A stretch of 64,000 bases of DNA, taken from sequence record PP400788, one strand, 5' to 3'. Position numbers and translations under genes: made by a program. The DNA is from Escherichia phage FL33. Below the pieces are notes generated by a model. That model saw nothing but the letters and a program-made list of their open reading frames with translations. It was not told the origin of the DNA and made no database searches. Positions 1-64,000 of this stretch are shown here, piece after piece. Every line of letters begins with the position of its first letter. Positions within the stretch are counted from its first letter, which is position 1.

Positions 1-125
1 GTGCAACCCACCACGCACAAGCAATAAGTACAGAATTCAAAATTTTCATAATAACCTCATTACAAAAGTAAATGTTAAACAAATTACTGGAATACTAATT
101 AACCAAACAAAACACCACAGTGAAC

Positions 126-389
126 TCATAGTTCAATCTCAGCGATTTTCATTTCATTACTATTAATAGCCGCTTTAAGACTATCTGAAAGAATTACATT
201 CCAATGGTCATTCATATGACCACTAACTAAGCGTGTAATTTCTTCGGGAGTTGAAAAATAAGGCGTATCAGACTCCCAATGTGATAGTCCCAAACGAGTA
301 TAAATCATACCTTCATCATCGCTAGAATATTCAACTGACACAAACTCATCAGTTATTTTATGTTTAGCGTAATAAAATTTAAATTTCAT
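126..389 (-). CDS. hypothetical protein, 87 aa
   Basis: Complete ORF downstream of early promoter 417-447; GGAG RBS before ATG. Confidence 0.5.
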   Translation of the reverse strand: MKFKFYYAKHKITDEFVSVEYSSDDEGMIYTRLGLSHWESDTPYFSTPEEITRLVSGHMNDHWNVILSDSLKAAINSNEMKIAEIEL

Positions 390-416
390 TTTTACTCCTC
401 CGTAGCTGATAGTTGT

Positions 417-447
417 ATAGTACCACGGTCCTTGTGGTATGTAAACC
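417..447 (-). promoter_or_regulatory. T4-type early promoter (-35 GTTTAC, 18-nt spacer, -10 TACTAT)
   Basis: Minus-sense GTTTAC at 442-447 and TATAAT-like hexamer at 417-422; same architecture repeated across window. Confidence 0.55.
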
Positions 448-462
448 GTTTTGTGAAAATTT

Positions 463-1020
463 TTAAATGGAAAGATACCATCCGTTGTAGTTGCTTTTTC
501 TTACAACCTTACGAAGGTCTTCTCTATCACCGATGAACTTCGGAGTGTACTGGATGACACCTGGATGAATTTCTTTAGTGTTGAATATAATTATACAGTC
601 AGCGACCTGATGATTCAGAATGGGCCCTAGATTTATTCCAGAACCGTATGGATACTCTCCGCTGCATCCGGTTGTTACTGAAATCCAACGTGAGTCAGTT
701 TGATGTGTTTTGACTTCTACACGAAGCCCGCAGTATTTTGGATGCGCTAATACATCCCATGCGTACGTATATGGGTCATTAACATCCTCTTGACCTTTAT
801 TAACATACCCGCTCAGCCAATCGGCTACAAAAAACTCTGCATACACAGCGATACGACATCTTTCAATAACTTCTGCTTTATCCTGATTAGGATTTTGTTT
901 TAAAGAGTATCTTGCTGTATCAGCAATTTTGACCTTCATTTCACTAGTCAAATCATTGTTCGATAGGGTAAATGTTGGAATCTGAAATAGTCTCTGTAAA
1001 CCCGGATTCGTTTTCTGCAT
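463..1020 (-). CDS. denB: probable endonuclease IV (DenB-like), 185 aa
   Basis: Length equals T4 DenB as recalled; position just downstream of rIIB as in T4. Confidence 0.45.
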   Translation of the reverse strand: MQKTNPGLQRLFQIPTFTLSNNDLTSEMKVKIADTARYSLKQNPNQDKAEVIERCRIAVYAEFFVADWLSGYVNKGQEDVNDPYTYAWDVLAHPKYCGLRVEVKTHQTDSRWISVTTGCSGEYPYGSGINLGPILNHQVADCIIIFNTKEIHPGVIQYTPKFIGDREDLRKVVRKSNYNGWYLSI

Positions 1021-1086
1021 TAAACTTTCCTTTCACGTCGGAATCACTGATATTCATATAATAAATCATAGTTTCTCTTAAAACAA

Positions 1087-1102
1087 AAGGGCCGAAGCCC
1101 TT
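1087..1102 (-). terminator. intrinsic terminator-like hairpin (AAGGGC-UUCG-GCCCUU) followed by U-tract
   Basis: 6-bp GC stem with UUCG loop in minus sense, then UUUUGUUUU. Confidence 0.55.
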
Positions 1103-1106
1103 TATT

Positions 1107-1301
1107 TTATTTGAATTGTGCAATTCTTTTCTCTAAACAATCTGCATAAGATTTCATTGAGATAAACTGCGAAAGCAACAGTTCTTGCTCAACTGCATTA
1201 ACCGTTGAAAACTTTTCACTTTCTAAAAATTTGCTCAATGCATTAATTTTGAGCATTAATTGATCGTATTCTTCTTTTACTCGTGCTTGATAACCTAACA
1301 T
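1107..1301 (-). CDS. hypothetical protein, 64 aa
   Basis: ORF flanked by hairpins at 1087-1102 and 1316-1331. Confidence 0.45.
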   Translation of the reverse strand: MLGYQARVKEEYDQLMLKINALSKFLESEKFSTVNAVEQELLLSQFISMKSYADCLEKRIAQFK

Positions 1302-1315
1302 AATTTTCCTCAGTT

Positions 1316-1331
1316 AAGGGCCGAAGCCCTT
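1316..1331 (-). other. intercistronic RNA hairpin with UUCG tetraloop
   Basis: AAGGGC/GCCCTT stem overlapping rIIB stop codon; no U-tract. Confidence 0.45.
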
Positions 1332-2268
1332 ATTTAAATTGTTCAGTAACGTCTTCAACTACTTCGTATTGGCAGGTACGCATTTTAGCATCGTTGTAAT
1401 CAATTGGAATTGATACTACATCACGAGGATGCACTTTAACTTTTACAACTCGACTAGTTGAACTGCCAAAGTGACGAATATAAGATTTAGAACACACATG
1501 CAGACCACGAGAACAAGTTTGTGTATCATCGTCATTCACACGAGTGCGTGGCATTTTAACTACTTTACCAGGACTGTTATCAAAAGTATTTGAGTGACAG
1601 TCAAAGTAATTGCTGCGAACTACTTTCCAAGCATAGAAGTAGCCATCTTCTGTAATTTCAATATCGTTTGCTACCAAGAAATCAAAGAGTCGAGATACCG
1701 CTTTTTGGCTCGGGTTTTCCAACAGATTTTCCAAGAACGGAAAATAAAATTCAAAGTTTTCGCCTTTTTCCATCGAATCAAGAATACGATCAACTAAACC
1801 AGACCGCAATTCAATGTTTTGATAGAACAAGCTTCCACCTTCAATTCGAACATCACCGGAAATATATTTTTCAACAGCGCGACGAACGTTAATTTTTTGT
1901 GCTGCTTCTTCCAATTTATCTGCAACAAGCAGATTAAGAATTTCCTGGAAGTTTGAATGAGTATTAGGAGTTGCGTTATAAGTTACACCGTCAACAGTAA
2001 TTGAAATGAATTTTTTAGATGCATTCCAAATAATGTCAGATTTAGCAACTGGAGCAATAGCTACATCACTCTTAACTTCAACTGTAATGTCACCGCTAAT
2101 GGTAACTTTGGAGCGCTCAGCTTCTTCAGCATTTTTCAAAACACGACGGATGGTGTCAACCGATACACCTTGCCAATCAGCCAATTCCTGTTGGGTGTAA
2201 TTACCACTTGAATACAGTTTGACAATTTCAGCTTGTTCGTTTTTGGTCAGGCATTTAATATTGTACAT
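1330..2268 (-). CDS. rIIB: rIIB protein (membrane-associated lysis-inhibition/exclusion protein), 312 aa
   Basis: Length equals T4 rIIB as recalled; immediately downstream of rIIA. Confidence 0.85.
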   Translation of the reverse strand: MYNIKCLTKNEQAEIVKLYSSGNYTQQELADWQGVSVDTIRRVLKNAEEAERSKVTISGDITVEVKSDVAIAPVAKSDIIWNASKKFISITVDGVTYNATPNTHSNFQEILNLLVADKLEEAAQKINVRRAVEKYISGDVRIEGGSLFYQNIELRSGLVDRILDSMEKGENFEFYFPFLENLLENPSQKAVSRLFDFLVANDIEITEDGYFYAWKVVRSNYFDCHSNTFDNSPGKVVKMPRTRVNDDDTQTCSRGLHVCSKSYIRHFGSSTSRVVKVKVHPRDVVSIPIDYNDAKMRTCQYEVVEDVTEQFK

Positions 2269-2279
2269 AATTTTCCTTA

Positions 2280-4457
2280 TTAGGCCGCAAGGGCCTTCAT
2301 AGTTTTAGCGATTTGGGAAACTTCATCATCACTTAAAGAGTTGCGATAACCGATGAAGTCGGAAACAATACGGAATTTCTTGGTAAACTCAGCAACCATT
2401 TTATCACTGTTTTTTGAAGCATTATTTGATAATACATCAAAAAGATTAGTTACTGTCCAGATGTCATGACCGATGGTATCTTTTCCACCGTTGAAATATA
2501 CACCCTGTAATGAACTAACCATATTAGCGAGTCGTGTATATTCTTCAGAAACTTCATCTACACTGAAGTACTTCATCATAAAATCTAGTTCAGGATACTT
2601 AATAATTTTATCAATATATCGTTTAGCTGAACTTGAATAACCTACATACTTATCATAATCTACATCATCAAAAGCATCTACATATAAATCACGCAGAGTT
2701 TCAAAAATACATTGGCACTGACCAAGTTCTTTTACCTTTTTCTGCAAAAGCGGACGAATAACATAAAATTCATTAATGCCAATAAGATTAGCCATACGAG
2801 TCAAAATACTCGTAGATGGATGACAAAGCGATGTAGTACCATCCATAGAGAAAATATCAGAACGATGCATGTATGCTACATAACCAGTAATTTCATCTGC
2901 TTCTGACGTAAGTGTAAACAGTTCCTCTTTTTCCCAGCGCCCGTCTTTAATTTCAAACTTAAATGCAGTAACAGCTTTAGGACGAGGAGCTTTACTTTTA
3001 ACTGCCTTCGGAATATAACTTTTAACTAAATCTTCAATTTCTGACAAATAATGAATGTTAACTTCATCACTTTCAAACATTGCCATAATATCAGGAAGCA
3101 AATCAATCTGCGATTCTACTTCCGGATTAATAAACAGAAGACGCTCATTGTGATGAATATTTAAGGTGTTATTAAATTCATTATCATCTAACGCACGTGC
3201 TAATCCACGGACAATATTAACACGATTTTTAATATTATCAATGACGATATTAATTTTTGTTGTGTTAATACCAAACAGACGATAACTTGATGCAACGGCT
3301 GAAGTTTCATGGCTTTGCTTAATGCGTTTCAGTCGAGGGTCAAGATTTACTTCATACACAACCCCTGCATTGCATAACTTACTGTCAGGCTCAAACATGC
3401 TCTGCATCTTCTTATATGACAGATTTTTAGTCGTGAATTTGACCGAATTACTAATCATATAATCTCGAGCAGAATATCCCATCTTCATCAATTCACGGTA
3501 TGTATGACGAGGAGATGTAGATTCTTTAAATCGTTTTACATCTTCATTAAATGCCTTCTCACTAAGCTCTTTAACACGCTCAATAATATTTTTACGAGTA
3601 CGATCATCTAGTGAAAGAGCCTCACGCGATGGAGCAATATCAAGTGAACCCATTGGAAACTTAATGTAATTCACTTCATTGCGAATGCTTAACCAGTTAC
3701 GGTCTCTAATAACGCCATCAATAGGATAAACAATACCACCATAGATAGCATATAATCCACCACGATCTGGCCAGTATCTTTCTGGATTTACACCATAATA
3801 ATCATCAAAATCCGGAAAATAATCAATTTCACGGTCAAGACCGTTAATGATAGCTAAATCTTTGAATGGTCGCATGATATAAGAAACTTCATAAGCAAAG
3901 TTTTTAAAGTCTTTTTCTTCAACTGGAACTACGATTTCAATACCAGTTTTATCGTCTGGACCCATTTCCTTTACGAATGTAGGTTTAATCTGCGGACCGT
4001 CACCATCCATATAAGCTACATAACCGCGAATTTCACCTTTATGGTACGAAGTAATACTAAACGTATCAGTATAACTAAACGGAGATTTAGAACCTAAACC
4101 AAATCCACCAATGAAATCGTTAGATTCAGCCTTAGATGAACTAAAGTATGAATTATACAACCCAGGAGAATTATCATCACCTTGAATATCAAAATCACTC
4201 ATACCTGGACCAAAGTCTCGACAAACAAATCGTGGGTCTAATCGTCCTGGAACTTGAATGATAAATTTTTCAGGATTTCCATTAAGAGCATGGGCATCAA
4301 TCATGTTGGTAATCAATTCACGGACTACTGCGCGAATCTTGTTTGTATACAAATCAGATGATAGAATTTTAAATACTTTAGGAGATGCTGTGATGCTAAA
4401 TGCTTTTGATTTAGAACCATTACCAAGAATTGTTTCTTTTTCAGTGGTGATAATCAT
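2280..4457 (-). CDS. rIIA: rIIA protein, 725 aa
   Basis: Length equals T4 rIIA as recalled; N-terminal histidine-kinase-like ATPase region; synteny. Confidence 0.9.
2282..2296 (-). other. RNA hairpin at rIIA/rIIB junction
   Basis: AGGCC-GCAAG-GGCCT dyad overlapping rIIA stop. Confidence 0.35.
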
Positions 4458-4467
4458 AATTTCCTCA

Positions 4468-4671
4468 TTAATTCATATTGCGTTTAATAACTTCAGCAAC
4501 TTCTAGTAGTTCATCTTTAGTTGCGGTGTCGGATTGAATTTTATCTCTAATATCCTTAAAGCGGTTTTTAAACTCTTCGGCTTCTCCCATATCGAAAAAG
4601 CGTTGAATGATTCTATATTCTCGATGAACTGCTTTATCAAAAAGTTCTAAATTTACTCTATATGATTTCAT
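4468..4671 (-). CDS. hypothetical protein, 67 aa (rIIA.1 position)
   Basis: ORF between early promoter 4697-4726 and rIIA. Confidence 0.5.
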
Positions 4672-4696
4672 TTCAATATCCTCATTTGCCCAATTA

Positions 4697-4726
4697 ATTA
4701 TACCACATCCTTGTGGTAAAGTAAAC
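4697..4726 (-). promoter_or_regulatory. T4-type early promoter (GTTTAC ... TGGTATAAT)
   Basis: Minus-sense GTTTAC 4721-4726, extended -10 TGGTATAAT at 4697-4705. Confidence 0.6.
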
Positions 4727-6546
4727 TATTGGCTCATCCATTCTTTACGAAGGTCAGCATTATCTCCCATGAGCATTTCAAAAAGCTCTTTCCAGTTCTC
4801 AGGAAGTTTAACAACATCATATACTGGGTTTTGAATCATCTCACGATATTCAGATTTTTCCAAAGAGCCAAGTCCCTTAATATAACGGATGCTATGTTTA
4901 GGTAGAGCATCTTTAGCACTCTCATATTCAGCGACTGTATAAAACCATTCTTGTTTTTTACCGACCTGAGCGATGATTACAGGAGTTTTGACAAAGCGAA
5001 TTCTTCCTTGTTCAAACAGTTCTGGCCAATTACTAAAAAATCCGAGCAGAGAAGGATAAATGCTTCCTAGACCATCATGGTCAGCATCAGTCATAATAGC
5101 AATATTATGATAATTCAAGTTTTCGGCTTTTTCACCAAGAACTAATCCAGTGATTGCGCAAATATCAAACAGCTCTTTGTTTTTAAGCATATCAGCATAT
5201 GACATACCCCAGCTGTTAAGAACTTTACCACGCAATGGATAACCGCCATGAAGTTCTTTATCACGAACATCAATAAGATATCCGATAGCAGAATCACCCT
5301 CAGTCAAGAAAAGAGTAGTGTCAGCATCTTTACCGCAAAGATTCGCTTTAATATGTTTGTGAACCTTAGCTTTAGAGGCCTTTTTAGCTGCTTTAGTTTC
5401 TGCTGCTTTTTCTGCCGCCAATTTACGAGCTAATGCTGCTTCAACAATAGGCATAATCAAGGCTTCGTTTTTAAGAAGTGCCTGAGCAATTTTCTTAGCA
5501 TCTAATTGGATATGATTACGAATATCACCATACGTTGACGTTAAACGTTCTTTAGTCTGAGAATCAAAACGCATGTTGCTCATGTCTCTAATAAACATCA
5601 ACATTGTGAGACATTCTTTAACACGAGCTTTAGTGACTTCAATACCCTTATATTTCTTTTTAATACCAGGCAAAAGATGTTCACAGATATCATCCATTAC
5701 ACATTCAACATGATGACCACCATTTTTAGTATGGATGTTATTCACATAAGTTAAATGACGGAAGCCATCTGGTGATGTTGTGAATGCTATAGAGACTTTA
5801 TCATTTTCTTGAATGATGTTATCTTCGCCAAATTGTTTAGCAAATCGTTTAAAATTACCATCAACCTTTTTACCATTAAATGTGAACTTGATATCAGGAT
5901 AAACGACTGCCAATGTTTGAAGTCGGTCTAAAGTAATATCTAAATAAATTTGAGATAAATTATGCTCTTCAAATGAAGAGAAATCAGGAGTGAAGATTAC
6001 TTTAGTGCCTTTACCTTTAGATTTCTTAGAAGACCATGATTTGTTTTCCATTCCGTTTGAACAGTTAACAGTGATTTCGTTTTCGCCATCTGACGTGATG
6101 CCTGTAAACAACGTAGAGAAGATATTAGTTAAACTACTCCCGACGCCGTTCATACCACCAGTCTTGCGTTCAGAGTCATCACCAAAGTTACCACCGGCCT
6201 TTGGAATAGTCCAGGCTGCTACAGGCCCAGGAATTTGTTCACCCGTTTGGTCGGTAACTAAACCTTGAGGAATACCACGTCCGTTATCTTCCACCGAAAC
6301 TTGATTATTTTTAATTTGCACATCAATTTTATTTGCAAACTTAAATGATGTACGAATAGCTTCATCAACCGAGTTGTCAATAATCTCATCGATTAATTTA
6401 ACCAGGCCAGGAACATATTCAACTTGTTGATATTTACCAAACAAAAAACGCTCGTGGGCTTCTTTAGCCGAAGAACCAATATACATACCACTACGTTTCT
6501 TAATATGTTCTACATCTGACAATACCTTAATTTCATTTTTAATCAT
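4726..6546 (-). CDS. 39: DNA topoisomerase II large (GyrB-like ATPase) subunit gp39, unsplit 606-aa form including the region T4 encodes as gene 60
   Basis: GyrB-like N-terminus; 606 aa is close to the recalled sum of T4 gp39 and gp60; single uninterrupted ORF. Confidence 0.9.
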   Translation of the reverse strand: MIKNEIKVLSDVEHIKKRSGMYIGSSAKEAHERFLFGKYQQVEYVPGLVKLIDEIIDNSVDEAIRTSFKFANKIDVQIKNNQVSVEDNGRGIPQGLVTDQTGEQIPGPVAAWTIPKAGGNFGDDSERKTGGMNGVGSSLTNIFSTLFTGITSDGENEITVNCSNGMENKSWSSKKSKGKGTKVIFTPDFSSFEEHNLSQIYLDITLDRLQTLAVVYPDIKFTFNGKKVDGNFKRFAKQFGEDNIIQENDKVSIAFTTSPDGFRHLTYVNNIHTKNGGHHVECVMDDICEHLLPGIKKKYKGIEVTKARVKECLTMLMFIRDMSNMRFDSQTKERLTSTYGDIRNHIQLDAKKIAQALLKNEALIMPIVEAALARKLAAEKAAETKAAKKASKAKVHKHIKANLCGKDADTTLFLTEGDSAIGYLIDVRDKELHGGYPLRGKVLNSWGMSYADMLKNKELFDICAITGLVLGEKAENLNYHNIAIMTDADHDGLGSIYPSLLGFFSNWPELFEQGRIRFVKTPVIIAQVGKKQEWFYTVAEYESAKDALPKHSIRYIKGLGSLEKSEYREMIQNPVYDVVKLPENWKELFEMLMGDNADLRKEWMSQ

Positions 6547-6595
6547 GTTGTCTCCTCGTTATGAAGGTATTCTATCATCCTAAATCTAAAGCAAA

Positions 6596-6611
6596 AAGGG
6601 CCGAAGCCCTT
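6596..6611 (-). terminator. UUCG-loop hairpin with downstream U-tract between 39.1-like ORF and gene 39
   Basis: AAGGGC-UUCG-GCCCUU then UUUUUGC in minus sense. Confidence 0.4.
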
Positions 6612-7032
6612 ATTTAAATTTAATTTTCTGAAGTGCATCAATTGCAGCCAAACGCCCTTGTTCACTTTTAACTGTAATGACCACATCGCCTGATACAATC
6701 ACAGAACCATCAACAAATTCTATAGAGCCTTTTTTGAAATCGACAGCTGTATCTGGTTCCGGAACTTCTTCAAAGAATTTAAATTCTGCACCATAAAGCA
6801 GAATATCACCTTGCATACTAATGATTGTACGTCCAGGTCCATCGGTTTCAGCGGCAATCATTGAAACACCATAACCAATCATCTCTTCTACAATAAAATC
6901 TCTTGATAATAAAACTGTATGCAGAGTAGTGTTAAGACGTTTACCAGTCGTATTAAGAATTCTCAAGAAATTATCTTCCTGTCCTTTGATAATACGATAT
7001 TTCTTACCAACTTCAAAACCTTTAAAAGCCAT
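6610..7032 (-). CDS. hypothetical protein, 140 aa
   Basis: ORF; start 2 nt after stop of upstream zinc-ribbon ORF. Confidence 0.55.
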   Translation of the reverse strand: MAFKGFEVGKKYRIIKGQEDNFLRILNTTGKRLNTTLHTVLLSRDFIVEEMIGYGVSMIAAETDGPGRTIISMQGDILLYGAEFKFFEEVPEPDTAVDFKKGSIEFVDGSVIVSGDVVITVKSEQGRLAAIDALQKIKFK

Positions 7033-7034
7033 AA

Positions 7035-7214
7035 TTAACCCTTCTTAAGTAAGTCGTAAAATCCACCATTCACATGCTTAGGAGCAGAAGGCCGACGAGT
7101 AGACAAACGATGACATTTAGGGCAAACATCATTTTCTCGTTCAGAAATCTTTTTAATTTTTTCATATTCATGCCCGCAATCTTCGGATTGGCATTTATAA
7201 TCATACATTGGCAT
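7035..7214 (-). CDS. small zinc-ribbon protein, 59 aa (CxxC-x17-CPxC)
   Basis: Hand translation MPMYDYKCQSEDCGHEY...CPKCHRL; below the ORF-track size cutoff. Confidence 0.45.
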   Translation of the reverse strand: MPMYDYKCQSEDCGHEYEKIKKISERENDVCPKCHRLSTRRPSAPKHVNGGFYDLLKKG

Positions 7215-7216
7215 AA

Positions 7217-7636
7217 TTATTCCTTAAAGTGCGCTTTCAGCATCTGATACAAGGACCATGCTTGTTCGTTATTTTCAATAGTAACTTTCATTACCGGGAA
7301 TTCTGTGAAATCTTCTATTTGTTCTTGCTCTTCCTGCTCTTGTTCTTCAGCTGCCTGGTATGGATTTTCAACTTCATCAAAGAACCCAGCTTCACTTTTT
7401 GAAAGCCAAATAAAGTCTTCATCCAAAACATCTTTATCAGGAGATAGTACTAAATTTCCAGTAGATGACAAAATTTTAATAGGACGCCCAAGAGCGTCCA
7501 CATCTAAAATTTTAAAAGGATACATACCTAAACGGCGCGCATAAATTCCGTTATTAATATGGTCTTTAATAAAATTTTCTTGAGCTTGTTTATTTTTAAA
7601 TTGATACCATTTATTAACTTCAAATCTAATAGCCAT
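7217..7636 (-). CDS. hypothetical protein, 139 aa, acidic EQ-rich middle
   Basis: ORF; stop overlaps downstream start. Confidence 0.55.
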
Positions 7637-7851
7637 TAATAAATTTCCTTCCAGTAAGTTGTGCCATCTTCAGTAATTTCACGAAATACGCCGTAAATTG
7701 GCTGTTTATCACCAACCTTTTCATAAACATAAACCGAAGTCAAGTGAGTAAACTTAATGGTGTGTTCCTTTTGAACCACTACCAAATCTGGATCGAATAA
7801 TACATCTTCAAATTCGTCATTAGTGCATTTCTGAACAGTTTTACGTTTCAT
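7636..7851 (-). CDS. hypothetical protein, 71 aa
   Basis: ORF abutting next gene start. Confidence 0.5.
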
Positions 7852-7950
7852 TACAATTTCCTCATTAATTGAACAGTGGAGCGATGCGTTTCAGAAGAGT
7901 AGCAGCACCTTTGGCAAATTTTCCATTTTATTCTCCAAGTTGTTTTCTGT

Positions 7951-7993
7951 ATCAGTAGTTGATATTGATATAGTACCATAATCAACTACTGAT
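7951..7993. repeat. perfect 13-bp inverted repeat (ATCAGTAGTTGAT / ATCAACTACTGAT) with 17-nt spacer
   Basis: Read directly in the 270-bp non-coding gap 7852-8122. Confidence 0.8.
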
Positions 7994-8122
7994 GTATATA
8001 GTTTTATGAAAAAAATTTTAAACTTTATGCATAGAGAGCTTTGCTATAATGTTTAATCCAACTTTCAGGAATGACTTTGTATGTTCCTAAAAATACCACG
8101 TTATACAACTTAACACCGTCTT

Positions 8123-8512
8123 CTACCCACTGATGGTAATGTATCCACACATAGCACGAGTATAAACAGCCTTTCCATCATCTGGGATGAATTTAAATTC
8201 ACAAGGAGCAATGAACTTAATAGATTGACCGAGTTTCCACTTAAAGTCTACACCTACATGCGAAGTATCAATCGTTTCAATTCCTTTAGCGGGAACAGCT
8301 TTCAAAAACGCAGATTCAAGAAATTTCGCACGAACATAGCCAAACTGAGGTTTAGACTTTCCATCTTTAGGAATGATACGCACTTTTACTTCAGAATCTT
8401 CATCTTTAACACCATGCTTAAGCTGAATGCTTACAATTTCGACCAATTTTCCTGCTGCTTTAGAACGGGATTTATCAGATACACGAGCAATTTCACCAAT
8501 ATTAATAATCAT
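8123..8512 (-). CDS. hypothetical protein, 129 aa
   Basis: ORF downstream of early promoter 8557-8586. Confidence 0.55.
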   Translation of the reverse strand: MIINIGEIARVSDKSRSKAAGKLVEIVSIQLKHGVKDEDSEVKVRIIPKDGKSKPQFGYVRAKFLESAFLKAVPAKGIETIDTSHVGVDFKWKLGQSIKFIAPCEFKFIPDDGKAVYTRAMCGYITISG

Positions 8513-8556
8513 AGTTATCTCTCACTTGTTAAAAAGATTTTATACTCCACAGGACC

Positions 8557-8586
8557 ATTATACTCTGGTCCCAAGAGTTTGTAAAC
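8557..8586 (-). promoter_or_regulatory. T4-type early promoter
   Basis: GTTTAC 8581-8586, 18-nt spacer, TATAAT 8557-8562 in minus sense. Confidence 0.55.
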
Positions 8587-8588
8587 TA

Positions 8589-9122
8589 TTAATTTAAAAT
8601 AGCTACCACCGCACTACGAGGTACTACGCTAAAATCACCTGCATGAACAACGTTCAGAAGTTCAACGCCATCTTCAATCCACTGGTCTGTTACCCAACCA
8701 CAGACCGAAATAAATGGAGTCTTGATAGCTACCGCATGAGTTAGAAGGTCAGTAGGATCGCATTCTTGAAAGAGGATGAACTCTGCTTCATAAACCAGGT
8801 TTTTCTCTATTTTGTTATTGTCTAAACGACGACCGTGGACAATATAAGATTTAGTAAACCATTTACTTTTTTCAAAATCTTCAACAATAAATTCACCTTC
8901 GCCAAAAACATCAGTCAGAATTTTATGGCCGGAAATCAAGGCATTAGTTTTAATTTCAGGTTCAACCAATTTGTAGGTTTTGCCGATTTCAATAGCGGTA
9001 GTCATAGTAGTTTCCTTAATTTCCAGTGGTTTAACAGGGCATACATAAGTGCTTACAACATCAAAATCAATCAGTTTAGTTACCGGATTTGGTATGTATT
9101 CAGGATTATAATTAAATTTCAT
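8589..9122 (-). CDS. hypothetical protein, 177 aa
   Basis: ORF. Confidence 0.55.
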   Translation of the reverse strand: MKFNYNPEYIPNPVTKLIDFDVVSTYVCPVKPLEIKETTMTTAIEIGKTYKLVEPEIKTNALISGHKILTDVFGEGEFIVEDFEKSKWFTKSYIVHGRRLDNNKIEKNLVYEAEFILFQECDPTDLLTHAVAIKTPFISVCGWVTDQWIEDGVELLNVVHAGDFSVVPRSAVVAILN

Positions 9123-9124
9123 AA

Positions 9125-9622
9125 TTATCTCATTTCAATAAAATCTACGAGTTCAGCATGCGATTTGCGGAACATTACTTGATGCCCACCAATGATAACT
9201 TCATCTTCAGGAACTTCGTATACAGCAAGATAAAATCCTTTAGAAGATAATTCTTCACGCTCTTCTCGTGTGAACCATCTCATCATATCATATTCACTAG
9301 CGAAAGCAAAATGATAAAGAGCTATAAACCATCCTGGAATATGATATTCTACTCCAACATAATCTTTCTTGAACTTAGTATTAATTACTATATTAGCGTT
9401 TTTAACTAATAGTTTATCTTCGTGCGGTAAAGGAATTCTTTTATTATCGCTATGATGCATAAAATTAGGTCTGTCATAACCTACGTGTAATAGCCACTCT
9501 TCGCTCCATGAATCTATTATACTCCTGTACGGCGTTATTTGAACACAAAGATTTCGACGTATTGTTATAGCATCTTCATAATCAAGAATACTAAACGATG
9601 ATTCAACACGATAAATTTTCAT
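9125..9622 (-). CDS. hypothetical protein, 165 aa
   Basis: ORF downstream of early promoter 9648-9679. Confidence 0.55.
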   Translation of the reverse strand: MKIYRVESSFSILDYEDAITIRRNLCVQITPYRSIIDSWSEEWLLHVGYDRPNFMHHSDNKRIPLPHEDKLLVKNANIVINTKFKKDYVGVEYHIPGWFIALYHFAFASEYDMMRWFTREEREELSSKGFYLAVYEVPEDEVIIGGHQVMFRKSHAELVDFIEMR

Positions 9623-9647
9623 TTTATTATCCTCAGTAGCTATGGTG

Positions 9648-9679
9648 TTATAATACCATAACTAACCGAGGAAGTAAAC
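9648..9679 (-). promoter_or_regulatory. T4-type early promoter
   Basis: GTTTAC 9674-9679 with TGGTATTATAA -10 region in minus sense. Confidence 0.5.
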
Positions 9680-9685
9680 AACTTT

Positions 9686-10369
9686 TTATCGTTTAGTTGG
9701 AAGAGATAGAGGATCGCATTCTTCCTCTGATGGAGCGTCTTCAAGACCCATAGCATATCGCAAAGCATACTTCATCATCAGGATGTCTTTCGCACAGTCA
9801 TGAATAGAATCATGTGCAACGAATCCATCTAAAGTTCCCTTTGGAAGAGGACACGTGGTCATATCACGAACAAGCAGAAGTGCTTCAATTCTGGTACGAA
9901 TATCACGCTGATTCCAGAATTTACATGGTTCTAATTTAAATGTGTCAAGTTCATTCTCAGAAACGCCATTAAGACGTTGAATATCGCGAATGAGATCGAC
10001 TAAAATTGGAAAATCAAACGACATTCCACGGCACCAGCCTTGAGATTTCCAAGGATCGATATTATGCGCATTGATATAATCATTAAATTTTGCAATACCA
10101 TCGATAGTGCTTACATCTTCATCTGATGGTGCAATATTTTTTCGAGCTTCAGGAGACTGATTTTTCCACCATTCGATAGTGCTTTTAGTAAAAAGACGAT
10201 GTCCTTTTTGGCTTTTTAAATCAAATTTGATTTTAATGCCACGTGAAACTAATTCATCAAATGTTTCAACCACTTCTGGGTTAGGGTCAAAGGCAATAAC
10301 AGCCAAATCAATAACAGCTGCTTTTTCACCACTTCCCATTGTTTCAAAATCTATAATAAAATCAAACAT
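9686..10369 (-). CDS. dexA: exonuclease A (DEDDh 3'-5' exonuclease), 227 aa
   Basis: Length equals T4 DexA as recalled; N-terminal FDFIIDFET exonuclease motif; position next to dda. Confidence 0.8.
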   Translation of the reverse strand: MFDFIIDFETMGSGEKAAVIDLAVIAFDPNPEVVETFDELVSRGIKIKFDLKSQKGHRLFTKSTIEWWKNQSPEARKNIAPSDEDVSTIDGIAKFNDYINAHNIDPWKSQGWCRGMSFDFPILVDLIRDIQRLNGVSENELDTFKLEPCKFWNQRDIRTRIEALLLVRDMTTCPLPKGTLDGFVAHDSIHDCAKDILMMKYALRYAMGLEDAPSEEECDPLSLPTKR

Positions 10370-10644
10370 TAAATTTTCCTTGCTAAATCGCGAATTTGAC
10401 CTATAGTATAGTCTTGAATATAAACTTTATTAATAGGTTCATCAATAAATTTTGCCATAGATTCAATATCTTTTTGCATCTCTTCAAGACTGTATATTAT
10501 CTTTAAAGCTTTTTCGCGAATGGTAATATTTTCAGGACCAGAATTTTTCTCAATGACGGCTTTAACATTTGTCATAAGAGATTTAAACTGACGCCAACTT
10601 AATTCAATCATTAATAACCGCCTTATAAAGATGGCTAATTTCAC
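10369..10644 (-). CDS. hypothetical protein, 91 aa
   Basis: ORF; real start may be internal. Confidence 0.4.
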   Translation of the reverse strand: MKLAIFIRRLLMIELSWRQFKSLMTNVKAVIEKNSGPENITIREKALKIIYSLEEMQKDIESMAKFIDEPINKVYIQDYTIGQIRDLARKI

Positions 10645-10864
10645 CTAAAATGTAATCACTGATTGTAACAGTTTTTACTTCACCACAAAAGAATTCTAAC
10701 GCAATCAAATCTCGTTCAATTTCTTCTAGTTGAAGCATTAACTTGCCTGATTTAATTTTTACATTTGTACGATTTTTACTATAAGCTATTTCATAAATTT
10801 CGCTTACTTTATCTTGAAGTAAATAAAACTGGTCTTTAGTTATTTCCACGAATAGCTTCCTCAA
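10604..10864 (-). CDS. hypothetical protein, 86 aa
   Basis: ORF directly downstream of dda. Confidence 0.5.
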   Translation of the reverse strand: MRKLFVEITKDQFYLLQDKVSEIYEIAYSKNRTNVKIKSGKLMLQLEEIERDLIALEFFCGEVKTVTISDYILGEISHLYKAVIND

Positions 10865-10870
10865 ATTTAA

Positions 10871-12190
10871 TCATACATAAAACACATCATAACGACCACG
10901 TGTTACACCAACATAAAGAAGCTGCTGAGCTAGTTCAGCATCTGCATAATGAATACAAGGCGTATAGATGAAAGCACGATCTACAGACATGCCCTGAGCT
11001 TTATGGAATGTTGACGCAGGAAGTGCTTTCACTTTACTAAACTGTGATTTAGCATCCCAAAAATCACTCCATGGAGCCTTTCCGCCTTTATTCCAATTTT
11101 TGTAAGTTTCTGCAGTTTTACCTAAAAATAAGTTAAACTTATACAGCTCTTCATCAGATGAAATTATTTTAATCTTTTCACGATAATATTCATCATCGCC
11201 GTAAGTTTCTACTGTTAAATCCCAATAACGAATTAGATATTCTCCAGGAACACCACGAGCTTTAACAAATGTTGATGTATACTCTGCTTCTATAATACGA
11301 ACTAATTGTCCGTTATTAAAAATAATTTCTGACACAGGCTTTCCATCAATTTTATATGTTTTAATTAACGGTTCCTGCATTACAATAATTTCACCGACAA
11401 TAAAATCTTTATCAGTTTCAAAAATCTTTTTACGAATAATGCTATTTAACTTATCAACAGATTTATTCGTAAATGCCATTACACGATTTTCAAACAAATC
11501 ATCTAGCGATTTGACGATTGAAAAATAATTTACCATAAAATCGCGTAAAGCGGTATCACCGGTAAATCCACGTACTCCATGCCCATCAATAATTTTATCA
11601 TAAATCCACTTACCGTTACGAACATCAGTAGCTACATCAATAATAGGAGCATTACTGCGTTTAACTTCAGTGAGTTCACACTGATAAAAATCTTTGTGTG
11701 TAAAGAATGGACTGATATAAGCAGTGTTTTCTCCTGGGTCAACAGGTCTAATTTGCTTATTATCGCCTATTCCAATTATAGTACACCAAGGTGGAATAGT
11801 TGAAAGCAGAATTTTAAATAGCTTTCTATCATACATTGATACTTCGTCGCAGATTAATACTCTGCATTTAGCTAAATCCGGTACTTCTTTTTGTTCAAAA
11901 AGAACGTTTTCTTCGTATGTTACTGGGTTAATTTTAAGAATACTGTGAATAGTACTCGCTTCTTTCCCTGATAGTTTTGAAAGAATCTTTTTAGCTGCAT
12001 GAGTAGGAGCTGCTAAAATAATGCCAGTTTCGCCCGTAGATATTAAGGCTTCAATGATGAACTTAGTAAGAGTAGTCTTACCGGTACCAGCAGGTCCATT
12101 AATAGTTACATGATGTTTCTTTTCTTTGATAGCCCTCATAACGATGTTAAAGGCATTTTTCTGGCCTTCTGTCAAATCATCAAATGTCAT
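10871..12190 (-). CDS. dda: Dda DNA helicase (SF1B), 439 aa
   Basis: Walker A GPAGTGKTT; length equals T4 Dda as recalled. Confidence 0.9.
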   Translation of the reverse strand: MTFDDLTEGQKNAFNIVMRAIKEKKHHVTINGPAGTGKTTLTKFIIEALISTGETGIILAAPTHAAKKILSKLSGKEASTIHSILKINPVTYEENVLFEQKEVPDLAKCRVLICDEVSMYDRKLFKILLSTIPPWCTIIGIGDNKQIRPVDPGENTAYISPFFTHKDFYQCELTEVKRSNAPIIDVATDVRNGKWIYDKIIDGHGVRGFTGDTALRDFMVNYFSIVKSLDDLFENRVMAFTNKSVDKLNSIIRKKIFETDKDFIVGEIIVMQEPLIKTYKIDGKPVSEIIFNNGQLVRIIEAEYTSTFVKARGVPGEYLIRYWDLTVETYGDDEYYREKIKIISSDEELYKFNLFLGKTAETYKNWNKGGKAPWSDFWDAKSQFSKVKALPASTFHKAQGMSVDRAFIYTPCIHYADAELAQQLLYVGVTRGRYDVFYV

Positions 12191-12498
12191 CGTAAATTCC
12201 CTGCAATTGGTATACTAACAATACGCCCAGTATCTAAAATTCGCCGATATAATCTTTGTGTGTCTACATCAGGCTTAACGTGTTTAACTTCTATTTTATT
12301 AAACCAAAACTTACGTGGAGTCTCAACTAATCTCGGAATTCCCATACCTAAAGCTAGTTGATACTGCTCTTTAAGAGTTGTAAATACTTTATCAGCAATC
12401 TCCCTTTCAAAAAATACAGCAGGGCGATGTTCATCAAGAGGAACAGGCACCGCAAATCCATCTTTATCTCTATACACTATCGCGTATACATAAAACAT
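12187..12498 (-). CDS. hypothetical protein, 103 aa
   Basis: ORF; stop overlaps dda start. Confidence 0.5.
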   Translation of the reverse strand: MFYVYAIVYRDKDGFAVPVPLDEHRPAVFFEREIADKVFTTLKEQYQLALGMGIPRLVETPRKFWFNKIEVKHVKPDVDTQRLYRRILDTGRIVSIPIAGNLR

Positions 12499-12499
12499 A

Positions 12500-13246
12500 T
12501 TATCCTCGGATAAGTTTAAAAATTGAACAATTTAGCGGGTATCCTCTTTTCAGTTTAAATTTATCAATAAAAGACAAGTTTTGATACCGCTCTACACCTT
12601 GAATAATTTTATCACACATATCATATTGCATTTCTGCTTCTGACAACTTTTTCACAGTTTTCCAATCCGAGCCTTTAAGAAGAACGTTCAATTTAACAAC
12701 TTCAGCGCCTTCTGCTATACGAGAACTATCAATACGAGCTTTAAGTGCTATAATCGTTAGCTTAACGTCAGAAGTTTGTTTTGATTTAGAAAGCTGAGAA
12801 ATGTGCTCAATTCGGTTTTCACGTTTTTTCTGTATAGCTTTAATTTGATTATAAGTCTTTTTGATTTTAGCCCATTTCTTTTCATCTAAATTTAGTTTAT
12901 GAACTTTTTTCGCAGATGAACGACCAATTCGCAAAGCAAATAAATCACGCTTTTCAATCAACTCTTCTAAAGTATAATCAGAACGAAATGTATTATACTT
13001 TTTCTTTACTGCAATAACATTCCCTTTAATGTATCCAACGTTATTATCAAAACGTTCTAATGATAATTTCTCTCCTTCAATACGATTATCAAAAGGTTCT
13101 CCCGAGTAAGCACAAACTTTCTGATCTAAAATGTTCTTAATGTAATTGAAGTCTAAGTTAAAATCTTTAGAACGTCTTTTTGCAGATGCCTGAGTATGCT
13201 CTAGACGACGTTTAATTTTACGAATTTGGTTATTAGACAGCTTCAT
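12500..13246 (-). CDS. hypothetical basic protein, 248 aa (position of T4 srd)
   Basis: ORF downstream of early promoter 13283-13312; Lys/Arg-rich. Confidence 0.55.
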   Translation of the reverse strand: MKLSNNQIRKIKRRLEHTQASAKRRSKDFNLDFNYIKNILDQKVCAYSGEPFDNRIEGEKLSLERFDNNVGYIKGNVIAVKKKYNTFRSDYTLEELIEKRDLFALRIGRSSAKKVHKLNLDEKKWAKIKKTYNQIKAIQKKRENRIEHISQLSKSKQTSDVKLTIIALKARIDSSRIAEGAEVVKLNVLLKGSDWKTVKKLSEAEMQYDMCDKIIQGVERYQNLSFIDKFKLKRGYPLNCSIFKLIRG

Positions 13247-13282
13247 ATTTTTCTCACATCTTACGGACGGTTAACTACTTAT

Positions 13283-13312
13283 ACTATAACATTTTTACTT
13301 TAACTTGTAAAC
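13283..13312 (-). promoter_or_regulatory. T4-type early promoter
   Basis: GTTTAC 13307-13312, 18-nt spacer, TATAGT 13283-13288 in minus sense. Confidence 0.5.
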
Positions 13313-13368
13313 AACTTTATGAAAAATGCTTTAAAACTTTCATGGTATAATGAATCTAAGTCCTTCCA

Positions 13369-13971
13369 TTATAGATTAAATCCTTCAAAATCAAGAGTAT
13401 AGATAGTGTATGTTGAATACTTTTTATACTCATATCTATCTGCAATTCTAAATACACTTCCAGCTGGTATCATTACTTCTTGTTCATCTGAAACTAATTC
13501 CATATTACGATAGCGATGGCTATCCGGAAACTTAAAGTTTGGATTGTATTCTTTACAGCGTAGAGCTTTTATGGCATACTCCTGGAAATTGAATACCATA
13601 GGAGCTTTGAATTCAAAAATAACTTGTGTGTTGTATTCTAATCCAGAAGCAAAATGTAGAGCTATATTTTTATCATATGAAGCTGATACTACTTTATCAA
13701 ATGTAATAATATCAATTCCTTGATTTAACACTTGCTTAGTCTCAACTGGAACACCTCTCCAAAGAGGTTTATCGTTTGGTTCCAAACGAGATTTGATTAT
13801 TTCATTTAACCAAGAGTGGTCGTCTGGCTTATTAGTAATACAATGAATTAAAAGTTCAATTTCGGATAAATTAAATCCTTCAGAAAGTAATTCTTCACGA
13901 ATAGAAGCACGCACCGATGCATCCATTGATTTGATTTTAAAATCTTTTAATTGCATTGCTGAATATTTCAT
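13369..13971 (-). CDS. modA: ADP-ribosyltransferase ModA, 200 aa
   Basis: R / S-x-S / EQE ART motifs (WRG, SAS, EQEVMIP); length equals T4 ModA as recalled. Confidence 0.75.
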   Translation of the reverse strand: MKYSAMQLKDFKIKSMDASVRASIREELLSEGFNLSEIELLIHCITNKPDDHSWLNEIIKSRLEPNDKPLWRGVPVETKQVLNQGIDIITFDKVVSASYDKNIALHFASGLEYNTQVIFEFKAPMVFNFQEYAIKALRCKEYNPNFKFPDSHRYRNMELVSDEQEVMIPAGSVFRIADRYEYKKYSTYTIYTLDFEGFNL

Positions 13972-14603
13972 TCAACTACCTCAATATCATACACTTTAAA
14001 TGTTCCAAATGAATCGTGTAATTTTTCTTTTGAAATAGAAGTTATTTTATACTTTCCAATTGGAATCATCCATTCTTGTTCACGCACAATCATCATTAAG
14101 TTATCAGTACGTTCTGAATCTAATCCATCAGTATCTTCATATGTATACTTAAACTCAGTATTAGGAGAAGAAAGTATAATATCGCTGATATGGTCAGAGT
14201 AATTAAAAGCTTTATCAGTTTTTAAGCGAAGTACTATTTCAGTGAAATATTCAGCATAAGAAAAAGAACACGCTGTATGCAAACTAGTAGTAAATGAATC
14301 TACTCTGTTCGTTGAAAACACTTCTCCAACTTGTAAATCTTTAATGAGTTCTTTTGTCGATTTTGATATACCACGATATAGCTGATAAGGCGATTTAGTT
14401 AAATGCTTTTTAATGATTTTATTCAACTGCCGATGAAGAGCTTCATTCTTTTTGGCTTCCATACATTGCCAAAGAACTGACTGTTCAAAGTCAGTAAATT
14501 TTTCACAGACCTTTTTATACATATCATATTGAAAATCAACACTTTCAGCTTTTATAGATAACTGTTCAACATCTGCAAGATTAATAATCATGATAGCCTC
14601 CAT
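13968..14603 (-). CDS. modB: ADP-ribosyltransferase ModB, 211 aa
   Basis: YRG, STN, EQEWMIP motifs; overlapping stop/start with modA. Confidence 0.7.
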   Translation of the reverse strand: MEAIMIINLADVEQLSIKAESVDFQYDMYKKVCEKFTDFEQSVLWQCMEAKKNEALHRQLNKIIKKHLTKSPYQLYRGISKSTKELIKDLQVGEVFSTNRVDSFTTSLHTACSFSYAEYFTEIVLRLKTDKAFNYSDHISDIILSSPNTEFKYTYEDTDGLDSERTDNLMMIVREQEWMIPIGKYKITSISKEKLHDSFGTFKVYDIEVVE

Positions 14604-14617
14604 ATACTTCAGAAGCT

Positions 14618-14647
14618 ATCATATCATTGTTAGGAAGGAAAGTAAAC
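14618..14647 (-). promoter_or_regulatory. T4-type early promoter (weaker -10 TATGAT)
   Basis: GTTTAC 14642-14647 with 18-nt spacer. Confidence 0.4.
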
Positions 14648-14658
14648 AACTTTTTGAA

Positions 14659-14841
14659 TTATTTTGCCCAGGGAGCCCAGGGCGGAGGGTCAAGATGGTA
14701 TGAAGCTAGTTCTTCTAGAAGAGCATCTGGGGCTTCAATTCCATAATTCTGTAATACTATACGGTATTCTTTCTTATAATCACTAGAATCATTCTGGATA
14801 TTCGTAGAATGATTATCTTCTAACATCTCAAATAAATCCAT
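14659..14841 (-). CDS. hypothetical protein, 60 aa
   Basis: ORF. Confidence 0.45.
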   Translation of the reverse strand: MDLFEMLEDNHSTNIQNDSSDYKKEYRIVLQNYGIEAPDALLEELASYHLDPPPWAPWAK

Positions 14842-14849
14842 ATTAATTC

Positions 14850-15320
14850 CTAGCGATAAAAACCAAAGTGACGATTAGCTTCAATGATCTTTCTTTCTTC
14901 TTCGGACATTCTCCAGCGTAGTCCAACATCAAAATGAGCCCAGACCATCCTAACAAATGCATTTATATCTTTAATATCTTCAATAATGAATGTTTTACTT
15001 TTAGAAGGTTGACTCGCTAATTTAACTTTATCGTCTTCAAACATGTCAAAAAGACCATATTCATGAGCTCTTTTATAGCCTTTAATAGTTAAAGCTTCAG
15101 AAGAAGAAAACGGTGAATCAGTATTCTGCAAAATATCTTCAGTATGCTTTATAATTAGAATAACATTTTCTGGATATTTTCTTTCTTTTATATCTTTAAT
15201 TAAAATATCCGGATTTTCTGCTAAAGGAATAATCAATGAGCAATTTTTATCAAGCGTATTTACTGATTTACCTTCTTTAGACATAAATTCTATTGAATAA
15301 TGTTTTGCTACTTCAATCAT
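14850..15320 (-). CDS. hypothetical protein, 156 aa
   Basis: ORF. Confidence 0.55.
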
Positions 15321-15477
15321 GTGATTTCCTTTTGCCTACTAATGGACCGTCAGGAATTTTGTTTTCCTGAATGTATTTCTCATTTTCTTCCATCATTTTA
15401 CTGCCAATTTTAAGAAGCAAATCCATTGCTTCATTTGCTTTTGCTTTAGCCTCTTCTAACGTCATATCTTTGTTCAT
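15313..15477 (-). CDS. small hypothetical protein, 54 aa
   Basis: Hand translation [21 protein letters not shown]...; stop overlaps next start; not in ORF track. Confidence 0.35.
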
Positions 15478-15677
15478 GATTTATCACCATAGATGTCTCT
15501 CATCAATTTAAGCGCTGAGCGTTCTAATTTCTTTTCTTTCTCAGCACTAATCATTGATTTCATCCATTCTTCCGATTCGTTCTGAATTTCTTTATTTGCT
15601 TGTTCAACCCAACCATCATCAATATACATTGAGTTTGGTCTACTAAACCATTCAAGAATCTTCTTGAGAACTTTCAT
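15474..15677 (-). CDS. hypothetical protein, 67 aa
   Basis: ORF. Confidence 0.45.
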
Positions 15678-16149
15678 TTGTTTTACCTAAAACAATAGTA
15701 GGAGAATCGTCAAATTCATGAATTTTTAGCAATTTTGGATTTAAATTATTCCATACATAATAAATAAAGTATGATAAAGCATCTTCACTCGCAATTATAA
15801 ATTTATTTCCTTTATCTATTTTCCAGTCATATACTGAATCGTACGAATAAAAAGATAAAGGGTTATCATTATATTGTTCTGCGCTAACATTAATGTATTC
15901 GGATTTAGTAAATGCTTCAATTGCTCTAAACGGACTATTTGACACAGTTTCAATAATTCCGATCTTTTTAAGTTTTATTTCAGCATCTTCTGGAACTGGC
16001 ATTGAAACGAAATTTTCTACGAGATACATAGGGTTACGATAACCCTTATCAATCATTACGGCTACAGTAATTGGAACATCTTTAGCAAACGACATGCTAT
16101 TACTGCTAATATACATTTCAAACAAAATCGCTTCCATAATTTTCCTCAA
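15652..16149 (-). CDS. hypothetical protein, 165 aa
   Basis: ORF. Confidence 0.5.
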
Positions 16150-16490
16150 TCACAAGATGTAGATGAACAACTAGAATCACAAGAACTTCCACATGAATCG
16201 CCCGTCCATACATGAACAGGAACATTAGTATCATATGAATCAGAACTAGACTGTGTATTCTGTGTGTTAGATGATGTAGTAGGTACTGACCAGCGCCAAG
16301 GATTTTTATAATATTCTTGGGCTTCTTCATAAGTCATAGTAACTGCTTCTATTGTTCCATCTCCCATATAAACATACTCAACTACAGTTAAAGGAAGGTA
16401 GTCATTTGAAATAGGAACTACACCTTCCCCAGGAGTTGTAGAGAAAAAATCCGTAAAGAAACTTTTAAACCAATTAAAGATAAACATCAC
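16146..16490 (-). CDS. hypothetical protein, 114 aa, hydrophobic N-terminus and Ser/Cys-rich C-terminal tail
   Basis: ORF ending ...[17 protein letters not shown]. Confidence 0.5.
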
Positions 16491-16699
16491 AAAAATCCTC
16501 TTTGAAATTCGACTCTTTGAAATCCACCCCAGTCAGTATATCGCATTTCAGCATTGAACTCGACTGAACCATCTGCATGCATCATGAATGAATGCGTGAC
16601 GACATCACAATCCCAGCTTTTCATACCCCATTTATCAGCGATAGCTTTATCAAGAACCTTCTGGAGGTCTTCATTTGGTTTAATCCAACGATTTAACAT
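16487..16699 (-). CDS. hypothetical protein, 70 aa
   Basis: ORF downstream of early promoter 16726-16755. Confidence 0.5.
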   Translation of the reverse strand: MLNRWIKPNEDLQKVLDKAIADKWGMKSWDCDVVTHSFMMHADGSVEFNAEMRYTDWGGFQRVEFQRGFL

Positions 16700-16725
16700 A
16701 GTGTTCTCCTATATAAGATATTTTT

Positions 16726-16755
16726 ATTATACCACACTCATTTTGACATGTAAAC
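16726..16755 (-). promoter_or_regulatory. T4-type early promoter (GTTTAC ... TGGTATAAT)
   Basis: Near-consensus: GTTTAC 16750-16755, TATAAT 16726-16731. Confidence 0.6.
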
Positions 16756-16769
16756 CATAAAATGAAAAA

Positions 16770-16789
16770 AGGAATCCCGGAGGATTCCT
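16770..16789 (-). terminator. intrinsic terminator downstream of soc (8-bp stem, UCCG loop, U-tract)
   Basis: AGGAAUCC-UCCG-GGAUUCCU then UUUUUCAUUU in minus sense. Confidence 0.6.
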
Positions 16790-16797
16790 TAAATTAT

Positions 16798-17055
16798 TTA
16801 ACCACCGACACCTGGTGTCGGTGTAACAGTCCAAAGACCTTCATTAGCAGTGATCCATTCAGTACGCTGATTTTCTTCATATACTGTAGAATATGCTGCT
16901 TTTTCAGAAGGGAATGTCTGATAATGAGCACCAGAAATTTTGTGAACATCAGAATAAAGAGGGAAAGCTACAGAAATTTCTTTACCCTGAATTGTACCAC
17001 CATCAACTGCTTGGTCAAATGTTTTGATATTAACATAACCGCGAGTACTAGCCAT
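16798..17055 (-). CDS. soc: small outer capsid protein Soc, 85 aa
   Basis: Starts MASTRGYVNIKTF..., matching recalled T4 Soc; late promoter upstream. Confidence 0.85.
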   Translation of the reverse strand: MASTRGYVNIKTFDQAVDGGTIQGKEISVAFPLYSDVHKISGAHYQTFPSEKAAYSTVYEENQRTEWITANEGLWTVTPTPGVGG

Positions 17056-17085
17056 GTAATTCTCCTTTTATTTAAATTACATGAT

Positions 17086-17093
17086 TATTTATA
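17086..17093 (-). promoter_or_regulatory. T4 late promoter TATAAATA for soc
   Basis: Minus-sense TATAAATA about 30 nt upstream of soc ATG. Confidence 0.55.
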
Positions 17094-17123
17094 ATAAATT
17101 CTCGCGGCTTTTAAGACGAGCTG

Positions 17124-17642
17124 TTAATAACCTCGGTCTTGACGAGCGAAGTTTTCAGCATTTTTCAGATAATAAAGTTTAAAGATTTCTTCTGCTGTAA
17201 GACCAAGACCTTGGAACATGTTCAGAACGAAATGGAGAATATCAATCATTTCAAATTTAATTTCCAATTGGTCTTGTGGAGACAAATCAGTAATCAGAGT
17301 TTCACGGCGTTCACCATGCTGAGCTTTCCACGGCTTCCATACAGCAGATGCATCTTTTTCGCCATTGCTCATACCACCAAGAGAAGTCAGAAGTTCGCGG
17401 AATTCATCATCAATATAATCTTTCTGATTACGCAGCCAATCAACAACTTCACCTGCAGTAGCCAAATCATCAGGATGACGGTTATATTCAGGTTTATCTT
17501 TAGCTAAACGAATCTGCAGAGATTTCTGCATGTCAAGCATTACCTGCAGCGGGTCTTTTTCATCACCGAGAATATCCCAATATTCATTTTGAGCTTTATC
17601 AGCGCCTTCAATCAGTTGTGAACATTCGTTAAAGTAAGCCAT
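17124..17642 (-). CDS. 56: dCTPase/dUTPase gp56 (MazG-like), 172 aa
   Basis: MazG-like nucleotide pyrophosphohydrolase; start set at MAYFNE (17642) with AGGAAA RBS; track ORF extends to 17735. Confidence 0.8.
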   Translation of the reverse strand: MAYFNECSQLIEGADKAQNEYWDILGDEKDPLQVMLDMQKSLQIRLAKDKPEYNRHPDDLATAGEVVDWLRNQKDYIDDEFRELLTSLGGMSNGEKDASAVWKPWKAQHGERRETLITDLSPQDQLEIKFEMIDILHFVLNMFQGLGLTAEEIFKLYYLKNAENFARQDRGY

Positions 17643-17713
17643 TATTTTTCCTTTCAATTCATGGGTTAGTAGATTAATTATACAATAAATATATAAAGCA
17701 ATAAGGAGGACAT

Positions 17714-17914
17714 ATGGTACAAAAATTAATGGCACTTGTTAATGCCATCAAAGGTAATAAAAAACGTATAGCTTTTACTATTTCTGCTATGATAGGAATT
17801 TTACTTTGGAATTTTGTTTTATCACCAGTTGCTATTGCTCATGGCGTTAGTATTCCAGTAATTACTCTTGATACATTCGTGGATTTAGCATTTGCTTTAG
17901 TTGGGTTAATTTAA
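17714..17914 (+). CDS. hypothetical small membrane protein, 66 aa, on the opposite strand
   Basis: Strong SD AAGGAGGA 4 nt before ATG; two hydrophobic segments; fills the 56-61 gap. Confidence 0.4.
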   Translation: MVQKLMALVNAIKGNKKRIAFTISAMIGILLWNFVLSPVAIAHGVSIPVITLDTFVDLAFALVGLI

Positions 17915-18939
17915 ATCTTAGCATATTTAGATAGCCGCATTTTAGCCATCAACCCTTGGGCAATATTATTTTTCATATATTCCATAATTTGTTCAGGGGT
18001 TGCACCTTCCTTTCTAATCATATCATTGACGTCTTTTGATTTCCAGGGAGATTTATCCCAAAACATAACCCTTTCTCCTGCATCAACTAATTTAGTCATT
18101 CGTTTGATAGTGTCAGGGTGACGAGGTTCATTATCTAAAACCCACACTCGTCTATCTTTAAATGGAACAATTTCTAGGTCTAATTGACCGCCTGTAATAG
18201 CTATACCATTTTCAATAAAAAGCGAATCTATAGGTCCTTCTAGAACATATACATCGCCATCTTTAACCCGTTCGACACCGTAAATTTTTGTTGCCTCAGG
18301 ATAAGCTTTGATGGTAATATACTTTTGTGGAGCATCTTTCTTTAATGCACGCCCTTGAAACGACTCGGCTTTTCCATTAGCATTATAAATTGGAATAACA
18401 AGACGAGGCTCAGGTATTTCCTTTTTATATGTTCCCGGTGCTATGCTATTAACTAATTTAGGCCATTCAGTTGTAAACCAAAGATATTTCCATTTATCCT
18501 TTGGAATACAACGAGCTTTTACGTATTTTATAATTGGATGGTCTTCCGCCAGTTTATCTAATCTAATGCATGACGGAAGAGATTTAATTATTTTCTTCTC
18601 AGGTTGTTTAGGAAGTTCTTTAGGTTTTTCTACTGGACGACTTTTACCTTTTTCTTTTCTTATTTCAAAGATATACTCACGATATAAATCAGGTTCAAAC
18701 TCCTTTAAATATATTCCGATTGGTGCATGATAGTTACAGTTATAACAATGAATATTTCCTTCATTATTATCGCCATAATACCATCCACGAGCTTTATTCT
18801 GGTCGGTTTTTGAATCTCCACAAACAGGGCATCTAAACCGCAATTTAAAAGTTGAACTATTATTTACTTGTGTGAATTTAGGTAAATGAGCTAATGCACG
18901 GTATGCAAACTCATTATCAATCCAAGGTATTGATGACAT
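17911..18939 (-). CDS. 61: DNA primase gp61, 342 aa
   Basis: N-terminal Cys4 zinc ribbon (CPVCG...CYNC), TOPRIM-like core; length equals T4 gp61 as recalled. Confidence 0.9.
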   Translation of the reverse strand: MSSIPWIDNEFAYRALAHLPKFTQVNNSSTFKLRFRCPVCGDSKTDQNKARGWYYGDNNEGNIHCYNCNYHAPIGIYLKEFEPDLYREYIFEIRKEKGKSRPVEKPKELPKQPEKKIIKSLPSCIRLDKLAEDHPIIKYVKARCIPKDKWKYLWFTTEWPKLVNSIAPGTYKKEIPEPRLVIPIYNANGKAESFQGRALKKDAPQKYITIKAYPEATKIYGVERVKDGDVYVLEGPIDSLFIENGIAITGGQLDLEIVPFKDRRVWVLDNEPRHPDTIKRMTKLVDAGERVMFWDKSPWKSKDVNDMIRKEGATPEQIMEYMKNNIAQGLMAKMRLSKYAKI

Positions 18940-18941
18940 TT

Positions 18942-19106
18942 TTACTCTTCTTTTTCTTTAGATTCCTCTTTTTTCTTTTTAGGAATCTGTTCAGGACCTT
19001 TATTTACTACAGCGCCTGATGTTGTTCCAGTAGAGATATTTTCAGGATTACCACCTGAATCTCCAGCGACCATATCTTCTTTGATAAATTCTTTATATGT
19101 TTTCAT
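18942..19106 (-). CDS. small hypothetical protein, 54 aa, Lys/Glu-rich tail
   Basis: Hand translation MKTYKEFIKEDMVAG...; tightly packed between neighbours; not in ORF track. Confidence 0.35.
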   Translation of the reverse strand: MKTYKEFIKEDMVAGDSGGNPENISTGTTSGAVVNKGPEQIPKKKKEESKEKEE

Positions 19107-19107
19107 A

Positions 19108-19734
19108 TTAACCTCTATTCATAAAAGCATTAAAAATTTGGTCATCAATAGAAACATTTACTTTAGACTGTTTTTCAGATGGCAATTCATATCCACATAT
19201 TACAATTTTATGATCAATATCAAAATACACAGAAGCAATATGATTAATGATATTTTCAGTGAAGTCTAAATCAACATCAATGTCTTTTTGACCAAAACCC
19301 AAAGGATAAATAATGCGAGTAATTCGATTATCTTTAACAAAGATTCCACCGACATACTCTGTGCTGCGTTTAAAGTCTACACGCCGACGAAATGAAAAAT
19401 ATTCAGGCTCTTTATGAGCTCGGCTCATAGGGCACAACGAATAACTAGAATAAGAGATGTCAAATCCTACGCCTTCAATATGAACTAAATTGTCATGATT
19501 AAACCAATTATAATCATATGCCAAGTCCATTAGATTGTCATATGTGAAAGGCACCGGATTAACATCATTGGTCACAAGCATATAATTAGCAACTGCTATA
19601 ATTTCATTATTTTTAACGAAAACAAACCGTGATTGATGCGAATGACCTGGACCTGTGTTTTCACGATTAATGATATAACACTGGGCACCTTTATATTTGT
19701 ACGTGTCTTTACACTTGTGCATTTGATAAAGCAT
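19108..19734 (-). CDS. hypothetical protein, 208 aa
   Basis: ORF. Confidence 0.55.
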   Translation of the reverse strand: MLYQMHKCKDTYKYKGAQCYIINRENTGPGHSHQSRFVFVKNNEIIAVANYMLVTNDVNPVPFTYDNLMDLAYDYNWFNHDNLVHIEGVGFDISYSSYSLCPMSRAHKEPEYFSFRRRVDFKRSTEYVGGIFVKDNRITRIIYPLGFGQKDIDVDLDFTENIINHIASVYFDIDHKIVICGYELPSEKQSKVNVSIDDQIFNAFMNRG

Positions 19735-20027
19735 TATTCACCTACCACTTCAGCGATGATATTTTTATTATTAAAGTTTTTATCGCAATACAGAACATAA
19801 TTATACTGCATTACACCGCCAGACTTAAGTTGTTTTTGAACTTCGGCTTTCATTTCAGGACGATCACGCTCAACGATATTCATAATATCTGCTTCAATTT
19901 GAGTTTCAACCTCAGTCTGATCTGCAGTCATAGACCATTCGCACAAATCTTTATCATAACCTGCCATAGCAGGCTGAGCAGCACAAGAAGCTAAAGCAAA
20001 AATTGTGGCAAAGATAAATTTTTTCAT
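19734..20027 (-). CDS. sp: Spackle-like periplasmic protein, 97 aa
   Basis: Signal peptide MKKFIFATIFALASCAAQPAMA; 97 aa and position between 61 and 41 as recalled for T4 sp. Confidence 0.6.
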   Translation of the reverse strand: MKKFIFATIFALASCAAQPAMAGYDKDLCEWSMTADQTEVETQIEADIMNIVERDRPEMKAEVQKQLKSGGVMQYNYVLYCDKNFNNKNIIAEVVGE

Positions 20028-20087
20028 GATAATCTCCTCAGTAGTTTATGTTTATATAGTATCTCAATTTTCAACAAAAGTAAACAG

Positions 20088-20345
20088 TTATTTTAAAACT
20101 TCTGCGTAATCACATGTTACAAACTGTTTCTCTAACTTGACGATTTTACGAAAGTATCTTTTGCATTGGCGAATCTGCCGCTTCGTAGGGCGAACAGCAA
20201 ACTTAATAAATTCCACTCGACCAAATGGAGGACTTTCTTCTGCTGGAATATCTAACACCAATTCCCACGTATCTGCAATAAGTGCTTTGAATTGCGTATT
20301 TTTCCTGACGTTATACGGAGTGGGTTTAAATAAAACAATATGCAT
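20088..20345 (-). CDS. hypothetical protein, 85 aa
   Basis: ORF. Confidence 0.5.
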   Translation of the reverse strand: MHIVLFKPTPYNVRKNTQFKALIADTWELVLDIPAEESPPFGRVEFIKFAVRPTKRQIRQCKRYFRKIVKLEKQFVTCDYAEVLK

Positions 20346-20346
20346 A

Positions 20347-20529
20347 TTATCCTCGGCAATCTACTTCACATACTTTCTTGTCATCAATGAAAGCTTTAAC
20401 TAATGCTTTATTAACTTCAGCATATTGAGTAGTAGCCCATTGAACGTCATCTTTCATCATTGTGATTTCTTTAGTAAACATGCTTTCATTCTTAAACCAC
20501 CCCATAAAAACTACCTTTACCAATTCCAT
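20347..20529 (-). CDS. dmd: Dmd-like protein (antitoxin against host RnlA/LsoA), 60 aa
   Basis: 60-aa ORF immediately upstream-adjacent to gene 41, the recalled dmd position; own early promoter. Confidence 0.55.
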   Translation of the reverse strand: MELVKVVFMGWFKNESMFTKEITMMKDDVQWATTQYAEVNKALVKAFIDDKKVCEVDCRG

Positions 20530-20558
20530 AACAATCTCCTCATTTAACCAACAAGACT

Positions 20559-20588
20559 ACTATACCATAGTCTTGTCAGCTTGTAAAC
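20559..20588 (-). promoter_or_regulatory. T4-type early promoter with internal dyad
   Basis: GTTTAC 20583-20588, TGGTATAGT -10; dyad GACTACTAT/ATAGTCTTGTC. Confidence 0.55.
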
Positions 20589-22015
20589 TAAAATTTTAAT
20601 TCATTTGCCAAAGCATCTAACTGGGCTCGAGTGGATTCATTTCTTTGATAGCGATTCTGTTCAGCCTGAATCTGTTGTGAACCTGCTACTTCGTTCACTT
20701 CAGTTGGAGTAGAATCTTGTTCAATTTCTACCCATTTCTGATTTCCTTTTTGAACACCCATCAAAAACTTATTCCATTTATTCTTATCACCATATCGTGA
20801 TTTGATTTGCTTAATGAGTTGTTGTTCAGCAGCTGCCAACTCCTCGGTTTCAATGACCGCAAGCATAAAATCAGCTGTTGCTGGAAGACCAGCAGATTCT
20901 GCAATATCGCTCATGTTAACATCAGAAGAATCCCAAGCTTGTTTGCCGACCTGTGCTGCAGTCCAAAGAACAGTTTCGGTTTCAACAGCCAGAGCACGCA
21001 ATTCCTCTGCAATAGCTTTAACAGTTGTGTAACTATTTTCTGAATAAACTCTAATGCGGCAAGATTTACAAATACCCAGATAGTCTACAATAATGATTGT
21101 TGGAACAAAATTCTTCTTGAGCTTCAATTCATTCAAGAGAGACCTGAATGTGTTAGCATCTGCCCCACCAGTAGGATACTGTTTAACGATTAAACGGCCG
21201 AGAGTAGATTTCTCACGCCATTTTTCCATTTTTCCTTTATATTCAGCGTAAGAAATATGCCCATCATCAATGTCATCAAGAGAAACATCGAGCATATTAG
21301 CGTCAATACGTTTAGCACAGACTTCTTCTGCCATTTCCATGGAAATGTAAAGAACATTATGTCCGAGCTGTAAATAATCTGCTGCTAATGAACACAATCC
21401 TAATGACTTACCAACGTTAACGCCAGCCATTAAAACGTTCAGTGTTCCAGTCTCAGCTCCGCCTTTAGTAATTTTGTTTAGAATTCTGAGTTTAAATGGA
21501 ACCTTACGAGCTTTATTCATATAAGATAGCCAACGTGCTTCGTAGTCATCCATCCAATCATGACCAACGTAGCTATCAAATGAAATTGATAATGCTTGAC
21601 GCATAATGTCAGGAATAGCACCAACATCCGGCATTTTTTTATTTCGTTTTTCCGGAGGAAGCTCAGCATTAGTTTGAATTTCGATTATTTTAGACGTAGC
21701 ATTAAACATCGCCCTTTGCTGAACATATTTTTCTGTTTCTTTTACTAACCAACTGTGGTCTTCTGGAGAATCGGCTAGTTTTGAAATAAGTGTTTTTACA
21801 CCAGAATATTCTGTTTCAGTAAATGAACTATTTTCTAATGCAACATTTAACGCATTAATAGATGGAACGCTATGGTACTCATTAACATGAGATTTAATTA
21901 ATTTGAATGTATTTTTAGCTGGACCACTTTCAAAATATTCTGAATCCATATATGGCCAAACTTTTGAAAAATAAGCTTGATCAAATATGAGATGAGAAAG
22001 AATAATTTCTACCAC
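20588..22015 (-). CDS. 41: replicative DNA helicase gp41 (DnaB-like), 475 aa
   Basis: Length equals T4 gp41 as recalled; RecA-like core; position. Confidence 0.9.
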   Translation of the reverse strand: MVEIILSHLIFDQAYFSKVWPYMDSEYFESGPAKNTFKLIKSHVNEYHSVPSINALNVALENSSFTETEYSGVKTLISKLADSPEDHSWLVKETEKYVQQRAMFNATSKIIEIQTNAELPPEKRNKKMPDVGAIPDIMRQALSISFDSYVGHDWMDDYEARWLSYMNKARKVPFKLRILNKITKGGAETGTLNVLMAGVNVGKSLGLCSLAADYLQLGHNVLYISMEMAEEVCAKRIDANMLDVSLDDIDDGHISYAEYKGKMEKWREKSTLGRLIVKQYPTGGADANTFRSLLNELKLKKNFVPTIIIVDYLGICKSCRIRVYSENSYTTVKAIAEELRALAVETETVLWTAAQVGKQAWDSSDVNMSDIAESAGLPATADFMLAVIETEELAAAEQQLIKQIKSRYGDKNKWNKFLMGVQKGNQKWVEIEQDSTPTEVNEVAGSQQIQAEQNRYQRNESTRAQLDALANELKF

Positions 22016-22024
22016 ACTTACTCC

Positions 22025-22381
22025 TTAAAAGAATTTAAATTTTTTCTTTGACCTTTTATTAAATGCATCTTGTAGTTGCATTGTAATACATTTTTCTACA
22101 TGAGGAGCTAACTCAGCTTTTCTTTCTTGGTCAAGAACAGCAAAGTCCATTACGACTTTTCCATCAACCCAATCTAATTTTGTCACATACACAATGTGTG
22201 TAGAACCATCTTCTAGTTTAATGATAATCTCCTGGATAACATTTTCCATGGCAGATTTAATTATCTTAAGAGATTCATTAAAAAGACGTTCTTTTCTTTC
22301 TTCTTCCCCCTCCGAAGAGGGGGATTCGTCGATAATTTCTAAATCTAAATCATCTTTATTCATTAAATTCTTCCATATCAC
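22025..22381 (-). CDS. 40: gp40-like protein, 118 aa
   Basis: Position between 41 and uvsX; acidic N-terminus. Confidence 0.5.
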   Translation of the reverse strand: MIWKNLMNKDDLDLEIIDESPSSEGEEERKERLFNESLKIIKSAMENVIQEIIIKLEDGSTHIVYVTKLDWVDGKVVMDFAVLDQERKAELAPHVEKCITMQLQDAFNKRSKKKFKFF

Positions 22382-23537
22382 TTAACTGATCTAGGTCAGT
22401 TTCTAAATCAGCTGCTGATTTACTTTTACTTTCTGGAGATTTAAATTTTTCAACCTTTGAGTTAATTAATTCATCAACTTCGGCTTCAACAATTTCATTA
22501 CTATCAATAGCACCTAATTGATAAGCACGTTTAATAGCATCTCGGAATGGTTGATGCTTAAATAAAGGACCCCAGAATGTAGTGCAGTTGGTATCTTTTG
22601 CACGCCAAGATTTTTCTTCGCGAATCATCTCGCCTGTTTCTTCGTCAAGAAATTCACGAGCATACCAGCCATTTTTAGGTTTTACTACAAATCCTAATTC
22701 AAGAGCCATATCTAACAATCCAGAATAAGGATCGATACCACCGTCAAATTTAACATCAATAAAGAATTTACTTTTTTCTTTAACGGTACGAGATTTTTCT
22801 ACATTTAGAACAAATTGATACCCCTGAAGATCAGAACCATCTTTAATCTGGCGCTTACCGATAATGAATACAGTATCAGCCGAATACATTACGCCTGTAC
22901 CACCTGTCATCACGGTTTTACTAAACATTTCAATTGTTTCAATTGTATGGTTAACCGCAACGCATGGAATATTTTTAATACTAAAATAAGGAGTAACAAT
23001 ACGGAATAATGACTTCAGCGATTTAGCACGAGTCATATCTGCCACAGATTTTTCATTCAAGGCATCTTCCGTTTCTTTCTTAGAAGCCATATTACCGATT
23101 GAGTCGATGAATACAATAACCTTTTCACCACGCTCAATAGCTTCAAGCTGATTCACCATATCAATTTTCAGTTGTTCAACTGACTGAATTGGTGTATGAA
23201 TTACTCGTTCCGGGTCAACTCCCATGGATCGCAAATAAGCTGGAGTGATACCAAATTCGCTATCATAAAATAGACAAACTGCATCAGGATATTTGTTCAA
23301 ATACGCCGCAACCATAGTCAAAGACATATTTGATTTAAAGTGTTTAGAAGGACCTGCAAAAATGGTTAAACCAGACTGCATACCACCATCAATCGCACCG
23401 GAAATAGCAATATTAAGCATTGGGATTTTTGTACGGATTACATCCTTTTCATTAAAGAATTTAGATGTAGTCAGTTCAGCAGTCATTTTAGAAGTGGAAG
23501 CTTTAATCAAACGGGATTTTAAATCTGCAATAGACAT
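22356..23537 (-). CDS. uvsX: UvsX recombinase (RecA-like), 393 aa
   Basis: Near-identical to recalled T4 UvsX over most of its length. Confidence 0.95.
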   Translation of the reverse strand: MSIADLKSRLIKASTSKMTAELTTSKFFNEKDVIRTKIPMLNIAISGAIDGGMQSGLTIFAGPSKHFKSNMSLTMVAAYLNKYPDAVCLFYDSEFGITPAYLRSMGVDPERVIHTPIQSVEQLKIDMVNQLEAIERGEKVIVFIDSIGNMASKKETEDALNEKSVADMTRAKSLKSLFRIVTPYFSIKNIPCVAVNHTIETIEMFSKTVMTGGTGVMYSADTVFIIGKRQIKDGSDLQGYQFVLNVEKSRTVKEKSKFFIDVKFDGGIDPYSGLLDMALELGFVVKPKNGWYAREFLDEETGEMIREEKSWRAKDTNCTTFWGPLFKHQPFRDAIKRAYQLGAIDSNEIVEAEVDELINSKVEKFKSPESKSKSAADLETDLDQLSDMEEFNE

Positions 23538-23614
23538 TCATTTTTTCCATAGGCATCATTATATTTTCCTCACCGGTTAAAGATAGAGTAATTATAACAC
23601 AATAAATTTAGGCA

Positions 23615-24457
23615 TTAATCAACTACTATTGGATGAATAGCATTAAACTTATGAAACGCTTCTGATTTTTCTTTGCGCGAAACACACATGCGAAGAACCT
23701 TTAATGGCTCATCTTCTTCACCCAACGATTTTCTCTTTTCAATATTCGATGTTTTCCAACGAGCTTGCTCTGGAAATTCTCTATTGATTTGCTCAAGCGC
23801 TCTATTATGTTTAGAATTGCTACGAATTGAACTACATCCACCGGGGGCTTGTGCTTTTCCGGATACAACCAGATATTTGAACAAGGCCAAATGCGGATAA
23901 CCTTGATTAATTAAATTGAGAAATGCATACATATCTTCGCATAAATCAATTTTTCCATACCCAATTTGTTCTGTTGTAAGTTTTCCAAGGTCATACCATG
24001 TATTCGTGAATCCATATGAATTTTCACGATAATTACCCCAAGATGAAGTAATTTTAAAAATAGGTAGACGAGCATGGCCATGATAATACCCGCAATCCAT
24101 GGCATCTTCAACGTATTGAATCAATTCATAGAACTGTTCACGAGTTAATTGATTAATTTTATCTACGCAGCGACGATCATCTTTCTTTCGCATTGAACTC
24201 ATACGAATAGTAGTATCATCATCGATCATCCAAATTCGTTGACCTGCATACATATCAGTAATTGCTTTACGAGTACCGGCAATTCCATTAACATCATCAG
24301 GAATAGCTATAATTTTAGCTCTAGACCCATAAGCATCATAATAAGCTTTTTCTTCGTGTTCACGCACTACAATATGGGGTTCATAATCAGTCGGAAACAT
24401 ATTAAGGGCAGAAACTGCCCCGACACGCTGATAACTTGGAATTACGAATTGAATCAT
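23615..24457 (-). CDS. GT-A-fold glycosyltransferase, 280 aa; probable beta-glucosyl-HMC-alpha-glucosyltransferase (T2/T6 type)
   Basis: IPSYQR N-terminus and DDD motif; sits at the T4 beta-gt locus but is not T4 beta-gt. Confidence 0.5.
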   Translation of the reverse strand: MIQFVIPSYQRVGAVSALNMFPTDYEPHIVVREHEEKAYYDAYGSRAKIIAIPDDVNGIAGTRKAITDMYAGQRIWMIDDDTTIRMSSMRKKDDRRCVDKINQLTREQFYELIQYVEDAMDCGYYHGHARLPIFKITSSWGNYRENSYGFTNTWYDLGKLTTEQIGYGKIDLCEDMYAFLNLINQGYPHLALFKYLVVSGKAQAPGGCSSIRSNSKHNRALEQINREFPEQARWKTSNIEKRKSLGEEDEPLKVLRMCVSRKEKSEAFHKFNAIHPIVVD

Positions 24458-25095
24458 TTAAGTGCCTTACATTTGTCAAAATGGTATCTTGTCATATTTG
24501 GCCCACGTCCTTTTAGTCCGCAATGCGGACATATTTTTTCTATCAAATTATGAGGTTTTCCTTTACGATTTTTAGACATCGTTTCTTTAATTATTTTAGC
24601 TTTTTCTGCGCCAAAAATTTCTTCATAAGTTTTACCAGAATTTTCCTTTGCTCGATTTATAATTCCATATGCCTGCTCATTTTTACCATACATTGGATTA
24701 CCTTCGCCTTTCATTCTTTTAGAATGGTCAGGACGCTTAATTCCACGAAAGGCATTTCCACATTTATATCTTTCTTCTGGAGATAGTTTCTTACCGTACA
24801 TTCCATTTAATTTGCCCGGAAAACTTCCTCCCCATGCTTCATTCTTTAAATTATATGAATCTGGACAATTAGCAGCATCTAAACAAGTTAAAATAATTTC
24901 TTCAACCTGTCTAAACATTGGTCCTTCATATAATATTTCTTTATTAAAGGATTTTATTCCATATTTCTTTTTAGCATGTTGCCAAACTACACCCGAACCA
25001 TCATAATTCAGGTTGTGACCATCATGACTTCCTATATACCACTTTTTAGTTTTAGGATGTTTATACTTATAAACATGTGGCGCATTTACTTCCAT
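24454..25095 (-). mobile_element. Seg-like GIY-YIG homing endonuclease gene, 213 aa
   Basis: VYKYKHPKTKKWYIGSH GIY-YIG motif plus NUMOD-like repeats; both ends overlap flanking genes. Confidence 0.7.
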
Positions 25096-25826
25096 TTTCC
25101 AGTATAATCCTTTTTAGCAATATGGGTTTCACCGGTGTTCCACCAATGGTCAACCAAATAAAACTGATTTTCGTACACATGAAGACTTCCAACATTCCAT
25201 ATAATAGAACCTGCTTTATACTGTCGTGATGGGTCGCCTGCATTCAAATCAGATACTAATTTATCTAGTACGTATTTTTGCCACGCATAATCATTACGAT
25301 AGCCTGCCCAGCAGTCATTGCTTCTCATATTAACAACTGCATTGACTTTCTTATCACGAATTAAGTATTGTACTGTATTAGTACACATGAAATCTGACAT
25401 ACCATCTTTATTGTAGTCAAATTGCATGGATGGACGAGTATAAATCATGATACCACGTCGAGAATCAGGATTTTGACCAAGTTCAGCTAAACACATATCA
25501 TACTGGGCATAGTTATCTTCTGACCAGATAGCCCAACCATAATTCGAGTTAATTTCGCCTTTAGAAGATGCTACTTGCTGCCAAATCTTCGGTGTTTCAC
25601 CCGGAATATCTTTAACGAACAAGCTTTTAGATTTATACCATTCAAGTTCACGCTGAATGTATTCATCATTAAGAGCGCCAAAAATAAACGGTTCATCTGC
25701 TACAAATGATGCGCCAATAATTTCAATAGTTTTAACACCAGTTTTATCAACTACGAAATCTTTTTCTTTTAATGCAAGCCCCAAATGAAGACGGATTTCT
25801 TCAACTGTCATAGAGTCACTAATCAT
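25086..25826 (-). CDS. 42: dCMP hydroxymethylase gp42, 246 aa
   Basis: Thymidylate-synthase-like fold; length equals T4 gp42 as recalled. Confidence 0.9.
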   Translation of the reverse strand: MISDSMTVEEIRLHLGLALKEKDFVVDKTGVKTIEIIGASFVADEPFIFGALNDEYIQRELEWYKSKSLFVKDIPGETPKIWQQVASSKGEINSNYGWAIWSEDNYAQYDMCLAELGQNPDSRRGIMIYTRPSMQFDYNKDGMSDFMCTNTVQYLIRDKKVNAVVNMRSNDCWAGYRNDYAWQKYVLDKLVSDLNAGDPSRQYKAGSIIWNVGSLHVYENQFYLVDHWWNTGETHIAKKDYTGKWK

Positions 25827-25833
25827 TTAAACC

Positions 25834-25983
25834 TCAATTGATACATTCATATTTAACTTGTAACAGTAATAAACCCCAACCTAAAATAATAGTTGGAATC
25901 ATAAGAGGAACCGTTACACTATAGTATATACTTATTATAATCATCAAGATTAAAAGCAACACTGCTATAATTTTGCTTTTCAT
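25834..25983 (-). CDS. small hydrophobic membrane peptide, 49 aa
   Basis: Hand translation; ATGA start/stop overlap with imm; not in ORF track. Confidence 0.3.
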   Translation of the reverse strand: MKSKIIAVLLLILMIIISIYYSVTVPLMIPTIILGWGLLLLQVKYECIN

Positions 25984-26231
25984 TCCTTCTCTCTGATGAT
26001 AATTACCTGATTTGGTTGTGCAGACTTTTTGGTTTCACCCGCAATTGACCAAATAAATGTAATAAACCAACCAATAATTGACCAGTTAAACAGTAAAGAT
26101 GTGAAAAAGATTCCTACTGTCGATTTTGACCCACGCATCAAGGCGATGAACCATGGAAGCATGTATATAATAATAGCCAACACACCTGAAACTAAAACCA
26201 TAAAAATTGAACCTGCTACTAAAGTTTCCAT
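25980..26231 (-). CDS. imm: superinfection immunity protein Imm, 83 aa
   Basis: Two TM segments; length equals T4 Imm as recalled; position between 43 and 42. Confidence 0.8.
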   Translation of the reverse strand: METLVAGSIFMVLVSGVLAIIIYMLPWFIALMRGSKSTVGIFFTSLLFNWSIIGWFITFIWSIAGETKKSAQPNQVIIIREKE

Positions 26232-26238
26232 CTTTTCC

Positions 26239-26631
26239 TCACTTAGTCAAATTTTTTACGCATGAATTATAAGAATTCACTACATACTCCATCGGAGCAT
26301 TTTTACCAGTACGCCATTGGTAATTATTAGCCCAATTAGCCCAAATTTCGGCGCAGTAGTTTTCAATTTTTTCTTCGCGTGTAATTACATCTGAATTACG
26401 ATATGCTTGGGCAGATTCATCTGGACGAATAGCCTCATCAAAATTCGCCTGCATTTGTTCTACTGTCTGTTTTGGAGCTTCTTTATAACACTTGACATTA
26501 GGATTATAAAACTTGCTTGAACAGTTTACAATTTTTCCTACATCAGACTGATTTACTACCGGTCCTTGAGCTACACAACCAGTAAGACCTAATGCAATAA
26601 CCAAAATAGCGATTTTCATTTCATTCTCCAA
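26239..26631 (-). CDS. putative lipoprotein, 130 aa
   Basis: Signal peptide with lipobox LTGC. Confidence 0.55.
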   Translation of the reverse strand: MENEMKIAILVIALGLTGCVAQGPVVNQSDVGKIVNCSSKFYNPNVKCYKEAPKQTVEQMQANFDEAIRPDESAQAYRNSDVITREEKIENYCAEIWANWANNYQWRTGKNAPMEYVVNSYNSCVKNLTK

Positions 26632-26653
26632 ATCCGTATCAGTTGATAGTTGT

Positions 26654-26683
26654 ATAGTACCATGGAAGAACAGTCTTGTAAAC
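26654..26683 (-). promoter_or_regulatory. T4-type early promoter
   Basis: GTTTAC 26678-26683, TGGTACTAT -10. Confidence 0.55.
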
Positions 26684-26770
26684 AGTTTTGTGAAAAATTT
26701 TTCAATGAATTCAAAGGGTCCAGAATTATCTGTTTTTCATAAGTATAGATTTATATTACTTGTATGAAAA

Positions 26771-26788
26771 AGGGACCCGGAGGTCCCT
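26771..26788 (-). terminator. intrinsic terminator downstream of gene 43
   Basis: AGGGACC-UCCG-GGUCCCU hairpin then UUUUU in minus sense. Confidence 0.6.
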
Positions 26789-26800
26789 AGATTTATTCTA

Positions 26801-29497
26801 TCAGCCAAACAGGAAGTCTAACGAAGCTTTTTCTTCATAGTCCATACCAGCCGATTCACACATACCCGCAAGCGGTTTAACAAACGATTTTTGGAACAAA
26901 GTTGAGTAGTCAATCCAAGACAGTACGTCAGAACGAATTTCTTTTGGAAGTTCCGTACCCGATGGCCAAGCAATACACTTGTCACCAAATGGATTTCCCT
27001 CACGTAATGGAAGAACCATTACTTTATTTCCATCCAAAATTGGAGCTACACCTAAACCGCTAACAGCTCGACGATAAGTTAGCACCCCACGAATGTGGAA
27101 CGGGCATTTAAATCCTGGCCAACCTTTATCGTCATATTTCGCTATATCGTTTGCGGTTTTTACTTCAGCAATAACTTTATAGTCAAGTTGACGATATTCT
27201 TTCTCAAAGTTCTTATAGTATTCTTGGACAGACTCTTCACCTTCCTGAAGAATGCGACGAATACTTTCTTCGAGAGCTTCTTGTACTGCTTTTGGTGTTG
27301 AACTCTGCTGAGTTTCCATACCCATGATTTTTAGATGTGGTTCAGCAAATCGCTTATCTTCCATATCATAAACGTTTAGAGCATAACGTTTTTTCGCTTT
27401 CCAAAATCCACCAACACCCTTTGAACCAAGCGGAGGACAAGAAATAGCTTCACGGTCCATATGCATCAGATGCTCGCGGTTATTCATATAATCACATAAC
27501 TCACGATATGCAACATCAATCATAGGTTCCATCTTTTTCTTACCGAACTGATTCATGAATTCAACTAAATCATTTTGTTCTTTAAAGCGGTCAAGACCTA
27601 CTTTTTCAATTACTTTATCTACACAAACATATACCGAATCAGTATCACCTGCTGCGATGAAATCTTCACCATCAGTTCCACATACTTTATTCAGATATTC
27701 ATTAATTTTACGAGCAATCCACTGAATACCAACTTGACCAAAAATTGTGATAGCAGTAGCATTTCGCAAATCATAATAGCGGAAATGAATATTGCCAAGA
27801 GCACCATAAAGACTGTTAATAAGAATTTTACGGTTCAGCTGATTTGTGTTAGCAAGTGTAGCTGCTTTTTCACATTCTTCGATCAGACTATTAAGAACAG
27901 ATTCGGTGTAATTCGATAATTCATTTAAGAAATCATCATTGAACTTAACATATCGTTCAACTTCTGGTTTAGTTGAACAAGACCCTGCACCTTTCATAAT
28001 AATCTTTTTAATAGCTTCGGCATTCATTTCTTCAGCGAACATTTTCTTTTTCCAATCTTTACGCTGGAAAAATACTTTAGCGATTTCCTTTGGAATGATA
28101 CCTTCTTGATGCTTATCATACATCCATCCATTCGGAGAACATGAATACTCATCACTTGGCTTAGGAGCTGTTCCTGCGATATATTCATGAATTGGATGAA
28201 CTTTGAACTGTCCGCGAATAGTCTCAGGACTAATGTTAACCTGACGAATAATACTTGGATACAGAGACGTCAAGTCAAAACTCATAATGTATCGACGGGC
28301 AATCGCTTTAGGTTCAAACACAAATGCACCTGGAAAACTTTGTTTAACGTGCGAACCTTGTTGAGGAATAACCTTATGTTCACCTTTCAATGAGTTAAAA
28401 ATAATAGCATCCCAAGTTTTAATAGGACTCATTACACCAGAAAAAGGCATTTTAGCATAATAAGACATACTTAAAACTAGATCGATAAACCCACGAATTT
28501 TATCAATTGCTTGAACTGATTCTACGTCAATAATATTATAACTAATGTATCGTTGATGATTAGTCTCACGAAGTTTATTAATAGGACCATCATATGGTAA
28601 TTTACCTTTTTTGGTTTCATGTTGAGCAACTGATTCCAAAGAGAATGATGGCAAATTAGTAAATGCGAATTTCTTGTACAAATCTAAATAATCAAGAATA
28701 GATACGCCATCAATAGAATAAATTTCTTTGCTACCGTACATATTTTGAATTAGTTTAGATTTTACTCGACCGATTGGAGAGAAGCGTTTCATACTACGTT
28801 CACCGAGAACCATTTTAACACGATTCATGATATACGGAACGTCAAATCCCTCAATATTCCAACCGGTAAAAATAGCAGGTCGTTTCTGTTCCCAGAGATT
28901 AATATATTCCATGAGCATATCACGCTCATTATCAAATGGCATATAAATTACTCGGTCAAGAATTTCTTGAGGAACTTCATCACCACCTTCACAGTCAAGC
29001 TTAGCAGCTAACTTTGCATCCCATTTTGATACTGAACCGTACATTGAATTCAACAAATCAAAGACGTAAAAACGGTCGTCAATTGAATCATAATGAGTGA
29101 TAGCATCAATTTCATATTCTGCTTTCATTGGGTCAGGAAATTTATCGCCAGTAACCTCAATGTCACAGTTAGCTACACGAACAAATTTTCGGTCATAAAC
29201 AATTTCTGAACCATATGTATCACTGATATAAGCGAGTTTAAAATCGTTCATACCGAGAGCTTCGAGACCGATGTCTTCCATTCGTTTCATCCAATCTCGG
29301 GCATCTTTCATTGATGGAAATTTTTGAGGAGCGCAGTTTTTACCGTAAATGTCTTTGTATTTTGATTCTTCCTTACAATGTCTAAACATAGTCGGAAGAT
29401 ATTCTACTTCACGAGTACGTTCCTTTCCATTTTCATCAATATAACGTTCAACAATATTATTTCCGACTGTTTCGATAGAGATATAAAATTCTTTCAT
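26801..29497 (-). CDS. 43: DNA polymerase gp43 (family B), 898 aa
   Basis: Exo and pol motifs (DIE, YGDTDS); length equals T4 gp43 as recalled. Confidence 0.95.
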   Translation of the reverse strand: MKEFYISIETVGNNIVERYIDENGKERTREVEYLPTMFRHCKEESKYKDIYGKNCAPQKFPSMKDARDWMKRMEDIGLEALGMNDFKLAYISDTYGSEIVYDRKFVRVANCDIEVTGDKFPDPMKAEYEIDAITHYDSIDDRFYVFDLLNSMYGSVSKWDAKLAAKLDCEGGDEVPQEILDRVIYMPFDNERDMLMEYINLWEQKRPAIFTGWNIEGFDVPYIMNRVKMVLGERSMKRFSPIGRVKSKLIQNMYGSKEIYSIDGVSILDYLDLYKKFAFTNLPSFSLESVAQHETKKGKLPYDGPINKLRETNHQRYISYNIIDVESVQAIDKIRGFIDLVLSMSYYAKMPFSGVMSPIKTWDAIIFNSLKGEHKVIPQQGSHVKQSFPGAFVFEPKAIARRYIMSFDLTSLYPSIIRQVNISPETIRGQFKVHPIHEYIAGTAPKPSDEYSCSPNGWMYDKHQEGIIPKEIAKVFFQRKDWKKKMFAEEMNAEAIKKIIMKGAGSCSTKPEVERYVKFNDDFLNELSNYTESVLNSLIEECEKAATLANTNQLNRKILINSLYGALGNIHFRYYDLRNATAITIFGQVGIQWIARKINEYLNKVCGTDGEDFIAAGDTDSVYVCVDKVIEKVGLDRFKEQNDLVEFMNQFGKKKMEPMIDVAYRELCDYMNNREHLMHMDREAISCPPLGSKGVGGFWKAKKRYALNVYDMEDKRFAEPHLKIMGMETQQSSTPKAVQEALEESIRRILQEGEESVQEYYKNFEKEYRQLDYKVIAEVKTANDIAKYDDKGWPGFKCPFHIRGVLTYRRAVSGLGVAPILDGNKVMVLPLREGNPFGDKCIAWPSGTELPKEIRSDVLSWIDYSTLFQKSFVKPLAGMCESAGMDYEEKASLDFLFG

Positions 29498-29555
29498 AGA
29501 TATTCCTTAGTTTATAGCCCGAGTTATTAGGCTCTTGATATATTATACTCCAAAT

Positions 29556-29574
29556 AAGGGGCCGAAGCCCCCTT
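29556..29574 (-). other. intercistronic UUCG-loop hairpin between regA and gene 43
   Basis: AAGGGGC-UUCG-GCCCC stem. Confidence 0.45.
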
Positions 29575-29576
29575 GC

Positions 29577-29945
29577 TTAATTACCAATCGTATATTTAGG
29601 AACGAGTTTCCATTCATGTTTTTGCTTAAAAGAAATAACTCGGAAGTTATTAGTTAAATCTTTCATAAAAGTTCTTTGACCAGGAACGATTTCAATCAGT
29701 CCCCAATCTTCTAACAGCCATGCAATCGAATCACGACGAACTTCATCTTCTTCTGTCATTTCAACCTGGCGACCATCCATACGAAGCATTTCTTTAAAAT
29801 GAACGATATAGTATAGTCCTTTTTTCTGGAGAATATGACAGGATTGATACAGAACTTTATCTTTATTATTAGCAATTCCCATACGAGTCAGAGTTTCTTT
29901 AACTTTCAGAAAATCTTCAGGTTTTTTAAGAGTAATTTCAATCAT
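29577..29945 (-). CDS. regA: translational repressor RegA, 122 aa
   Basis: Length equals T4 RegA as recalled; position. Confidence 0.9.
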   Translation of the reverse strand: MIEITLKKPEDFLKVKETLTRMGIANNKDKVLYQSCHILQKKGLYYIVHFKEMLRMDGRQVEMTEEDEVRRDSIAWLLEDWGLIEIVPGQRTFMKDLTNNFRVISFKQKHEWKLVPKYTIGN

Positions 29946-29946
29946 T

Positions 29947-30510
29947 TTACCATTCCAATGCTAGTTTTTTGAGTTGTTTCTGTTCTTTTACGTTCTTAGT
30001 CACTTCTTTCAAAAAATCATCCGTGACTAAACCTTTTAGTTCCTTTAATACTAAAGGAAGTTTTCCATTTTTAGTAAGAATTGATTTATAGTTAATTGCA
30101 TCATTTGTATTAACTTGATACCGCTTAGCAAGTAACTTAATAATCAATACTTCAGTAGAATCTTCGACCAGTTTTGCCCATTTACCATATCTTTTACCAC
30201 GAGGAACAGCAGCCATCAGATAATTAAAATGGGCTTCATCGCTTAAACCTGATCCAATTAAATTCATAGCATATACAGCTGGCATGCACTCCGGAAATTG
30301 TGATAATGCATTCTCAACCATGTATTTTGAATAATCTTTTTGAGCAATAGAGCATTTAGTTTTATTATTGATAGCCCCAATTATTTCAAAAAATTCATTT
30401 TCAGCTTTTTCTTTAAAAGAATCAGCAGCAGATTGGACAGCTGTCCAATCTTTTGAATACCAAGCAACTTGATGCTCGTTTAATTGAATATCATCTTCAA
30501 ATAAGCTCAT
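29947..30510 (-). CDS. 62: clamp loader subunit gp62, 187 aa
   Basis: Length equals T4 gp62 as recalled; position. Confidence 0.9.
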
Positions 30511-30511
30511 A

Positions 30512-31471
30512 TCACTTCCACTGCATTTCGCATGCCAATTGAATGAAAAGATATGCTAAATGTAACTCAGTATTAGCCGCAATTCCATGATACTGATTAT
30601 TTTCACCAACAATTTCATACATACGAATAATACTTTGCGGAGTTACACGTGAATAAATTTCTTCGGCAAGTTTACCTACGAACCACGAATAATCAGCTGC
30701 ATATTTTGGTGCTAAAGCTCTGAGCTGTTTAACATCTTTATTTTTGAGAGATTCAAGAACATCATCAATAGCACCACGATCGTTAGTAACCAGTGATAAA
30801 ATACCAGCATCCAAAACACCTTTAGATGAATAACTATCGAGCTCGCCAATAGTTTTACGAAAATCAGGAAAATTCTTTTTAACCAAAGCTGCTACAACTT
30901 TCATATCAGCTATAGCAATTCCTTCACGCTTGCAGATTTCAGTCAATCGACGAATCATCTGCTTCATCATTTCAATTTTATCTTCATCGGTTGGTTGACC
31001 GAACGTAATAACTCGGCAGCGTGACTGAAGCGGTTTAATAATACCATCAATATTGTTAGCAGTAATAATAATACTACAGTTTGAACTATAAGCTTCCATA
31101 AAGGAACGAAGATGTCGCTGAGACTCTGCTAACCCTGAACGGTCAAATTCATCAATGACGATTACTTTTTGACGACCATCAAATGAAGCTGCACTAGCAA
31201 AATTGGTCAAAGGACCGCGAACGAAATCAATTTTACAATCTGACCCATTCACAAACATCATATCAGCATTTACGTCATGACACAATGCTTTTGCTACGGT
31301 TGTTTTACCTGTTCCTGGAGAAGGAGAATGAAGAATAATATGTGGAATCTTACCTTTACTTGTAATAGATTTAAAGGTTTCTTTATCAAAGGCGGGAAGA
31401 ATACATTCATCGATAGTAGATGGACGATATTTCTGTTCAAGAATGTGTTCTTTTTCATTTACAGTAATCAT
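30512..31471 (-). CDS. 44: clamp loader ATPase gp44 (RFC-like), 319 aa
   Basis: Walker A GTGKTT; start set at MITVNEKEH; track ORF extends 5 codons further to 31486. Confidence 0.9.
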
Positions 31472-31504
31472 AATTTCCTCATTCAAGTTTTAGTGTAAAT
31501 TATA

Positions 31505-31520
31505 AAGGGCCGAAGCCCTT
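31505..31520 (-). other. intercistronic UUCG-loop hairpin between genes 45 and 44
   Basis: AAGGGC-UUCG-GCCCUU. Confidence 0.5.
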
Positions 31521-31522
31521 TA

Positions 31523-32209
31523 TTAAAAATCGTGAGTAGAATCAGCTTCAAGAGCTACTACATAATTCGCATGTTCACCTTCAAATTTAGCAGCACCTTG
31601 TTTACCTTTTGCCCAGAGCAGAAGTTTATAATTTCCTGGTTGCATTTTCATATTTGCCATATTGATAATGAAATTAAATGTATTTTCACCATCATAATCA
31701 CCAAGAGTCAAAGAATATTTAACACGGGTCAAAGCAGAATCTTCTACTTTATTAAAACCGTTAATTACGATTTTACCTTCTTTTACTGTGATAGCAATTG
31801 TATCAATCTGCAGACCGCGAGATACACGCAACAGCTGTTGAAGGTCTTCAGCTTTAATTTCAGTAACAACAGATGCTACTGGGAATGGAATTGGTTTATT
31901 AGGAGCAACTACTGTACTCGGATCGGCTGCTGGCCAAAAAATTGTTGAACGGGCATCAGCAATTTTAATATTACCATCTTCTGACTGGGAAATTTCTGCA
32001 TCATCATTAACGAGAGACAGAATACCGAGAAAACCGTTCAAATCGTAAATTGCTACATCAAAATCAATAGTGTCAGAAATATTTGCTTCCGCATAAGTTG
32101 TACCATTAACCGCGCGAGTCATAATAAATTGACCGGATTTAAGCATAATACCAGAGTTAATAGTAGCGAAATTTTTAAGCAGAGCAGTAGTATCTTTAGA
32201 CAGTTTCAT
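31523..32209 (-). CDS. 45: sliding clamp gp45, 228 aa
   Basis: Length equals T4 gp45 as recalled; position. Confidence 0.95.
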   Translation of the reverse strand: MKLSKDTTALLKNFATINSGIMLKSGQFIMTRAVNGTTYAEANISDTIDFDVAIYDLNGFLGILSLVNDDAEISQSEDGNIKIADARSTIFWPAADPSTVVAPNKPIPFPVASVVTEIKAEDLQQLLRVSRGLQIDTIAITVKEGKIVINGFNKVEDSALTRVKYSLTLGDYDGENTFNFIINMANMKMQPGNYKLLLWAKGKQGAAKFEGEHANYVVALEADSTHDF

Positions 32210-32239
32210 GTAATTTCCTTCAATTCAAATGAGATTTAA

Positions 32240-32263
32240 TTTTATAACTAATTTAATAAAGCA
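32240..32263 (-). promoter_or_regulatory. candidate MotA-dependent middle promoter for gene 45
   Basis: Minus-sense TGCTTTA MotA box about 11 nt upstream of a TATAAA -10. Confidence 0.35.
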
Positions 32264-32264
32264 A

Positions 32265-32654
32265 TTAACGATTAAAATCAGCAGCAATTGTTTCCGCAAC
32301 AATTTGAGCAGCAACAATTAGACGTTCATCTGCATTACCGCAATAATCATCTTCAAGGCGTTCACCACATGAAGTCATAATAAATTTAGCACCAGCATTT
32401 AGAGATTCTGTCGTATGTTTGCGCATTAGTTCAATCCATTTATCACTCACTTCACGATCGATAGCTTCATAATACGCATGACGAGCAGGTGCAGATTTAA
32501 TTTTGTTCTGAATAACTTCCATTGCGTTATTAGAAAGAGACAAAACCCATGCTCGACGAATTTTATTTTGGTTTTGCGGATTTGATTCAGAACGCACGTG
32601 TTTTGGCTGAATATCTTTTACATCAACAGTATAATTCACAGTAATTTTAGTCAT
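32265..32654 (-). CDS. rpbA: RNA polymerase binding protein RpbA, 129 aa
   Basis: Length and position match recalled T4 rpbA. Confidence 0.75.
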
Positions 32655-32663
32655 AATACACCT

Positions 32664-32852
32664 TTAGTCATAATAATCAGTAACAGTCCAAGCTTCATTT
32701 CTGTTGGACATTATTTTCGTATATTCTGCTTTAAATGCATTCTTAAGCATAGATTCAGTAACTATATGCTCTTCATTAGAAAAATTATTTCTCAGAATAT
32801 ATCGTTTTATTTCAGGAATAGTTAATAGATGCTGTCCAGTTGAATATTCCAT
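32664..32852 (-). CDS. hypothetical protein, 62 aa
   Basis: ORF. Confidence 0.5.
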   Translation of the reverse strand: MEYSTGQHLLTIPEIKRYILRNNFSNEEHIVTESMLKNAFKAEYTKIMSNRNEAWTVTDYYD

Positions 32853-32907
32853 GTTTTTCCTCCATAGAGATTATACTCTAATAAATTAAAGCATAATCTC
32901 TTATAAA

Positions 32908-34590
32908 TTAAACCATTACAGTAAATCGACCAACTTTCTTCATTTGAAGATGCTGACCATATGCTTGTGGGTCATGGTCTCTATGTGAAATAACAAAAAC
33001 ATTAGTATTTTTTAAACTATCTAAAATAGTTGAAATAGCTTTTACGCCTTCAACATCAGTTGCTGAATCAAAAACTTCATCAAGAATTAGTGTGTTTATT
33101 TTAACACCTGAAACTTTTTCAGCAATATCACGCCAAGTAAATAAAAGAGCAATATCAATTCGTGCTTTTTCACCTTGGCTAAATGAAGCATAACTAAAAT
33201 CTTCACGACCACGGGATTTAATTGTCTCATTAAATTCTTCATCTAATGTAAACACATAATCCGCTTCCATTATTTTAAGATAATGGTTAATCTGCTTATT
33301 AAATAATGGAATGTACTTTTTAATAATAGCACCTTTAATACCAGAATCTTTGAGCATATCAGTCAAAATTCCTCTATGGTATTTTTCCATTACTAAATTA
33401 GTTTTTGTCTTAACAATTTTATCAAGTTCTTCTTGAAGCAGTGCTATTTCATCAGCGTGGTCAATAAACTCGGATGATGCTTTTTCTATAGCCGCTTTAA
33501 CTTTTTTAGCTTTATCTACCGTCGTGATTAGAGATTGCTTTTTATTGCGAATATCATTTGCCAACGTCTGCTGGGTTTTAATATTATCTCGGTATTCATC
33601 AACAAGAACTTTTAAATTATCACGGTGTGTTGAAAGCTGTTCAAACGAATGCGTGCATTCAGAAACTTTATCTTTAATTTTAGAAACAACTTTATCACCG
33701 GAACTTAATTGTGACAAACAGGTTGGACATAATCCACCTTCGTGATACATATTAATGACTTTATTATACGAGTCAATTTTTGATTTAATCAAAACTGCTT
33801 CTTGACCGATTTTATTAAATGCATCAGTCGGGTCTTCATCTAAAACAATATTAACTAATCTTTCATTAGCTTCTTCTATTTCCGATTTTAGCGTTCTAGC
33901 TTCCTTTGCCAAATCGTCATACATATTCTGTAGACGAGTAAGGTTGTCACCAGACAATTTTTTCTGTCGTTCAACATTATCGTTATATATTTTAATTTGT
34001 TGGATAATACTATCTTTTTTAACATCAAGCACTTGGTTTTGTGAATTTAATTCACGTATTAGTGCTTTATTAAGCTTATCCATTTCAGCTAATGTTCCTA
34101 CCTCGAGCAGGTCTTCGACAAGTTTTCTTCTTGCAGGAGTGGATAGGCCCATAAAAGGGGTATATCCAGCCGTGCCGAGTACGACGATCTGTTTGAAACT
34201 GGCGTATGACATTCCGATAAGCTGTTCAAATTCTGCTTGGAAATCTTTACTGCTGGCAGATTCATTAAGACGTGTACCGTTAACGGTGATTTCGAAAACA
34301 TTTGGTTTTTGTCCTCTTTTAATATAGTATTTTTTCTCATCATATTCCATCCACAATTCAACTAAAAGTTCTTTCTTATTTGTACTGTTTATTAATTGGC
34401 CTTTCTTTACATCACGAAATGGCTTGCCAAAAAGCCCAAATGTGATGGCTTCTAACATAGTAGACTTTCCACCGCCATTTCGTCCAGTAATAAGAGTTTT
34501 TTGAACCTTATCTAATTGAATGTCAATAGGATTTCCACCTACTGACATTATATTTTGATACCTAACTCGGTTTAGTTTAAAATTCTTCAC
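32908..34590 (-). CDS. 46: recombination endonuclease subunit gp46 (Rad50/SbcC-like ATPase), 560 aa
   Basis: Walker A GRNGGGKST, coiled-coil middle with CPTC zinc hook; length equals T4 gp46 as recalled. Confidence 0.9.
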   Translation of the reverse strand: MKNFKLNRVRYQNIMSVGGNPIDIQLDKVQKTLITGRNGGGKSTMLEAITFGLFGKPFRDVKKGQLINSTNKKELLVELWMEYDEKKYYIKRGQKPNVFEITVNGTRLNESASSKDFQAEFEQLIGMSYASFKQIVVLGTAGYTPFMGLSTPARRKLVEDLLEVGTLAEMDKLNKALIRELNSQNQVLDVKKDSIIQQIKIYNDNVERQKKLSGDNLTRLQNMYDDLAKEARTLKSEIEEANERLVNIVLDEDPTDAFNKIGQEAVLIKSKIDSYNKVINMYHEGGLCPTCLSQLSSGDKVVSKIKDKVSECTHSFEQLSTHRDNLKVLVDEYRDNIKTQQTLANDIRNKKQSLITTVDKAKKVKAAIEKASSEFIDHADEIALLQEELDKIVKTKTNLVMEKYHRGILTDMLKDSGIKGAIIKKYIPLFNKQINHYLKIMEADYVFTLDEEFNETIKSRGREDFSYASFSQGEKARIDIALLFTWRDIAEKVSGVKINTLILDEVFDSATDVEGVKAISTILDSLKNTNVFVISHRDHDPQAYGQHLQMKKVGRFTVMV

Positions 34591-34850
34591 AAAAGATTCC
34601 TTTTAATGTATCTTTTAGACCATTCTATCATATCATCATAATCTAAAAAGTATTCATCAAATTCAGCCATGCAAACAACACCCTGTGCTGCTTTTGATGT
34701 GATATAAATTATTCCAACATATCTAGAATCTTCTTCGGTGTAATCAATATTTGCTATGAATTCATCGTTAATGTCAAATGTCGAAAACTTCACAGTATGC
34801 ATCCTTAATACAAGATACAGCCATATCTTGTAATGATTTAGGTGTGTCAT
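34587..34850 (-). CDS. hypothetical protein, 87 aa
   Basis: ORF; start probably internal. Confidence 0.45.
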   Translation of the reverse strand: MTHLNHYKIWLYLVLRMHTVKFSTFDINDEFIANIDYTEEDSRYVGIIYITSKAAQGVVCMAEFDEYFLDYDDMIEWSKRYIKRNLL

Positions 34851-35037
34851 TATCTAAAATGTTGAAGTTAAAAGATACAGCCCAGTCAGTGCAGACCGTA
34901 ACCTTTTTAATACAATTATCTTCAACCTCTAGTGGTTCAAACCAGTATTCAATAATTTCTTTATGCCTAATATCATCTTTTACTTCGCATTCAAAATGCT
35001 GACTCATCATAACATTTTTAAATTCATCAAAAGTCAT
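34774..35037 (-). CDS. hypothetical protein, 87 aa
   Basis: ORF. Confidence 0.5.
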   Translation of the reverse strand: MTFDEFKNVMMSQHFECEVKDDIRHKEIIEYWFEPLEVEDNCIKKVTVCTDWAVSFNFNILDNDTPKSLQDMAVSCIKDAYCEVFDI

Positions 35038-36053
35038 TGTGTTGCCTCTACATATAACTGATTTGCATATTGAATAAGTGCTTCGCGATCAGAATCAGTG
35101 ATGTCTGGAATTGCATTAATGTATTCTTCCATCAACGTCTGAAGAGATTGAACTTCAACCTCTTCGCTATCATCTGACTCGACAGAGTTATCAATCTTTG
35201 ACACAACTCGTAATGAATGCACAACTTTTTCTAGTTCAGATTCGAACTTCGTCAGATTTTTGTCTACCTCAGTTACTATAACACGTACTGACAGATTTGT
35301 AAAATCTTTATAGTCAATTTTTCCCTTAAATGGATATTGAATTCGACGATGCCAGGTAGTGTTGTTTGGAATAAATTCCATTCGTTCTGTTTCTGTATCA
35401 AACATCCAGAACCCGCGAGGGTCATTCTCGTCACCTGCAGTTAGTGTCCATGGTGTCCCAATATATTTGACGTTAGCAGCCTCAGAGATAGTATGGAAGT
35501 GACCAGACCACACTTCTTTATAAGTCTTAAGGAAATCAGGTTCAAGACCGTGAGATTTCATTCCTTTATAAAAATAAAATCCATTCAGTTCCCAGTGACC
35601 AACACAAAAGGAAGCAGATGAAGTTTTAATATGTTCAAGAATTTCACCGGTATTTTCTTCACACATCCAAGGAATTAAATCAATCAAACATCCGTCAAAA
35701 TCTACTGTAGTAGGCTTATCATATACTTTAACATTAGGATATTTAGCCAAAAGCTCAGTAGAAGCATTTGGAGTTAAAGTATTTTTAAAGTGCATATCAT
35801 GGTTTCCTACAACAGTATGTAGGGTAATACCAGCATCATCAAGCATTTGAACTATTTCACGTGCGAACTCCATAGTTTTATGCGTGATTGCTTTTCGCAC
35901 ATCAAAAATATCACCGTATTGAATCCATGTAGTAATTCCATTTTTCTTAGAATATTCTATCGCCTGCTTAATTCCATCCAGCTGGATTGATTGAACCCAC
36001 TCATCATCGGCTTTAACGCCTAAATGCCAATCACCTAAATTTAAAATTTTCAT
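35034..36053 (-). CDS. 47: recombination endonuclease subunit gp47 (Mre11/SbcD-like phosphoesterase), 339 aa
   Basis: Metallophosphoesterase motifs (GDWH, GNHD); length equals T4 gp47 as recalled. Confidence 0.9.
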   Translation of the reverse strand: MKILNLGDWHLGVKADDEWVQSIQLDGIKQAIEYSKKNGITTWIQYGDIFDVRKAITHKTMEFAREIVQMLDDAGITLHTVVGNHDMHFKNTLTPNASTELLAKYPNVKVYDKPTTVDFDGCLIDLIPWMCEENTGEILEHIKTSSASFCVGHWELNGFYFYKGMKSHGLEPDFLKTYKEVWSGHFHTISEAANVKYIGTPWTLTAGDENDPRGFWMFDTETERMEFIPNNTTWHRRIQYPFKGKIDYKDFTNLSVRVIVTEVDKNLTKFESELEKVVHSLRVVSKIDNSVESDDSEEVEVQSLQTLMEEYINAIPDITDSDREALIQYANQLYVEATQ

Positions 36054-36190
36054 ATATCAAGAACCGTCATTGAAATGCAAAATAAAATTATTGAAATAAA
36101 TCCATCTGGAGTGCTAAAGAACCCAATCCAACATGCTCTAGTGAATAGATAAAATGCGAGAAAAAGTATCACATATCCAAGAAATATCAT
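36050..36190 (-). CDS. small hydrophobic membrane peptide, 46 aa
   Basis: Hand translation MIFLGYVILFLAFYLF...; ATGA overlap with gene 47 start; not in ORF track. Confidence 0.3.
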   Translation of the reverse strand: MIFLGYVILFLAFYLFTRACWIGFFSTPDGFISIILFCISMTVLDI

Positions 36191-36214
36191 TATATCAAAC
36201 TCCGTATAAAGCTA

Positions 36215-36230
36215 AAGGGCCGAAGCCCTT
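36215..36230 (-). other. UUCG-loop hairpin at 3' end of alpha-gt
   Basis: AAGGGC-UUCG-GCCCUU overlapping the stop codon. Confidence 0.45.
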
Positions 36231-37432
36231 TATTTTGTAATAATGTCAAACTGCTCTTTAAAGCAGAAGCTTGAATCTTGATGCTGATACAAAAATTCAT
36301 AAGCTTTTTCGCGTTCACGGTCATAAAGAGCTCGGTCAGATGACAGTTCTTTAATACGTTCAAATGTTGATTCCATGTCATTTTCATCAAACCAAACGAT
36401 ACCGCTATCGTGCGAAATTAATGGAGTATTATCAACACGGAATTTTAAATTTTCGCCAGTAGATTTCCAAAATACTGGAATTGTTCCACATGCACCAAGC
36501 TCGAGATGAGTATATTCTAAAGAACGCTGTAGATATTTTTTATCTAATTTACTCAGCTGATAACCAAATCCGGATTTACTCATGCGTTCAAGCATTTCGC
36601 TATTTACATAACGGTCGAGAATTTGCGTCGGCAAATTAGGAGCAATTTTAATTTGGTCTACTTGATGAAGACGATAATACTCGTATGGAATTCCTTTTTC
36701 TTTAATAGGAATGAACGCTGGAGAACGTTCCAGACCTTCCATAATAGTACTTAGTCCTGCAGGTTTAAGATGTTTTTCGTGAAAATCAAACATCTGATAA
36801 AAGCCTTTCCATGTAGTAGTACGACCAATCCAACGGTTGATATTCATGTTAATTTCAGAAACATCTTTCCAGTAAGTTGATCGAACCTTCGCAATATCCA
36901 TAGGAGGCTGAAAGTTATATACAGTCGGTGCTTCTTCAATATCATCAAACAGTGAAACAGTTTCTGGATACCATTCTTTCATTAAAACTTTATTAAAATC
37001 GCCATTATCAGAATGGCTAAAAATAACATCAGCTCGACGAACAGTTTCTTCTAATCCCAAATTTCGACGCAAAGAAAGAGAAGAATGGTCATGCTGATAA
37101 ACTACAACACGAACCGAAGGTTTAATGTTATCAATAATTTTTTTATAGTTATTAATCGTGTCTTCTTCAACTGAAGTAGCAGGAACTGAATTGATAACTA
37201 GAATATCACAATCATTTACCAACTTAAGTGTTTTATCGTATTCTTTTGCCAATAAAACCGGAATTGAAAATGATTTATAATCATGCGCGCAATTACGAGT
37301 AAATGATTTATCTTTAGCATAAACCAAAGTTACTTCATGACCATTTTTAATAAACCAATCACGCTGCTCAAGAGAAAATTTAGTTACACCGCAACCTTCA
37401 AGACCTCGAGCCATAAAAATGCATACTTTCAT
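36230..37432 (-). CDS. a-gt: DNA alpha-glucosyltransferase, 400 aa
   Basis: Close match to recalled T4 alpha-gt N-terminus and length. Confidence 0.9.
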   Translation of the reverse strand: MKVCIFMARGLEGCGVTKFSLEQRDWFIKNGHEVTLVYAKDKSFTRNCAHDYKSFSIPVLLAKEYDKTLKLVNDCDILVINSVPATSVEEDTINNYKKIIDNIKPSVRVVVYQHDHSSLSLRRNLGLEETVRRADVIFSHSDNGDFNKVLMKEWYPETVSLFDDIEEAPTVYNFQPPMDIAKVRSTYWKDVSEINMNINRWIGRTTTWKGFYQMFDFHEKHLKPAGLSTIMEGLERSPAFIPIKEKGIPYEYYRLHQVDQIKIAPNLPTQILDRYVNSEMLERMSKSGFGYQLSKLDKKYLQRSLEYTHLELGACGTIPVFWKSTGENLKFRVDNTPLISHDSGIVWFDENDMESTFERIKELSSDRALYDREREKAYEFLYQHQDSSFCFKEQFDIITK

Positions 37433-37446
37433 TTAATATCCTCGTT

Positions 37447-37470
37447 GTTTTGGTTTATTTTACCAAAAAT
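37447..37470 (-). promoter_or_regulatory. candidate MotA-dependent middle promoter for alpha-gt
   Basis: Minus-sense TGCTTTA MotA box, 11 nt, TAAAAT -10. Confidence 0.4.
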
Positions 37471-37472
37471 TT

Positions 37473-37492
37473 ATAAAGCAATATAGGAGCCG
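37473..37492 (-). terminator. stem-loop (8-bp stem) with U-rich tail
   Basis: ATAGGAGC/GCTCCTAT dyad. Confidence 0.35.
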
Positions 37493-37674
37493 AGGCTCCT
37501 ATCCGCATAATACGCCATACAGAGGCTCATTAGAGCTTCTAAATTTTATGCGCTTATATGTTATAGTTCCTTCTGCTTTAGCTTTATCATGAGACTCTTT
37601 AAAGCGTCTCATCATTTCTACTTTAGAGGAACGAATTTTATTAAATCTATTTCAGAAGTCTGGGTGTTCATCTT

Positions 37675-37881
37675 TCACAGTTGCCACCATTTTTTGACTT
37701 GATAAGAATCAACCCACACTTTCATATTAGGGTCTGCTCTTACAATAGGAGGATTAACTTCTTTAATTGAACTATCATGGTATTCTTTTTCAGAAATTTT
37801 CACACAAAGATGACCGTTCAAAGATTCAGTAAATCCTGCATTAATTTTAAGACGCTTGAATTTTACGTGTGTAAGCATCAA
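37675..37881 (-). CDS. hypothetical protein, 68 aa
   Basis: ORF; followed in-frame after a TGA by a further 17-codon ORF. Confidence 0.4.
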   Translation of the reverse strand: MMLTHVKFKRLKINAGFTESLNGHLCVKISEKEYHDSSIKEVNPPIVRADPNMKVWVDSYQVKKWWQL

Positions 37882-38164
37882 TCATATCCTCAATCTGCGA
37901 TCTAGTAGTCTTCCAAAGAATACTAATGAGTTCATCATTATATGGCTGTTTTAGAATATCCCGACTTTTCTTGATAGCATATTCGTATTGAGCAAAATTA
38001 TTGTTTTCAGCTGCAATTTGAGCGTGTTTATAAAGACGGTTCAGTTCGCGTTTGTTTTTAGACAATAACTTATTTGCTTTTCTTTCTGCTTCAAGACGGT
38101 TCTTTTCTTCAATAGAAGAAATAAGCTTTTCCACTTCATCATTAATTTCGGGTTTATCAGTCAT
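37847..38164 (-). CDS. hypothetical protein, 105 aa
   Basis: ORF. Confidence 0.5.
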   Translation of the reverse strand: MTDKPEINDEVEKLISSIEEKNRLEAERKANKLLSKNKRELNRLYKHAQIAAENNNFAQYEYAIKKSRDILKQPYNDELISILWKTTRSQIEDMIDAYTRKIQAS

Positions 38165-38165
38165 A

Positions 38166-38384
38166 TTATTTCTCTAATATAAAATAAAAATCATCATCTG
38201 TTAAATGATACCGATAGTTTAATTCTACACCATTAGATTTAAAAGCGGTATCATACGGATTTTCTGGATCAATATCAATGTCAAGAGCTAAAACTTCCCT
38301 GAGATACATTTTAAGTAAATAGGGAATAGCTTCAACTTCAGGTATTTCTTCCAAGAATCCGGAGAGGTTAATCGTTAGCCTCAT
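38166..38384 (-). CDS. hypothetical protein, 72 aa
   Basis: ORF. Confidence 0.5.
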
Positions 38385-38925
38385 ATAAAAAATCCAAACT
38401 AGGAGAATCGTCTACAACACTTTTCTTTTCAGCCCCCGGTGTTCTATAGGTTGATTCTTCGTAATGCGTCATTTTATCGTAGATGTCTTGAATAAAAGTT
38501 TCATCTACTAACGCAACCATATCGTCGTCACGACTGTCATAGACATTGTGAACGAAGTAACTATATTTCTTTGCAACTTCCTTACGTTCTTTTTTAATAC
38601 GTTGGACGAATGCATTAAAACAAGCTTGAGTTATATACGCATGTGGGTTTTTATATTTCGTTTCATCAAAATTATGAAGTCCCTTAATAGAAGCTTCTAT
38701 ACCATCTGCAATCATTTCTTGTTTCCAAGACTGGGTGTATCCTGAAAAGTTGAAACGTTTAGATAAGCCTTCTGCAATAAGCATAATGGCTAATCCGATA
38801 GTATCATTCTGACGAACTACTTTATTTGGGTCTTTATTATTTGCTAATTCTGTTTTCCAATCAATAATAGCTTGTAAAAGCTCTTTATTGTTTACGTAAT
38901 TATATTTAGGCTTAGTTTCTGACAT
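38368..38925 (-). CDS. 55: late sigma factor gp55, 185 aa
   Basis: Starts [17 protein letters not shown] as recalled for T4 gp55; track ORF extends 2 codons upstream. Confidence 0.9.
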
Positions 38926-39003
38926 TTTCACCTCTTAGCTCAATTCATAGATCTATTATATCATAATATTTGAAGATCTATCTTAAAGCATAGAGGATAT
39001 CAG

Positions 39004-39273
39004 TTATCTAAGTAAGCAGTATGCTTGGAATACTTTCTCCATCATCTTTTTAAATTCATGAATATCTATATAATGACTAGTTAAATCAGCATGATATAAA
39101 AAGTCTAAAAACTTTTCATGTGTGCTAACATATTCGCTTTCATTTAATTCAGAAACATGGCTTTCCCAATATCCAACACCAGTCTTATTTGGGAAAAATG
39201 AAATTTTCATATATTGGTCAACATAGAAAATTCCATAATTTTCAATAGTAATAGAAATATTAATAAATTTCAT
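39004..39273 (-). CDS. hypothetical protein, 89 aa
   Basis: ORF. Confidence 0.5.
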   Translation of the reverse strand: MKFINISITIENYGIFYVDQYMKISFFPNKTGVGYWESHVSELNESEYVSTHEKFLDFLYHADLTSHYIDIHEFKKMMEKVFQAYCLLR

Positions 39274-39485
39274 GCATTCATCAACTTAGCCGCTTCAAGA
39301 GCTGCATCTAGTGAATCAAATTGATCGACATATTCAATCAATTCGCCGTAATTAGCATATAACCACCATTGGCTAAATTCATACTCAAGGATAAATCCAT
39401 TTCCTTCAATTTGAGTTAAACCAATGCCATTTGTATTTACTTCATATCCGGCAAGACGCAAATCATTGATAAGAGATTCATTCAT
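39270..39485 (-). CDS. hypothetical protein, 71 aa
   Basis: ORF. Confidence 0.5.
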   Translation of the reverse strand: MNESLINDLRLAGYEVNTNGIGLTQIEGNGFILEYEFSQWWLYANYGELIEYVDQFDSLDAALEAAKLMNA

Positions 39486-39487
39486 AA

Positions 39488-39814
39488 TTATACCTTAGTA
39501 ATTTTCAGATCAGCAAATTTTTTCTTGCGTTGATTTTTCATACGACGAATAGTTTTATCAGAAATTTCATGCTTTTGATAAGCTTTAGATTCTACACCAA
39601 AAGCTTTAACATCAAATTCTGACAAGATATATTGAACCAACAATTCACGAATAGTATTTCGTCCAATTTTCTGATCATTCTGTTTCATCATCTGATGAAG
39701 CTCTTTTTCCCATTTATCCAAAATTTGAGGAGTTACAATATCGCCTTTTTCTAGCAGAGAAACTACTTTATCATATGCATAAGAATTGATGGCGTTTTTA
39801 ATTTGAATAGTCAT
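39488..39814 (-). CDS. hypothetical protein, 108 aa
   Basis: ORF. Confidence 0.5.
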   Translation of the reverse strand: MTIQIKNAINSYAYDKVVSLLEKGDIVTPQILDKWEKELHQMMKQNDQKIGRNTIRELLVQYILSEFDVKAFGVESKAYQKHEISDKTIRRMKNQRKKKFADLKITKV

Positions 39815-39852
39815 ACATTATCCTCAATTGCGTTAAAATTTTATTATCCAAA

Positions 39853-39868
39853 AAGGGCCGAAGCCCTT
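39853..39868 (-). other. UUCG-loop hairpin
   Basis: AAGGGC-UUCG-GCCCUU overlapping the stop of ORF 39867-40067. Confidence 0.45.
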
Positions 39869-40067
39869 AGCTAAACTGTTTGGCGCCCTTCCAGCCTTCG
39901 TACATCATTGCGGCTGATATTAATATTGCTCCTGCGCATTTTGAATATTTGTGATTCCAAAACCAGTTCAGAAAAACTTCGTCATCAATACCTTGGGCTA
40001 TCATATTTTCAAAGAACTGACGACGAGCTTCGGCAATTCGTTGCGATAATTTAGATTCAGGATTCAT
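39867..40067 (-). CDS. hypothetical protein, 66 aa
   Basis: ORF. Confidence 0.5.
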   Translation of the reverse strand: MNPESKLSQRIAEARRQFFENMIAQGIDDEVFLNWFWNHKYSKCAGAILISAAMMYEGWKGAKQFS

Positions 40068-40206
40068 TTAAATTTTCCAGTTACCATTTTCATCAATGAA
40101 TTTAATCCAGTCATTTACTGACCACTTGGTCGTATCGCCTTTTGGAGCAACATTTAAAGTGTATAATCCTTGTTTAAAAAGCATTCGTTTGATATTCATA
40201 TTTTCC

Positions 40207-40500
40207 TCAGCTGTAACGATAGCACTCGTTTGATTTGCGCTTAGCAACTCGTTGAGAAGTATTGTAATCAAAATCATCGTCAATGTAAACTGATTTTTTC
40301 AACTTTCTTACTTCACTACGTAATTGACGATTTAGCTCATCTTTAACTTCTGAATCAATGCCTTTCATTCTACGCCATTTATCAGAGCGAAAAATGTTTT
40401 CAACCATATCTTTATGACTTACACCATCAGGAGCTTTACGCTTTCCGAAATAGTCATAATCACGCACTTTTAAATCTTTACGACGATACGTTTTACCCAT
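40207..40500 (-). CDS. hypothetical basic protein, about 97 aa
   Basis: Start set at MGKTYRRKDL; track ORF extends to 40545. Confidence 0.45.
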   Translation of the reverse strand: MGKTYRRKDLKVRDYDYFGKRKAPDGVSHKDMVENIFRSDKWRRMKGIDSEVKDELNRQLRSEVRKLKKSVYIDDDFDYNTSQRVAKRKSNECYRYS

Positions 40501-40675
40501 GGAGTTTAATTTCCTTAGCAACTGAACTAAATACAGCACGATCACAAATCATCTGTTTATGTAACTTAAGTATAAGATAATAAACTTCAAAACCGTTTAC
40601 ATAAGTAACACGAACAACATTACCATTAATAAAATAATATTGTCCCTTTTTAATTTCTTTATCAACCACAACCAT
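40493..40675 (-). CDS. hypothetical protein, 60 aa
   Basis: ORF downstream of early promoter 40706-40735. Confidence 0.45.
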   Translation of the reverse strand: MVVVDKEIKKGQYYFINGNVVRVTYVNGFEVYYLILKLHKQMICDRAVFSSVAKEIKLHG

Positions 40676-40705
40676 ATCAAATCCTCAAAGGCAATTCATA
40701 TGTTA

Positions 40706-40735
40706 ATAATACCACAGTTTGAACTTCTTGTAAAC
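40706..40735 (-). promoter_or_regulatory. T4-type early promoter
   Basis: GTTTAC 40730-40735, TGTGGTATTAT -10 region. Confidence 0.5.
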
Positions 40736-40815
40736 AACTTTGTGAAAATTATTTTAGGGAATGATAAGAAGTGAATGATAGTTAGAATGGTAATATACAG
40801 AATGTGAGAAAGAAA

Positions 40816-40828
40816 GGCCCAGAGGGCC
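40816..40828 (-). terminator. short GC hairpin with U-rich tail downstream of nrdH
   Basis: GGCCC-AGA-GGGCC then UUUCUUUCU in minus sense. Confidence 0.4.
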
Positions 40829-40832
40829 CGTC

Positions 40833-41141
40833 TTAGTCTTCTATGATATCTCTATCATATCCAAGTGAAATGAGAGTTTCTTTGAAGTGTTTAATGTTCT
40901 TTTGTCTAGAATCATTAATGAAAATGACTGGATAACGAATGTTAAGAGATGTGAATCCAGCGCGTTTAGCAAGAGATACAATCAGCGGACGATCATACTC
41001 AATCTTACCATTATTTGTAAGAACTTTATAGAAAGTAAAAGGAGCATTGAGCTCCTTTAGAAGTTTTGTAACTGATTGACATCCAGGACAACGACCTACT
41101 TCATCTGGAATTCCATAGACTTCAATCTTATTTTGTTTCAC
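40833..41141 (-). CDS. nrdH: glutaredoxin-like protein NrdH, 102 aa
   Basis: CPGC redox motif; position upstream of nrdG/nrdD. Confidence 0.75.
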   Translation of the reverse strand: MKQNKIEVYGIPDEVGRCPGCQSVTKLLKELNAPFTFYKVLTNNGKIEYDRPLIVSLAKRAGFTSLNIRYPVIFINDSRQKNIKHFKETLISLGYDRDIIED

Positions 41142-41143
41142 AA

Positions 41144-41356
41144 CTATTCCTTACTAAGAGCAGCATTCAACTTGTTAGTAATTTTATCCAGACGCTCATT
41201 GAACTCGCTAGAAGATAAACCCTTTTCTGGAGAAATCAAACTAATCACGAAAAATATAGCAATAAAAGGAATAAGGAAAATAGCTCCAACTGCCATAAAC
41301 AGAAAGAATGTTACAGTTGTAAGAAAATCAGCTAAACCTTTACGAAATTTATACAT
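41144..41356 (-). CDS. small membrane protein, 70 aa
   Basis: ORF with one long hydrophobic segment. Confidence 0.5.
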   Translation of the reverse strand: MYKFRKGLADFLTTVTFFLFMAVGAIFLIPFIAIFFVISLISPEKGLSSSEFNERLDKITNKLNAALSKE

Positions 41357-41471
41357 ATTTTACCCTTAATTGATTAACCAAGCATTGATAAGCACTAAAC
41401 TATATTGGGAATAAAATTCTGGACCAAAATGAAAAATCATATCATTTATAGTATCCATAATGTAATTCAAT

Positions 41472-41942
41472 TTAATCATGTTTCCACACCCCATCGATAT
41501 TTGACCAAAGTCGCTGATTATCTGATCCTCGCCACAGCTTTTTAGTCGGAAGATTTTTCTCATACTTCCCATCAATAATAACATCAACATATTTAAGCAT
41601 TTCTAGTTGTTTAATATCTTCAAACTTATATCCTGTCCACAACCAAATGCTTTTATTGGGATAAAGATTTTTTACTGTTTGAACAATGCAATGAATAACA
41701 TCTCGATTGTCAGGATAGAGAGGGTCTCCTCCAGTTATAGTTAATCCTTCTATATAATCATTATTCAAACATTCAATTAATTGTTCTAGTGTTTCACCAG
41801 TGAATGGAATACCATTTCTAGCATTCCATGTTGATTTATTATAACACCCTTCACATTTATGCAAACAACCTGTAACGAAAAGAACGACCCTGCAACCAGG
41901 GCCATTCACAAAATCGCAAGGATAAAATCTATCATAATTCAT
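41472..41942 (-). CDS. nrdG: anaerobic ribonucleotide reductase activating protein NrdG (radical SAM), 156 aa
   Basis: Cys cluster GCLHKCEGCYN; length equals T4 NrdG as recalled. Confidence 0.9.
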   Translation of the reverse strand: MNYDRFYPCDFVNGPGCRVVLFVTGCLHKCEGCYNKSTWNARNGIPFTGETLEQLIECLNNDYIEGLTITGGDPLYPDNRDVIHCIVQTVKNLYPNKSIWLWTGYKFEDIKQLEMLKYVDVIIDGKYEKNLPTKKLWRGSDNQRLWSNIDGVWKHD

Positions 41943-43756
41943 TGGTGTTTAACCCTATGCATGATTTCTTTATTTTTACCGAGATTAAATCCGCGTTCGT
42001 TCGGATTTCCCAAATAACCACATGTTCTTCTTATTGTATTCATCTTTTTAGGATCAGTTTCTCCACAAATAGAACAAACAAATCCGTTTTCAGTAGGAGT
42101 CATTTCATGGGTACTTCCGCATGTAAAACATTTATCTACTGGCATATTAACACCAAAATAATCTAAATGTTGTGCAGCATAATCCCACACGGCCTCAAGA
42201 CCTTTTAAGTTATTTTTCATATCAGGAAGTTCAACATAAGAAATGTGACCACCTGTCGCAATGAAATGATATGGAGCTTCACGAGAAATCTTTTCAAACG
42301 GAGTAATATTTTCTTCTACTGAAACATGGAAACTGTTAGTGTACCAGCCTTTATCGGTAACATCTTTTACACTTCCATATTTCTCTGTATCAAGTTTACA
42401 GAAGCGATAACAAAGGTTTTCAGCAGGAGTCGAATATAAACTAAAAGCAAATCCGGTTCTTTCAGTCCACTGCTTAAGACGAGCATTCATTTTAGTTAAA
42501 ATTTCTTGTCCAATATCACGACCAACAAGAATATTCAATTCGTGAATACCGATGTATCCTAGAGACACTGAACTTCTGCCGTTTTTAAATAACTCAATTA
42601 TATCGTCATCAGGTTTAAGACGAACCCCAAATGCGCCTTCTTGGTAAAGAATAGGAGCAACAGTCGCTTTAACTCCTTTTAAGGAACTAATTCTACACAT
42701 CAAAGCTTCAAAACACAAATCCATTCGTTCATTGAATAATTCAACAAATTTCTGTTCATTGAATTGTGTTTCAATATAAGAATCTAACGCGATGCGAGGA
42801 AGATTCAGTGTTACAACACCAAGATTATTACGTCCATCAAGAATTTCATTACCAGTCGAATCTTTCCATACGCTCAAGAAACTACGGCAACCCATTGGAG
42901 AAACAGGAACAGATGAACCAGTGATAGCTTTATTGTTCTTAGCTGAAATAATATCAGGATACATCCTTTTGCTTGCACACTCTAGAGCAAGCTGCTTAAT
43001 ATCATAGTTCGGATCGTCTTTATAAAGATTAACACCTTCTTCAACGAACATAACAAGCTTAGGGAAAATAGGAGTTATCCCATCACGACCAAGACCTTTA
43101 ATACGATTTTTCAGAATTGCTTTCTGAATCATTCGTTCAGTCCAGTCAGTTCCCGTACCAAATGTAATTGTTACAAAAGGAGTCTGTCCATTTGAACTAA
43201 AGAGAGTATTTACTTCATATTCATAAGCTTGGAATGCATCGTATACGTCTTTTTCTGTTTTAGATTGAGCATAATTCAACGCATCAGCGATTTGCCATTT
43301 TTCTGCATCCTCAATATGTTTTGCATAGGTGCGTTTAACATAAGGAGAAAGTACTTTATCTACATTCGCAAAAGTCGTTCCGCCGTATTGGTGAGAAGCA
43401 ACCTGTGCAGTAATTTGTGCCATAATTGCAGTAGCAACGCCAATTGATTTAGGAGTTTCAATCTGCGCATTACCTAGCTTAAATCCATTTTCAAGCATTC
43501 CTTTTAAATCTACTAAACAGCAATTAGTAAATGGAAGAGCAGGGGAATAATCAATATCATGGAAATGAATAATTCCGCTTTCATGCGCTTTCATAATAAA
43601 AGACGGGACCATATTTTTGGCAATGTGTTTAGACACAATACCAGCCATAAGGTCCCGTTGAGTTGGAAAAACACGAGAATCTTTATTAGCATTCTCGTTT
43701 AAAAGGTCTTTATTAGTTTTATGAATTAATCCTTCAATTTCTTTTTCAATTGTCAT
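41939..43756 (-). CDS. nrdD: anaerobic ribonucleoside-triphosphate reductase NrdD, 605 aa, intron-less
   Basis: C-terminal Zn ribbon CFTCG...CSICG and glycyl radical region (RTCGY); continuous ORF. Confidence 0.9.
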   Translation of the reverse strand: MTIEKEIEGLIHKTNKDLLNENANKDSRVFPTQRDLMAGIVSKHIAKNMVPSFIMKAHESGIIHFHDIDYSPALPFTNCCLVDLKGMLENGFKLGNAQIETPKSIGVATAIMAQITAQVASHQYGGTTFANVDKVLSPYVKRTYAKHIEDAEKWQIADALNYAQSKTEKDVYDAFQAYEYEVNTLFSSNGQTPFVTITFGTGTDWTERMIQKAILKNRIKGLGRDGITPIFPKLVMFVEEGVNLYKDDPNYDIKQLALECASKRMYPDIISAKNNKAITGSSVPVSPMGCRSFLSVWKDSTGNEILDGRNNLGVVTLNLPRIALDSYIETQFNEQKFVELFNERMDLCFEALMCRISSLKGVKATVAPILYQEGAFGVRLKPDDDIIELFKNGRSSVSLGYIGIHELNILVGRDIGQEILTKMNARLKQWTERTGFAFSLYSTPAENLCYRFCKLDTEKYGSVKDVTDKGWYTNSFHVSVEENITPFEKISREAPYHFIATGGHISYVELPDMKNNLKGLEAVWDYAAQHLDYFGVNMPVDKCFTCGSTHEMTPTENGFVCSICGETDPKKMNTIRRTCGYLGNPNERGFNLGKNKEIMHRVKHQ

Positions 43757-44226
43757 TTTAAACTCTTTCTAAGCTGCTTCTTAAATGAAGCTATTAATTG
43801 TGTTTTAGTGTCAGATTCATTATATTCAAATCCTCTTTGAAGCATCTCAGCCATCATTTCCTCTTTTCCTAAACGGGAAAATTCCTTTGATTTATCTCCA
43901 ACAAAGTTAGGGTGAATATTATTTTGGGTGTAATCGGATTTTAAATAAGTAAGTAAATTTTCTAACCATTCAAGATAATCAACACCCTGTCCCTTTAAGC
44001 CAGAACGATTAAATTTATGCTTCATTTGACCTTCTGCGGCATTGCAGAGATTACAAAGCAATCCACGTACCTTTCCTGCTTTTGGTCCATTTAATTCATG
44101 GTCATGGTCGAGGTGATTAGCTTGAACGTCAGGATTTAGTTCTCGTTGGCAAATTAAGCATTTACCGTTTTGTGCATCATAAAATTTCTGTTTTTCTTCT
44201 TTATATAATTTGCCAGTCAATAACAT
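43753..44226 (-). CDS. 49: endonuclease VII (Holliday junction resolvase) gp49, 157 aa
   Basis: HLDHDHELNG H-N-H motif with CxxC zinc site; length equals T4 gp49 as recalled. Confidence 0.85.
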   Translation of the reverse strand: MLLTGKLYKEEKQKFYDAQNGKCLICQRELNPDVQANHLDHDHELNGPKAGKVRGLLCNLCNAAEGQMKHKFNRSGLKGQGVDYLEWLENLLTYLKSDYTQNNIHPNFVGDKSKEFSRLGKEEMMAEMLQRGFEYNESDTKTQLIASFKKQLRKSLK

Positions 44227-44267
44227 AATAAACCCTTACCTTAAATAGATAAGGGTATTTATTATTT

Positions 44268-44753
44268 TCAAGTATTGTAAAACATTTGATTCAATCGCTT
44301 ATATTGCCGAATCTTTTGGTCAGAAAAAGAAATTTGGGTTTCAAGCCATTCAATATATTCTGCCGCAGCTTGCATCAAATTTCCTTCATAGCCATCGTTA
44401 TTTTCTTGTGCAGCTAATTTAGCTAATGCGTATGAAATACGTTCACCCTGAAAATCGGCTTTAGGCTTCTGAACAACTTGATTAGTTCGCTCTACAACTT
44501 CTTCAATTTCGCCATTTTCGACTGATTCAGTATTCCACAAACACCAATACGTAATTGGCTTATCGTAGATGTTAATAATCTTTCCATCAGAAAGTTCAAT
44601 TTCAATAATTCCAGTATCAGGTTCTATATCATCTTCACATTCTTTTGCAAGTTCACGAACTTTAAAGACAGTACCTGCACTAAGTTCCGGCCAGTAATTA
44701 CACAGCCCTGTATCAGCACGATTAATTCTAAACCACTTATCTACTGTAATCAT
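44268..44753 (-). CDS. pin: Pin-like protease inhibitor, 161 aa
   Basis: Position after gene 49; start set at MITVDKW to give the recalled 161 aa; track ORF extends to 44771. Confidence 0.55.
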   Translation of the reverse strand: MITVDKWFRINRADTGLCNYWPELSAGTVFKVRELAKECEDDIEPDTGIIEIELSDGKIINIYDKPITYWCLWNTESVENGEIEEVVERTNQVVQKPKADFQGERISYALAKLAAQENNDGYEGNLMQAAAEYIEWLETQISFSDQKIRQYKRLNQMFYNT

Positions 44754-44876
44754 GTCCCATCTCCATATCAATTAAGTCATTTATCGTTGGTTCATTATAT
44801 ACTGTTTCTTCATCAGTGTAAACCGGTTCTTCCGGCTCTGGCTCTACAGTTTCCCATCTAGCCGCCCACCAAGGTT

Positions 44877-45197
44877 TTATAGCGTAATCCATTCTCTTAC
44901 TGTCTGAGTTACTACACGTTCTCGAAGCTCAACCAGTTCAACGGTAGGAACTGCATAATACCAGTCAGAATGGTAAGAACCTGAGCGAGATTCATTTACA
45001 GCCACATGTACATTATGTTTTGGACTAAAATAAACACACTGACGATATTGACATTTACCATCTTGCACCCAGTCTTCTATTTCGATAGGTTTAAGATAAT
45101 CGGAAAAATCGAAATCATAGTTTTCTGAAAATGCATCGTGGTCTTCGATGATTTCGCTCAGAACTGCATCAACATCTAATTTATTTTCAATAGTCAT
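44877..45197 (-). CDS. hypothetical protein, 106 aa
   Basis: ORF. Confidence 0.5.
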   Translation of the reverse strand: MTIENKLDVDAVLSEIIEDHDAFSENYDFDFSDYLKPIEIEDWVQDGKCQYRQCVYFSPKHNVHVAVNESRSGSYHSDWYYAVPTVELVELRERVVTQTVREWITL

Positions 45198-45207
45198 TTT
45201 TCACCAA

Positions 45208-45417
45208 TTAATTTCGCAATTTATTAAGTTCTTCATAATCAATCCAGGATTCTAATCCTGATGGCAAATCAGATTCAATTTCCCAAAGAAGTTCTTCAAT
45301 TTTATGAAGACGATCTAATTCTTCAGCTGGAATAGTAACCATTGATGGAGTTCTTGATACACTAATATCGTAAATCATATTTACCCCAGTTTGACCATAC
45401 AATCGCCGTATTTCCAC
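45208..45417 (-). CDS. hypothetical protein, 69 aa
   Basis: ORF. Confidence 0.45.
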   Translation of the reverse strand: MEIRRLYGQTGVNMIYDISVSRTPSMVTIPAEELDRLHKIEELLWEIESDLPSGLESWIDYEELNKLRN

Positions 45418-45596
45418 TTAGAAATAGACTTTTCGCCGTTAGAATAATAAACTTCGAGTTTAGCACGATTATTTTTAATTTGAATAACCTTGGCTGTCAT
45501 CAAAGTTCCATACCCGTAGTAAACTGCAACTTCATCACCTACATATACCGCGCTTCCGCGGTAATCATGGATATAATCAGTTCCTTCGAGAATCAT
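45381..45596 (-). CDS. hypothetical protein, 71 aa
   Basis: ORF. Confidence 0.45.
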   Translation of the reverse strand: MILEGTDYIHDYRGSAVYVGDEVAVYYGYGTLMTAKVIQIKNNRAKLEVYYSNGEKSISKWKYGDCMVKLG

Positions 45597-45856
45597 TTAA
45601 AGTATTCCCGCAATTGGTCAAATCCACCAATATGACTTCCATCAGGAGCAAATACCTGAGGCATTGTTAAGCCGATTTGAGTATCACGACCTAGTTTAGT
45701 CAGAAGCTCAGCGATTTTCTCATCATCAAAAACACCTTTTTCCGGCATAATGTTGATAAATTCAAACGGCTGTTTCTTCACGGTCAAAAGACGTTTTGCA
45801 TTATCGCAGTACACACATTTGTGGATGTTGCTATCATAACCATATACTTTAAACAT
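45593..45856 (-). CDS. nrdC: thioredoxin/glutaredoxin NrdC, 87 aa
   Basis: CVYC redox motif; length equals T4 NrdC as recalled. Confidence 0.85.
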   Translation of the reverse strand: MFKVYGYDSNIHKCVYCDNAKRLLTVKKQPFEFINIMPEKGVFDDEKIAELLTKLGRDTQIGLTMPQVFAPDGSHIGGFDQLREYFK

Positions 45857-45857
45857 A

Positions 45858-46115
45858 TTATTCCTTAATTCCTAGTACTTGTTTAAAAGTCTCGTCGTAA
45901 TCAAGACTTTGGCCCGTTTGTTCTTTATGTTTGTATATAATATCACTTACTTCTGATAGCATATTTTTATATGAACGAGTTAAAGCAGATTTAAGCACGC
46001 TATATCTATCAGGAAATTTACCATGTTCATTATAATAAGCTATTGCTAATTCACGGACTGCTTTTTCAGCAATCTCCATATATTCTTTACGCTTTGTCAT
46101 TTTCTTCTCGGTCAA
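45858..46115 (-). CDS. hypothetical protein, 85 aa
   Basis: ORF. Confidence 0.5.
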
Positions 46116-46401
46116 ATCGGTGTTTACAATGGCGGCATTTATAACGAAGATTACTAGTCTGCCAATGAACTAATTGTACCTGTTCAGTACCGCATTCAGG
46201 ACAATTAGGAACGTTTTTAGAAGCACGTTCGCGGCGTTCAACCATGACCATTACAGAATCCCAATTAACAGGAGGGCTATAATCATCACAACCATAAATC
46301 TTTCCACGCATTTCCAGATCGTCTTCTTCACCAGCCATAATAATTTTAATTAGACTAGAATTACTTGAAGCTGCAATGTCTTCTAATAGACGCTTTTTCA
46401 T
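46087..46401 (-). CDS. zinc-ribbon protein, 104 aa
   Basis: CPECG...CRHCKHRF motif. Confidence 0.5.
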
Positions 46402-47327
46402 TTCAATACCTCAATAGCATTACGTAAACCATTTGCTTTTGCATTAAGAGCTTTTAACAATTTGGTGTGTTCTGCAATTTGGGCTTCAACTTCAATCAAA
46501 CGAGCATTGAGATATTCACGTTCTTCGCTCAAGTTATCAACCTTTTCTACTTTAGGTTCTTTTACAACTGGCTTATACGTATTAGGATTCTTCAGTTTAA
46601 TTAGAATGCGTGAACTGTATAACATTGAACCATTATCTTCGGTTTCATCATACATTTCTACTACGTCCATGATTTTTAACATCATGCGAAGTTTATAAGA
46701 CAACGAACGAATAGTTTTGTTGTGCTTATTAATTTCTTTAGCTGTCATGGTGCCGAGATTACGTGAGTAATAATAAGGAACCTGGATATTAATTAACACT
46801 GATGAACCACCTGGCTTGTGTGTTACTTCATCAGCAATAACCCAGTCCTTAACATGAACTGTATTTGTACGGTCATCGCCCATGGTAAACAGTTTGCGAG
46901 CATGCTTAAAAAGCATATTCACTTGAGTATTGAATTGACAAGCAAATTTATCAGCAAATTTAGTTTCAGGAATGGTAGATAACCAATCAGCCAAATGGGT
47001 CTTTTTAACATCGTTAATAATAGTAAATTCAACCAAATCGGTTATAGATGTCGCAGATTTAATGAAGCTCGGCTTCATAAAGTTTTTAATGTTATCACGA
47101 GCTACAGTAGAAGATAACATACGAGAACGTTTAAACCATTCAAGCAAATTGCCTAACGAATGAGAATAAGCGTTTTGAGTATCTTTACAGATATGATTTT
47201 CCTGGCCAACATATTGAAGGAAATCACGAAGAATATTATTGATTACTGCTCTGTGTCCGATCTGATAATTACGGTGTTTAGTAATAAGACTGTCAAAATA
47301 ATCAATATAATGTTTACGAGTTTTCAT
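46398..47327 (-). CDS. coiled-coil paralog family member A, 309 aa
   Basis: C-terminal heptad-like leucine-rich tail; shares middle motif with next three ORFs. Confidence 0.6.
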   Translation of the reverse strand: MKTRKHYIDYFDSLITKHRNYQIGHRAVINNILRDFLQYVGQENHICKDTQNAYSHSLGNLLEWFKRSRMLSSTVARDNIKNFMKPSFIKSATSITDLVEFTIINDVKKTHLADWLSTIPETKFADKFACQFNTQVNMLFKHARKLFTMGDDRTNTVHVKDWVIADEVTHKPGGSSVLINIQVPYYYSRNLGTMTAKEINKHNKTIRSLSYKLRMMLKIMDVVEMYDETEDNGSMLYSSRILIKLKNPNTYKPVVKEPKVEKVDNLSEEREYLNARLIEVEAQIAEHTKLLKALNAKANGLRNAIEVLK

Positions 47328-47378
47328 GTTCTTCTCACTTATTAATGATTTATACTCCGAGCCATCCTTGGCTTTAAA

Positions 47379-48380
47379 TTACTTAATTAACTGTAAAGCT
47401 TGTTCAAGACGATCCAAGCGATTAACAGATTCTTCCCAAATCCTTTTAGCCTGCTCATATTCTTTCTGCGCTTTATTAGAAATTTCTAGAACTTCTTTAT
47501 AAGCTTTTTCTAGTGCAATAACTTCTGGACGAATTTCTACCGATTCACCTGAATCGTCAAGACATTCCATTAGTTCCTCAAGGGTAGTTTCTTCTTTAGG
47601 AGTATTCACAATTTCATCACATTTTTGTTGGTAAATTTCTTTATCAGTAGGTGAGTACGCACACTTTACTTCACGAAGACTAATTACGAGTTTATATCCT
47701 TCCCAGCCGCATATATTCTTAAAAGGATATGTATGAATATTTTCTACTGTTTCCATACAAAGTAATGCGGTCTCTAATTGACGAGTTATAGTGCTAGCAA
47801 TTGAGAAAAATTTATTAATATTCTTTTGGTTAGTTTCTGGTGTAAAAAATCCATAATTCACAAAAATAGCTACTTTATTTTTATCAAGTTCATATTCTTT
47901 TATGATAATCATATCAGAAGCCAAAGGATGAATTTGACGATAATCGCCATAACATAATTTAGAAGCTGATTTTAGAATTTGCTTCTTAAAAAGTCTGAAA
48001 TTACTAATCCAACGACGAGTAAAAATATTCTCAGGGTCTTCTTTGACAGTAAGATGATAAGAATTAACATCACCGAACCAATTATATCCTACTACATCTT
48101 TGGTTCGTTTAATTTCTTTCCCAAAATTACCAAGAATATCCCGATTAACCAAATATGAAAGAAGACGAGACTCTTTAAAGGTTTTCTTGATAACATCTTT
48201 ATCTACACGGCTAGAAATTTTACGAATTTCATGAATAAATTTAGTAGAAGAAACAATACTTGCATCAACACTATTGAGCCATTGATTGATAATAGAAAGA
48301 ACGCTATTTTGGCCAAACACTGGTATAGCTTTATCATCAATAACACTATTGAATGATTTGATATATTCGTTACGAGTCAT
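47379..48380 (-). CDS. coiled-coil paralog family member B, about 333 aa
   Basis: Start moved to MTRNEY because promoter -10 overlaps the track ATG at 48410; W..F..LF.KQILKSASKL motif. Confidence 0.55.
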   Translation of the reverse strand: MTRNEYIKSFNSVIDDKAIPVFGQNSVLSIINQWLNSVDASIVSSTKFIHEIRKISSRVDKDVIKKTFKESRLLSYLVNRDILGNFGKEIKRTKDVVGYNWFGDVNSYHLTVKEDPENIFTRRWISNFRLFKKQILKSASKLCYGDYRQIHPLASDMIIIKEYELDKNKVAIFVNYGFFTPETNQKNINKFFSIASTITRQLETALLCMETVENIHTYPFKNICGWEGYKLVISLREVKCAYSPTDKEIYQQKCDEIVNTPKEETTLEELMECLDDSGESVEIRPEVIALEKAYKEVLEISNKAQKEYEQAKRIWEESVNRLDRLEQALQLIK

Positions 48381-48408
48381 ATTAATCTCCTCAGTAGAAA
48401 GTAAGAAC

Positions 48409-48438
48409 ATTATACCACATCCGTGTGGTAAAGTAAAC
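48409..48438 (-). promoter_or_regulatory. T4-type early promoter
   Basis: GTTTAC 48433-48438, TGTGGTATAAT -10. Confidence 0.55.
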
Positions 48439-49466
48439 TAGTTCAGTGCATTTAGTGCATTGTTCAGTTTAGAACGTTGCTTCGTGAGATTTTTGACTTT
48501 TTCTTGAGCTTTTTCTAGCATCTTTTCAGCTTCTAACACTTCATTAGTTGCTTTAACGAGTTCATCATCTACTGCTTTAAGAGACTCCTCAATCGCATCT
48601 GCATGCCATTTTTCAACAGGTTTAAGACTCGGATTTTCAATAGGAAGAAAATTCACTTTATTGAATTTCCATGCATCTTTATTACCTGAACTATACATCC
48701 AAAATTTAGGATCGTTTGATGAGTAATTGGATAAATTTAAATTTAAGTTATCTTGCACTTCCTGCTTTTTCTCTTGCGTGACTTCGTCCTTTCTTAAAAA
48801 ATCGTATTTAAATGAAACGATCATATCAAGTTCATATGTTGTTGTGTCTAATTTAAATCGTTCGAAATGCTTTGAAATCTTAGACTGAACACCAGCAACA
48901 ACATCCATATACTTAAATGCTTCTGTCAACTGTGATTTAAGGCATTCACAAATTGAAAGAGAATTTTTTGTATTAGGTTTAAAGCTAATTCGTGCGGTTC
49001 TATTATTTTCTTTTAATGGTCTTACTTCCATCTGAAGAGTATAACCATCAAATTTCAGATTCTTTAAGTTAATTTCAGAACCTTTTAATCGACTCGCAGT
49101 TGATAAAATTTGCTTTAATTGTCTACGGAACAGAGCAATAAATCTCCATTCAATACGATAATGATTTGGATTGAAAAATCCAGATGATAAATTGACCTTA
49201 CTTTGACCAACGCCTTGAACAAATAGAGGATTTTTATAATCAATAGTTTTACAGAAATCGGTGAGCTGCTCACGAGCAGTCATTTGCGTAATATACCCTG
49301 CTTTACTAAAATTACGCACCCATTCACTGCTATTCAGATATTTAAAGTGATGAATAGCACGATTAACTTTATCAAAGTCTAAATTATTTTCACACAAAAA
49401 TGTCATAACATCACGAGTATCGCTAGCGTTACGAACCATATCTTCAATTTGAGAACGAGTTTTCAT
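48438..49466 (-). CDS. coiled-coil paralog family member C, 342 aa
   Basis: W..F..LFRRQLKQILSTASRL motif; C-terminal coiled coil. Confidence 0.6.
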   Translation of the reverse strand: MKTRSQIEDMVRNASDTRDVMTFLCENNLDFDKVNRAIHHFKYLNSSEWVRNFSKAGYITQMTAREQLTDFCKTIDYKNPLFVQGVGQSKVNLSSGFFNPNHYRIEWRFIALFRRQLKQILSTASRLKGSEINLKNLKFDGYTLQMEVRPLKENNRTARISFKPNTKNSLSICECLKSQLTEAFKYMDVVAGVQSKISKHFERFKLDTTTYELDMIVSFKYDFLRKDEVTQEKKQEVQDNLNLNLSNYSSNDPKFWMYSSGNKDAWKFNKVNFLPIENPSLKPVEKWHADAIEESLKAVDDELVKATNEVLEAEKMLEKAQEKVKNLTKQRSKLNNALNALN

Positions 49467-49474
49467 AGTGTTCC

Positions 49475-50401
49475 TTAAGATTTAAGTAAATCAACAATTT
49501 TAATTAACTTTTCACGCTCAGATTTAGCTTTACTACTCAATCCAGATAGTCTGAAAATTTCATCGTCATATTGTTGAATAGAAATATTCAGCTCTTCAAT
49601 CTGTTTATTAAAATAATCAATTTGTTCAGAATGTTTTTCGTTACTACGAACTGGTACAGGTTTCGTAGGCAATTTAGTTGAACTGGATTCATCCGGGCGA
49701 TAAATTAAAATACAACTTGAACCAATAGGGCATTTTGCACCAGATGAATATTCTAATGTTCCAGCTTCTTTTAAAACTTCAAAAGCCAAACAGAGATGAT
49801 GCCCCATATTAACATAATCTGTAGAGCGAGCTCTGATGTAATAATCATCTCCACGAATACTAAATTTAAAGCATTTAAGGTCTTCTGTATTATTGGTCTT
49901 AAAAATCATTTGTTTATCTAGACCTTTAGCTAATCGAGCGCCTAATGCTAATAATCGTCGTTGATTTTCCCACAAATCCGCTATCATTTGATCGAATGAT
50001 AATTTCGGCATTAGTCGACCATAAAGGTCATATCCTTTATTATAATTACGAAGGATTTCACTCGCATTAATACGAGACAACGCTCCAATTTTATTAAGGG
50101 CTTTCATAATGCGATTAGATAAACTCATTCCAGACCCATTTGTTCGCTGTAAATGTTTTTCTAATCCAAAGCCAATATCAACTTTAAACTTATCTAAAAT
50201 TTCGGCATGAACATCTCTGTCAATAACATTCAAATCCAAAGTTGGGTTAAATCTATGAAAAAATTTATCTGGCTCTCCACGACGAAATACAGTCCATTCA
50301 TTCATCATTTTTTTATTAACTAAAGATTTAATTACTGCATTGACATTATTAATTACGACTGACATATTTTCCTCACTCAATTTCAATTTTACTAAATACA
50401 C
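49475..50401 (-). CDS. coiled-coil paralog family member D, 308 aa
   Basis: LWENQRRLLALGARLAKGL motif; C-terminal coiled coil; start may be internal. Confidence 0.55.
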   Translation of the reverse strand: MYLVKLKLSEENMSVVINNVNAVIKSLVNKKMMNEWTVFRRGEPDKFFHRFNPTLDLNVIDRDVHAEILDKFKVDIGFGLEKHLQRTNGSGMSLSNRIMKALNKIGALSRINASEILRNYNKGYDLYGRLMPKLSFDQMIADLWENQRRLLALGARLAKGLDKQMIFKTNNTEDLKCFKFSIRGDDYYIRARSTDYVNMGHHLCLAFEVLKEAGTLEYSSGAKCPIGSSCILIYRPDESSSTKLPTKPVPVRSNEKHSEQIDYFNKQIEELNISIQQYDDEIFRLSGLSSKAKSEREKLIKIVDLLKS

Positions 50402-50780
50402 AGAATATGATTGAACAGACTACATAAGCACCGCACACAGATTGAACTAATACCATTCCAAAGAACCAAACAATATTATCAAACAGTGTCTGTTTTACGT
50501 CGAAAGGACGTAAACTTACAGTAATATTATCACCTTTTTCTATTGAAGAATACATCTCTGGGGAAATATATTCACTAAATCTATAACCGTCTTTAAGTTC
50601 ATATACGGCAATAAACGATAAACTAGACCCCTTTCCTTGTGTTCCTGTAATGGTATTAACTACAGTAACATCATAATCTTTATAGTGCATATAATCATTA
50701 ATAGCATAATAACCGTATGCAACTACTACACATAAACAACATATCAATAAATTCAATCTTTTAATTATCAACTGTTTCAT
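50373..50780 (-). CDS. membrane protein, 135 aa
   Basis: Two hydrophobic segments at the ends. Confidence 0.5.
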   Translation of the reverse strand: MKQLIIKRLNLLICCLCVVVAYGYYAINDYMHYKDYDVTVVNTITGTQGKGSSLSFIAVYELKDGYRFSEYISPEMYSSIEKGDNITVSLRPFDVKQTLFDNIVWFFGMVLVQSVCGAYVVCSIIFCVFSKIEIE

Positions 50781-50809
50781 AATAATCTCAATTAAAAGGG
50801 CTTAGAACC

Positions 50810-50839
50810 ATTATACCATCCTTGGTATAAAGCGGTTAT
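50810..50839 (-). promoter_or_regulatory. early-promoter-like element (TGGTATAAT -10, weak -35)
   Basis: Extended -10 in minus sense; -35 is CTTTAT. Confidence 0.35.
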
Positions 50840-51363
50840 GCGAGTACCGTCTTTAACCGTTCTTCAAACTTCCGAAGAGTATTTTGGCGTTCAGCTCTTT
50901 GCTTTTTGTAAGTTTCAATACGCTCTGAAATGAGAGAGTATCGTTCATTTACTGATTCTTTCATAAAATCAGGAATTTCACGAGAAGCTTTAATCTCATC
51001 AAATTTATCAATAACAGCTTGCTCTTCAGCAATTAAGTTATCATACATTAAAATATCTTTCTTGATGAACTCAATATCTTCTTGAGTTACACGAGATAAT
51101 TTAGATACTTTATCCTTTTTGTACTGTTCGTTAGTATCACGAGACCAGTGCAATGTACGATTTTTATTCGTATTCTTGTAAATTTCTACAATACCAATCT
51201 CATCGATAATAACGATCCAATTCCAACGGGATTTGTAAATTTGTCCTCCATCAACAGTGATTTCACCTCCGATTGAGATGTCATTAAAGAACTTACTTTG
51301 TGCTTCAGATTTAAATTTACCATCGTTGTAATTTACCAAGTTGAAAATATCTTTAGCGTTCAT
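50836..51363 (-). CDS. hypothetical protein, 175 aa, C-terminal coiled coil
   Basis: ORF downstream of early promoter 51392-51421. Confidence 0.55.
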   Translation of the reverse strand: MNAKDIFNLVNYNDGKFKSEAQSKFFNDISIGGEITVDGGQIYKSRWNWIVIIDEIGIVEIYKNTNKNRTLHWSRDTNEQYKKDKVSKLSRVTQEDIEFIKKDILMYDNLIAEEQAVIDKFDEIKASREIPDFMKESVNERYSLISERIETYKKQRAERQNTLRKFEERLKTVLA

Positions 51364-51391
51364 TTTGTGTTCCTCCGTAGTTGATAGTTGT

Positions 51392-51421
51392 ATAGTACCA
51401 CAGAGGAACAGTCTTGTAAAC
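51392..51421 (-). promoter_or_regulatory. T4-type early promoter
   Basis: GTTTAC 51416-51421, TGGTACTAT -10. Confidence 0.55.
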
Positions 51422-51423
51422 CA

Positions 51424-51738
51424 CTAAAAGAAACTTCTTTCACAATTTTTTCCACTGAACCATGCGCTTACCGCTTTCTTAGTCTCAGGAGCAGTGTTAT
51501 CCATAAACCATTCAAAGGCAGCCTTTTTATGATTCTGGAGGGCTTCTCGGGCTTTAATCTGCTCACGGTCTATTAACACTAACATATGAGCCTTTCTTGT
51601 CACCATGGGCTTCTTATGATTTTTTGAATACTCCCAGTCATTTGTCCATCGCATTGTCGTTGCAAATTGAAATACAGCTTCTTTAATCTTAGTTTCGTAA
51701 ATTTCACGAGCCTTTGAGTATAACATCACTACCTCCAT
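51424..51738 (-). CDS. hypothetical protein, 104 aa
   Basis: ORF. Confidence 0.5.
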   Translation of the reverse strand: MEVVMLYSKAREIYETKIKEAVFQFATTMRWTNDWEYSKNHKKPMVTRKAHMLVLIDREQIKAREALQNHKKAAFEWFMDNTAPETKKAVSAWFSGKNCERSFF

Positions 51739-51808
51739 TTACCAGTTTAATTCTAGTCATCTTTTTAATGGCAGTCCATATAATCTATTTCTGAACTGCC
51801 TTTTTGTC

Positions 51809-52528
51809 TTAGGATTCTTCTAAATGTCTTTTCTGAAAAGTTGATACCATACTACGATACGGTTCATTTGGATATCCATGTTTTATAGCTTCCTTTGTAA
51901 ATTTTCTCCATCCACATTTAGTTTCTTTCCAAAGCTCGAATAATTCATCTTCATACTGCCATATAGTTAAATGAGAACGCTTTGCAGCTTTAATTCCATT
52001 AATATGCTTTTCTTTTACTACAGGATTGCTTAGTTTCTTTTTAATAATATTACTAACTTTTCTAACAAAAACTGGGTCCTTATATCGTTGCGAAGTTTTT
52101 ATTGAAGTGTTTAATTTAGCTTCCGGCGTGGATGTGACCTCTTTCATCTTTTTCTTCATATGCTGTATATGATTAGGATTTTTCCATAAATTTATAGAAT
52201 GCTTTTTGCATTTTATCCTAGTTTCATCTGCAACCTTTCCTCCTTCACCCCCGTATGACAGGTTAACGCAGTTTTTTCCATATTTCAATTTACCTGCCAT
52301 GATATATAATATTTCGGCTTGTACCATTTTATCATAATTATCAAAAACTTCTAAAACCGTTTTTGATAATATATGGTCATTTGACACTTTTACACGTTCT
52401 ATATAATTTCCACTACCAACATACGAATCATTGATGTTATTAGTTATATGTCGACCATAATAGTATTTCTTAATACCTGTCTTTAAATTTAATATTTCAG
52501 TTTTATAGATAGTAAAATATTTTTTCAT
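51809..52528 (-). mobile_element. Seg-like GIY-YIG homing endonuclease gene, 239 aa
   Basis: TIYKTEILNLKTGIKKYYYGRH ... YVGSG motif arrangement as in T4 Seg proteins; stop overlaps neighbour start. Confidence 0.55.
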
Positions 52529-53505
52529 TTTAATAATACCGTTTCAGCAATTTCTTCCCAACCGTTTTTGTCGGTCATAATAAAGTCAGCAAGATAAAGA
52601 GCAGTACGCAGTGAAACATTGCGTAAACGATTAACATTAACTTTCATCCATGATAATGCTTTATAAGTTTCTTCATCAGAAAGACCGCGCTTTTGCATCA
52701 TGTCAGTTGAAAGAATAACATCTTCAACCCTGACCATAATTTCTTCATTGGTGTGAACACCCAAATCCAAATAAACTGAGCGGGACACTAATGCTTGTAA
52801 GTGTGGGGCAAGTTTAGTACCACGGTCTAATTCGCGGTCAATATCAACGTTTGTGATAAAAACAATCGTTCCTTTAAATTCAAACTCACGGTCAATGCCT
52901 TTTTCTTCTAAGTAAGAAGATGCAGTGCTCCAGCAGACTTTACGGGTCTCTCCAGTGTCCAGAGCGGCTTTTAGAAGATTAAGAATATCCATATCAGAGA
53001 AAACATCCACATCATCAATCAAAAGGACAGAATTCTCTTCACGATTATTCCAAAGCTGCTCATAAAGACCAATACCAGAGATTTTACCATTAATGCTTTT
53101 ATATTCAATGTATCCAATATCATTTGCTTTATTTAAAGCTTTATCTAAAGAATACGTTTTACCAATACCTGCTGCGCCAGAGATAATTAATGAACGAATA
53201 TTTCCATTAATAATACCATTCGTCATCATTCCCATAACATTAAATCTTTTATTAATGCGGGTTTTCATATCTTCATATGATTCTTTAACTTCTTCAACTT
53301 TTACACCATCATATGAAATATCTGATTTGTAAACCCAAACACCACGACGTTTACCGTCAATTTCAACAAAAACTTTACCATCTCCTTGTGCATCTACCGG
53401 AGCATTATCTGGGAACCATTCGCCTAAGAGCTCAAAAGTTCCAGAGATTTCTTTACCGAAGTAGATACCCTTATTGATAGTTACAGTTTTCATTTTATTC
53501 TCCAA
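52525..53505 (-). CDS. P-loop ATPase (AAA-like), 326 aa
   Basis: Walker A GAAGIGKTY, Walker B VLLIDDVD. Confidence 0.6.
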   Translation of the reverse strand: MENKMKTVTINKGIYFGKEISGTFELLGEWFPDNAPVDAQGDGKVFVEIDGKRRGVWVYKSDISYDGVKVEEVKESYEDMKTRINKRFNVMGMMTNGIINGNIRSLIISGAAGIGKTYSLDKALNKANDIGYIEYKSINGKISGIGLYEQLWNNREENSVLLIDDVDVFSDMDILNLLKAALDTGETRKVCWSTASSYLEEKGIDREFEFKGTIVFITNVDIDRELDRGTKLAPHLQALVSRSVYLDLGVHTNEEIMVRVEDVILSTDMMQKRGLSDEETYKALSWMKVNVNRLRNVSLRTALYLADFIMTDKNGWEEIAETVLLK

Positions 53506-53527
53506 ATCCGTATCAGTTGATAGTTGT

Positions 53528-53557
53528 ATAGTACCATAAAGCTTTATGCTTGTAAAC
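53528..53557 (-). promoter_or_regulatory. T4-type early promoter
   Basis: GTTTAC 53552-53557, TGGTACTAT -10. Confidence 0.55.
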
Positions 53558-53588
53558 AGTTTTGTGAAAAATTTTTGAAATAAAAAAA

Positions 53589-53608
53589 AGGGAGCCCGAA
53601 GGCTCCCT
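53589..53608 (-). terminator. strong intrinsic terminator after the nucleotidyltransferase gene
   Basis: GGGAGCC-UUCG-GGCUCCC then UUUUUUUU in minus sense. Confidence 0.7.
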
Positions 53609-53610
53609 TA

Positions 53611-54624
53611 TCATTTATAATAACTTCGGTGGTTTTCAAGATAAACCCTCTCAAGGAAGTCATCCCAGAAACTCATGTCTACTTTTTGCTGCATACCGTT
53701 CTTAGAAGCTTCAATGGATGCTGCTTCTACTTGATCGACCACATCTTCCAAAAACTCTTGGACAGTTTTAAATGGATGTTTACCCAACTTCACGTCGAGA
53801 ATAAATGGAGCATCTTGGAGTGGATAAACCAAATCACCAGTTTTGTAAATTTCCAATAGTTGGAGTCCACCACGGCAAGCATGACTAAGAGCTTTCCAGT
53901 CAATGCCCTCATTCGCTTCAGCCTTACGAGCACGTTCGCCGTATTCAGCATCTAATTTGTTCAGTGACTGCTTAAGCTCAATAAGAGAAAGCGTTGTCTG
54001 ATATTTACGACCCAACACAGTATAGAACGTTTGCGGGCCTGTTTTCTCGTGATTATGGAACACCCATTCACAGAACTCGTTCTCTGGAAGACGATGCTTA
54101 ATATCTTCAACTTTAGTGCGACGCTGCTTAATGGAACCGTCTTCTTGATAATCAACCCACTGATCGGGGATTTGATTAACTACTTTCAATACATCACGCA
54201 ATGCGGCCAAACGAGAACCCTTAACACCATATTTAGAAGCTTGCTTGCGAACATATCCTAAATAGGATTTCATGTTAGTTGTATAAAAACGAGAACGATT
54301 GTCTTGAATAAACTTCCATACATCAGGCAAATCTGATTTAACTACCAGTTCAGGTGGAGTATGGAGCATATCCAATGCTACGGTTTCACCATCTGCTGCT
54401 AATTTAAAGAAATATTTAAGACTGTATAGTTCATGGTCAATATCATCTTTAGTGTTTTTAGATGATGTGTTGTTAGTGTTTTTACTCATATGCTCTTTAA
54501 CATTTCCGATAAGAATATCGCGAGCAGGAGGAACAAAGATTTCTTTAAAATCTACATCAGATTCTGGAGTAGAAGTTCCATAAAGATGACTACCAAAATA
54601 GCTTTTCATTACTGTTTTCATCAT
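53611..54624 (-). CDS. pol-beta-superfamily nucleotidyltransferase, 337 aa
   Basis: N-terminal GS-x10-DVD motif (YFGSHLYGTSTPESDVDF) and downstream LDML acidic strand. Confidence 0.55.
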   Translation of the reverse strand: MMKTVMKSYFGSHLYGTSTPESDVDFKEIFVPPARDILIGNVKEHMSKNTNNTSSKNTKDDIDHELYSLKYFFKLAADGETVALDMLHTPPELVVKSDLPDVWKFIQDNRSRFYTTNMKSYLGYVRKQASKYGVKGSRLAALRDVLKVVNQIPDQWVDYQEDGSIKQRRTKVEDIKHRLPENEFCEWVFHNHEKTGPQTFYTVLGRKYQTTLSLIELKQSLNKLDAEYGERARKAEANEGIDWKALSHACRGGLQLLEIYKTGDLVYPLQDAPFILDVKLGKHPFKTVQEFLEDVVDQVEAASIEASKNGMQQKVDMSFWDDFLERVYLENHRSYYK

Positions 54625-55082
54625 TCAGCCTTATATTCAATAACAGGACATACTTTAGCTTTACGAGCTTTTAAAAATTCGACGATAATAGATTTCTTGG
54701 GTTGAATAGGAGGTAAACCTTTATACGCCCTATCAATATTTTCTACATGTAAAGCATAATCCTTTTTCCATTTATAATCTTTATATTTTTCATGCAGTTG
54801 TGCAGGAATAACACATGAACCGATAATAAGTAAAACAAGCAAAATAGCAAGTATAAATGCTGATGGAATAAGAGTCCATAAACTACCAAAAATAAGCCAT
54901 TTCTGTATGATTTCTGCACAGATGATAGTTAGACCTGCGAGTATAGTACATCCGAAAAAAGAAACGAAAAATGTAGGAATAACAATAGACCAAAAATACG
55001 CGCACAGTGTCTTAGGTCGTTTCCATTCATCATTAAACATTTTGAATAATTTATAATGCCAAGAGTTTTCATTAATAATCAT
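54621..55082 (-). CDS. membrane protein, 153 aa
   Basis: Three predicted TM segments. Confidence 0.55.
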   Translation of the reverse strand: MIINENSWHYKLFKMFNDEWKRPKTLCAYFWSIVIPTFFVSFFGCTILAGLTIICAEIIQKWLIFGSLWTLIPSAFILAILLVLLIIGSCVIPAQLHEKYKDYKWKKDYALHVENIDRAYKGLPPIQPKKSIIVEFLKARKAKVCPVIEYKAE

Positions 55083-55084
55083 AA

Positions 55085-55606
55085 TTATCCTTTCATTGAA
55101 GGTGTAACAGTTGTTAAATACTTAATCATAGCTTCAGCTTCTGATTTTGATAATGAAATTTCTCCATTGTTTTGACGAATAGAAATAAAATCCGGATGAC
55201 GGTCACCACCAGCTTTTAAAACACACATATAAGTATCAGTTTCATCTTCAATATTTGAAATGATTGAAGCAGTTCCACATGAATGTGGTTTTTGATAAAT
55301 CAATACAGCTTTTCTTCCACCGTTTGACTGTTCATAAACTTTTAACACATCAAACAAATCACTTCTTTTATCAATAGCTAAGATGTTGTTTTCATCTTCA
55401 ATGTTAAATCCTTCGGATACTTCATAAAGCGTTACCCATAAATCACCTATATCGATAGTAGCATTTTCCTTTCCATGACTTTCAAGAGCATGACAAATTT
55501 TCTTGATTTCATCATAACTCATTTTAATAATATCATCTCCTTGAATAAGGAAGATGTCATTTTTAAATTCAACACGAATTAAACCGCTTCCACTTGAAAT
55601 AAACAT
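55085..55606 (-). CDS. hypothetical protein, 173 aa; paralog of next ORF
   Basis: C-terminus SKSEAEAMIKYLTTVTPSM resembles TKDEAIALKTYLDSVIPTM of neighbour. Confidence 0.55.
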   Translation of the reverse strand: MFISSGSGLIRVEFKNDIFLIQGDDIIKMSYDEIKKICHALESHGKENATIDIGDLWVTLYEVSEGFNIEDENNILAIDKRSDLFDVLKVYEQSNGGRKAVLIYQKPHSCGTASIISNIEDETDTYMCVLKAGGDRHPDFISIRQNNGEISLSKSEAEAMIKYLTTVTPSMKG

Positions 55607-55612
55607 ATTTCC

Positions 55613-56179
55613 TCACTTTGAAATCATAGTTGGAATGACAGAATCAAGATAAGTCTTTAGCGCAATAGCTTCGTCTTTTGTAAATGTAACAATATGTGCT
55701 CGAAAATCGTCAATTTGGCGAATAGTTAAGACATCTCCTTCTTCATAACATTTTGATACATTTAAAACAGTTTCATCATTCTGATCGCACTGATCGCAAG
55801 CGTTAGTAATAATAGCATTGCAATTTTTGAGCCATTTTAAACTATGTTTTCTTTCATTAGAATAATAAAAATATTTAATCTTAGCTATAAAACTATCCCA
55901 ATGGATAACTGATAAACACATTGACTCACTTTTAATATTAAATCCTGGGCATGAAGAATAAAAATGAATTTTGTGCTCATCATTGATGCTTACTATTTTA
56001 TCAGTATAAGGATATTCAATTTGGATTAAATGAACGATTTCACTAGGCGTAAAATATAGCATATCGTCTTCTTGCGTCAAACGATACATGTTATTTACTT
56101 TTTCTATAGCCAATTCACCAAAAAGCGGACTAACTTCTAATACTAATCGTTTCATATTGATTCTCTTCGACTCACTCAC
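55613..56179 (-). CDS. hypothetical protein, 188 aa; paralog of previous ORF
   Basis: Shared C-terminal motif; tandem arrangement. Confidence 0.55.
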   Translation of the reverse strand: MSESKRINMKRLVLEVSPLFGELAIEKVNNMYRLTQEDDMLYFTPSEIVHLIQIEYPYTDKIVSINDEHKIHFYSSCPGFNIKSESMCLSVIHWDSFIAKIKYFYYSNERKHSLKWLKNCNAIITNACDQCDQNDETVLNVSKCYEEGDVLTIRQIDDFRAHIVTFTKDEAIALKTYLDSVIPTMISK

Positions 56180-56314
56180 AATTACATACTCCTTTGAATA
56201 ATATCAATAATGTTGTTCACCAGATTATAAGTAAACATTGGGTAATTATATTGAATCATCACATACACAACAAACAAAACTTTCATTCTCTTCTCCTTGA
56301 CCGTTGACAAGATT

Positions 56315-56344
56315 ACTATACCATAACCTTGTCAACTTGTAAAC
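56315..56344 (-). promoter_or_regulatory. T4-type early promoter with internal dyad
   Basis: GTTTAC 56339-56344, TGGTATAGT -10; dyad GACAAG/CTTGTC. Confidence 0.55.
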
Positions 56345-56346
56345 CA

Positions 56347-56520
56347 TTAAATGACGTTTTCAATAAAATTCTGAAGCTTTGTGTGAGCATCAACCATAAT
56401 TTTCATTTCTTCCTTTGCGAAAGCTGTACCTCTTTCCCGAGCAGAATACTCATAGTCAGAAACTGCATTAGCATATTCTTCAATTAGCTTCATTAAAAAC
56501 ATTTGCTTTTCAGTTTTCAT
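56347..56520 (-). CDS. small hypothetical protein, 57 aa
   Basis: Hand translation MKTEKQMFLMKLIEEYANAV...; not in ORF track. Confidence 0.3.
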   Translation of the reverse strand: MKTEKQMFLMKLIEEYANAVSDYEYSARERGTAFAKEEMKIMVDAHTKLQNFIENVI

Positions 56521-56740
56521 TATTCCACCTAATCATTTCAAGATATTGAACTAACTTAGCTTTGGATTTATCCAAATCCTTTTTAGCTGCTTCTATACCG
56601 TCGTATGAATATCCTTCACAGTGCTCAACTGCCAATTGATATGAATCTATTTCAATATCACGTGCTAATTTAATGATTTTTTCAAACTGTTCACGTGTTA
56701 GCATACTAAACTCTCGTATTATGATCAATAATTTCATCAA
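56510..56740 (-). CDS. hypothetical protein, 76 aa
   Basis: ORF. Confidence 0.45.
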   Translation of the reverse strand: MMKLLIIIREFSMLTREQFEKIIKLARDIEIDSYQLAVEHCEGYSYDGIEAAKKDLDKSKAKLVQYLEMIRWNNEN

Positions 56741-56924
56741 GAAACATATCTAACGCTTCTAAAGCATTATCAACTTTAGCTTCAAATTCTTCAATACCTG
56801 ATAAGGCAAAGTTAATGCGTTCCTCATCTGCTTTGCGAATTAAAGCTACCAATTCTTTAATTTTATCTGCTTGTTTGATACTAATCATTATTCCACCACA
56901 TATGAAAGAGAAAATATTGCACAC
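56706..56924 (-). CDS. hypothetical protein, 72 aa
   Basis: ORF. Confidence 0.45.
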
Positions 56925-57121
56925 GCCATATGAGTTGCAGCTTCATCACACATACTATAGCGTTTCTTAAGAAGTTCTACAAGTTCTTCACTAGTAACTT
57001 CATCCATGTTGACGAAAAAATCACCATTAATGATGACGTAGATATTTCCTTCTTGATTAAGTGCTTCAATTTTCATGATGTTCTCCTCTTTATCCGATGG
57101 TTGTATAGTATCACAGCTCAA
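56888..57121 (-). CDS. hypothetical protein, 77 aa
   Basis: ORF downstream of early promoter 57105-57134. Confidence 0.45.
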
Positions 57122-57134
57122 ATGGAAAGTAAAC
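57105..57134 (-). promoter_or_regulatory. T4-type early promoter
   Basis: GTTTAC 57129-57134, TACTAT -10. Confidence 0.5.
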
Positions 57135-57149
57135 CGGTAAAATGAAAAA

Positions 57150-57167
57150 AGTCTCCCGAAGGAGACT
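57150..57167 (-). terminator. intrinsic terminator (UUCG loop, U-tract)
   Basis: AGUCUCC-UUCG-GGAGACU then UUUUUCAUU in minus sense. Confidence 0.6.
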
Positions 57168-57171
57168 AATG

Positions 57172-57558
57172 TTATTCGAGGGAAAGAAGATACTTACTCT
57201 GGTAAAACATTCCAGTAATATCATCTATCGTGCTTTGAATGGCTGGAGGCATTTCTTTATAAATGCTGTTAGATTGGTCTAGTATGCGATCAATCATTTT
57301 AACTGTATCAATAGGAAGTTTACTGGCATCCGGAATTGCCGGCGTGTATTTTCTACCAGAATACCCCAAATACTGCTCACCAAATTTATCAATCAAATCT
57401 GGCAACTCAGAGAAAATAAAATCGTATGCTTTGTGTCTAGCATAACTTTTAGTTTCAAAATGCGCAGAATGAAAATAAGCTTGCGCAGCCATTAATAAAC
57501 CTAAATATTCATCTGCCTTTGAAGGTTTTCCACTTTGTGAAAAGTCGCTGAATTTCAT
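57172..57558 (-). CDS. hypothetical protein, 128 aa
   Basis: ORF immediately downstream of rI. Confidence 0.55.
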
Positions 57559-57848
57559 TCAGTCTCCAATTTAATGTTCATAATTCTAGCGTATGATTGT
57601 GCCATCTCCGCGCCTCGTTCTATACATTCAAAATCGGAAGAGCACGGGTCATTTTTATAGGTCGTTCGCATGAAACTATAGAACTGTTCAGATGATTCTA
57701 CGCTTTTATTTTCAAAAAGCATATAAACATGTCTAATACCAGATTCCATAAATTTATCAAAATGAGGATCAACATTCGCTTCAATCGGCGGAGATAAAAC
57801 AAACGCTAATCCTAGCATGGCGAATAATGCCGCTGCTTTTAAGGCCAT
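57555..57848 (-). CDS. rI: lysis inhibition regulator RI, 97 aa
   Basis: N-terminal membrane anchor then periplasmic domain; length equals T4 RI as recalled; adjacent to tk. Confidence 0.8.
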   Translation of the reverse strand: MALKAAALFAMLGLAFVLSPPIEANVDPHFDKFMESGIRHVYMLFENKSVESSEQFYSFMRTTYKNDPCSSDFECIERGAEMAQSYARIMNIKLETE

Positions 57849-57856
57849 AAAGGCCT
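57842..57856 (-). promoter_or_regulatory. hairpin placing the rI AUG in its loop, candidate translational control element
   Basis: AGGCC-UUUAU-GGCCU in minus sense; AUG in loop, GGAGG just 5' of stem. Confidence 0.35.
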
Positions 57857-57860
57857 CCTA

Positions 57861-58073
57861 TCATTTTTGTCCTGTATTTACTTTATGCCGATGCACGGCC
57901 TTAACTTTATCAAGGTATTTTTCAAAATTTCGCAATCTAGTATAGTCTGCCGGAGATTGGTTGAGTGATACTTCTCGACGCAAAGCTGAAATGATATTTC
58001 CAACTTCCCTACGAATTTCATCTAATTGAAGAACAGTAAGATTGCGAAGTTGCTTTTCAGTTAATTGTAGCAT
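57861..58073 (-). CDS. hypothetical protein, 70 aa
   Basis: ORF. Confidence 0.5.
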
Positions 58074-58115
58074 ATATACCCCTTTAGTTAGATAAACCTA
58101 TTTATAACTTTTGCA

Positions 58116-58697
58116 CTAACCGAGCTTTTTAGTTAATTCATTCCAATGTTTTCTACACAAAGAAACATAAATTTCATCACCAATACAGATTTGATTACCT
58201 TCTTTAACTGGTGTTCCATCTTCCATTAATCGAGCTGTCATAATCGCTTTTTTACCACAATGACAAACTGCCTTTAGTTCAATAAGTTTATCTGCAATCG
58301 CCAAAAGTTCTTTAGAACCTTCAAATAATTTTCCAGCGAAATCAGTCCTTAGTCCATAAGCCATAACAGGAACATTATATGTATCGACAATTCGGCTTAA
58401 TTGATGCACTTGTTCAGTTTTTAAAAACTGAGCTTCATCTACAAATACACAATGAATATCTTTTTGTGCTTCAGCCCATTTATAGAACTCAAAAATATCC
58501 ATATCATCCGTAATAATATTCGCTTCCTGCTTAATTCCAATGCGAGAAACGACTTCACAGACAGAATCGCGAGTATCAATAGCAGGCTTAAGAACTAATA
58601 CACTCATTCCACGTTCTTTATAATTATGCGCAGCAGTCAAAAGAGAAGCAGATTTTCCAGCATTCATTGCTGCATAAGTAAAAATTAAACTCGCCAT
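58116..58697 (-). CDS. tk: thymidine kinase, 193 aa
   Basis: P-loop AAMNAGKS and C-terminal Cys zinc site; length equals T4 Tk as recalled. Confidence 0.9.
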   Translation of the reverse strand: MASLIFTYAAMNAGKSASLLTAAHNYKERGMSVLVLKPAIDTRDSVCEVVSRIGIKQEANIITDDMDIFEFYKWAEAQKDIHCVFVDEAQFLKTEQVHQLSRIVDTYNVPVMAYGLRTDFAGKLFEGSKELLAIADKLIELKAVCHCGKKAIMTARLMEDGTPVKEGNQICIGDEIYVSLCRKHWNELTKKLG

Positions 58698-58706
58698 ATC
58701 ACCTTC

Positions 58707-58892
58707 TTAAAGCGTATTCACATAAGCTATTAATTCGTTTTCTTTCTTATCAAACCGATCAGCAAATTCTTCCTGGTGTTCGGGAGATAGCGGGCCGTAT
58801 TCATCATAAAAGGTGTTTGCTTCTGTATGCTCATCTAGAAGTTCATGGATAAGCTCAAACAATTTATCTTTTTGTTCTTTACTCAGACTCAT
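58707..58892 (-). CDS. hypothetical protein, 61 aa
   Basis: ORF. Confidence 0.5.
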   Translation of the reverse strand: MSLSKEQKDKLFELIHELLDEHTEANTFYDEYGPLSPEHQEEFADRFDKKENELIAYVNTL

Positions 58893-59062
58893 ATATTAAT
58901 TTCCAGAAGTTTTAAAATAATTCGCTTTTGCTTAAATATTTCCATAGTTAAATGATCAGTATCTTTTTGACCAATTCCGATGGCAAAACCTTTATTAACA
59001 GCGAGTTCAATTAAATTATCAAGCTCACGTAACACTTCATATTGTAACTCAGAACTATTCAT
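58889..59062 (-). CDS. small hypothetical protein, 57 aa
   Basis: Hand translation MNSSELQYEVLRELDNLIELA...; ATGA overlaps both neighbours; not in ORF track. Confidence 0.4.
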   Translation of the reverse strand: MNSSELQYEVLRELDNLIELAVNKGFAIGIGQKDTDHLTMEIFKQKRIILKLLEINI

Positions 59063-59265
59063 TTTGGTTTACCTTCTTTAACAAAATCGGGATAAGGATA
59101 AAATCCTGAATAAAATCCTTCACCTTTATGATTAATGCATCCTTTATTAGAGCAATAGCACCAATAATCGAAATCACAAGCCATTTCATCATTGCATAAA
59201 GCAAAAACAACTGGCCATTTACACTTTTCACAATGTGCATTTTTAAGAATGCTAATTTGGCTCAT
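59059..59265 (-). CDS. Cys-rich small protein, about 68 aa
   Basis: CEKC...CNDEMACD...CYCSNKGC; start set at the ATGA overlap; track ORF extends to 59286. Confidence 0.45.
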   Translation of the reverse strand: MSQISILKNAHCEKCKWPVVFALCNDEMACDFDYWCYCSNKGCINHKGEGFYSGFYPYPDFVKEGKPK

Positions 59266-59474
59266 AACCATGTAACCTTTAAGCAATATTCTTCTACATG
59301 CTGTTTACGACCTTTCTTATCAATAAAGGTATATTCAACGAATGTTCCAATATAGTCTTTATCTACATCATGTGGACTATTAATTGGGCATTTAGTACGG
59401 CAAATGCGTTCCCATTGACGAATAATTTCCACTTTGTTTTTAGGATCAAACGGATGCGGGTAATGTGCTTTCAT
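59262..59474 (-). CDS. hypothetical protein, 70 aa
   Basis: ORF. Confidence 0.5.
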   Translation of the reverse strand: MKAHYPHPFDPKNKVEIIRQWERICRTKCPINSPHDVDKDYIGTFVEYTFIDKKGRKQHVEEYCLKVTWL

Positions 59475-59516
59475 AATCCACCACTATTAAATCAATATCA
59501 GGAGTAAACATGTCGA

Positions 59517-59924
59517 TTAATTTAGAAACCTTATCCAATCACCGCCAGCAATACCACAACCTATGCGTGGAATGTAAATTACTGGTTTAAACAAAAGGGT
59601 TTCTGCCTGTAGATTTAATTCTATCATGCAGTTTACTAAAGCACCATAATCAAGATTAGGACCTGGTTCGTATTGTGTATACAGGTTATAGCATATACCA
59701 AATCCTGTAGGATTATGTTTAAAAACAATAGACATATCACCTAATTTATCACGAGAACCGTACTCAGTAGTGGTTTTATCTATTTCTAAAATTTTAGGAT
59801 AGGCCCTTGCTAATTGACCTGCTACACCTGAACCCATAGTATGAAAGCAGTTGCACCCATGCGCAATAATATTACCTTGAAGAAATAGGGCGACAATATC
59901 GCCCTTGATATATTTTACAATCAT
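59517..59924 (-). CDS. macro-domain-like protein, 135 aa
   Basis: GDI...NIIAHGCN...GSGVAGQLARA and IPRIGCGIAGG resemble macrodomain diphosphate-binding loops; by eye only. Confidence 0.4.
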   Translation of the reverse strand: MIVKYIKGDIVALFLQGNIIAHGCNCFHTMGSGVAGQLARAYPKILEIDKTTTEYGSRDKLGDMSIVFKHNPTGFGICYNLYTQYEPGPNLDYGALVNCMIELNLQAETLLFKPVIYIPRIGCGIAGGDWIRFLN

Positions 59925-60262
59925 CTAGTACTCAATCCTCGATTATAAGAATCTACCAAACGGTCAACCATTGAATGACAAGCGGCTTTATCTTTCTCCT
60001 CCGCAACTGAACATTCTAAGGTATTCCACTTTTTAGCATATCGTTTTAATAAAGTATCATTTTTGTATCTGCTTGATTTATCTCTTTCTCCGTCTTTATA
60101 TGCATATATTAATTTCTGCGCAAATTCAGCTTGGCATGCTTTATTTTTCCCGCAATAATCCGCGGCAGTACGGTTTACATACTCTCTAATTTCAGTATAT
60201 GATGTATTTGCTAACGCAGAAAATGAAATTAATCCTATACATAAAACCAAAATTTTAGTCAT
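59921..60262 (-). CDS. secreted protein, 113 aa
   Basis: N-terminal signal peptide (cleavage near ALA-NT). Confidence 0.5.
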   Translation of the reverse strand: MTKILVLCIGLISFSALANTSYTEIREYVNRTAADYCGKNKACQAEFAQKLIYAYKDGERDKSSRYKNDTLLKRYAKKWNTLECSVAEEKDKAACHSMVDRLVDSYNRGLSTR

Positions 60263-60800
60263 TTACTATTTCCAGTAGTTTATTATTTTTAAGGTAGTTA
60301 GCCTTTTCTAGGACTTCAGAAGCATATTTAGAACCTGCTTTAACATTCCATCCCGAATTATAAGAGGATATTGCCTTTCTTATATCACCCTTATGTATAT
60401 TTAACCAATAAGAAAGTTCAATGTACGCCCAGGAAGCTGAATTGGACCGTTTATTCAACATTCTTTTTATTTCAGCATCGGTCATATTATAACCAAGTTC
60501 CTTAACTCTTGCTCGCATTGTCGGCAAATAATTTTGGAACATTCCATAGGCATGATGCTTTGGTTTAGATTTTAAATTAACTCCGGCAGAGCTTTCTTGC
60601 CATAAAATAGCAGCCATTATATGACCTAATCCGCTCTTGTGGATATTTTTGTGTGTTTTATATTTTCCATCCTTAGAAAATTGTTCCCCGAATTGATACG
60701 CGTAACGCATGTTATCGAGTTGGACATTACTGAAAGTATGCTCGGAGCTATGTGCCATCATTGAAATGGCCAATAGACCAGCGAGTAGTGCTTTTCTCAT
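60255..60800 (-). CDS. secreted protein, 181 aa
   Basis: Signal peptide MRKALLAGLLAISMMAHS. Confidence 0.5.
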   Translation of the reverse strand: MRKALLAGLLAISMMAHSSEHTFSNVQLDNMRYAYQFGEQFSKDGKYKTHKNIHKSGLGHIMAAILWQESSAGVNLKSKPKHHAYGMFQNYLPTMRARVKELGYNMTDAEIKRMLNKRSNSASWAYIELSYWLNIHKGDIRKAISSYNSGWNVKAGSKYASEVLEKANYLKNNKLLEIVND

Positions 60801-60807
60801 GCTTACC

Positions 60808-61269
60808 TCATTGAGTTTTAATTACTGCTTTAGAAGCCTTTCCCGGTAAACGACGACTGTTGATAATTGCCATCCTGCACTGAAGTGACGGGTCTTTGAA
60901 CTTCTCGTTAGGTTTACAAACTGTAAATCCAAGCCAAAGATTTCCATCGGTGATTTCTAAACGCCCAGGACGATATTCAACCCCATCAATAAAATCCTCA
61001 TTAATGTCAGGACGCGGAGGCATACTTAGGAATTCATTAACTTCTAAAACATGGTCTTTTATTTTATGGAATAATTCAAAAACATATGTCTCATCAATCT
61101 CCCGTTGAATTGCACGATCAAGAAGATGTTGAGAATATTTTAGATGAAACGATGAGACCCCTGCTGCTTTTGATGCCTCACGAATCTCATTGTTAATTTG
61201 ACGAAACTCCGACTCAAAGTGACGACGGAGCTTATTTCGACGGATAAAAACTTCTGTGTTGATAGTCAT
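60808..61269 (-). CDS. regB: endoribonuclease RegB, 153 aa
   Basis: Length equals T4 RegB as recalled; basic N-terminus; early promoter upstream. Confidence 0.8.
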   Translation of the reverse strand: MTINTEVFIRRNKLRRHFESEFRQINNEIREASKAAGVSSFHLKYSQHLLDRAIQREIDETYVFELFHKIKDHVLEVNEFLSMPPRPDINEDFIDGVEYRPGRLEITDGNLWLGFTVCKPNEKFKDPSLQCRMAIINSRRLPGKASKAVIKTQ

Positions 61270-61296
61270 GTTATTCTCCTCTTAACTGATAGAAAA

Positions 61297-61326
61297 ATTA
61301 TACCACAGTCAAGAGGAAAAGTAAAC
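61297..61326 (-). promoter_or_regulatory. T4-type early promoter
   Basis: GTTTAC 61321-61326, TGTGGTATAAT -10. Confidence 0.55.
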
Positions 61327-61328
61327 AG

Positions 61329-61649
61329 TTATTCTTTAAATCTAATCAATTTATTCATAGACTTTGAAACTTCTGCACGAACCTCATGTAGGTTTTTAAG
61401 CTGTTCAAGACGCTGCTCATAGTAAGCAATTTCATCTTCTTCGAGACAGTCCTGTGAATCTTCTTTAAGATAACTCGCATAGTCCTGGAAAGCTTTACGA
61501 ACTACTTCCTGGAAGTCATCAAGACTTTGAATTTTCTTAGGAGCAACAGATACACGACGAGGGGCAGTATAATACTCATAACCAAACCCTGCGCTTAATT
61601 GAGCCATTAATATTTTTCCTCTGGTTGGAACACAGCACGACAAGCCCAC
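61329..61649 (-). CDS. hypothetical protein, 106 aa
   Basis: ORF. Confidence 0.5.
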
Positions 61650-61873
61650 ATACTGGCTTCTTTGAGTTTCGTTTTAGCAATAGTTAACTGATCGAGGCTT
61701 TCAGCATAATTCTTCGCGAATTCACAGTCTTCACAATTATCTAGTGCTTCCCAGAATTCATCATATAAAGCGTCAAAGATAAGTCCTAAACGAACTTCAG
61801 CATCTTTGATAGCATTCACTTTACCGATTTTCTCTTCAGTATGTGGCTTATAACCCTTAATATCTTCAATCAT
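61607..61873 (-). CDS. hypothetical protein, 88 aa
   Basis: ORF. Confidence 0.45.
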
Positions 61874-62087
61874 ATTTTACTTCCTCACCAGTACCCAAAT
61901 CATATTCAACTAAACGAATAGGTTCATGAATGCCATATCCCTGAACAGAAATTTCTGTCGTAGGATAAATTCCATTAATATCACCCATGTTCCACGCTTC
62001 ATTAAATTGCTGTTCGCCTGAATTACTAAACCACTCGGCGAAAGCATTTAGCACATCTTCAGAACCTTCAATAATTATCTTTGCCAT
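61866..62087 (-). CDS. hypothetical protein, 73 aa
   Basis: ORF. Confidence 0.5.
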   Translation of the reverse strand: MAKIIIEGSEDVLNAFAEWFSNSGEQQFNEAWNMGDINGIYPTTEISVQGYGIHEPIRLVEYDLGTGEEVKYD

Positions 62088-62449
62088 TACAGACTCTCAG
62101 TAAAGGTACGAGCGATAACGTCGCGCTGCTGTTCCGGAGTCAGAGAGTTAAAGCGAACTGCATAACCGGATACACGGATGGTCAGCTGCGGATATTTTTC
62201 CGGATGCTTAACTGCATCTTCCAGAGTTTCACGACGCAGAACGTTAACGTTCAGGTGTTGACCACCTTCAATTTTAACCGTAGGCTGTGGTTCAATTTCA
62301 ATTTCACGGGCATGCAAACCGTAGAAAATTTCCGGGTCTACAAAAGAGTCCTCTTTAAAGGTTTTAGAGACAATAATTCGTGCTTGAATACCATCTTCAA
62401 AATAAATAGTACCTTTATGTGTGCCTTCAAGAATTTGATATGCTTTCAT
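62087..62449 (-). CDS. autonomous glycyl radical cofactor (GrcA/YfiD-like), 120 aa
   Basis: C-terminal [25 protein letters not shown] glycyl-radical motif; GC-rich host-like codon usage. Confidence 0.8.
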
Positions 62450-62456
62450 ATAAACC

Positions 62457-62783
62457 TCAATTAGAAAATAAATTTATCCAAGATTGTTCTTTAATTAAAA
62501 ATGGCTCAGAATCATATGCCATTAAACTCTGTGTGATTAGTCCTTTAAAAGGTCCATCAATAAATTCCATGGTAAAATATGGAATTTTATTCATTAACTG
62601 TGCGTTAGGAGCAGTGCACAAAACTCTGCATCCTTTGAATACACCTTTTTGTAATTTGTATTGCTTGGGATAAAATTCGCTTAAAATGTTGTTATTTGCC
62701 AAAATTTCAAAATGATTTACCAATTTATTTTTAATAGTTTTTGGCGAAAAATAGAGATATTCGAAAAGTTGCGTATCTGTCAT
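62457..62783 (-). CDS. hypothetical protein, about 108 aa
   Basis: Start set at the stop/start overlap with upstream ORF; track ORF extends to 62837. Confidence 0.45.
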
Positions 62784-63352
62784 CATTGCATCCCAATTAC
62801 GAAAAACTGTGGACGAGTAATACCACCAATGCAACATTTACTATTGCAGCAGTAATGTACAGTGTCAATATGGACACTATAAATTTTATCCATATCTGGA
62901 GCTTTAACAGGCTCATCAATTATATACAAAATTCGCGAAAGCAATAAACCCCTGAACTTGCTTCCTTTATTGCCAATAAAACTGCGCACAGAATCAGTAA
63001 ATAAGCGGAATCGAATATCATCATTAGAATAACGCGAAAATTCTTTTTTAATGTGGCCCGCAGAAATTTTAGCGTAAGCTGAAGTATTAGAAAGAACAAT
63101 AACTGTTCCGCCATCATACAGCCAATTAGCAGCGAAGTTAGTCACAGCAGTTGATTTACCGGATTGACGTCCACCATCTAGTCGAAGTGTGCAATACTGT
63201 TTGAGTAAGTCTTCAAATGGTGGGGTATAATCGTTTTTACAAATTTCTTCTACTCTAGCATCAGAATGGTGTGTAAAAGCATTCATCAGGGATAGATAAG
63301 GACCAGTTAAAAATGTTTTCATTTTGTTATCTCTAAATTTGGGCCATTCCAT
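62783..63352 (-). CDS. P-loop NTPase-like protein, 189 aa
   Basis: Walker A-like GGRQSGKST. Confidence 0.5.
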   Translation of the reverse strand: MEWPKFRDNKMKTFLTGPYLSLMNAFTHHSDARVEEICKNDYTPPFEDLLKQYCTLRLDGGRQSGKSTAVTNFAANWLYDGGTVIVLSNTSAYAKISAGHIKKEFSRYSNDDIRFRLFTDSVRSFIGNKGSKFRGLLLSRILYIIDEPVKAPDMDKIYSVHIDTVHYCCNSKCCIGGITRPQFFVIGMQ

Positions 63353-63475
63353 GGCGCATGAATTGTCCGTTTCTGTATTTACCCATTACCGCACTTGGGC
63401 TCGACCTTATTACAGGTTGGCGGGAATCCCTCACAGAATCATGAGGCCCAGCTTGTTCCCATATTTCTTATTTGC

Positions 63476-63949
63476 TTATTTGAACGATTTAACGTACTGA
63501 ATAGAACCTTTACTATTCACGAAAGCGATTTTACCATTTTTATTATACATGGTAGCAGTACGTTGATAGCCATAAGTTTGTTTACCAGATTGATAACCAA
63601 CTAATGCAAAATTATCTTCACCCATTTTATTCTGTTTAGCGCGAATGCGTTCATGACCATGTGCCATAAGAACCTTAGCATCACCAGTTGCAATGGATCT
63701 ACGAGTTTTTTCATCTTCAACTGTATTAACAAAGTCGTCAAATGAATCAAATTTAGCATGAGATTTATTATACAGTTTTCCATCTACTGCATAATTATAT
63801 CCCTGTACATCCATCTCAACTTCTGTACCATCATCCAATACAGCAGTGATTTTTTGACCTTTTTTAAATTTCAAAAGATCAGTAAAAGATTCAGCAATAA
63901 TTTGAGAATTAATAGCTGCTTCAGTGATAAATTCTTGATATGTTTTCAT
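63476..63949 (-). CDS. hypothetical protein, 157 aa
   Basis: ORF. Confidence 0.5.
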   Translation of the reverse strand: MKTYQEFITEAAINSQIIAESFTDLLKFKKGQKITAVLDDGTEVEMDVQGYNYAVDGKLYNKSHAKFDSFDDFVNTVEDEKTRRSIATGDAKVLMAHGHERIRAKQNKMGEDNFALVGYQSGKQTYGYQRTATMYNKNGKIAFVNSKGSIQYVKSFK

Positions 63950-64000
63950 ATGTTTCCTTTAAATGTAAATATTTTTACCGTAATACTTATACCAATGTGG

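Follow-up and report, generated by a model that had tools for sequence, protein, structure and literature searches.

The accessory regions of T4 consist for the most part of genes without a known role, although T4 is a reference phage. In the case of nrdC.5, which has been described as an early gene, genetic data show that it counteracts Dsr1, a sirtuin defence that depletes NAD (PMC9391042), since plasmid-borne nrdC.5 restores the plating of a deletion mutant on dsr1 cells (Srikant, Guegler and Laub, eLife 2022, PMC9391042). Dsr1 and Avs7 have in common a sensor domain for capsid protein, for which fusions with 20 or more kinds of effector are reported (PMC13581612). A parallel is found in DSAD1, the inhibitor of the sirtuin defence DSR2, which is likewise encoded by a phage and directed against a SIR2 NADase system, and which is reported to act as an inhibitor rather than an enzyme (PMC10973363, PMC11087589). 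DSAD1 belongs to another phage group and targets DSR2 instead of Dsr1, and the likeness is one of function, with no sequence relationship claimed.

T4 IPI, IPII and IPIII, together with Bas37_0260, form an accessory anti-defence set in which one short module is conserved and the rest of the protein varies and sets the target. That module is an N-terminal capsid-targeting signal of proteins injected with the DNA, whereas what the members of the nrdC family studied here have in common is a core and a C-terminal helix, with no hint of packaging. Within the nrdC region itself, a preprint reports nrdC.1 as a Septu inhibitor and Bas37_0203, the orthologue of nrdC.8, as a Druantia III inhibitor, and lists both genes and nrdC.3 to nrdC.6 as non-essential on laboratory E. 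coli (10.1101/2025.11.20.689424). Both inhibitors belong to the same dispensable accessory block and bear no sequence relation to the four paralogues described below. The main text of the same preprint, which does not mention Dsr1, gives no phenotype for nrdC.3, nrdC.4 or nrdC.6 in the transposon screen that challenged T4 and Bas37 with several defence systems and clinical strains.

Four minus-strand genes and their neighbour

The window analysed (64,000 nucleotides of Escherichia phage FL33, record PP400788) is a stretch of a Tequatrovirus genome with 100% identity to phage FL34. It carries four consecutive minus-strand genes whose T4 orthologues are nrdC.3, nrdC.4, nrdC.5 and nrdC.6, and all features given with coordinates here lie on that strand. 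The initial annotation had assigned them 309, 333, 342 and 308 aa; the order, the strand and the first three lengths stand, but nrdC.6 measures 296 aa from its ATG, the GTG start of the 308-aa form being an over-extension, as MS[QV][AV]IN opens all orthologues. The nrdC.3 gene (46398..47327, 309 aa) is a non-T4 allele, with 61% identity to T4 nrdC.3 as against 90-99% for its neighbours. The nrdC.4 gene (47379..48380, 333 aa) is 97% identical to its T4 counterpart, and PHROG 1435 holds both nrdC.3 and nrdC.4. An upstream ATG that would extend nrdC.4 to 343 aa is an artefact, which would read through the ribosome-binding site, and the orthologues begin MTRNEYI.

The third gene, nrdC.5 (48438..49466, 342 aa), occupies the same slot as in T4, between nrdC.4 and nrdC.6, and its product shows 93.3% identity to T4 NrdC.5 over 342 aa (23 positions differing), and it matches Pfam PF23882 (DUF7235) over its full length (1-342) with 412.7 bits (cut-off 30). 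Judged by sequence and position, it is the orthologue of the anti-Dsr1 gene, the T4 protein being the one shown to act. Neither nrdC.3 nor nrdC.4 nor nrdC.6 matches DUF7235 at E values up to 1; these genes are paralogous to nrdC.5 but share less than 25% identity with it, and action on Dsr1 is not implied for them. The most divergent member is nrdC.6 (49475..50365), with 98.6% identity to the 296-aa T4 form. In the spacer between nrdC.5 and nrdC.4, a consensus scan found a promoter-like site (48409..48437, TTTACT-17-TATAAT with TG) overlapped by a short hairpin; such sites are overall no more frequent than in shuffled sequence, and this one is a candidate only.

A fifth minus-strand ORF, nrdC.8 (50836..51363, 175 aa), had been placed beside the array as a further gene ending in a coiled coil. 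It is not homologous to the four genes: hhalign comparisons with their families give E values of 0.065-0.38, with no similarity, and the strongest heptad run lies inside the protein and does not rise above shuffles. It is the orthologue of bas37_0203 of phage KarlGJung, whose product is reported to inhibit Druantia III; the two are 98.3% identical and fall in the same 90% cluster. The earlier statement that no function could be assigned is thus out of date for nrdC.8 (anti-Druantia III) as well as for nrdC.5 (anti-Dsr1).

Common ancestry and predicted fold

The four genes nrdC.3 to nrdC.6 are true paralogues, diverged copies of one ancestral gene, and the evidence lies mostly at the profile level. 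Among the six pairs, BLASTP yields a significant alignment for nrdC.3/nrdC.4 alone (26% over 204 aa, E 1e-7) and finds no match for the other five. Profile-profile comparison by hhalign joins the nrdC.3 and nrdC.4 families with a probability of 97.7 (E 1.7e-12) and the nrdC.4 and nrdC.5 families at E 5.9e-5 over 234 collinear columns, while direct comparisons with the nrdC.6 profile are weak (E 0.004-0.04). A bridge profile built from single-copy homologues of other T4-like genera matches all four genes (probability 95-98%, E 5e-8 to 6e-13, with 6.4e-13 for nrdC.4 and 1.8e-9 for nrdC.6), as compared with E values of 0.18-0.35 for unrelated neighbouring families used as controls. Furthermore, nrdC.6 matches the single-copy family of Kanagawavirus and PM2 over 244 columns (probability 96, E 4.7e-9).

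The weakness of the direct comparisons (five pairs unmatched by BLASTP, nrdC.6 at E 0.004-0.04) could be taken to mean that the resemblance is a by-product of composition, the C-termini being helical and rich in lysine and glutamate, the phage genes AT-rich and their ancestry separate. This is very improbable, and largely refuted already by the profile, structure and synteny data. When the last 65 residues are cut from the bridge profile, the links persist (E 3e-5 for nrdC.3, 1.7e-11 for nrdC.4, 1.3e-7 for nrdC.5 and 4.1e-6 for nrdC.6, against 0.23-0.24 for the controls); the alignments are collinear over 130-240 columns, the predicted secondary structures agree, and the single-copy homologues occupy the same genomic position. 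The paralogy first proposed from a shared motif is borne out by profile alignment, also with the C-terminal helix removed, and for nrdC.3/nrdC.4 by pairwise alignment too.

The central motif itself is confirmed as RRWISNFRLFKKQILKSASKL in nrdC.4 (47955..48017), aligned in all families, and as EWRFIALFRRQLKQILSTASRL in nrdC.5 (residues 104-126, 49089..49157, a helix in the AlphaFold model), with variant forms in nrdC.3 and nrdC.6; all four genes share it, as had been claimed. Upstream of it lies a second common motif, SR.LS...A...L..FGK. An alignment of 20 superfamily sequences has no invariant column, the closest to it being one proline and two leucines. When 1.84 billion proteins were searched exhaustively with HMMER, just 18 relatives came up, among them the intermediates P0236 and P0238, each matched by several family profiles, and no relative was detectable beyond T4-like phages.

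Structure prediction, which had been suggested as a check, covered the monomers of nrdC.5 and nrdC.6. In independent AlphaFold models the secondary-structure elements coincide on alignment (Q3 0.68 across 249 aligned columns, where shifted controls average 0.43 and reach at most 0.57), following the same order: a helical N-terminal part, the conserved helix, two strands, a helix, two strands, a loose linker and a long C-terminal helix. The nrdC.6 model has a pLDDT of 76 and a pTM of 0.65, while that of nrdC.5 is poor (pLDDT 53), which makes a fold search from it meaningless. Foldseek with the nrdC.6 model retrieved single-copy proteins of Enterobacter, Pectobacterium, Acinetobacter and Yersinia T4-like phages; solved structures in the PDB and known domains gave no match to the fold.

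The statement that each protein ends in a heptad coiled coil holds in part. The longest a/d heptad run lies within the last 60 residues of all four, but it exceeds shuffles in nrdC.5 only, where 16 a/d positions were equalled by 1 of 500 shuffles; the runs of nrdC.3, nrdC.4 and nrdC.6 reach 10-11 positions (10 in nrdC.6; p 0.16-0.30). The C-terminal helix of nrdC.5 (residues 284-341, 48444..48617) spans 58 residues with unbroken heptads over 7.5 heptads, and is modelled at pLDDT 75-90; it is in this part that DUF7235 matches the Marfavirus and Kanagawavirus single-copy homologues. In nrdC.6 the corresponding end is predicted as helix-break-helix (residues 246-272 and 278-295, 49481..49630), with the break at SGLSS.

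Copy number, alleles and selection

In other T4-like genera a single gene of ancestral type lies directly upstream of nrdC.2. These proteins of 309-338 aa (Kanagawavirus IME523 and PEi20, Mosugukvirus PM2, Marfavirus, Jiaodavirus KP1) share superfamily, length and slot with the array, and those of the four genera carry the same C-terminal tail, R.KL..AL.LLK; they differ in being present once per genome, as against three or four copies in the array, and all are uncharacterised. Three copies are found at loci of Dhakavirus/Gaprivervirus type (genus inferred) and four in Tequatrovirus. This distribution of copy number and synteny across T-even genomes is best read as a lineage-specific expansion from one to three to four copies inside an anti-defence island, with nrdC.3 as the youngest duplicate, sister of nrdC.4.

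The nrdC.3 gene exists in three allele classes among 653 phage records, as old divergent alleles. Between the window and T4, identity per 30-aa block runs from 90 and 87 down to 67-43 and back to 77 and 100, and the hypervariable middle (residues 61-270, 46518..47147), which comprises the central helix and the beta-alpha-beta core, shows dN 0.42 and dS 1.43, compared with dS 0.64-0.71 at the ends. Thus, although the N-terminal halves had been singled out as diverged, variability in the middle is at least as great. Natural fusions, duplications and one split copy also occur: nrdC.4 lies in two ORFs in one Tequatrovirus locus, a natural fusion deletes nrdC.4, and the T4 reference sequence has a frameshift in nrdC.6. 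In most of 465 full-length matches all four frames are intact, and each of the four families is conserved across genera. The dN/dS ratios of the four genes (0.14-0.29) exceed those of their neighbours (0.01-0.13), indicating faster protein evolution at values far below 1, with no gene-wide signature of positive selection. The proposal of a diversified tandem family under host-driven selection consequently survives as a real family in the nrdC accessory region, diversified through copy-number change, nrdC.3 alleles and recombinant forms instead of gene-wide positive selection.

Possible roles of the array

The functional data are genetic, come from one study and concern nrdC.5. Of the two roles suggested in the initial annotation, host takeover or anti-defence, the second is documented for that gene through its T4 orthologue (PMC9391042), flanked by the reported inhibitors nrdC.1 and nrdC.8, and finds no counterpart for nrdC.3, nrdC.4 and nrdC.6 in the main text of the transposon screen. 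Because they are paralogues of the anti-Dsr1 gene, these three are good candidates for a similar function. Searches of Pfam, NCBIfam, PADLOC and PDB gave, DUF7235 for nrdC.5 apart, no match, the PADLOC defence models yielding nothing beyond a coiled-coil hit between nrdC.4 and BrxC at 14 bits; with no conserved catalytic residues, nrdC.3 to nrdC.6 are probably non-enzymatic. The acidic DNA-mimic anti-restriction class (Ocr, ArdA) was rejected on isoelectric points of 9.4, 6.9, 9.2 and 9.2 and net charges of 0 to +12.

The whole model that we favour, with a probability of roughly 0.6, is that of a lineage-specific expansion of non-enzymatic binders in an anti-defence island. Each gene encodes a dispensable protein of about 35-40 kDa, basic in most cases, which may bind host immune proteins directly and stoichiometrically. 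In the predicted architecture, the conserved helix packs on the core of two strands, a helix and two strands, followed by the loose variable linker and the long amphipathic C-terminal helix. Target specificity would reside in the variable middle, while the conserved C-terminal helix may mediate oligomerisation or contact a partner common to all, and nrdC.3, nrdC.4 and nrdC.6 would share the anti-defence role. A bolder version, which we consider improbable, would make the array a matched inhibitor set, each paralogue directed against a different host sensor with the Dsr1/Avs7 capsid-protein sensor domain; mixed oligomers formed through the C-terminal helix would allow one particle to cover several receptors, and copy numbers of 1, 3 and 4 would track sensor diversity in the host range of each genus.

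It is also possible, though rather unlikely, that nrdC.5 is the sole anti-defence member and that the others have drifted away, towards unrelated functions in host takeover or accessory housekeeping, or survive as decaying duplicates of low cost. The missing phenotypes in the main text of the screen, the split and fusion-deleted forms of nrdC.4, the nrdC.6 frameshift of the T4 reference and the identity of less than 25% between paralogues fit such a drift; the frames kept intact in most full-length matches, dN/dS values that denote continuing purifying selection, the retention of each family across genera and the anti-defence nature of the surrounding genes speak against it. Even less expected is that these proteins are nucleic-acid-binding regulators, dimeric via the C-terminal helix and acting on DNA or RNA of the host or the phage, with nrdC.5 overcoming Dsr1 indirectly, for example through altered expression of the trigger. 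Three members have a net charge of +9 to +12 and pI 9.2-9.4, the motif SR.LS...A...L..FGK is conserved and helix-turn-like, and nrdC.3 weakly resembles, below threshold, the domain with which tyrosine recombinases bind DNA at their N-terminus. However, nrdC.4 is neutral in charge, and the recombinase match, to the SAM-like domain PF02899, is confined to 1 of 20 members and falls far short of the cut-offs (13.9 bits against 22.3); the domain was rejected.

In any case, the new element is that a characterised anti-Dsr1 gene belongs to a paralogous family of four, from which three concrete candidate counter-defence genes follow, nrdC.3, nrdC.4 and nrdC.6. Given that no relative of the family is detectable outside T4-like phages and that solved structures offer no match, the structure of a complex between NrdC.5 and Dsr1 would probably reveal a new mode of sirtuin silencing. 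The array is, moreover, a natural experiment on how counter-defence diversifies, through gene duplication, through old alleles whose middle segment is exchanged and through fusions between copies, and knowing its content could help in host-range prediction for therapeutic T4-like phages.

Gene content of the region

The region 46398-51363 is 100% identical to that of Escherichia phage FL34 and is matched in 740 T4-like phage records. Its ORFs, all on the minus strand, were named by comparison with the annotated T4 genome: nrdC.3 (46398-47327, 309 aa, 61% identity to T4), nrdC.4 (47379-48380, 333 aa, 97%), nrdC.5 (48438-49466, 342 aa, 93%), nrdC.6 (49475-50365, 296 aa, 98.6% to the 296-aa T4 form), the predicted membrane protein nrdC.7 (50373-50780, 135 aa, 90%) and nrdC.8 (50836-51363, 175 aa, 98%). 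The length of 308 aa initially given to nrdC.6, from a GTG start, has to be shortened, as its orthologues all begin at ATG with MS[QV][AV]IN. A 343-aa form of nrdC.4 was also discarded: it runs through the ribosome-binding site, and the orthologues start with MTRNEYI. The T4 reference NC_000866 (positions 11997-12894 of comparison locus L001, corresponding to 49475-50365 in the window) lacks one A at nrdC.6 nucleotide 778 (GAGCTG-ATATT versus GAGCTGAATATT), owing to which the annotated T4 nrdC.6 has 275 aa and no C-terminal helices. The missing A would be either a sequencing error or a laboratory-stock mutation; other T4 records, as well as the window, encode the 296-aa protein.

Common ancestry of nrdC.3 to nrdC.6

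The initial annotation took the four genes for a tandem family of paralogues, and their shared ancestry is confirmed by a bridge profile built from single-copy homologues in other T4-like genera, which matches all four at E-values well below those of controls. Direct comparison gives little of this signal. BLASTP supports a sole pair among the ORFs, nrdC.3/nrdC.4 (26% over 204 residues, E 1e-7), with the remaining nrdC.3-nrdC.6 pairs at noise level; PHROGs places nrdC.3 and nrdC.4 together in family 1435 and nrdC.5 and nrdC.6 each in a separate family; and homologue searches return narrow families, all within T4-like phages of enterobacteria. Similarly, hhalign on the initial, shallow alignments gave probabilities of 0.5-10%, and the method became informative only after the addition of divergent copies from related loci. 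Among these, loci of the Dhakavirus/Gaprivervirus type (genus inferred) hold three members, one of them nrdC.5-like, very divergent and overlooked by a word-based search. With such copies included, nrdC.3 aligned to nrdC.4 with probability 97.7 (E 1.7e-12) and nrdC.4 to nrdC.5 with probability 65 (E 5.9e-5, 234 collinear columns), nrdC.6 still being weak (E 0.004-0.04), against E 0.02-0.6 for three unrelated neighbouring families used as controls. In the same comparison, nrdC.8 showed no sequence relationship to any of the four.

The single-copy homologues came from a HMMER search in which a profile combining nrdC.3, nrdC.4 and nrdC.5 was run exhaustively against 1.84 billion representative proteins; it returned only 18 of them, including the new full-length members P0227, P0236 and P0238. 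These and their relatives are single-copy genes of 309-338 aa located directly upstream of nrdC.2, and are carried by Kanagawavirus (IME523, PEi20, Kosakonia 305), Mosugukvirus PM2, Marfavirus and Jiaodavirus KP1. In local searches, the IME523 protein was matched by the nrdC.6 and nrdC.5 profiles (E 1.3e-6 and 5.9e-5), the Marfa protein by those of nrdC.5 and nrdC.4 (E 1.7e-8 and 5.9e-7), and P0238 by all four. The bridge profile in turn matched nrdC.3 (probability 94.8, E 5e-8), nrdC.4 (97.9, E 6e-13), nrdC.5 (97.8, E 1e-12) and nrdC.6 (96.3, E 1.8e-9), versus E 0.18-0.35 for controls, and the Kanagawavirus/PM2 subset profile by itself reached nrdC.6 with E 4.7e-9 over 244 columns. When the last 65 residues were cut from every sequence the links persisted (E 1.7e-11, 1.3e-7, 4e-6 and 3e-5; controls 0.23), which indicates that the similarity extends beyond the C-terminal coiled coil and is not an artefact of it. 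Upstream of the single-copy homologues lies a conserved ORF of some 257 aa; tried as an extra member of the family, it was rejected.

In the Acinetobacter phage Acj9, the slot of the single-copy homologues, here upstream of gene 49, is occupied by p122 (325 aa, 36836-37813 of locus L025), a protein with a long helix at its C-terminus and a motif resembling SR...A...L..FG. Sequence profiles gave E 0.019 and no confirmation for p122, and the Acj9 protein E5EPQ6, which has the same length and appears to be p122, is a Foldseek match to the nrdC.6 model (E 3e-5). Acj9 p122 is probably a distant member of the superfamily.

Predicted architecture and natural variation

The AlphaFold model of nrdC.6 is usable (pLDDT 76, pTM 0.65) and predicts a helical N-terminal part, the helix of the central motif, a pair of strands, another helix and a second pair of strands; a linker of low confidence then leads to two helices at the C-terminus. 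Foldseek searches with this model retrieved the single-copy homologues from T4-like phages of Enterobacter, Pectobacterium, Acinetobacter and Yersinia (E 1e-4 to 8e-7). For nrdC.5 the model is of low quality overall (pLDDT 53), and a BFVD search with it gave noise and missed even its own family; its order of elements is that of nrdC.6 from the central helix on, and its C-terminus forms one helix of 58 residues (pLDDT 75-90). On a 20-sequence alignment, the secondary structures of nrdC.5 and nrdC.6 agreed with a Q3 of 0.68, versus 0.43 for shifted controls. The C-terminal heptad coiled coil initially described for all four proteins is strong in nrdC.5 and not in nrdC.3, nrdC.4 or nrdC.6, according to a run-length test that replaced a simple heptad score (L, I, V and M only), not significant for any protein. 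Profile searches against PDB sequences gave no match, and a weak hint of a tyrosine-recombinase N-domain in nrdC.3 was dismissed, being absent from all other members. Three of the four paralogues are basic proteins. No superfamily column is invariant, the nearest being one proline at the end of the linker and two leucines of the C-terminal tail, which argues against an enzyme.

Several genera have a single copy, loci of the Dhakavirus/Gaprivervirus type have three and Tequatrovirus has four, of which the newest, nrdC.3, arose by duplication of nrdC.4. In a comparison of six Tequatrovirus loci, the dN/dS of nrdC.3-nrdC.6 is 0.14-0.29; most neighbours have 0.01-0.13, the exceptions being nrdC.2 and nrdC.7 with 0.25-0.29. 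This indicates that the four proteins change faster, without positive selection over the gene as a whole. The nrdC.3 alleles are old, with similar ends and a middle that is only 43-67% identical with saturated synonymous divergence. Within one genus, allele classes show about 95%, 75-79% or 60% identity to the window copy, and the middle (46518-47147, residues 61-270) is swapped between conserved ends as if exchanged like a cassette.

Rearrangements of the array are seen in proteins P0119, P0121 and P0235 and at 8950-9982 of locus L005. Among the natural variants are a fusion of nrdC.5(146-274) to nrdC.3(129-309) with nrdC.4 deleted, an nrdC.6 with residues 177-258 internally duplicated (phage Sf25) and an nrdC.4 split into two ORFs. 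The 173-aa P0235 joins an unrelated 120-aa N-terminus to the C-terminal helix of nrdC.5; since this N-terminus was found in no complete phage genome, P0235 may be an assembly artefact.

Reported counter-defence functions and a proposed mode of action

No function had initially been assigned to these genes, and the literature already offers two. T4 nrdC.5 supplied from a plasmid lets a T4 deletion clone plate again on E. coli carrying ECOR17 dsr1 (PMC9391042), a paper that gives no mechanism against this sirtuin defence and names no other paralogue in its reagent list. According to a later paper (PMC13581612), Dsr1 detects the major capsid proteins of phages by means of a sensor that it has in common with Avs7. 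In turn, nrdC.8 is the orthologue (98.3% identical, linked through a cluster look-up) of bas37_0203 of phage KarlGJung (Bas37), which a 2025 preprint (10.1101/2025.11.20.689424) describes as a Druantia III inhibitor. The same preprint attributes inhibition of Septu to T4 nrdC.1 and counts nrdC.2 to nrdC.11 as dispensable on a laboratory strain.

The window copy of nrdC.1 (45858-46115) is nearly identical to the T4 gene, so that nrdC.1, nrdC.5 and nrdC.8 place three reported counter-defence genes inside 5.5 kb. Next to it, nrdC.2 (46087-46401) encodes a small zinc-ribbon protein, overlaps the nrdC.3 stop with its start and varies unusually strongly between Tequatrovirus loci (dN 0.19, 98-129 aa); as it comes after the last family member in each genus examined, a functional link with the family is hinted at. 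On the other side, a 239-aa ORF (51809-52528) separates nrdC.9 from nrdC.10. T4 lacks it here, and of 501 matching phage records only 66 have it, annotated as a homing endonuclease; it had no Pfam match at E 0.001. Beyond it, nrdC.10 (52525-53505), with weak P-loop/STAND-like ATPase matches, and nrdC.11 (53611-54624), which matches the RlaP nucleotidyltransferase family of an RNA repair pathway, are kept beside the array in all genera examined.

The most economical model would be that nrdC.3-nrdC.6 inhibit host immune proteins by binding to them, without enzymatic activity, with the variable middle as a specificity element and the conserved C-terminal helix as a module for oligomerisation or for a common partner. 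Experimental support is confined to the nrdC.5-Dsr1 pairing, and the rest of the binder mechanism is inferred; the main rival is that, nrdC.5 aside, the copies have different roles or none. We found no paper that treats the four genes as one family. The initial observation was largely correct, and its interpretation as host takeover or anti-defence pointed in the right direction. The nrdC.1-nrdC.8 block behaves as an anti-defence island of which the four paralogues are the largest component, a finding that is not a new kind of system and that extends published knowledge.

Follow-up and report, generated by a model that had tools for sequence, protein, structure and literature searches.

Insertion behind nrdC.10 in Escherichia phage FL33 of a probable homing endonuclease gene, free-standing and of the Seg (GIY-YIG) type

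Seg endonucleases of phage T4 and the gene of phage FL33

The closest described systems are found among the homing endonucleases of phage T4. SegF is encoded by a free-standing gene at the 3' end of a conserved gene (gene 56), with overlapping start and stop codons, and both its activity and its intronless homing with localized marker exclusion are proven. SegA is encoded at the uvsX/beta-gt locus, and segE lies between inh and uvsW. I-TevI (structure 1LN0) is encoded within the td intron, and its catalytic domain displays a three-stranded sheet with flanking helices. MobD possesses a different, HNH catalytic domain, and its gene flanks nrdC.11 in T4.

The DNA analysed here (the "window") is a stretch of 64,000 nucleotides from Escherichia phage FL33 (PP400788), a T6-like coliphage of the genus Tequatrovirus. 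The 3.9 kb surrounding the gene under study match Escherichia phage FL34 at 100% identity, and T6, RB32, RB14, AR1, and many other Tequatrovirus genomes at 97-98%. The gene is located as follows:

51809..52528, minus strand: free-standing gene of a probable Seg-type GIY-YIG homing endonuclease, 239 aa plus stop (ORF listing, PHROG 314, and annotations in relatives)

A preliminary description had placed a Seg-like GIY-YIG endonuclease in the nrdC-tk region, from a 239-aa ORF with TIYK, YYYGRH, and YVGSG arranged as in T4 Seg proteins. The ORF and its motifs, TIY(8), YYYG(25)RH(27), and YVGSG(40), are found at exactly this place, with an ATG start and an N-terminus reading MKKYFTIYKTEILNLKTGIKKYYYGRHITNNINDSYVGSG in the ORF listing, and the proposal, here for a T-even phage and its stretch from nrdC to tk, is supported by what follows. 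The gene itself is already known: a seg-like annotation dates from the RB32 genome (2006), and the protein is in UniProt for T6 and in PHROG 314. In RB32, the order nrdC.11, nrdC.10, ORF093c, nrdC.9, nrdC.8 is annotated, ORF093c being labelled [quoted passage not shown]. Identical or near-identical ORFs are labelled "homing endonuclease" or seg-like in FL34, RB32, T6, RB14, and others. No paper naming or characterising the gene, and no cleavage or homing data for its product (hereafter, the endonuclease protein), were found in the literature searched.

Compared with the T4 proteins using phmmer, the endonuclease protein matches SegA best (38.1 bits), followed by SegB and SegE (36.6 bits each, over the catalytic domain), SegF (28.4 bits), SegC (23.7 bits), and SegD (23.0 bits). 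SegA has the same length and the same three-part architecture, and the match covers both YYG-x-H-x-T...ND-x-Y-x-GSG...E...N-L-x-x-GGEGG and the C-terminal W...ELW...GYPN..Y..M..F. The two proteins, however, are ~30% identical, their genes occupy different genomic sites, and SegA passes the Pfam GIY-YIG and NUMOD3 thresholds whereas the endonuclease protein passes neither. With SegE, identity (~33%) is confined to the N-terminal domain, and the C-terminal halves differ; the "segE" label given to the gene in some GenBank records (RB68, AR1) is therefore a misnomer, as both the site and the C-terminal half differ from those of T4 segE. SegF is Pfam-negative like the endonuclease protein and has the repeat and C-terminal regions in common with it, although its gene has another target. 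Of the systems compared, SegF offers the best model for the mechanism. Identity with I-TevI is ~17%, and I-TevI is intron-encoded whereas the gene is free-standing here; furthermore, helix alpha-1 of I-TevI, which carries R27, is absent from the endonuclease protein. MobD shares the repeat region and the C-terminal module (22.7 bits, residues 123-233 against 138-248), and its gene belongs to the same nrdC.10-nrdC.11 neighbourhood. Orthology with any of the named T4 seg genes (segA-G) is rejected, because the best match is ~30% identical and lies at a different site, and because the corresponding T4 site is empty.

The same description had counted this gene as the second Seg-like one, which is correct, since the sole other Seg-like ORF in the window is found at 24454-25095 on the minus strand. 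This 213-aa ORF overlaps the genes on either side of it, a 280-aa glycosyltransferase-like ORF (23615-24457) and gene 42 (25086-25826). It matches the Seg family profile (E 1.7e-14) and T4 SegA, SegB, and SegC (~37 bits), gives only a weak NUMOD3 match in Pfam, and contains a CPHC...C motif at its C-terminus. In T4, this position is devoid of seg genes, segA being located between uvsX and beta-gt.

Catalytic domain, helical repeats, and C-terminal module

The endonuclease protein can be divided into three parts:

52238..52528, minus strand: N-terminal GIY-YIG catalytic domain, aa 1-97, with TIY8, YYG25, H27, D34-x-Y36-x-G38-S-G40, E72, N89, and GG93-94
51971..52225, minus strand: tandem array of five helical 17-residue units (aa 102-186), probably a DNA-binding linker of the NUMOD3-like type (repeat register and model)
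51812..51970, minus strand: C-terminal domain of ~50 aa, aa 187-239, a predicted DNA-binding module (phmmer alignments)

PHROG 314, annotated as homing endonuclease, matches residues 1-238 with an E-value of 5.6e-30. An exhaustive HMMER scan of 1.84 billion representatives returns 1436 relatives at E<=1e-3; a word-indexed homologue search with the single protein finds 2 proteins only, and an alignment query is needed. Among 102 aligned relatives, 33 match PF19835 (SegE_GIY-YIG), 15 match PF01541 (GIY-YIG), and 35 match NUMOD3. Y8, G25, Y36, G38, G40, E72, and N89 are invariant in this alignment, and Y23 (>=90%), H27, T29, D34, S39, G93, and G94 are nearly so. The protein thus displays the "GIY" box tyrosine (TIY8) and the "YIG" box Tyr-Gly (YYG25), as well as the Seg signature H-x-T-x(4)-D-x-Y-x-G-S-G with GG-x-GG after the asparagine; H27, T29, D34, Y36, G38, S39, G40, G93, G94, G96, and G97 align with T4 SegA-E. 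When the family profile is aligned with I-TevI by hhalign (probability 80.6%, E 1.3e-5), Y8 pairs with Y6, Y23-G25 with Y17-G19, and E72 and N89 with the catalytic E75 and the C-terminal N90, respectively.

The AlphaFold2 model computed from a 122-sequence alignment is of high confidence over residues 1-90 (mean pLDDT of 87-96 per 10-residue block), the single-sequence model being unusable (pLDDT 41). The N-terminal domain displays a beta-beta-alpha-beta-alpha topology, and its three-stranded sheet and flanking helices form the fold of the I-TevI catalytic domain. Foldseek returns 81 matches at E<=1e-3 in BFVD, and those listed are mostly named Seg-like, GIY-YIG, or homing endonucleases. The resemblance to Seg proteins is well beyond chance, and these independent methods together give strong positive evidence that the ORF product is a Seg-type GIY-YIG enzyme.

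Curated domain libraries give a different picture. Pfam assigns no family to the whole protein at E<=1, none to residues 1-100 even at E<=10, and no NUMOD to the C-terminal 139 aa; the curated thresholds of PF01541 and PF19835 are not reached, and NCBIfam returns no match. No GIY-YIG chain is found by phmmer among all PDB chains, either with the single sequence or with the 102-sequence profile, and Foldseek of the model against the PDB gives no match. In the same Pfam run, T4 SegA and SegE pass and T4 SegF matches zero families. Since SegF is a proven GIY-YIG homing endonuclease, the Pfam result for the endonuclease protein reflects a failure of sensitivity: curated GIY-YIG HMMs overlook some genuine Seg enzymes, and a negative result is therefore no ground for rejection. 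The preliminary description had held that the lack of a GIY-YIG hit in profile searches would refute the assignment. Pfam and NCBIfam indeed return none, but with the proven SegF equally Pfam-negative this yardstick is too strict. In addition, tblastn gave 31% matches next to nrdD; their identification as I-TevII was dropped, as direct BLASTP to T4 I-TevII yielded an E-value of 0.011 over 39 residues.

One departure from I-TevI concerns the catalytic arginine. In both the alignment and hhalign, R27 of I-TevI has no aligned counterpart, because its helix is a gap in Seg-type sequences. The endonuclease protein contains R26 and R45, which are not conserved in T4 SegA-F, and the 102-sequence family alignment has no conserved arginine column. 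The active T4 Seg enzymes also lack an arginine at the position aligned with R27.

Following the catalytic domain, the model exhibits five consecutive helices (101-116, 118-132, 135-148, 152-166, and 169-180), and the first four of the five 17-residue repeats end in proline. These repeats resemble NUMOD3-type linkers and do not score against the NUMOD3 HMM, which 35 of the 102 homologues match; a NUMOD3-like DNA-binding linker is the probable assignment. The C-terminal module reads W190...ELW...GYPNEPY...M...F231, and phmmer aligns this segment with SegA 180-215, MobD 200-248, and the C-terminus of SegF. Its pLDDT is 55-75, and no fold is therefore claimed for it. Over a longer segment (51812-52165, minus strand, aa 122-239), the protein aligns with the C-terminal half of MobD as well as with SegA and SegF. 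The module is probably DNA-binding and common to SegA, SegF, and the HNH enzyme MobD; the alignments therefore suggest one putative DNA-binding module carried by two different catalytic domains, an example of the DNA-binding modules that appear to be common to several endonuclease families.

The nrdC.10-nrdC.9 junction and its polymorphism

All genes in this part of the window are on the minus strand, and their order along transcription is nrdC.11, nrdC.10, the endonuclease gene, and nrdC.9. The two immediate neighbours are:

52525..53505, minus strand: nrdC.10, AAA-type ATPase gene, which hosts the insertion at its 3' end and is the probable target (weak Pfam AAA matches, PHROG 1250 at E 5e-166, RB32 and T4 annotation)
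51424..51738, minus strand: nrdC.9, next gene downstream, matching DUF7203 in Pfam (E 3e-15) and annotated in RB32 and T4

nrdC.10 encodes a P-loop/AAA-type ATPase, as indicated by the weak AAA matches and PHROG 1250, and nrdC.11 a nucleotidyltransferase (Pfam RlaP, PHROG 388). For nrdC.10, the mechanical ORF call takes a TTG as the start (326 aa); in relatives, the annotated start is the ATG at 53493, four codons further on (322 aa). The label "thioredoxin", given to nrdC.8 to nrdC.11 in many GenBank records, is an artefact of annotation. The endonuclease ATG overlaps the nrdC.10 stop codon as ATGA, and a 70-bp spacer separates the 3' end of the ORF from the following 104-aa ORF. The gene had been placed directly upstream of the ATPase/nucleotidyltransferase pair; as all genes here are on the minus strand, it is instead transcriptionally downstream (3') of nrdC.11 and nrdC.10. 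It stands free between nrdC.10 and nrdC.9, outside any intron: an Rfam scan of 51000-54000 finds no group I intron, which excludes such a context.

A 2082-bp query (nrdC.9, the ORF, and nrdC.10) retrieves 502 records at >=95% flank identity. The site is filled in 66 of them and empty in the other 436, the BLAST span being 2082 bp in filled alleles and 1385 bp in empty ones (net +697 bp). Carriers, which always have the gene between nrdC.10 and nrdC.9, include T6, RB3, RB5, RB6, RB7, RB9, RB10, RB14, RB32, RB33, RB51, RB68, and AR1. T4 has an empty site, without any gene between nrdC.9 and nrdC.10. The junctions were compared in T4, F13076, fPS-2, RB32, FL12, and JoYop, and two segments can be delineated:

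51813..52543, no strand assigned: DNA specific to endonuclease-carrying genomes, ~731 bp (alignment with T4, junction comparison)
52525..52545, minus strand: recoded last seven nrdC.10 codons (AETVLLK*) with the ATGA overlap, proposed immunity/target region (comparison of filled and empty alleles)

The ~731 bp of carrier-specific DNA replace ~34-39 bp of the empty site. The nrdC.10 tail of the filled allele reads GCT GAA ACG GTA TTA TTA AAA TGA (AETVLLK*), that of the empty allele (F13076, fPS-2) GCT GAG GTT ACT CTT CTG AAA TAA (AEVTLLK*). These amount to ~9 changes in 21 bases, against a divergence of 1-4% in the flanks. T4 displays a private tail (ATGYSSEINS*, T4 locus 10344-10380), a small indel/frameshift variant of the proposed target segment. 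The GC content of the ORF is 29.7%, versus 35.6-39% for its neighbours. Four filled and three empty loci were compared, and no flank SNP among them is linked to the gene being present; no co-conversion footprint is therefore visible in these seven loci.

Outside Tequatrovirus, the nearest relatives share 46% identity with the endonuclease protein and belong mainly to Klebsiella phages. In the Jiaodavirus genome examined, the gene lies immediately 3' of the nrdC.10 orthologue (74% identical), and it is present in 7 of ~143 closely related genomes. There, filled and empty alleles begin to diverge within the same last nrdC.10 codons, after ...GAAATTGCTGAAGTAAC. The empty alleles of both genera have in common GCTGARGTWAC...CTGAAATAATT around the stop codon, and carriers lack exactly that part. 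The nrdC.10 stop-codon region is therefore the likeliest, putative, recognition or cleavage region, and the recoded tail would likely be the basis of self-immunity. The Jiaodavirus gene also matches the 261-kb record PP355768.1 (Klebsiella phage vB_Kpn_AM_K6) at three places, alone and without its usual flanks, which might reflect either an artefact of assembly or a different insertion site.

The comparison with relatives thus reveals a clean presence/absence polymorphism at a single site in 66 of 502 close relatives. Together with the low GC content and the homologue at the same junction in another genus, it supports the earlier proposal of a mobile endonuclease. The accompanying idea, that neighbouring cargo genes are mobilised by homing, does not stand: the 436 empty-site relatives have both nrdC.9 and nrdC.10, 96-99% identical, and nrdC.11 is annotated beside both filled (RB32, JoYop) and empty (T4, fPS-2) sites. 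The three genes, found in relatives with or without the endonuclease gene, are therefore residents and not cargo, and homing would at most swap alleles over a short co-conversion tract, mobilising no new genes. Homing by SegB, SegE, SegF, and SegG co-converts flanking markers (PMC2988022, PMC2330249), and such an allele replacement is therefore plausible.

mobD is absent from the window. Its position is occupied by a 153-aa predicted membrane ORF (54621-55082, minus strand), annotated in RB32 as "replaces mobD". Mutual exclusion of mobD and the endonuclease gene is rejected, as at least 12 records carry both (RB3, 5, 6, 7, 9, 10, FL08, FL12, F25, PTE-Eco15, Lv5cm, and pSe_SNUABM_01), in which nrdC.10-nrdC.11 is therefore bracketed by two endonuclease genes.

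Two candidate signals are found between nrdC.11 and nrdC.10:

53528..53556, minus strand: promoter-like site TTTACA-17-TACTAT with TG, upstream of nrdC.10 (predicted, consensus scan only)
53588..53609, minus strand: intrinsic-terminator-like hairpin between nrdC.11 and nrdC.10 (9-bp stem with 6 GC pairs, then a T-run)

The hairpin, a strong terminator-like one, is directly followed by the promoter-like site (53528-53609, minus strand), and the annotation of phage fPS-2 likewise has a terminator here. Rfam gives matches below threshold (L20_leader, PhrS, and others), which are all centred on the hairpin and are probably spurious. No comparable promoter- or terminator-like signal is found directly before the endonuclease ORF. 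The promoter-like site is the likely source of a transcript that would also cover the endonuclease gene, and co-transcription with nrdC.10, with coupled low-level translation, would be the simplest reading of this arrangement.

Among intact copies, pN/pS is 0.09-0.18, with few substitutions. Some copies are degraded: that of FL12 (686-1405) has lost its start codon and is frameshifted near codon 139, and those of RB3 and RB10 are frameshifted, the tblastn match being split in two pieces. These data indicate purifying selection and, in some copies, decay, as is usual for genes of this kind.

Proposed homing cycle, alternatives, and significance

The evidence above is best accounted for by a free-standing gene that has entered the 3' end of nrdC.10 and encodes a homing endonuclease of the T4 Seg type, its catalytic domain being GIY-YIG; a probability of about 0.8 is assigned to this reading. 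The data establish the ORF, its fold, the conserved motif residues, the polymorphism at one site in each of two genera, the recoded junction, the selection and decay, and the low GC content, whereas nuclease activity, target position, mode of expression, and homing are predicted from them. The gene would probably share an early transcript with nrdC.10, and its translation, coupled to the nrdC.10 stop codon through the ATGA overlap, would be low. Upon co-infection with a relative devoid of the gene, as are ~87% of sequenced Tequatrovirus, T4 included, the helical repeats and the C-terminal module would attach to the empty allele near its nrdC.10 stop codon, and the GIY-YIG domain would then cut both strands nearby. 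Repair of the break by the phage recombination machinery from the carrier genome would copy the gene with a short flank, and the outcome would be intronless homing with localized marker exclusion. The carrier itself would be protected by the insertion, in which the intergenic DNA is replaced and the final seven codons of nrdC.10 are changed. Homology to Seg proteins is by itself no guarantee of homing, as T4 SegD reportedly does not drive the homing of its own gene.

The gene might alternatively be viewed as a Seg-derived relic that has lost homing, being catalytically dead or kept for another use as a general or mis-targeted nuclease or DNA-binding protein. The lack of a canonical arginine equivalent to I-TevI R27, scores below every curated GIY-YIG HMM, the presence of the gene in only 13% of relatives with some copies frameshifted, and the entry of T4 SegD activity as not determined in a review table would all fit such a relic. 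It is nevertheless unlikely: the residues invariant across the 102 relatives are all intact, proven active T4 Seg enzymes also lack that arginine, the pN/pS values reveal selection on the protein, and a clean same-site polymorphism in two genera is what active or recently active homing would yield. Hardly worth retaining is the view that GIY...YIG-like letters arose by chance in an unrelated product; the silence of Pfam and NCBIfam, even for the N-terminal 100 residues at E<=10, and of PDB sequence searches would suit it, yet PHROG 314, the phmmer matches to T4 Seg proteins, and the hhalign match to I-TevI already refute it.

In T6, breaks made by SegB cause anti-defence loci to be amplified, one of them gp49.2 in the nrdC region (PMC13096335, 2026). 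T6 also carries the gene described here, and nrdC.10-nrdC.11 is bracketed by this gene and mobD in the records listed above. The main selected role might then be a benefit to the phage over selfish spread, through the exclusion of competitor genomes or the recombination or segmental amplification of useful genes close by. The sequence gives no hint of such a role, the T6 study implicates SegB and not the nrdC.10-associated gene, and the neighbours have no demonstrated anti-defence role; moreover, a benefit would be compatible with ordinary homing and would not replace it. It is thus very improbable as the main role. A related and highly speculative possibility, scarcely better placed, is that the lineage is a long-term specialist of the nrdC.10 stop-codon region, as the same junction in Tequatrovirus and Jiaodavirus might suggest, and that, where the gene and mobD together bracket nrdC.10-nrdC.11 (e.g., in RB3, RB5, or RB10), breaks at the two sites turn this pair into a recombination or amplification cassette, in analogy to the SegB-driven amplification in T6. 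If true, this would give the cargo idea a real basis.

A homing endonuclease gene of the Seg type thus remains the preferred reading. The gene is a real but ordinary selfish gene, which belongs with the T4 Seg free-standing GIY-YIG homing endonucleases, its activity being predicted. Sequence comparison suggests a candidate target in the nrdC.10 stop-codon region, and the "segE" and "thioredoxin" labels given to this region in many GenBank records are unreliable. The gene extends the list of selfish endonuclease genes known from T-even phages by one unnamed Seg lineage, with little significance beyond bookkeeping.

Follow-up and report, generated by a model that had tools for sequence, protein, structure and literature searches.

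Two adjacent open reading frames, ORF A and ORF B, in a 64,000-nucleotide stretch of Escherichia phage FL33 DNA (PP400788; hereafter the window) both belong to two curated Pfam families, T4_y05I_N and T4_y05I_C, and the duplication that separates them is old. The reading that we prefer, at a little under an even chance, is that they are ancient paralogs of the MobD.1 family, Pur-alpha-like three-repeat proteins that would dimerize and act as accessories of an early module containing NrdC.11. Reference phage T4 has lost one of the two genes to a homing endonuclease cassette, and phages with both genes, as here, are the usual case among T4-like coliphages.

Identity and age of the ORF A-ORF B pair

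ORF A (55085-55606, minus strand, 173 aa) is a diverged MobD.1 paralog without an intact counterpart in T4. ORF B (55613-56179, minus strand, 188 aa from a GTG) is the ortholog of T4 mobD.1 (UniProt P39240). Two starts are possible for ORF B: the GTG at 56179 comes with a Shine-Dalgarno sequence, AAGGAG, and yields 188 aa, while the ATG at 56155 yields the 180 aa given in RefSeq. The N-terminal domain, PF24449 (T4_y05I_N), spans ~55313-55606 in ORF A (113.9 bits, E 6e-33) and ~55850-56152 in ORF B (133.7 bits, E 4e-39), where it comprises repeats 1 and 2 of the architecture described below. The C-terminal domain, PF24448 (T4_y05I_C), spans ~55094-55312 in ORF A (82.9 bits, E 2e-23) and, as repeat 3, ~55622-55849 in ORF B (81.9 bits, E 4e-23); all four matches lie on the minus strand, and the gathering scores are 24.9 bits for PF24449 and 27 bits for PF24448. 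Both proteins also match phrog_1502. The family has 28 representatives among 1.84 billion proteins, from T-even-type phages only, and all 28 aligned relatives of ORF A and ORF B match PF24449 as well. Between ORF A and its counterpart in phage sb4, dN/dS is 0.43.

The sources give no functional name for either ORF, all entries being 'hypothetical' or 'uncharacterized'. A literature search for functional studies of mobD.1, y05I and nrdC.11 returned only positional mentions and the report that the T4 nrdC.11-mobD.3 region is deletable (PMC9825161). The 'mobD.x' gene names are themselves positional only. The sole family member detected in T4 is MobD.1 (P39240), which is presumably the 'y05I' behind the Pfam names; T4 nrdC.8 (175 aa), considered as a third member because of that name, gave no Pfam match.

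A preliminary description of the locus had called the two ORFs a tandem paralog pair without a named function, and both ORFs are indeed present and homologous over their full length. The pairwise alignment that it proposed as a check is significant: BLASTP aligns ORF A and ORF B at 26% identity over 178 columns, nearly full length, with E = 4e-8. Their Smith-Waterman score is 90, against 31.5 +/- 5.3 for shuffled sequences (n=2000; z = 11; none reaches 90), and the N-terminal and C-terminal halves each outscore all shuffles separately. The related C-terminal peptides on which the description relied turn out to be the best-conserved stretch of the family. A Cys-containing motif said to be shared by the two ORFs fared less well. 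One Cys does align (C110 in ORF A, C120 in ORF B), but most family members lack it and so it is not a conserved functional motif; the number of Cys per member ranges from 1 to 6. We also rejected a conserved Cys or metal-binding motif more generally, as Cys residues are not family-wide and the CxxC of ORF B is missing even in orthologs that are 95% identical.

The same description took the duplication to be recent, with later divergence, and the adjacency, shared orientation and identical domain architecture of the two genes would favor that account. The sequences speak otherwise. We detected no nucleotide similarity between ORF A and ORF B with blastn (best E 0.12), and synonymous sites are near saturation, third-codon-position identity being 0.43 where 0.35 is expected from composition. 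With the MobD.1 proteins of other phage groups ORF B shares 43-53% identity, but with ORF A only 25-26%. In a neighbor-joining tree, ORF B groups with the MobD.1 proteins of other groups in 200/200 bootstraps, ORF A forms its own clade, and monophyly of A and B is recovered in 0/200. We therefore find a recent duplication hardly credible. A different origin for ORF A, in which recombination with another phage lineage brought a diverged family member in beside MobD.1 and no local duplication occurred, strikes us as improbable to a lesser degree, and it concerns descent only. ORF A-type genes are found only in Tequatrovirus, other genera being single-copy; mosaic exchange concentrates at this locus, with a mobD insertion, alternative B alleles and, in some contigs, a Phage_tudor gene; and on the midpoint-rooted tree ORF A falls outside all MobD.1 orthologs. 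Yet that tree is also explained by ancient duplication followed by loss, or by faster evolution of ORF A, and a donor lineage with a single-copy A-type gene was not found among 1.84 billion representatives.

Copy number and gene neighborhood in T4-like phages

Presence and absence across relatives, another check proposed in the preliminary description, shows the two-copy state to be the common one in T4-like coliphages. ORF A is present at at least 90% identity in ~433 phage records and a B-type gene at at least 80% identity in ~405, while T4-type mobD, at at least 95% identity, occurs in only 47. Some Tequatroviruses carry a 47%-identical B allele beside a 97%-identical ORF A.

T4 departs from this pattern. 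ORF B is ~85% identical to T4 mobD.1, both genes lie downstream of mobD.2, and the DNA is colinear through the stop codon. In the alignment of the window with NC_000866, the last stretch in common before the mobD cassette is 55588-55612 (minus strand), which consists of the intergenic GGAAAT and the first 19 nt of ORF A (encoding MFISSG). What T4 still has of ORF A, upstream of mobD, is thus its ribosome-binding site and six initial codons, and homology to the window returns at the start of nrdC.11, after the cassette. ORF A is reduced to six codons in T4 because the mobD cassette replaced the rest of it together with the adjacent membrane-protein gene; T4 lost both genes to this element. T4 mobD, a free-standing HNH homing endonuclease cassette, occupies the exact site of ORF A and the membrane-protein ORF. 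Neither ORF A nor ORF B is an endonuclease: unlike mobD, they showed no HNH or GIY-YIG motif in the Pfam scan. ORF A agrees with T4 MobD.1 in predicted topology and in both Pfam domains, but the two are only 25-26% identical and ORF A belongs to a separate clade. In T2, both copies are pseudogenes.

The two copies can also recombine into one in-frame hybrid gene. Some phages carry a B/A fusion joined at a 10-nt microhomology, GATGAAACTG (codons D-E-T), found at 55768-55777 in ORF B and 55237-55246 in ORF A (both minus strand), the two arms of a 531-nt fusion-deletion. In the hybrid gene P0011, the sequence to the left of the microhomology is 95% identical to B and that to the right is 98% identical to A.

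The pair sits within a compact series of minus-strand genes. Directly upstream of ORF B is a small mobD.2-like ORF (56182-56310; phrog_3515, E 4e-22) whose stop adjoins the Shine-Dalgarno sequence and start of ORF B. Further upstream is a promoter-like site (56315-56343, minus strand; TTTACA-17-TATAGT with an upstream TG; 10/12 matches), the best on its strand in the region, which we take to be of the T4 early-promoter type. A 153-aa membrane protein (54621-55082; phrog_944), bearing invariant SWH..P..LC.YFW and A.K.K.CP motifs, is encoded 2 nt downstream of ORF A, and its ORF overlaps by 4 nt the start of nrdC.11 (53611-54624). The latter is an ortholog of T4 nrdC.11 and encodes an RlaP-family Pol-beta nucleotidyltransferase (PF10127 E 3e-11; phrog_388 E 5e-137). 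A terminator-like hairpin of 9 pairs followed by a T-run lies downstream of it (53588-53609, minus strand). Judging from this arrangement, the small ORF, ORF B, ORF A, the membrane-protein gene and nrdC.11 are probably one early-transcribed unit, with nrdC.11 last.

The block of y05I protein, membrane protein and RlaP is conserved in Tequatrovirus, Dhakavirus, Tegunavirus and Moonvirus. Members of the RlaP family include T4 NrdC.11, and the bacterial enzyme extends RNA 3'-OH ends by 1-2 nt (PMC12776372). T4 has NrdC.11 and ORF B alone, without the membrane protein, and T2 has NrdC.11 with neither copy intact, so NrdC.11 cannot strictly depend on the ORF A and ORF B proteins. PADLOC models gave no match for ORF A, ORF B, the membrane-protein ORF or NrdC.11.

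Predicted repeat architecture and its possible likeness to Pur-alpha

Structure prediction, which had also been suggested as a check, gave the same topology for both proteins. AF2 models assigned with DSSP contain three ββββα modules in each of ORF A and ORF B (pLDDT 77.5 and 80, respectively), with a fifth strand predicted in repeat 3 of ORF B. Confidence differs by part: pLDDT exceeds 90 in the N domain and is only 55-84 in the lone repeat 3. The lower value is what a module missing its partner might show, although this is only suggestive. Profile comparison demonstrates homology between repeats 1 and 3 (hhalign P 2.4e-7, prob 93%, z 14.7), and a Q-x-D-D acidic motif is conserved on both. 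Sequence profiles detected no similarity between repeat 2 and repeats 1 or 3 or the PUR repeats. Conservation between ORF A and ORF B is highest in repeat 3 (residues ~99-173 of A and ~111-188 of B), which also exists in other phages as stand-alone proteins of ~75 aa, among them fHe-Yen9-01 gp119.

Repeat 3 appears to resemble the PUR repeat of Pur-alpha by both sequence profile and predicted structure. With hhalign, it aligned to a PUR profile of five sequences only, checked against PDB 8cht/8chw, with a score of 21.5 (P 9e-4, z 7.1), over 47 columns in b2-b3-b4-alpha register. None of 500 column shuffles reached this score, under a null that ignores secondary-structure periodicity. Repeats 1 and 2 gave no significant match to the same profile. 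In Foldseek, full-length ORF B matched repeat III of Pur-alpha (5fgo) with prob 1.0 and target TM 0.69-0.72, the E value being only 0.04-0.1. ORF A had no significant match in the PDB, its weak matches (prob <= 0.57) being 2gje, 2gia and 2it9, of which 2gje and 2gia are PC4-like MRP1/2 structures. The top global PDB matches, to Ctf4, sliding clamps and polo-box domains, had query TM <0.2 and rmsd ~19 A; we discarded these as spurious and due to the repeated beta-sheet-plus-helix units. Foldseek against viral models returned uncharacterized family members and two-repeat look-alikes from Bacillus and Mycobacterium phages, none with a transferable function. At the sequence level, PurA, PC4, Whirly and DNA-binding Pfam families were absent from the matches of the 28 members even at E <= 10, a scan that gave weak sub-threshold DUF7189 matches on repeat 1. 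Searched as a profile against all PDB sequences, the family alignment likewise found no PUR, PC4 or Whirly protein, its single match being meaningless (E 1.1).

Among PUR-repeat proteins, which have a PC4-like or Whirly-like fold (5fgo, 5fgp, 3k44, 8cht; Borrelia Bpur 3n8b), Pur-alpha carries three ββββα repeats per chain, as ORF A and ORF B are predicted to do, and single-repeat stand-alone versions occur among Borrelia PUR proteins as they do in the ORF A/B family. The architecture of Pur-alpha has been described, and heterodimers through repeat III are possible (PMC7549692); such heterodimers are suggested for Pur-alpha and Pur-beta, and by analogy the ORF A and ORF B paralogs could do likewise. 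The differences are also clear. The phage family has no Pfam PurA match and a repeat 2 unrecognizable by sequence, is acidic where PUR proteins are basic, and is confined to T-even-type phages. Phages offer precedents for single-stranded nucleic-acid binders of the bbbba type in the T5 PC4 homolog (4bg7; PMC7549692) and in jumbo-phage ChmC, reported as a Whirly-domain RNA-binding protein (PMC11077065). Both differ from ORF A and ORF B in repeat number and charge, and neither was matched by them in sequence (PDB profile search) or, significantly, in structure (Foldseek).

Candidate roles of the pair

By analogy with Pur-alpha, a single PC4-like domain would be built within the chain from repeats 1 and 2, which form the Pfam N domain. 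The Pfam C domain holds only repeat 3, which would be unable to complete such a domain alone and would pair with the repeat 3 of another chain; the expected states are therefore homodimers, an A-B heterodimer, or both. Because their genes stay closely packed in a conserved block with those of the membrane protein and of NrdC.11, an RlaP-type RNA 3'-end nucleotidyltransferase, the two proteins are most likely dispensable accessories of the early module, either adaptors or handlers of single-stranded nucleic acid or RNA. The module itself would plausibly serve RNA repair or counter-defense. A more ambitious version of this model, which we consider unlikely, makes the MobD.1 family the acidic phage counterpart of Pur-alpha: an A-B heterodimer formed through repeat 3 would work with the membrane protein and NrdC.11 in an early RNA-repair or counter-defense module that T4 and T2 have lost partly or wholly. 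The family would then be the second known to join type I (intramolecular) and type II (dimerizing) PC4-like domains.

Typical PC4-like nucleic-acid binders are basic. The whole ORF A/B family is acidic, with pI 4.1-5.8 and net charge from -3 to the -30 of Dhakavirus-type members, and its conserved polar residues are mostly Q, D, E and N, with only two invariant lysines. Using net charge and conservation as a proxy for a positive or aromatic beta-sheet surface, we found few conserved basic or aromatic residues. Such composition counts against simple nucleic-acid binding.

An acidic family could instead consist of protein-binding factors, such as host-takeover or anti-defense inhibitors or nucleic-acid mimics, in which the bbbba fold is only a scaffold and there is neither nucleic-acid binding nor a tie to NrdC.11. 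We regard this as doubtful, if the most serious functional competitor to the accessory model. The strong acidity just described and the acidic motif kept on repeats 1 and 3 are in its favor, as is probable early expression. Dispensability in the laboratory phages T4 and T2 is typical of accessory and counter-defense genes, and the 47%-identical B allele beside a 97%-identical ORF A in some Tequatroviruses is variation as expected under arms-race-type diversification. Against it, the proteins match neither known anti-defense proteins nor PADLOC models, known DNA mimics were not matched structurally by Foldseek, and the conserved, tight grouping of these genes with those for the membrane protein and RlaP in four genera speaks for a shared pathway. 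The Pfam description 'putative transcription factor', taken literally, would make ORF A and ORF B DNA-binding regulators of phage or host genes, which we judge a poor prospect. PC4, Whirly and Pur-alpha are ssDNA-binding transcription regulators (PMC7549692), and a PUR-domain protein of Borrelia, Bpur, is reported to modulate transcription (PMC3764826). However, no helix-turn-helix or other DNA-binding model was matched in Pfam, the proteins are acidic, no experimental report of such a role was found in the literature search, and the Pfam label appears to have been derived from the fold.

In itself the pair is ordinary: these are hypothetical genes of hundreds of T4-like phages that Pfam already covers. 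What is new is that reference phage T4 is the atypical one; T4 nomenclature has no name for ORF A because a homing endonuclease erased the second copy along with a conserved membrane-protein gene. The predicted models further offer a testable structural hypothesis, a putative Pur-alpha-like three-repeat architecture that would dimerize through repeat 3. Finally, the conserved gene block ties ORF A and ORF B to NrdC.11, which represents the RlaP family of RNA-repair nucleotidyltransferases in T4. Should that link prove functional, the right systems in which to study NrdC.11 and its partners would be two-copy phages, T6 or NBG2 for example, and not T4 or T2.

An old paralog pair in a compact gene cluster

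ORF A (55085-55606, minus strand, 173 aa) and ORF B (55613-56179, minus strand, 188 aa counted from GTG), the latter the ortholog of T4 mobD.1, are 26% identical over nearly their full length (BLASTP E 4e-8). Their local alignment scores 90 against 31.5 +/- 5.3 for shuffles (n = 2000; z = 11), and the N-terminal and C-terminal halves each score above every shuffle. Both proteins contain the Pfam domains T4_y05I_N and T4_y05I_C, far above gathering scores, and both match phrog_1502. These results therefore confirm the preliminary description of the two neighbours as related. It had also pointed to a shared cysteine motif; one cysteine does align, but most family members lack it, and judged across the family it is no functional signature.

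The further claim of a recent duplication was not borne out. No nucleotide similarity between A and B was found by blastn (best E 0.12), and identity at third codon positions was 0.43, where composition alone would give 0.35. In a neighbour-joining tree, ORF A-type proteins formed a separate clade and ORF B joined the MobD.1 proteins of other phage groups, each in 200/200 bootstraps, while an A+B grouping was recovered in 0/200. ORF B is 43-53% identical to the MobD.1 proteins of those groups (~37% for the Dhakavirus type), and ORF A shares 25-32% identity with each of them. This leaves a duplication older than the split of the MobD.1 lineages, much faster evolution of A, or capture of A from another source. 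In the Tequatroviruses ADUt (OQ466432.1, 7297-8373), EC121 and vB_Eco_EL, an ORF A of 97% identity accompanies a B allele only 47% identical to window ORF B and nearer to the type of other phage groups, a combination whose sequences indicate mosaic allele exchange at the locus.

The minus strand carries every gene of the region, in the order tk, rI.1, rI, rI.-1, several small mobD.x ORFs, ORF B, ORF A, a 153-aa membrane ORF (54621-55082), nrdC.11 and nrdC.10. Spacing is tight, with 6 nt from B to A, 2 nt from A to the membrane ORF, and a 4-nt overlap between the membrane ORF and nrdC.11. The top sigma-70-type match on the gene strand, a promoter-like TTTACA-17-TATAGT with TG upstream (56343-56315), is positioned just upstream of a small mobD.2-like ORF and ORF B. 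A terminator-like hairpin follows nrdC.11 (53609-53588), and another (57167-57150) belongs to the upstream unit. The small upstream ORFs of mobD.3/.4/.5 type (57-76 aa; window 56347-56924, minus strand; 1818-2731 in L003, a related contig) form a tandem array of DUF7438 paralogs. Both window ORFs scanned match PF24219 (2/2), and related contigs hold four or five copies.

Between the nrdC.9-like and nrdC.10 genes lies a 239-aa ORF (51809-52528, minus strand) of the phrog_314 homing-endonuclease family (E 6e-30) with a GIY...YYG-like N-terminus. It is absent from T4 and from the otherwise identical NBG2 locus, and appears to be a further free-standing endonuclease insertion. RefSeq/PGAP labels ORF B orthologs and T4 mobD.4 (6353-6535 in the T4 locus, L002) 'molybdopterin-guanine dinucleotide biosynthesis protein MobD'. 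Here the T4 locus name 'mob' (mobile endonuclease) has been confused with the bacterial mob genes, and the misnaming is now spreading to bacterial WP_ records.

Replacement, decay and fusion in related phages

The region matches Escherichia phage vB_EcoM_NBG2 and FL34 at 100% identity across 1751 nt, and several hundred genomes of Tequatrovirus (T4-like) phages at 90-99%. ORF A occurs at at least 90% identity in ~433 phage records, T6 and Yersinia phage PST among them, and B-type genes at at least 80% identity in ~405. The relatives checked presented two-copy, one-copy (T4), pseudogene (T2) and hybrid states.

T4 has a single copy, mobD.1 (UniProt P39240, 'uncharacterized 21.1 kDa protein'). 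Its identity with the window covers the end of mobD.1 with its stop codon, then the ribosome-binding site of ORF A and that gene's first 19 nt (MFISSG), past which T4 carries the mobD HNH homing-endonuclease cassette; window homology returns at the start of nrdC.11. As T4 keeps the ORF A start ahead of the cassette, its state is therefore derived, and on this alignment mobD took the place of the membrane ORF and of ORF A from codon 7 on. T4-type mobD was found in only 47 records; a review of T4 mobile elements gives its insertion site as nrdC.11/mobD.1 and lists the target as unknown (PMC2988022). In T4 (L002 5210-5283) the ORF A remnant start opens a 21-codon ORF, MFISSGTDMCYKCKAKLNETKNQ, which ends in a stop codon overlapping the start of mobD (ATGA). 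This arrangement hints at possible coupling between translation of mobD and what is left of the ORF A initiation region.

Both family genes are pseudogenes in T2 (PV648364.1; 1440-2519 in its locus, L010), where two frameshifts disrupt ORF B, the middle section of ORF A is out of frame and contains several stop codons, and nrdC.11 is still annotated as intact. A second T2 record (MH751506.1) likewise has B broken, into three pieces. Six metagenomic contigs carry one 179-aa gene, P0011 (3001-3540 in L003; also L004 and L005), with the upstream genes on one side and the membrane ORF on the other; it has a B-type N-terminal ~125 aa and an A-type C-terminal ~55 aa. Left of a 10-nt microhomology, GATGAAACTG, it is 95% identical to B, and right of it 98% to A. 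This microhomology occurs once per paralog in the window (55768-55777 in B, 55237-55246 in A), and by sequence comparison P0011 is an in-frame fusion-deletion of 531 nt between its two copies. Hybrid-carrying contigs have a Phage_tudor gene upstream in place of mobD.2.

The T4 interval nrdC.11-mobD.3 is deletable (PMC9825161), and ORF A has a dN/dS of 0.43 between the window and phage sb4, a figure with few substitutions behind it. Taken together, the census, the T4 and T2 losses, the fusion, the deletability and the dN/dS mark A and B as real yet dispensable accessory genes.

A predicted three-repeat fold

AlphaFold2 models built on a 28-sequence alignment gave A and B a common predicted topology of three consecutive beta-beta-beta-beta-alpha modules (mean pLDDT 80 for B, 77.5 for A). 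The first two modules, the Pfam N domain, exceed 90, and the third, the C domain, spans 55-84. Repeats 1 and 3 share the pattern h-x-Q-x-D-D ... E-h-x-x-L and, on profile comparison (hhalign P 2.4e-7, probability 93%, 43 columns, z 14.7 against column shuffles), are homologous; repeat 2 showed no sequence similarity to the other repeats in profile-profile comparison.

Global Foldseek matches of the B model to the PDB were spurious. Locally, B resembled repeat III of Drosophila Pur-alpha (5fgo; probability 1.0, target TM 0.69-0.72, E 0.04-0.1). The best matches of A were all weak, and included the PC4-like guide-RNA-binding MRP1/2 (2gje, 2gia) and 2it9, which is classified in the same SCOP superfamily. 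We compared repeat 3 with a five-repeat PUR profile (human PURA verified against 8cht and 8chw; Drosophila repeats from 5fgp), and it scored 21.5 (P 9e-4, 47 columns) in the correct b2-b3-b4-alpha register. The scores of 500 column shuffles all stayed lower (mean 8.6, sd 1.8, max 16.8), and reversing the profile gave 9.1. The Pfam PurA model matched none of the 28 family members scanned. We read a PUR/PC4-like repeat fold as likely for A and B, though not established. In Pur-alpha two repeats make one domain and the third requires a partner, an architecture that the predicted topology of A and B mirrors; Pur-alpha/Pur-beta heterodimers through repeat III are formally possible (PMC7549692). We infer that Pfam's 'putative transcription factor' wording probably goes back to this class of folds.

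An exhaustive profile search of 1.84 billion representatives returned only 28 proteins at E <= 1e-3, and in a word-indexed search of 5.8 billion clusters the named members all came from T-even-type phages. The C domain also occurs as stand-alone proteins of 67-87 aa, as in Yersinia phage fHe-Yen9-01 (gp119, 74 aa), Citrobacter phage Merlin (gene 105, 78 aa) and Erwinia phage Cronus. Pfam DUF7189, a 68-aa family, gave weak sub-threshold matches to 8 of 28 members (best E 3e-5), falling on b3-b4-alpha of repeat 1 (ORF A residues 16-38, ORF B 30-54), and also a weak match to the stand-alone fHe-Yen9-01 protein; it may be a further single-repeat relative. In BFVD, uncharacterised 120-130 aa proteins of Bacillus phages W.Ph. 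(gp212), BPS10C and BPS13 and Mycobacterium phage Babsiella resemble the two-repeat N domain in structure (prob 1.0, target TM 0.45-0.55, ~10% identity), and the fold may therefore reach further in phages than the sequence family.

A conserved block with NrdC.11

A block comprising a y05I-type (MobD.1 family) protein, a ~150-aa membrane protein, sometimes one extra ORF, and the nrdC.11 RlaP nucleotidyltransferase recurs in four genera (Dhakavirus JS98, Tegunavirus fHe-Yen9-01, Moonvirus Merlin and the hybrid-carrying Tequatrovirus contigs). The membrane protein always stands behind the y05I-type gene (in the window and in L003, L006, L007 and L008, the loci compared). Its homologs are 31-59% identical and share invariant motifs, SWH..P..LC.YFW at the N-terminus and A.K.K.CP at the C-terminus; a Pfam scan of it gave nothing informative. 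T4 NrdC.11 has been assigned to the RlaP family, with its function given as unknown (PMC12776372).

We propose that repeats 1 and 2 would form one intramolecular PC4-like domain and that repeat 3 would dimerise, so that A and B would form homo- and/or heterodimers and might serve as accessory adaptors or RNA handlers for the membrane-protein/NrdC.11 module. The main counter-evidence is composition: all family members are acidic, with pI values of 4.1-5.8 and net charges as low as -30, and conserve few basic or aromatic residues. It also counts against such a role that T4 and T2 keep NrdC.11 without the full partner set. The main rival is an acidic protein-binding role, in host takeover or anti-defence and possibly by nucleic-acid mimicry, which we consider rather unlikely.

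Hundreds of genomes list A and B as hypothetical, and Pfam and PHROGs already include the family; the paralog pair as such is therefore not a new finding. New here are the tracing of T4's single copy to mobD insertion, demonstrated by alignment, the B/A fusion at a microhomology, the homology of internal repeats, read as PUR-like, and the link to an RlaP-type enzyme, conserved across genera.

Follow-up and report, generated by a model that had tools for sequence, protein, structure and literature searches.

The window analysed here, a stretch of 64,000 nucleotides, is 100% identical to the record of Escherichia phage FL34 (PP400789.1), a T4-like phage whose isolation host is E. coli K-12 MG1655. 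On its minus strand, in the tk-regB interval, lies an open reading frame (ORF) of 135 aa with the position and length given in the initial annotation of this DNA, the product of which is entered in the FL34 record as a 'hypothetical protein' (XAO17537.1). The ORF is flanked by vs and tk.3 (Table 1); past tk.3 come tk.2, tk.1 and tk, with vs.1 and regB upstream of vs, matching the T4 gene order rI - tk - tk.1-3 - tk.4 - vs - vs.1 - regB, in which the gene occupying this slot is tk.4. Neither a darT toxin gene nor any transferase gene was found in the tk.4 flanks, the neighbours being vs and tk.3. ModA and ModB, which had been said to be encoded in the same window, were both located there, approximately 45 kb from tk.4.

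Table 1. Coordinates of the truncated tk.4 ORF, its conserved motifs, the deletion site and the genes discussed in the text.
Feature	Coordinates	Strand	Remarks
Truncated tk.4/adfM ORF, 135 aa	59517..59924	-	Native residues 1-130, then IRFLN and stop
vs (valyl-tRNA synthetase modifier), upstream neighbour	59921..60262	-	TGA stop overlaps the tk.4 ATG (ATGA)
tk.3 (DUF7202), downstream neighbour	59262..59474	-	Shares its first 29 nt with the end of tk.4 in relatives
H22-G-C-N25-C motif	59847..59861	-	His22 and Asn25 invariant; His/Asn match Bt_1257 directly
Glycine-rich loop 1, phosphate-binding, G31-S-G-V-A-G36	59817..59834	-	G31, G33 and A35 invariant or nearly so
Gln84 codon, CAA	59673..59675	-	Invariant; at the catalytic Lys84 of TARG1 (4j5r) in the profile alignment
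Glycine-rich loop 2, diphosphate-binding, G122-C-G-I-A-G-G128	59541..59561	-	Kept in the truncated ORF
Trp130 codon, TGG, site of the 1-nt deletion	59535..59537	-	GG here, GGG (TGG-G) in relatives
Out-of-frame remnant coding for the lost C-terminus, DKVSKLIDMFTPDIDLIVVDYESTLPASV-stop	59446..59535	-	Overlaps the start of tk.3
ModA	13369..13971		In the window
ModB	13968..14591		In the window

Other features of the window were recorded alongside. An 88-aa ORF (61610..61873, minus strand), which we take to be T4 vs.4, matches the Pfam family Acb2_Tad1_hairpin (E = 7e-20); judged by this match its product is likely the anti-CBASS cyclic-nucleotide sponge Acb2, which would place a second counter-defence gene approximately 1.7 kb from tk.4. 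Vs.1 (181 aa; 60258..60800, minus strand) has an N-terminal hydrophobic stretch that, by eye, resembles a signal peptide, as well as a weak match to the SLT lytic-transglycosylase domain (E = 4.8e-5). At 56798..56819 the window shows a short, heavily gapped, divergent patch relative to phage CHD94UKE2, within surroundings that are 97% identical. The GenBank records of FL34 and CHD94UKE2 name small ORFs of the mod region, adjoining modA and modB, 'molybdenum ABC transporter', apparently a confusion of T4 modA with bacterial ModA, and the CHD94UKE2 record gives the name 'thioredoxin' to many unrelated genes; these labels are annotation-transfer errors.

The macrodomain resemblance proposed for the 135-aa product was borne out by Pfam, by profile searches against the PDB, by an AF2 model and by Foldseek, all of which agree and take it well beyond chance. 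The motifs that had been quoted in its support (GDI, NIIAHGCN, GSGVAG and IPRIGCGIAGG) all occur in the ORF, and its two glycine-rich phosphate-binding loops (GSGVAG at residues 31-36 and GCGIAGG at residues 122-128) contain conserved positions, with G31, G33, G122, G124, G127 and G128 invariant or nearly so. The Pfam Macro model (PF01661, gathering cut-off 22 bits) matched the ORF as written with 28.7 bits (E = 1.3e-6) and the restored 159-aa protein, described below, with 33.1 bits. A phmmer search of the PDB with the single sequence returned Bt_1257 (1.6e-10) and also Poa1p, SCO6735, Mycobacterium tuberculosis DarG and TARG1, and a family profile built from 48 diverse homologues found Bt_1257 (2.5e-18), TARG1 (1.8e-16), SCO6735 (9.5e-15) and Poa1p (6LFU; 4e-14), with DarG (6e-12 and 1e-9) the weakest match among the solved ALC1-like structures. 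ALC1 was among the top PDB matches, and the viral Mac1 and MacroD-type domains scored far lower. The check that had been suggested, comparison of a predicted structure with known macrodomains, gave the macro fold: when a 159-aa relative was modelled with AF2 (pLDDT 93.9, pTM 0.88), the top Foldseek matches of the model were TARG1, Bt_1257, Poa1p, DarG and SCO6735, with a probability of 1.00 and TM scores of 0.7-0.8. Since the closest neighbours in both sequence and fold are TARG1, DarG, Poa1p and SCO6735, Tk.4 belongs in the ALC1-like class, and we conclude from these comparisons and models that the ORF is a real, ALC1-like macrodomain gene. The homologue search gave 751 matches to the family, those of comparable coverage being typically 146-160 aa, and the restored protein also matched PHROG 335, named 'phosphatase', at 1.6e-71.

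Once restored, the protein has 58% identity with T4 Tk.4 across 155 aa (E = 1e-70), and the ORF is the FL34 copy of T4 tk.4 (adfM), an already described gene; for our explanation as a whole, including the anti-DarT function and the truncation set out below, we put the probability at roughly three in four. The T4 record carries an 'A1pp phosphatase motif' note for tk.4; such macro/A1pp notes stood on Tk.4 in T4 records for years, and the counter-defence role (adfM) was assigned in 2025. In Tequatrovirus the gene occurs in two allele classes, an FL34/RB type of 159 aa and a T4 type of 155 aa, which are about 85% identical over the first ~156 nt and 58% identical in protein over the remainder (window 59446..59924 compared with T4); the pattern is mosaic, and a recombination boundary may lie within the gene. 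Within codons 7-13 of tk.4 (59887..59905, minus strand), approximately 20 nt into the coding sequence, is a perfect 8-bp GC-rich hairpin, AGGGCGAT-ATT-GTCGCCCT, which is followed by a T-rich tail and looks like a terminator, with a fold z-score of only -1.84. The 49 nt running from the end of vs through this hairpin are the same in FL34 and T4 despite the 58% protein identity of the alleles, and at least two other phage records (SP1 and fPS-90) list a 'terminator' feature nearby. Two database entries show irregular forms of the gene. In the first, a 119-aa protein encoded on a 561-nt ENA contig, the ~50 N-terminal residues match FL34-type Tk.4 at 98% identity and the remainder resembles the C-terminus of a uracil-DNA glycosylase; it is presumably a chimeric assembly or a recombinant. 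The other, a T4-type Tk.4 from ENA (95 aa), diverges after residue ~88 and stops at residue 95; as another apparently frameshifted tk.4 allele, it suggests that the gene is repeatedly lost or mis-sequenced.

In relatives of FL34 the tk.4 coding sequence is 480 nt long and encodes 159 aa, ending in ...GGDWDKVSKLIDMFTPDIDLIVVDYESTLPASV. An alignment with CHD94UKE2 and R5505 has one gap column at the site, which reads GATTGGATAAGG in FL34 and GATTGGGATAAGG in the relatives, and a blastn comparison with CHD94UKE2 found the same single indel independently. A query of 1101 nt around the gene corresponded to 1102 nt in all relatives among the matches listed, FL34 excepted, and of the 255 phage records covering the site in a megablast search with a 61-nt probe, FL34 was the only one to lack the extra base. 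The FL34 reading frame therefore shifts after Trp130 and the last 29 residues are gone. The DNA that would encode them survives as a 30-aa ORF opening with TTG (59446..59538), which matches the C-terminus of the 159-aa relative residue for residue and codes for what in the intact protein are helix 130-140 and strand 145-151. Downstream of the indel the DNA is identical to CHD94UKE2 and without decay, and the deletion is therefore either recent or artefactual. The exact 135-aa sequence was not found in a collection of 15 billion proteins, and the cluster at 90% identity that holds the full-length form has 304 members, the 15 listed being 157-159 aa long. An exact-pattern scan of IMG/VR for the deleted and intact alleles (25 and 26 nt) found neither.

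These results bear on the length of the protein, which had been described as shorter than canonical macrodomains and possibly a minimal or divergent fold. The first part stands for the ORF as written, but the gene is one of 159 aa cut by a 1-nt deletion; the second part does not, since, among the records covering the site, the frameshift appears in that of FL34 only, and the intact form ends in the usual C-terminal helix and strand. That the 135-aa protein is a naturally minimal macrodomain, functional as written, could draw on the position of H22, N25, Q84, G122, G124 and both glycine-rich loops ahead of the truncation point, and on the confidence of AlphaFold in what remains, but the truncation removes a conserved helix and a core strand, and the terminal IRFLN is unconserved read-through of a shifted frame. 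With an indel unique among 255 records, a 135-aa form absent elsewhere, homologues of 146-160 aa and listed members of the nearest cluster of 157-159 aa, we regard the minimal macrodomain as wrong and its chances as very slim. It is barely credible that the 135-aa piece and the 30-aa ORF are made separately and reassemble as a split protein: the TTG at 59538 does sit exactly at the junction and opens the DKVSKL...PASV frame, but it is a weak start with no convincing Shine-Dalgarno sequence at the proper distance (GGCGG is only 3 nt upstream), the family offers no precedent, and the layout is an automatic by-product of the frameshift. Programmed frameshifting and transcriptional slippage were considered as well and rejected, the site (GAU UGG AUA AGG) having no slippery heptamer and a run of only 2 nt. 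More generally, short 'divergent' domains need to be checked for frameshifts against close relatives before a minimal fold is proposed.

The model of the intact protein comprises E2-8, H10-15, E19-24, H33-41, H44-52, E64-71, E74-82, H93-108, E115-119, H121-125, H130-140 and E145-151, of which the FL34 product lacks H130-140, the last helix, which is conserved, and E145-151, the last strand, which belongs to the core. Both phosphate-binding loops and every invariant residue precede the truncation point; the missing G at codon 130 would thus keep these and remove the final helix and strand. In the AF2 model of the 135-aa product (pLDDT 91.8) residues 2-8 lose their strand assignment and E115-119 is reduced to two residues, an indication that strand 1 is the partner of the lost strand in the core sheet. 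A pLDDT that remains high is to be expected of an alignment-driven predictor and, as AlphaFold folds the truncated form confidently, loss of function is argued here from topology: the 135-aa product is most likely misfolded or inactive.

The FL34 record would accordingly hold a loss-of-function allele that arose naturally and recently, or else a sequencing error in a homopolymer. That the missing G arose in sequencing or assembly, and that the real phage codes for an intact 159-aa Tk.4/AdfM, has a substantial chance of being right, if one somewhat below even. Loss of one base from GGG to GG is a classic type of error, no other phage record covering the site has the change, and the out-of-frame segment downstream is undecayed and the same as in the relatives. 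A run of three bases is, however, short for a homopolymer error, and the large genes of the window are all intact (for example those of 725, 898, 560, 605 and 475 aa, lengths which we take to be about those of their T4 counterparts), so that the assembly is not full of indels. This integrity is a coarse substitute for a test of homopolymer-indel excess, for which CHD94UKE2 gives no fair basis, as its near-identity to the window is limited to the surroundings of tk.4, the figure elsewhere being 86-97%. Given that tk.4 is dispensable on K-12, a genuine recent frameshift is no less plausible, and loss of adfM would be tolerable in FL34 since its isolation host, MG1655, is the DarTG-free background of the experiments described below. 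On balance we consider a real mutation slightly more likely than an error in the record.

What the intact gene does is indicated by T4 genetics. In a T4 transposon screen on a host carrying DarTG2, tk.4 was the single significant hit, and a clean tk.4 knockout renders T4 sensitive to DarTG2; the gene was renamed adfM (anti-DarT factor, macrodomain), removal of ADP-ribose from DNA was proposed as its activity, and it proved dispensable on K-12, MG1655 being the DarTG-free background (bioRxiv 10.1101/2025.11.20.689424). DarT2 ADP-ribosylates thymidine in single-stranded DNA and thereby blocks replication (PMC11825919), and a phage protein that is also named AdfM, gp104 of PhiKZ, strips ADP-ribose off DarT2-modified DNA in vitro (PMC13309987). 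From the 58% identity and the shared slot, the best inference is that the intact FL34-type allele would have the T4-like anti-DarTG2 function. Intact Tk.4 would then hydrolyse the ADP-ribose attached by DarT2 to thymidine of single-stranded phage DNA, allowing replication to proceed.

The residues conserved in the family give an indication of the chemistry. Across the 48 homologues G8, H22, G23, N25, C26, G33, A35, D49, N80, Y82, Q84, G88, P119, G122 and G124 are invariant. In the profile alignment to TARG1, Gln84, the last residue of the N-L-Y-T-Q motif, falls on K84 and Ala126 on D125, and the Lys84/Asp125 catalytic dyad of TARG1 is thus absent from the Tk.4 family. The catalytic lysine of DarG (K80 in Taq DarG) is likewise absent, Gln84 being at the equivalent position by transitivity via TARG1. 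In the same profile alignment, the columns of Tk.4 Q84, H22 and N25 are occupied in Bt_1257 by Gln, His and Asn, and H24, N27 and Q85 of SCO6735 match H22, N25 and Q84 by transitivity and spacing. A PDB search with a partial query, aimed at DarG and SCO6735, gave only short local alignments, and the equivalence of Gln84 with SCO6735 Gln85 is drawn from the TARG1 alignment together with the literature, in which SCO6735 is described as lacking both catalytic residues of TARG1 and as having Gln85 at the position of DarG K80 and TARG1 K84 (PMC9411070). In SCO6735 the Q85A mutant is inactive, N27S is almost inactive, and H24Y is inactive with a disrupted structure; the authors proposed a water-mediated mechanism, and the enzyme efficiently cleaves thymidine-linked ADP-ribose, protects cells from DarT and removes protein mono-ADP-ribose from PARP1 (PMC9411070).

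Since Tk.4 has H22, N25 and Q84 with matching spacing, we propose that it is a Gln-type, SCO6735-like DNA ADP-ribosylglycohydrolase. In such an enzyme Asn25 and His22 would hold Gln84 in place, and Gln84 would stand in for the lysine of DarG and TARG1 by positioning the distal ribose along with a water molecule. That the AdfM family is a Gln-type, lysine-free hydrolase rather than a captured DarG, and that FL34 carries a natural adfM-null allele, are readings to which we give about even odds. The invariant Gln at the position of the catalytic lysine suggests for the T4 enzyme a mode of action like that of SCO6735, not that of DarG; if AdfM is indeed of the Gln type, the T-even gene would have been recruited from stand-alone bacterial macrodomains, and damage by DarT2 would be reversed by water-mediated rather than lysine-mediated chemistry.

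Other substrates have also to be weighed. The initial annotation had suggested that the macrodomain could reverse ADP-ribosylation by ModA and ModB or degrade ADP-ribose-derived signals, a proposal that found no support, as the only genetic evidence for T4 tk.4 concerns DarTG2 and the genes are unlinked. Reversal of protein, or RNA-protein, ADP-ribosylation by the phage enzymes Alt, ModA and ModB would fit the presence of ModA and ModB in the same window and the capacity of ALC1-like macrodomains to take mono-ADP-ribose off proteins, seen for SCO6735 with PARP1, but the ~45 kb between these genes and tk.4 and a tk.4 phenotype that, in the cited defence screens, is specific to DarTG2 make it improbable, as does the linkage itself. 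Alt, ModA and ModB of T4 make arginine-linked ADP-ribose, which is removed by ARH/DraG-type enzymes, and macrodomains, ALC1-like ones included, are not known to cleave it. CmdTAC, a system with an mRNA ADP-ribosyltransferase, robustly restricts T-even phages (PMC11618068), which argues weakly that Tk.4 does not obviously neutralise RNA ADP-ribosylation. A small-molecule enzyme acting on ADP-ribose-1''-phosphate or O-acetyl-ADP-ribose is unlikely, though it would account for the database names 'phosphatase', 'Poa1p-like' and 'O-acetyl-ADP-ribose deacetylase / RNase III inhibitor', for the name of PHROG 335, for the match to Poa1p in profile (4e-14) and fold (TM ~0.75) and for the A1pp note in the T4 record. 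These names are, however, homology transfers, we know of no T4 pathway producing Appr-1''-p, and the genetic phenotype favours DarT2; a side activity of this kind may nevertheless coexist with hydrolysis of DarT2-placed ADP-ribose, which remains our preferred reading.

Set against known systems, the FL34 gene is closest to T4 Tk.4/AdfM, which likewise lies between vs and tk.3. The two have in common the H-G-C-N-C, N-L-Y-T-Q and G-x-G motifs, all invariant, and the 49 nt compared at the 5' end. The FL34 gene differs in belonging to the other allele class, with DNA too diverged for megablast past the first 156 nt, and in being cut at residue 130 by the frameshift (135 aa against ~155-159 aa). 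SCO6735 (5E3B) and Bt_1257 (2FG1/2AFC) are, like Tk.4, stand-alone ALC1-like proteins, of ~150-160 aa, with Gln in place of Lys and no Asp partner, but they are encoded by bacterial chromosomal genes, do not serve phage counter-defence and are only ~25% identical. TARG1/OARD1 (4J5R) is the top Foldseek match (E = 2e-9, TM 0.72/0.81) and also removes thymidine-linked ADP-ribose (PMC8501950); it differs from Tk.4 in its Lys84/Asp125 pair, replaced by Gln84/Ala126. DarG (5M31, 5M3I), the functional analogue named in the T4 preprint (bioRxiv 10.1101/2025.11.20.689424), shares the fold class (TM ~0.72) and, presumably, the substrate, thymidine-linked ADP-ribose made by DarT2, but has a catalytic Lys80 where Tk.4 has Gln, a second, DarT-binding domain and a gene adjoining darT, whereas tk.4 is an orphan. 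The DarG model NF048014 matched over positions 2-142 of 338, its macrodomain part, at 27.8 bits against a cut-off of 250 bits; with this score, a single domain and neither a catalytic lysine nor a neighbouring darT, Tk.4 was rejected as a DarG antitoxin.

Among phage proteins, PhiKZ gp104 is likewise a macrodomain countering DarT2 toxicity (PMC13309987), but it is presumably unrelated and belongs to a chimallivirus, where it is imported into the phage nucleus. The nearest parallel to the truncated allele itself is adfN of RB69, in which a 1-nt insertion deletes the terminal helix and abolishes anti-DarTG1 activity (PMC11825919). In both cases a natural single-nucleotide indel (in FL34, if the record is correct) strikes the gene of a T-even anti-DarT hydrolase and removes a C-terminal helix; AdfN differs in having a NADAR rather than a macro fold and in acting against DarTG1, which involves guanine, and its loss was verified by experiment, the FL34 case being known from sequence. 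If the deletion is real, FL34 would be of use in work on DarTG2 as a natural adfM-null phage; as a genuine null it would offer, ready-made, a T-even phage sensitive to DarTG2, as RB69 does for DarTG1.
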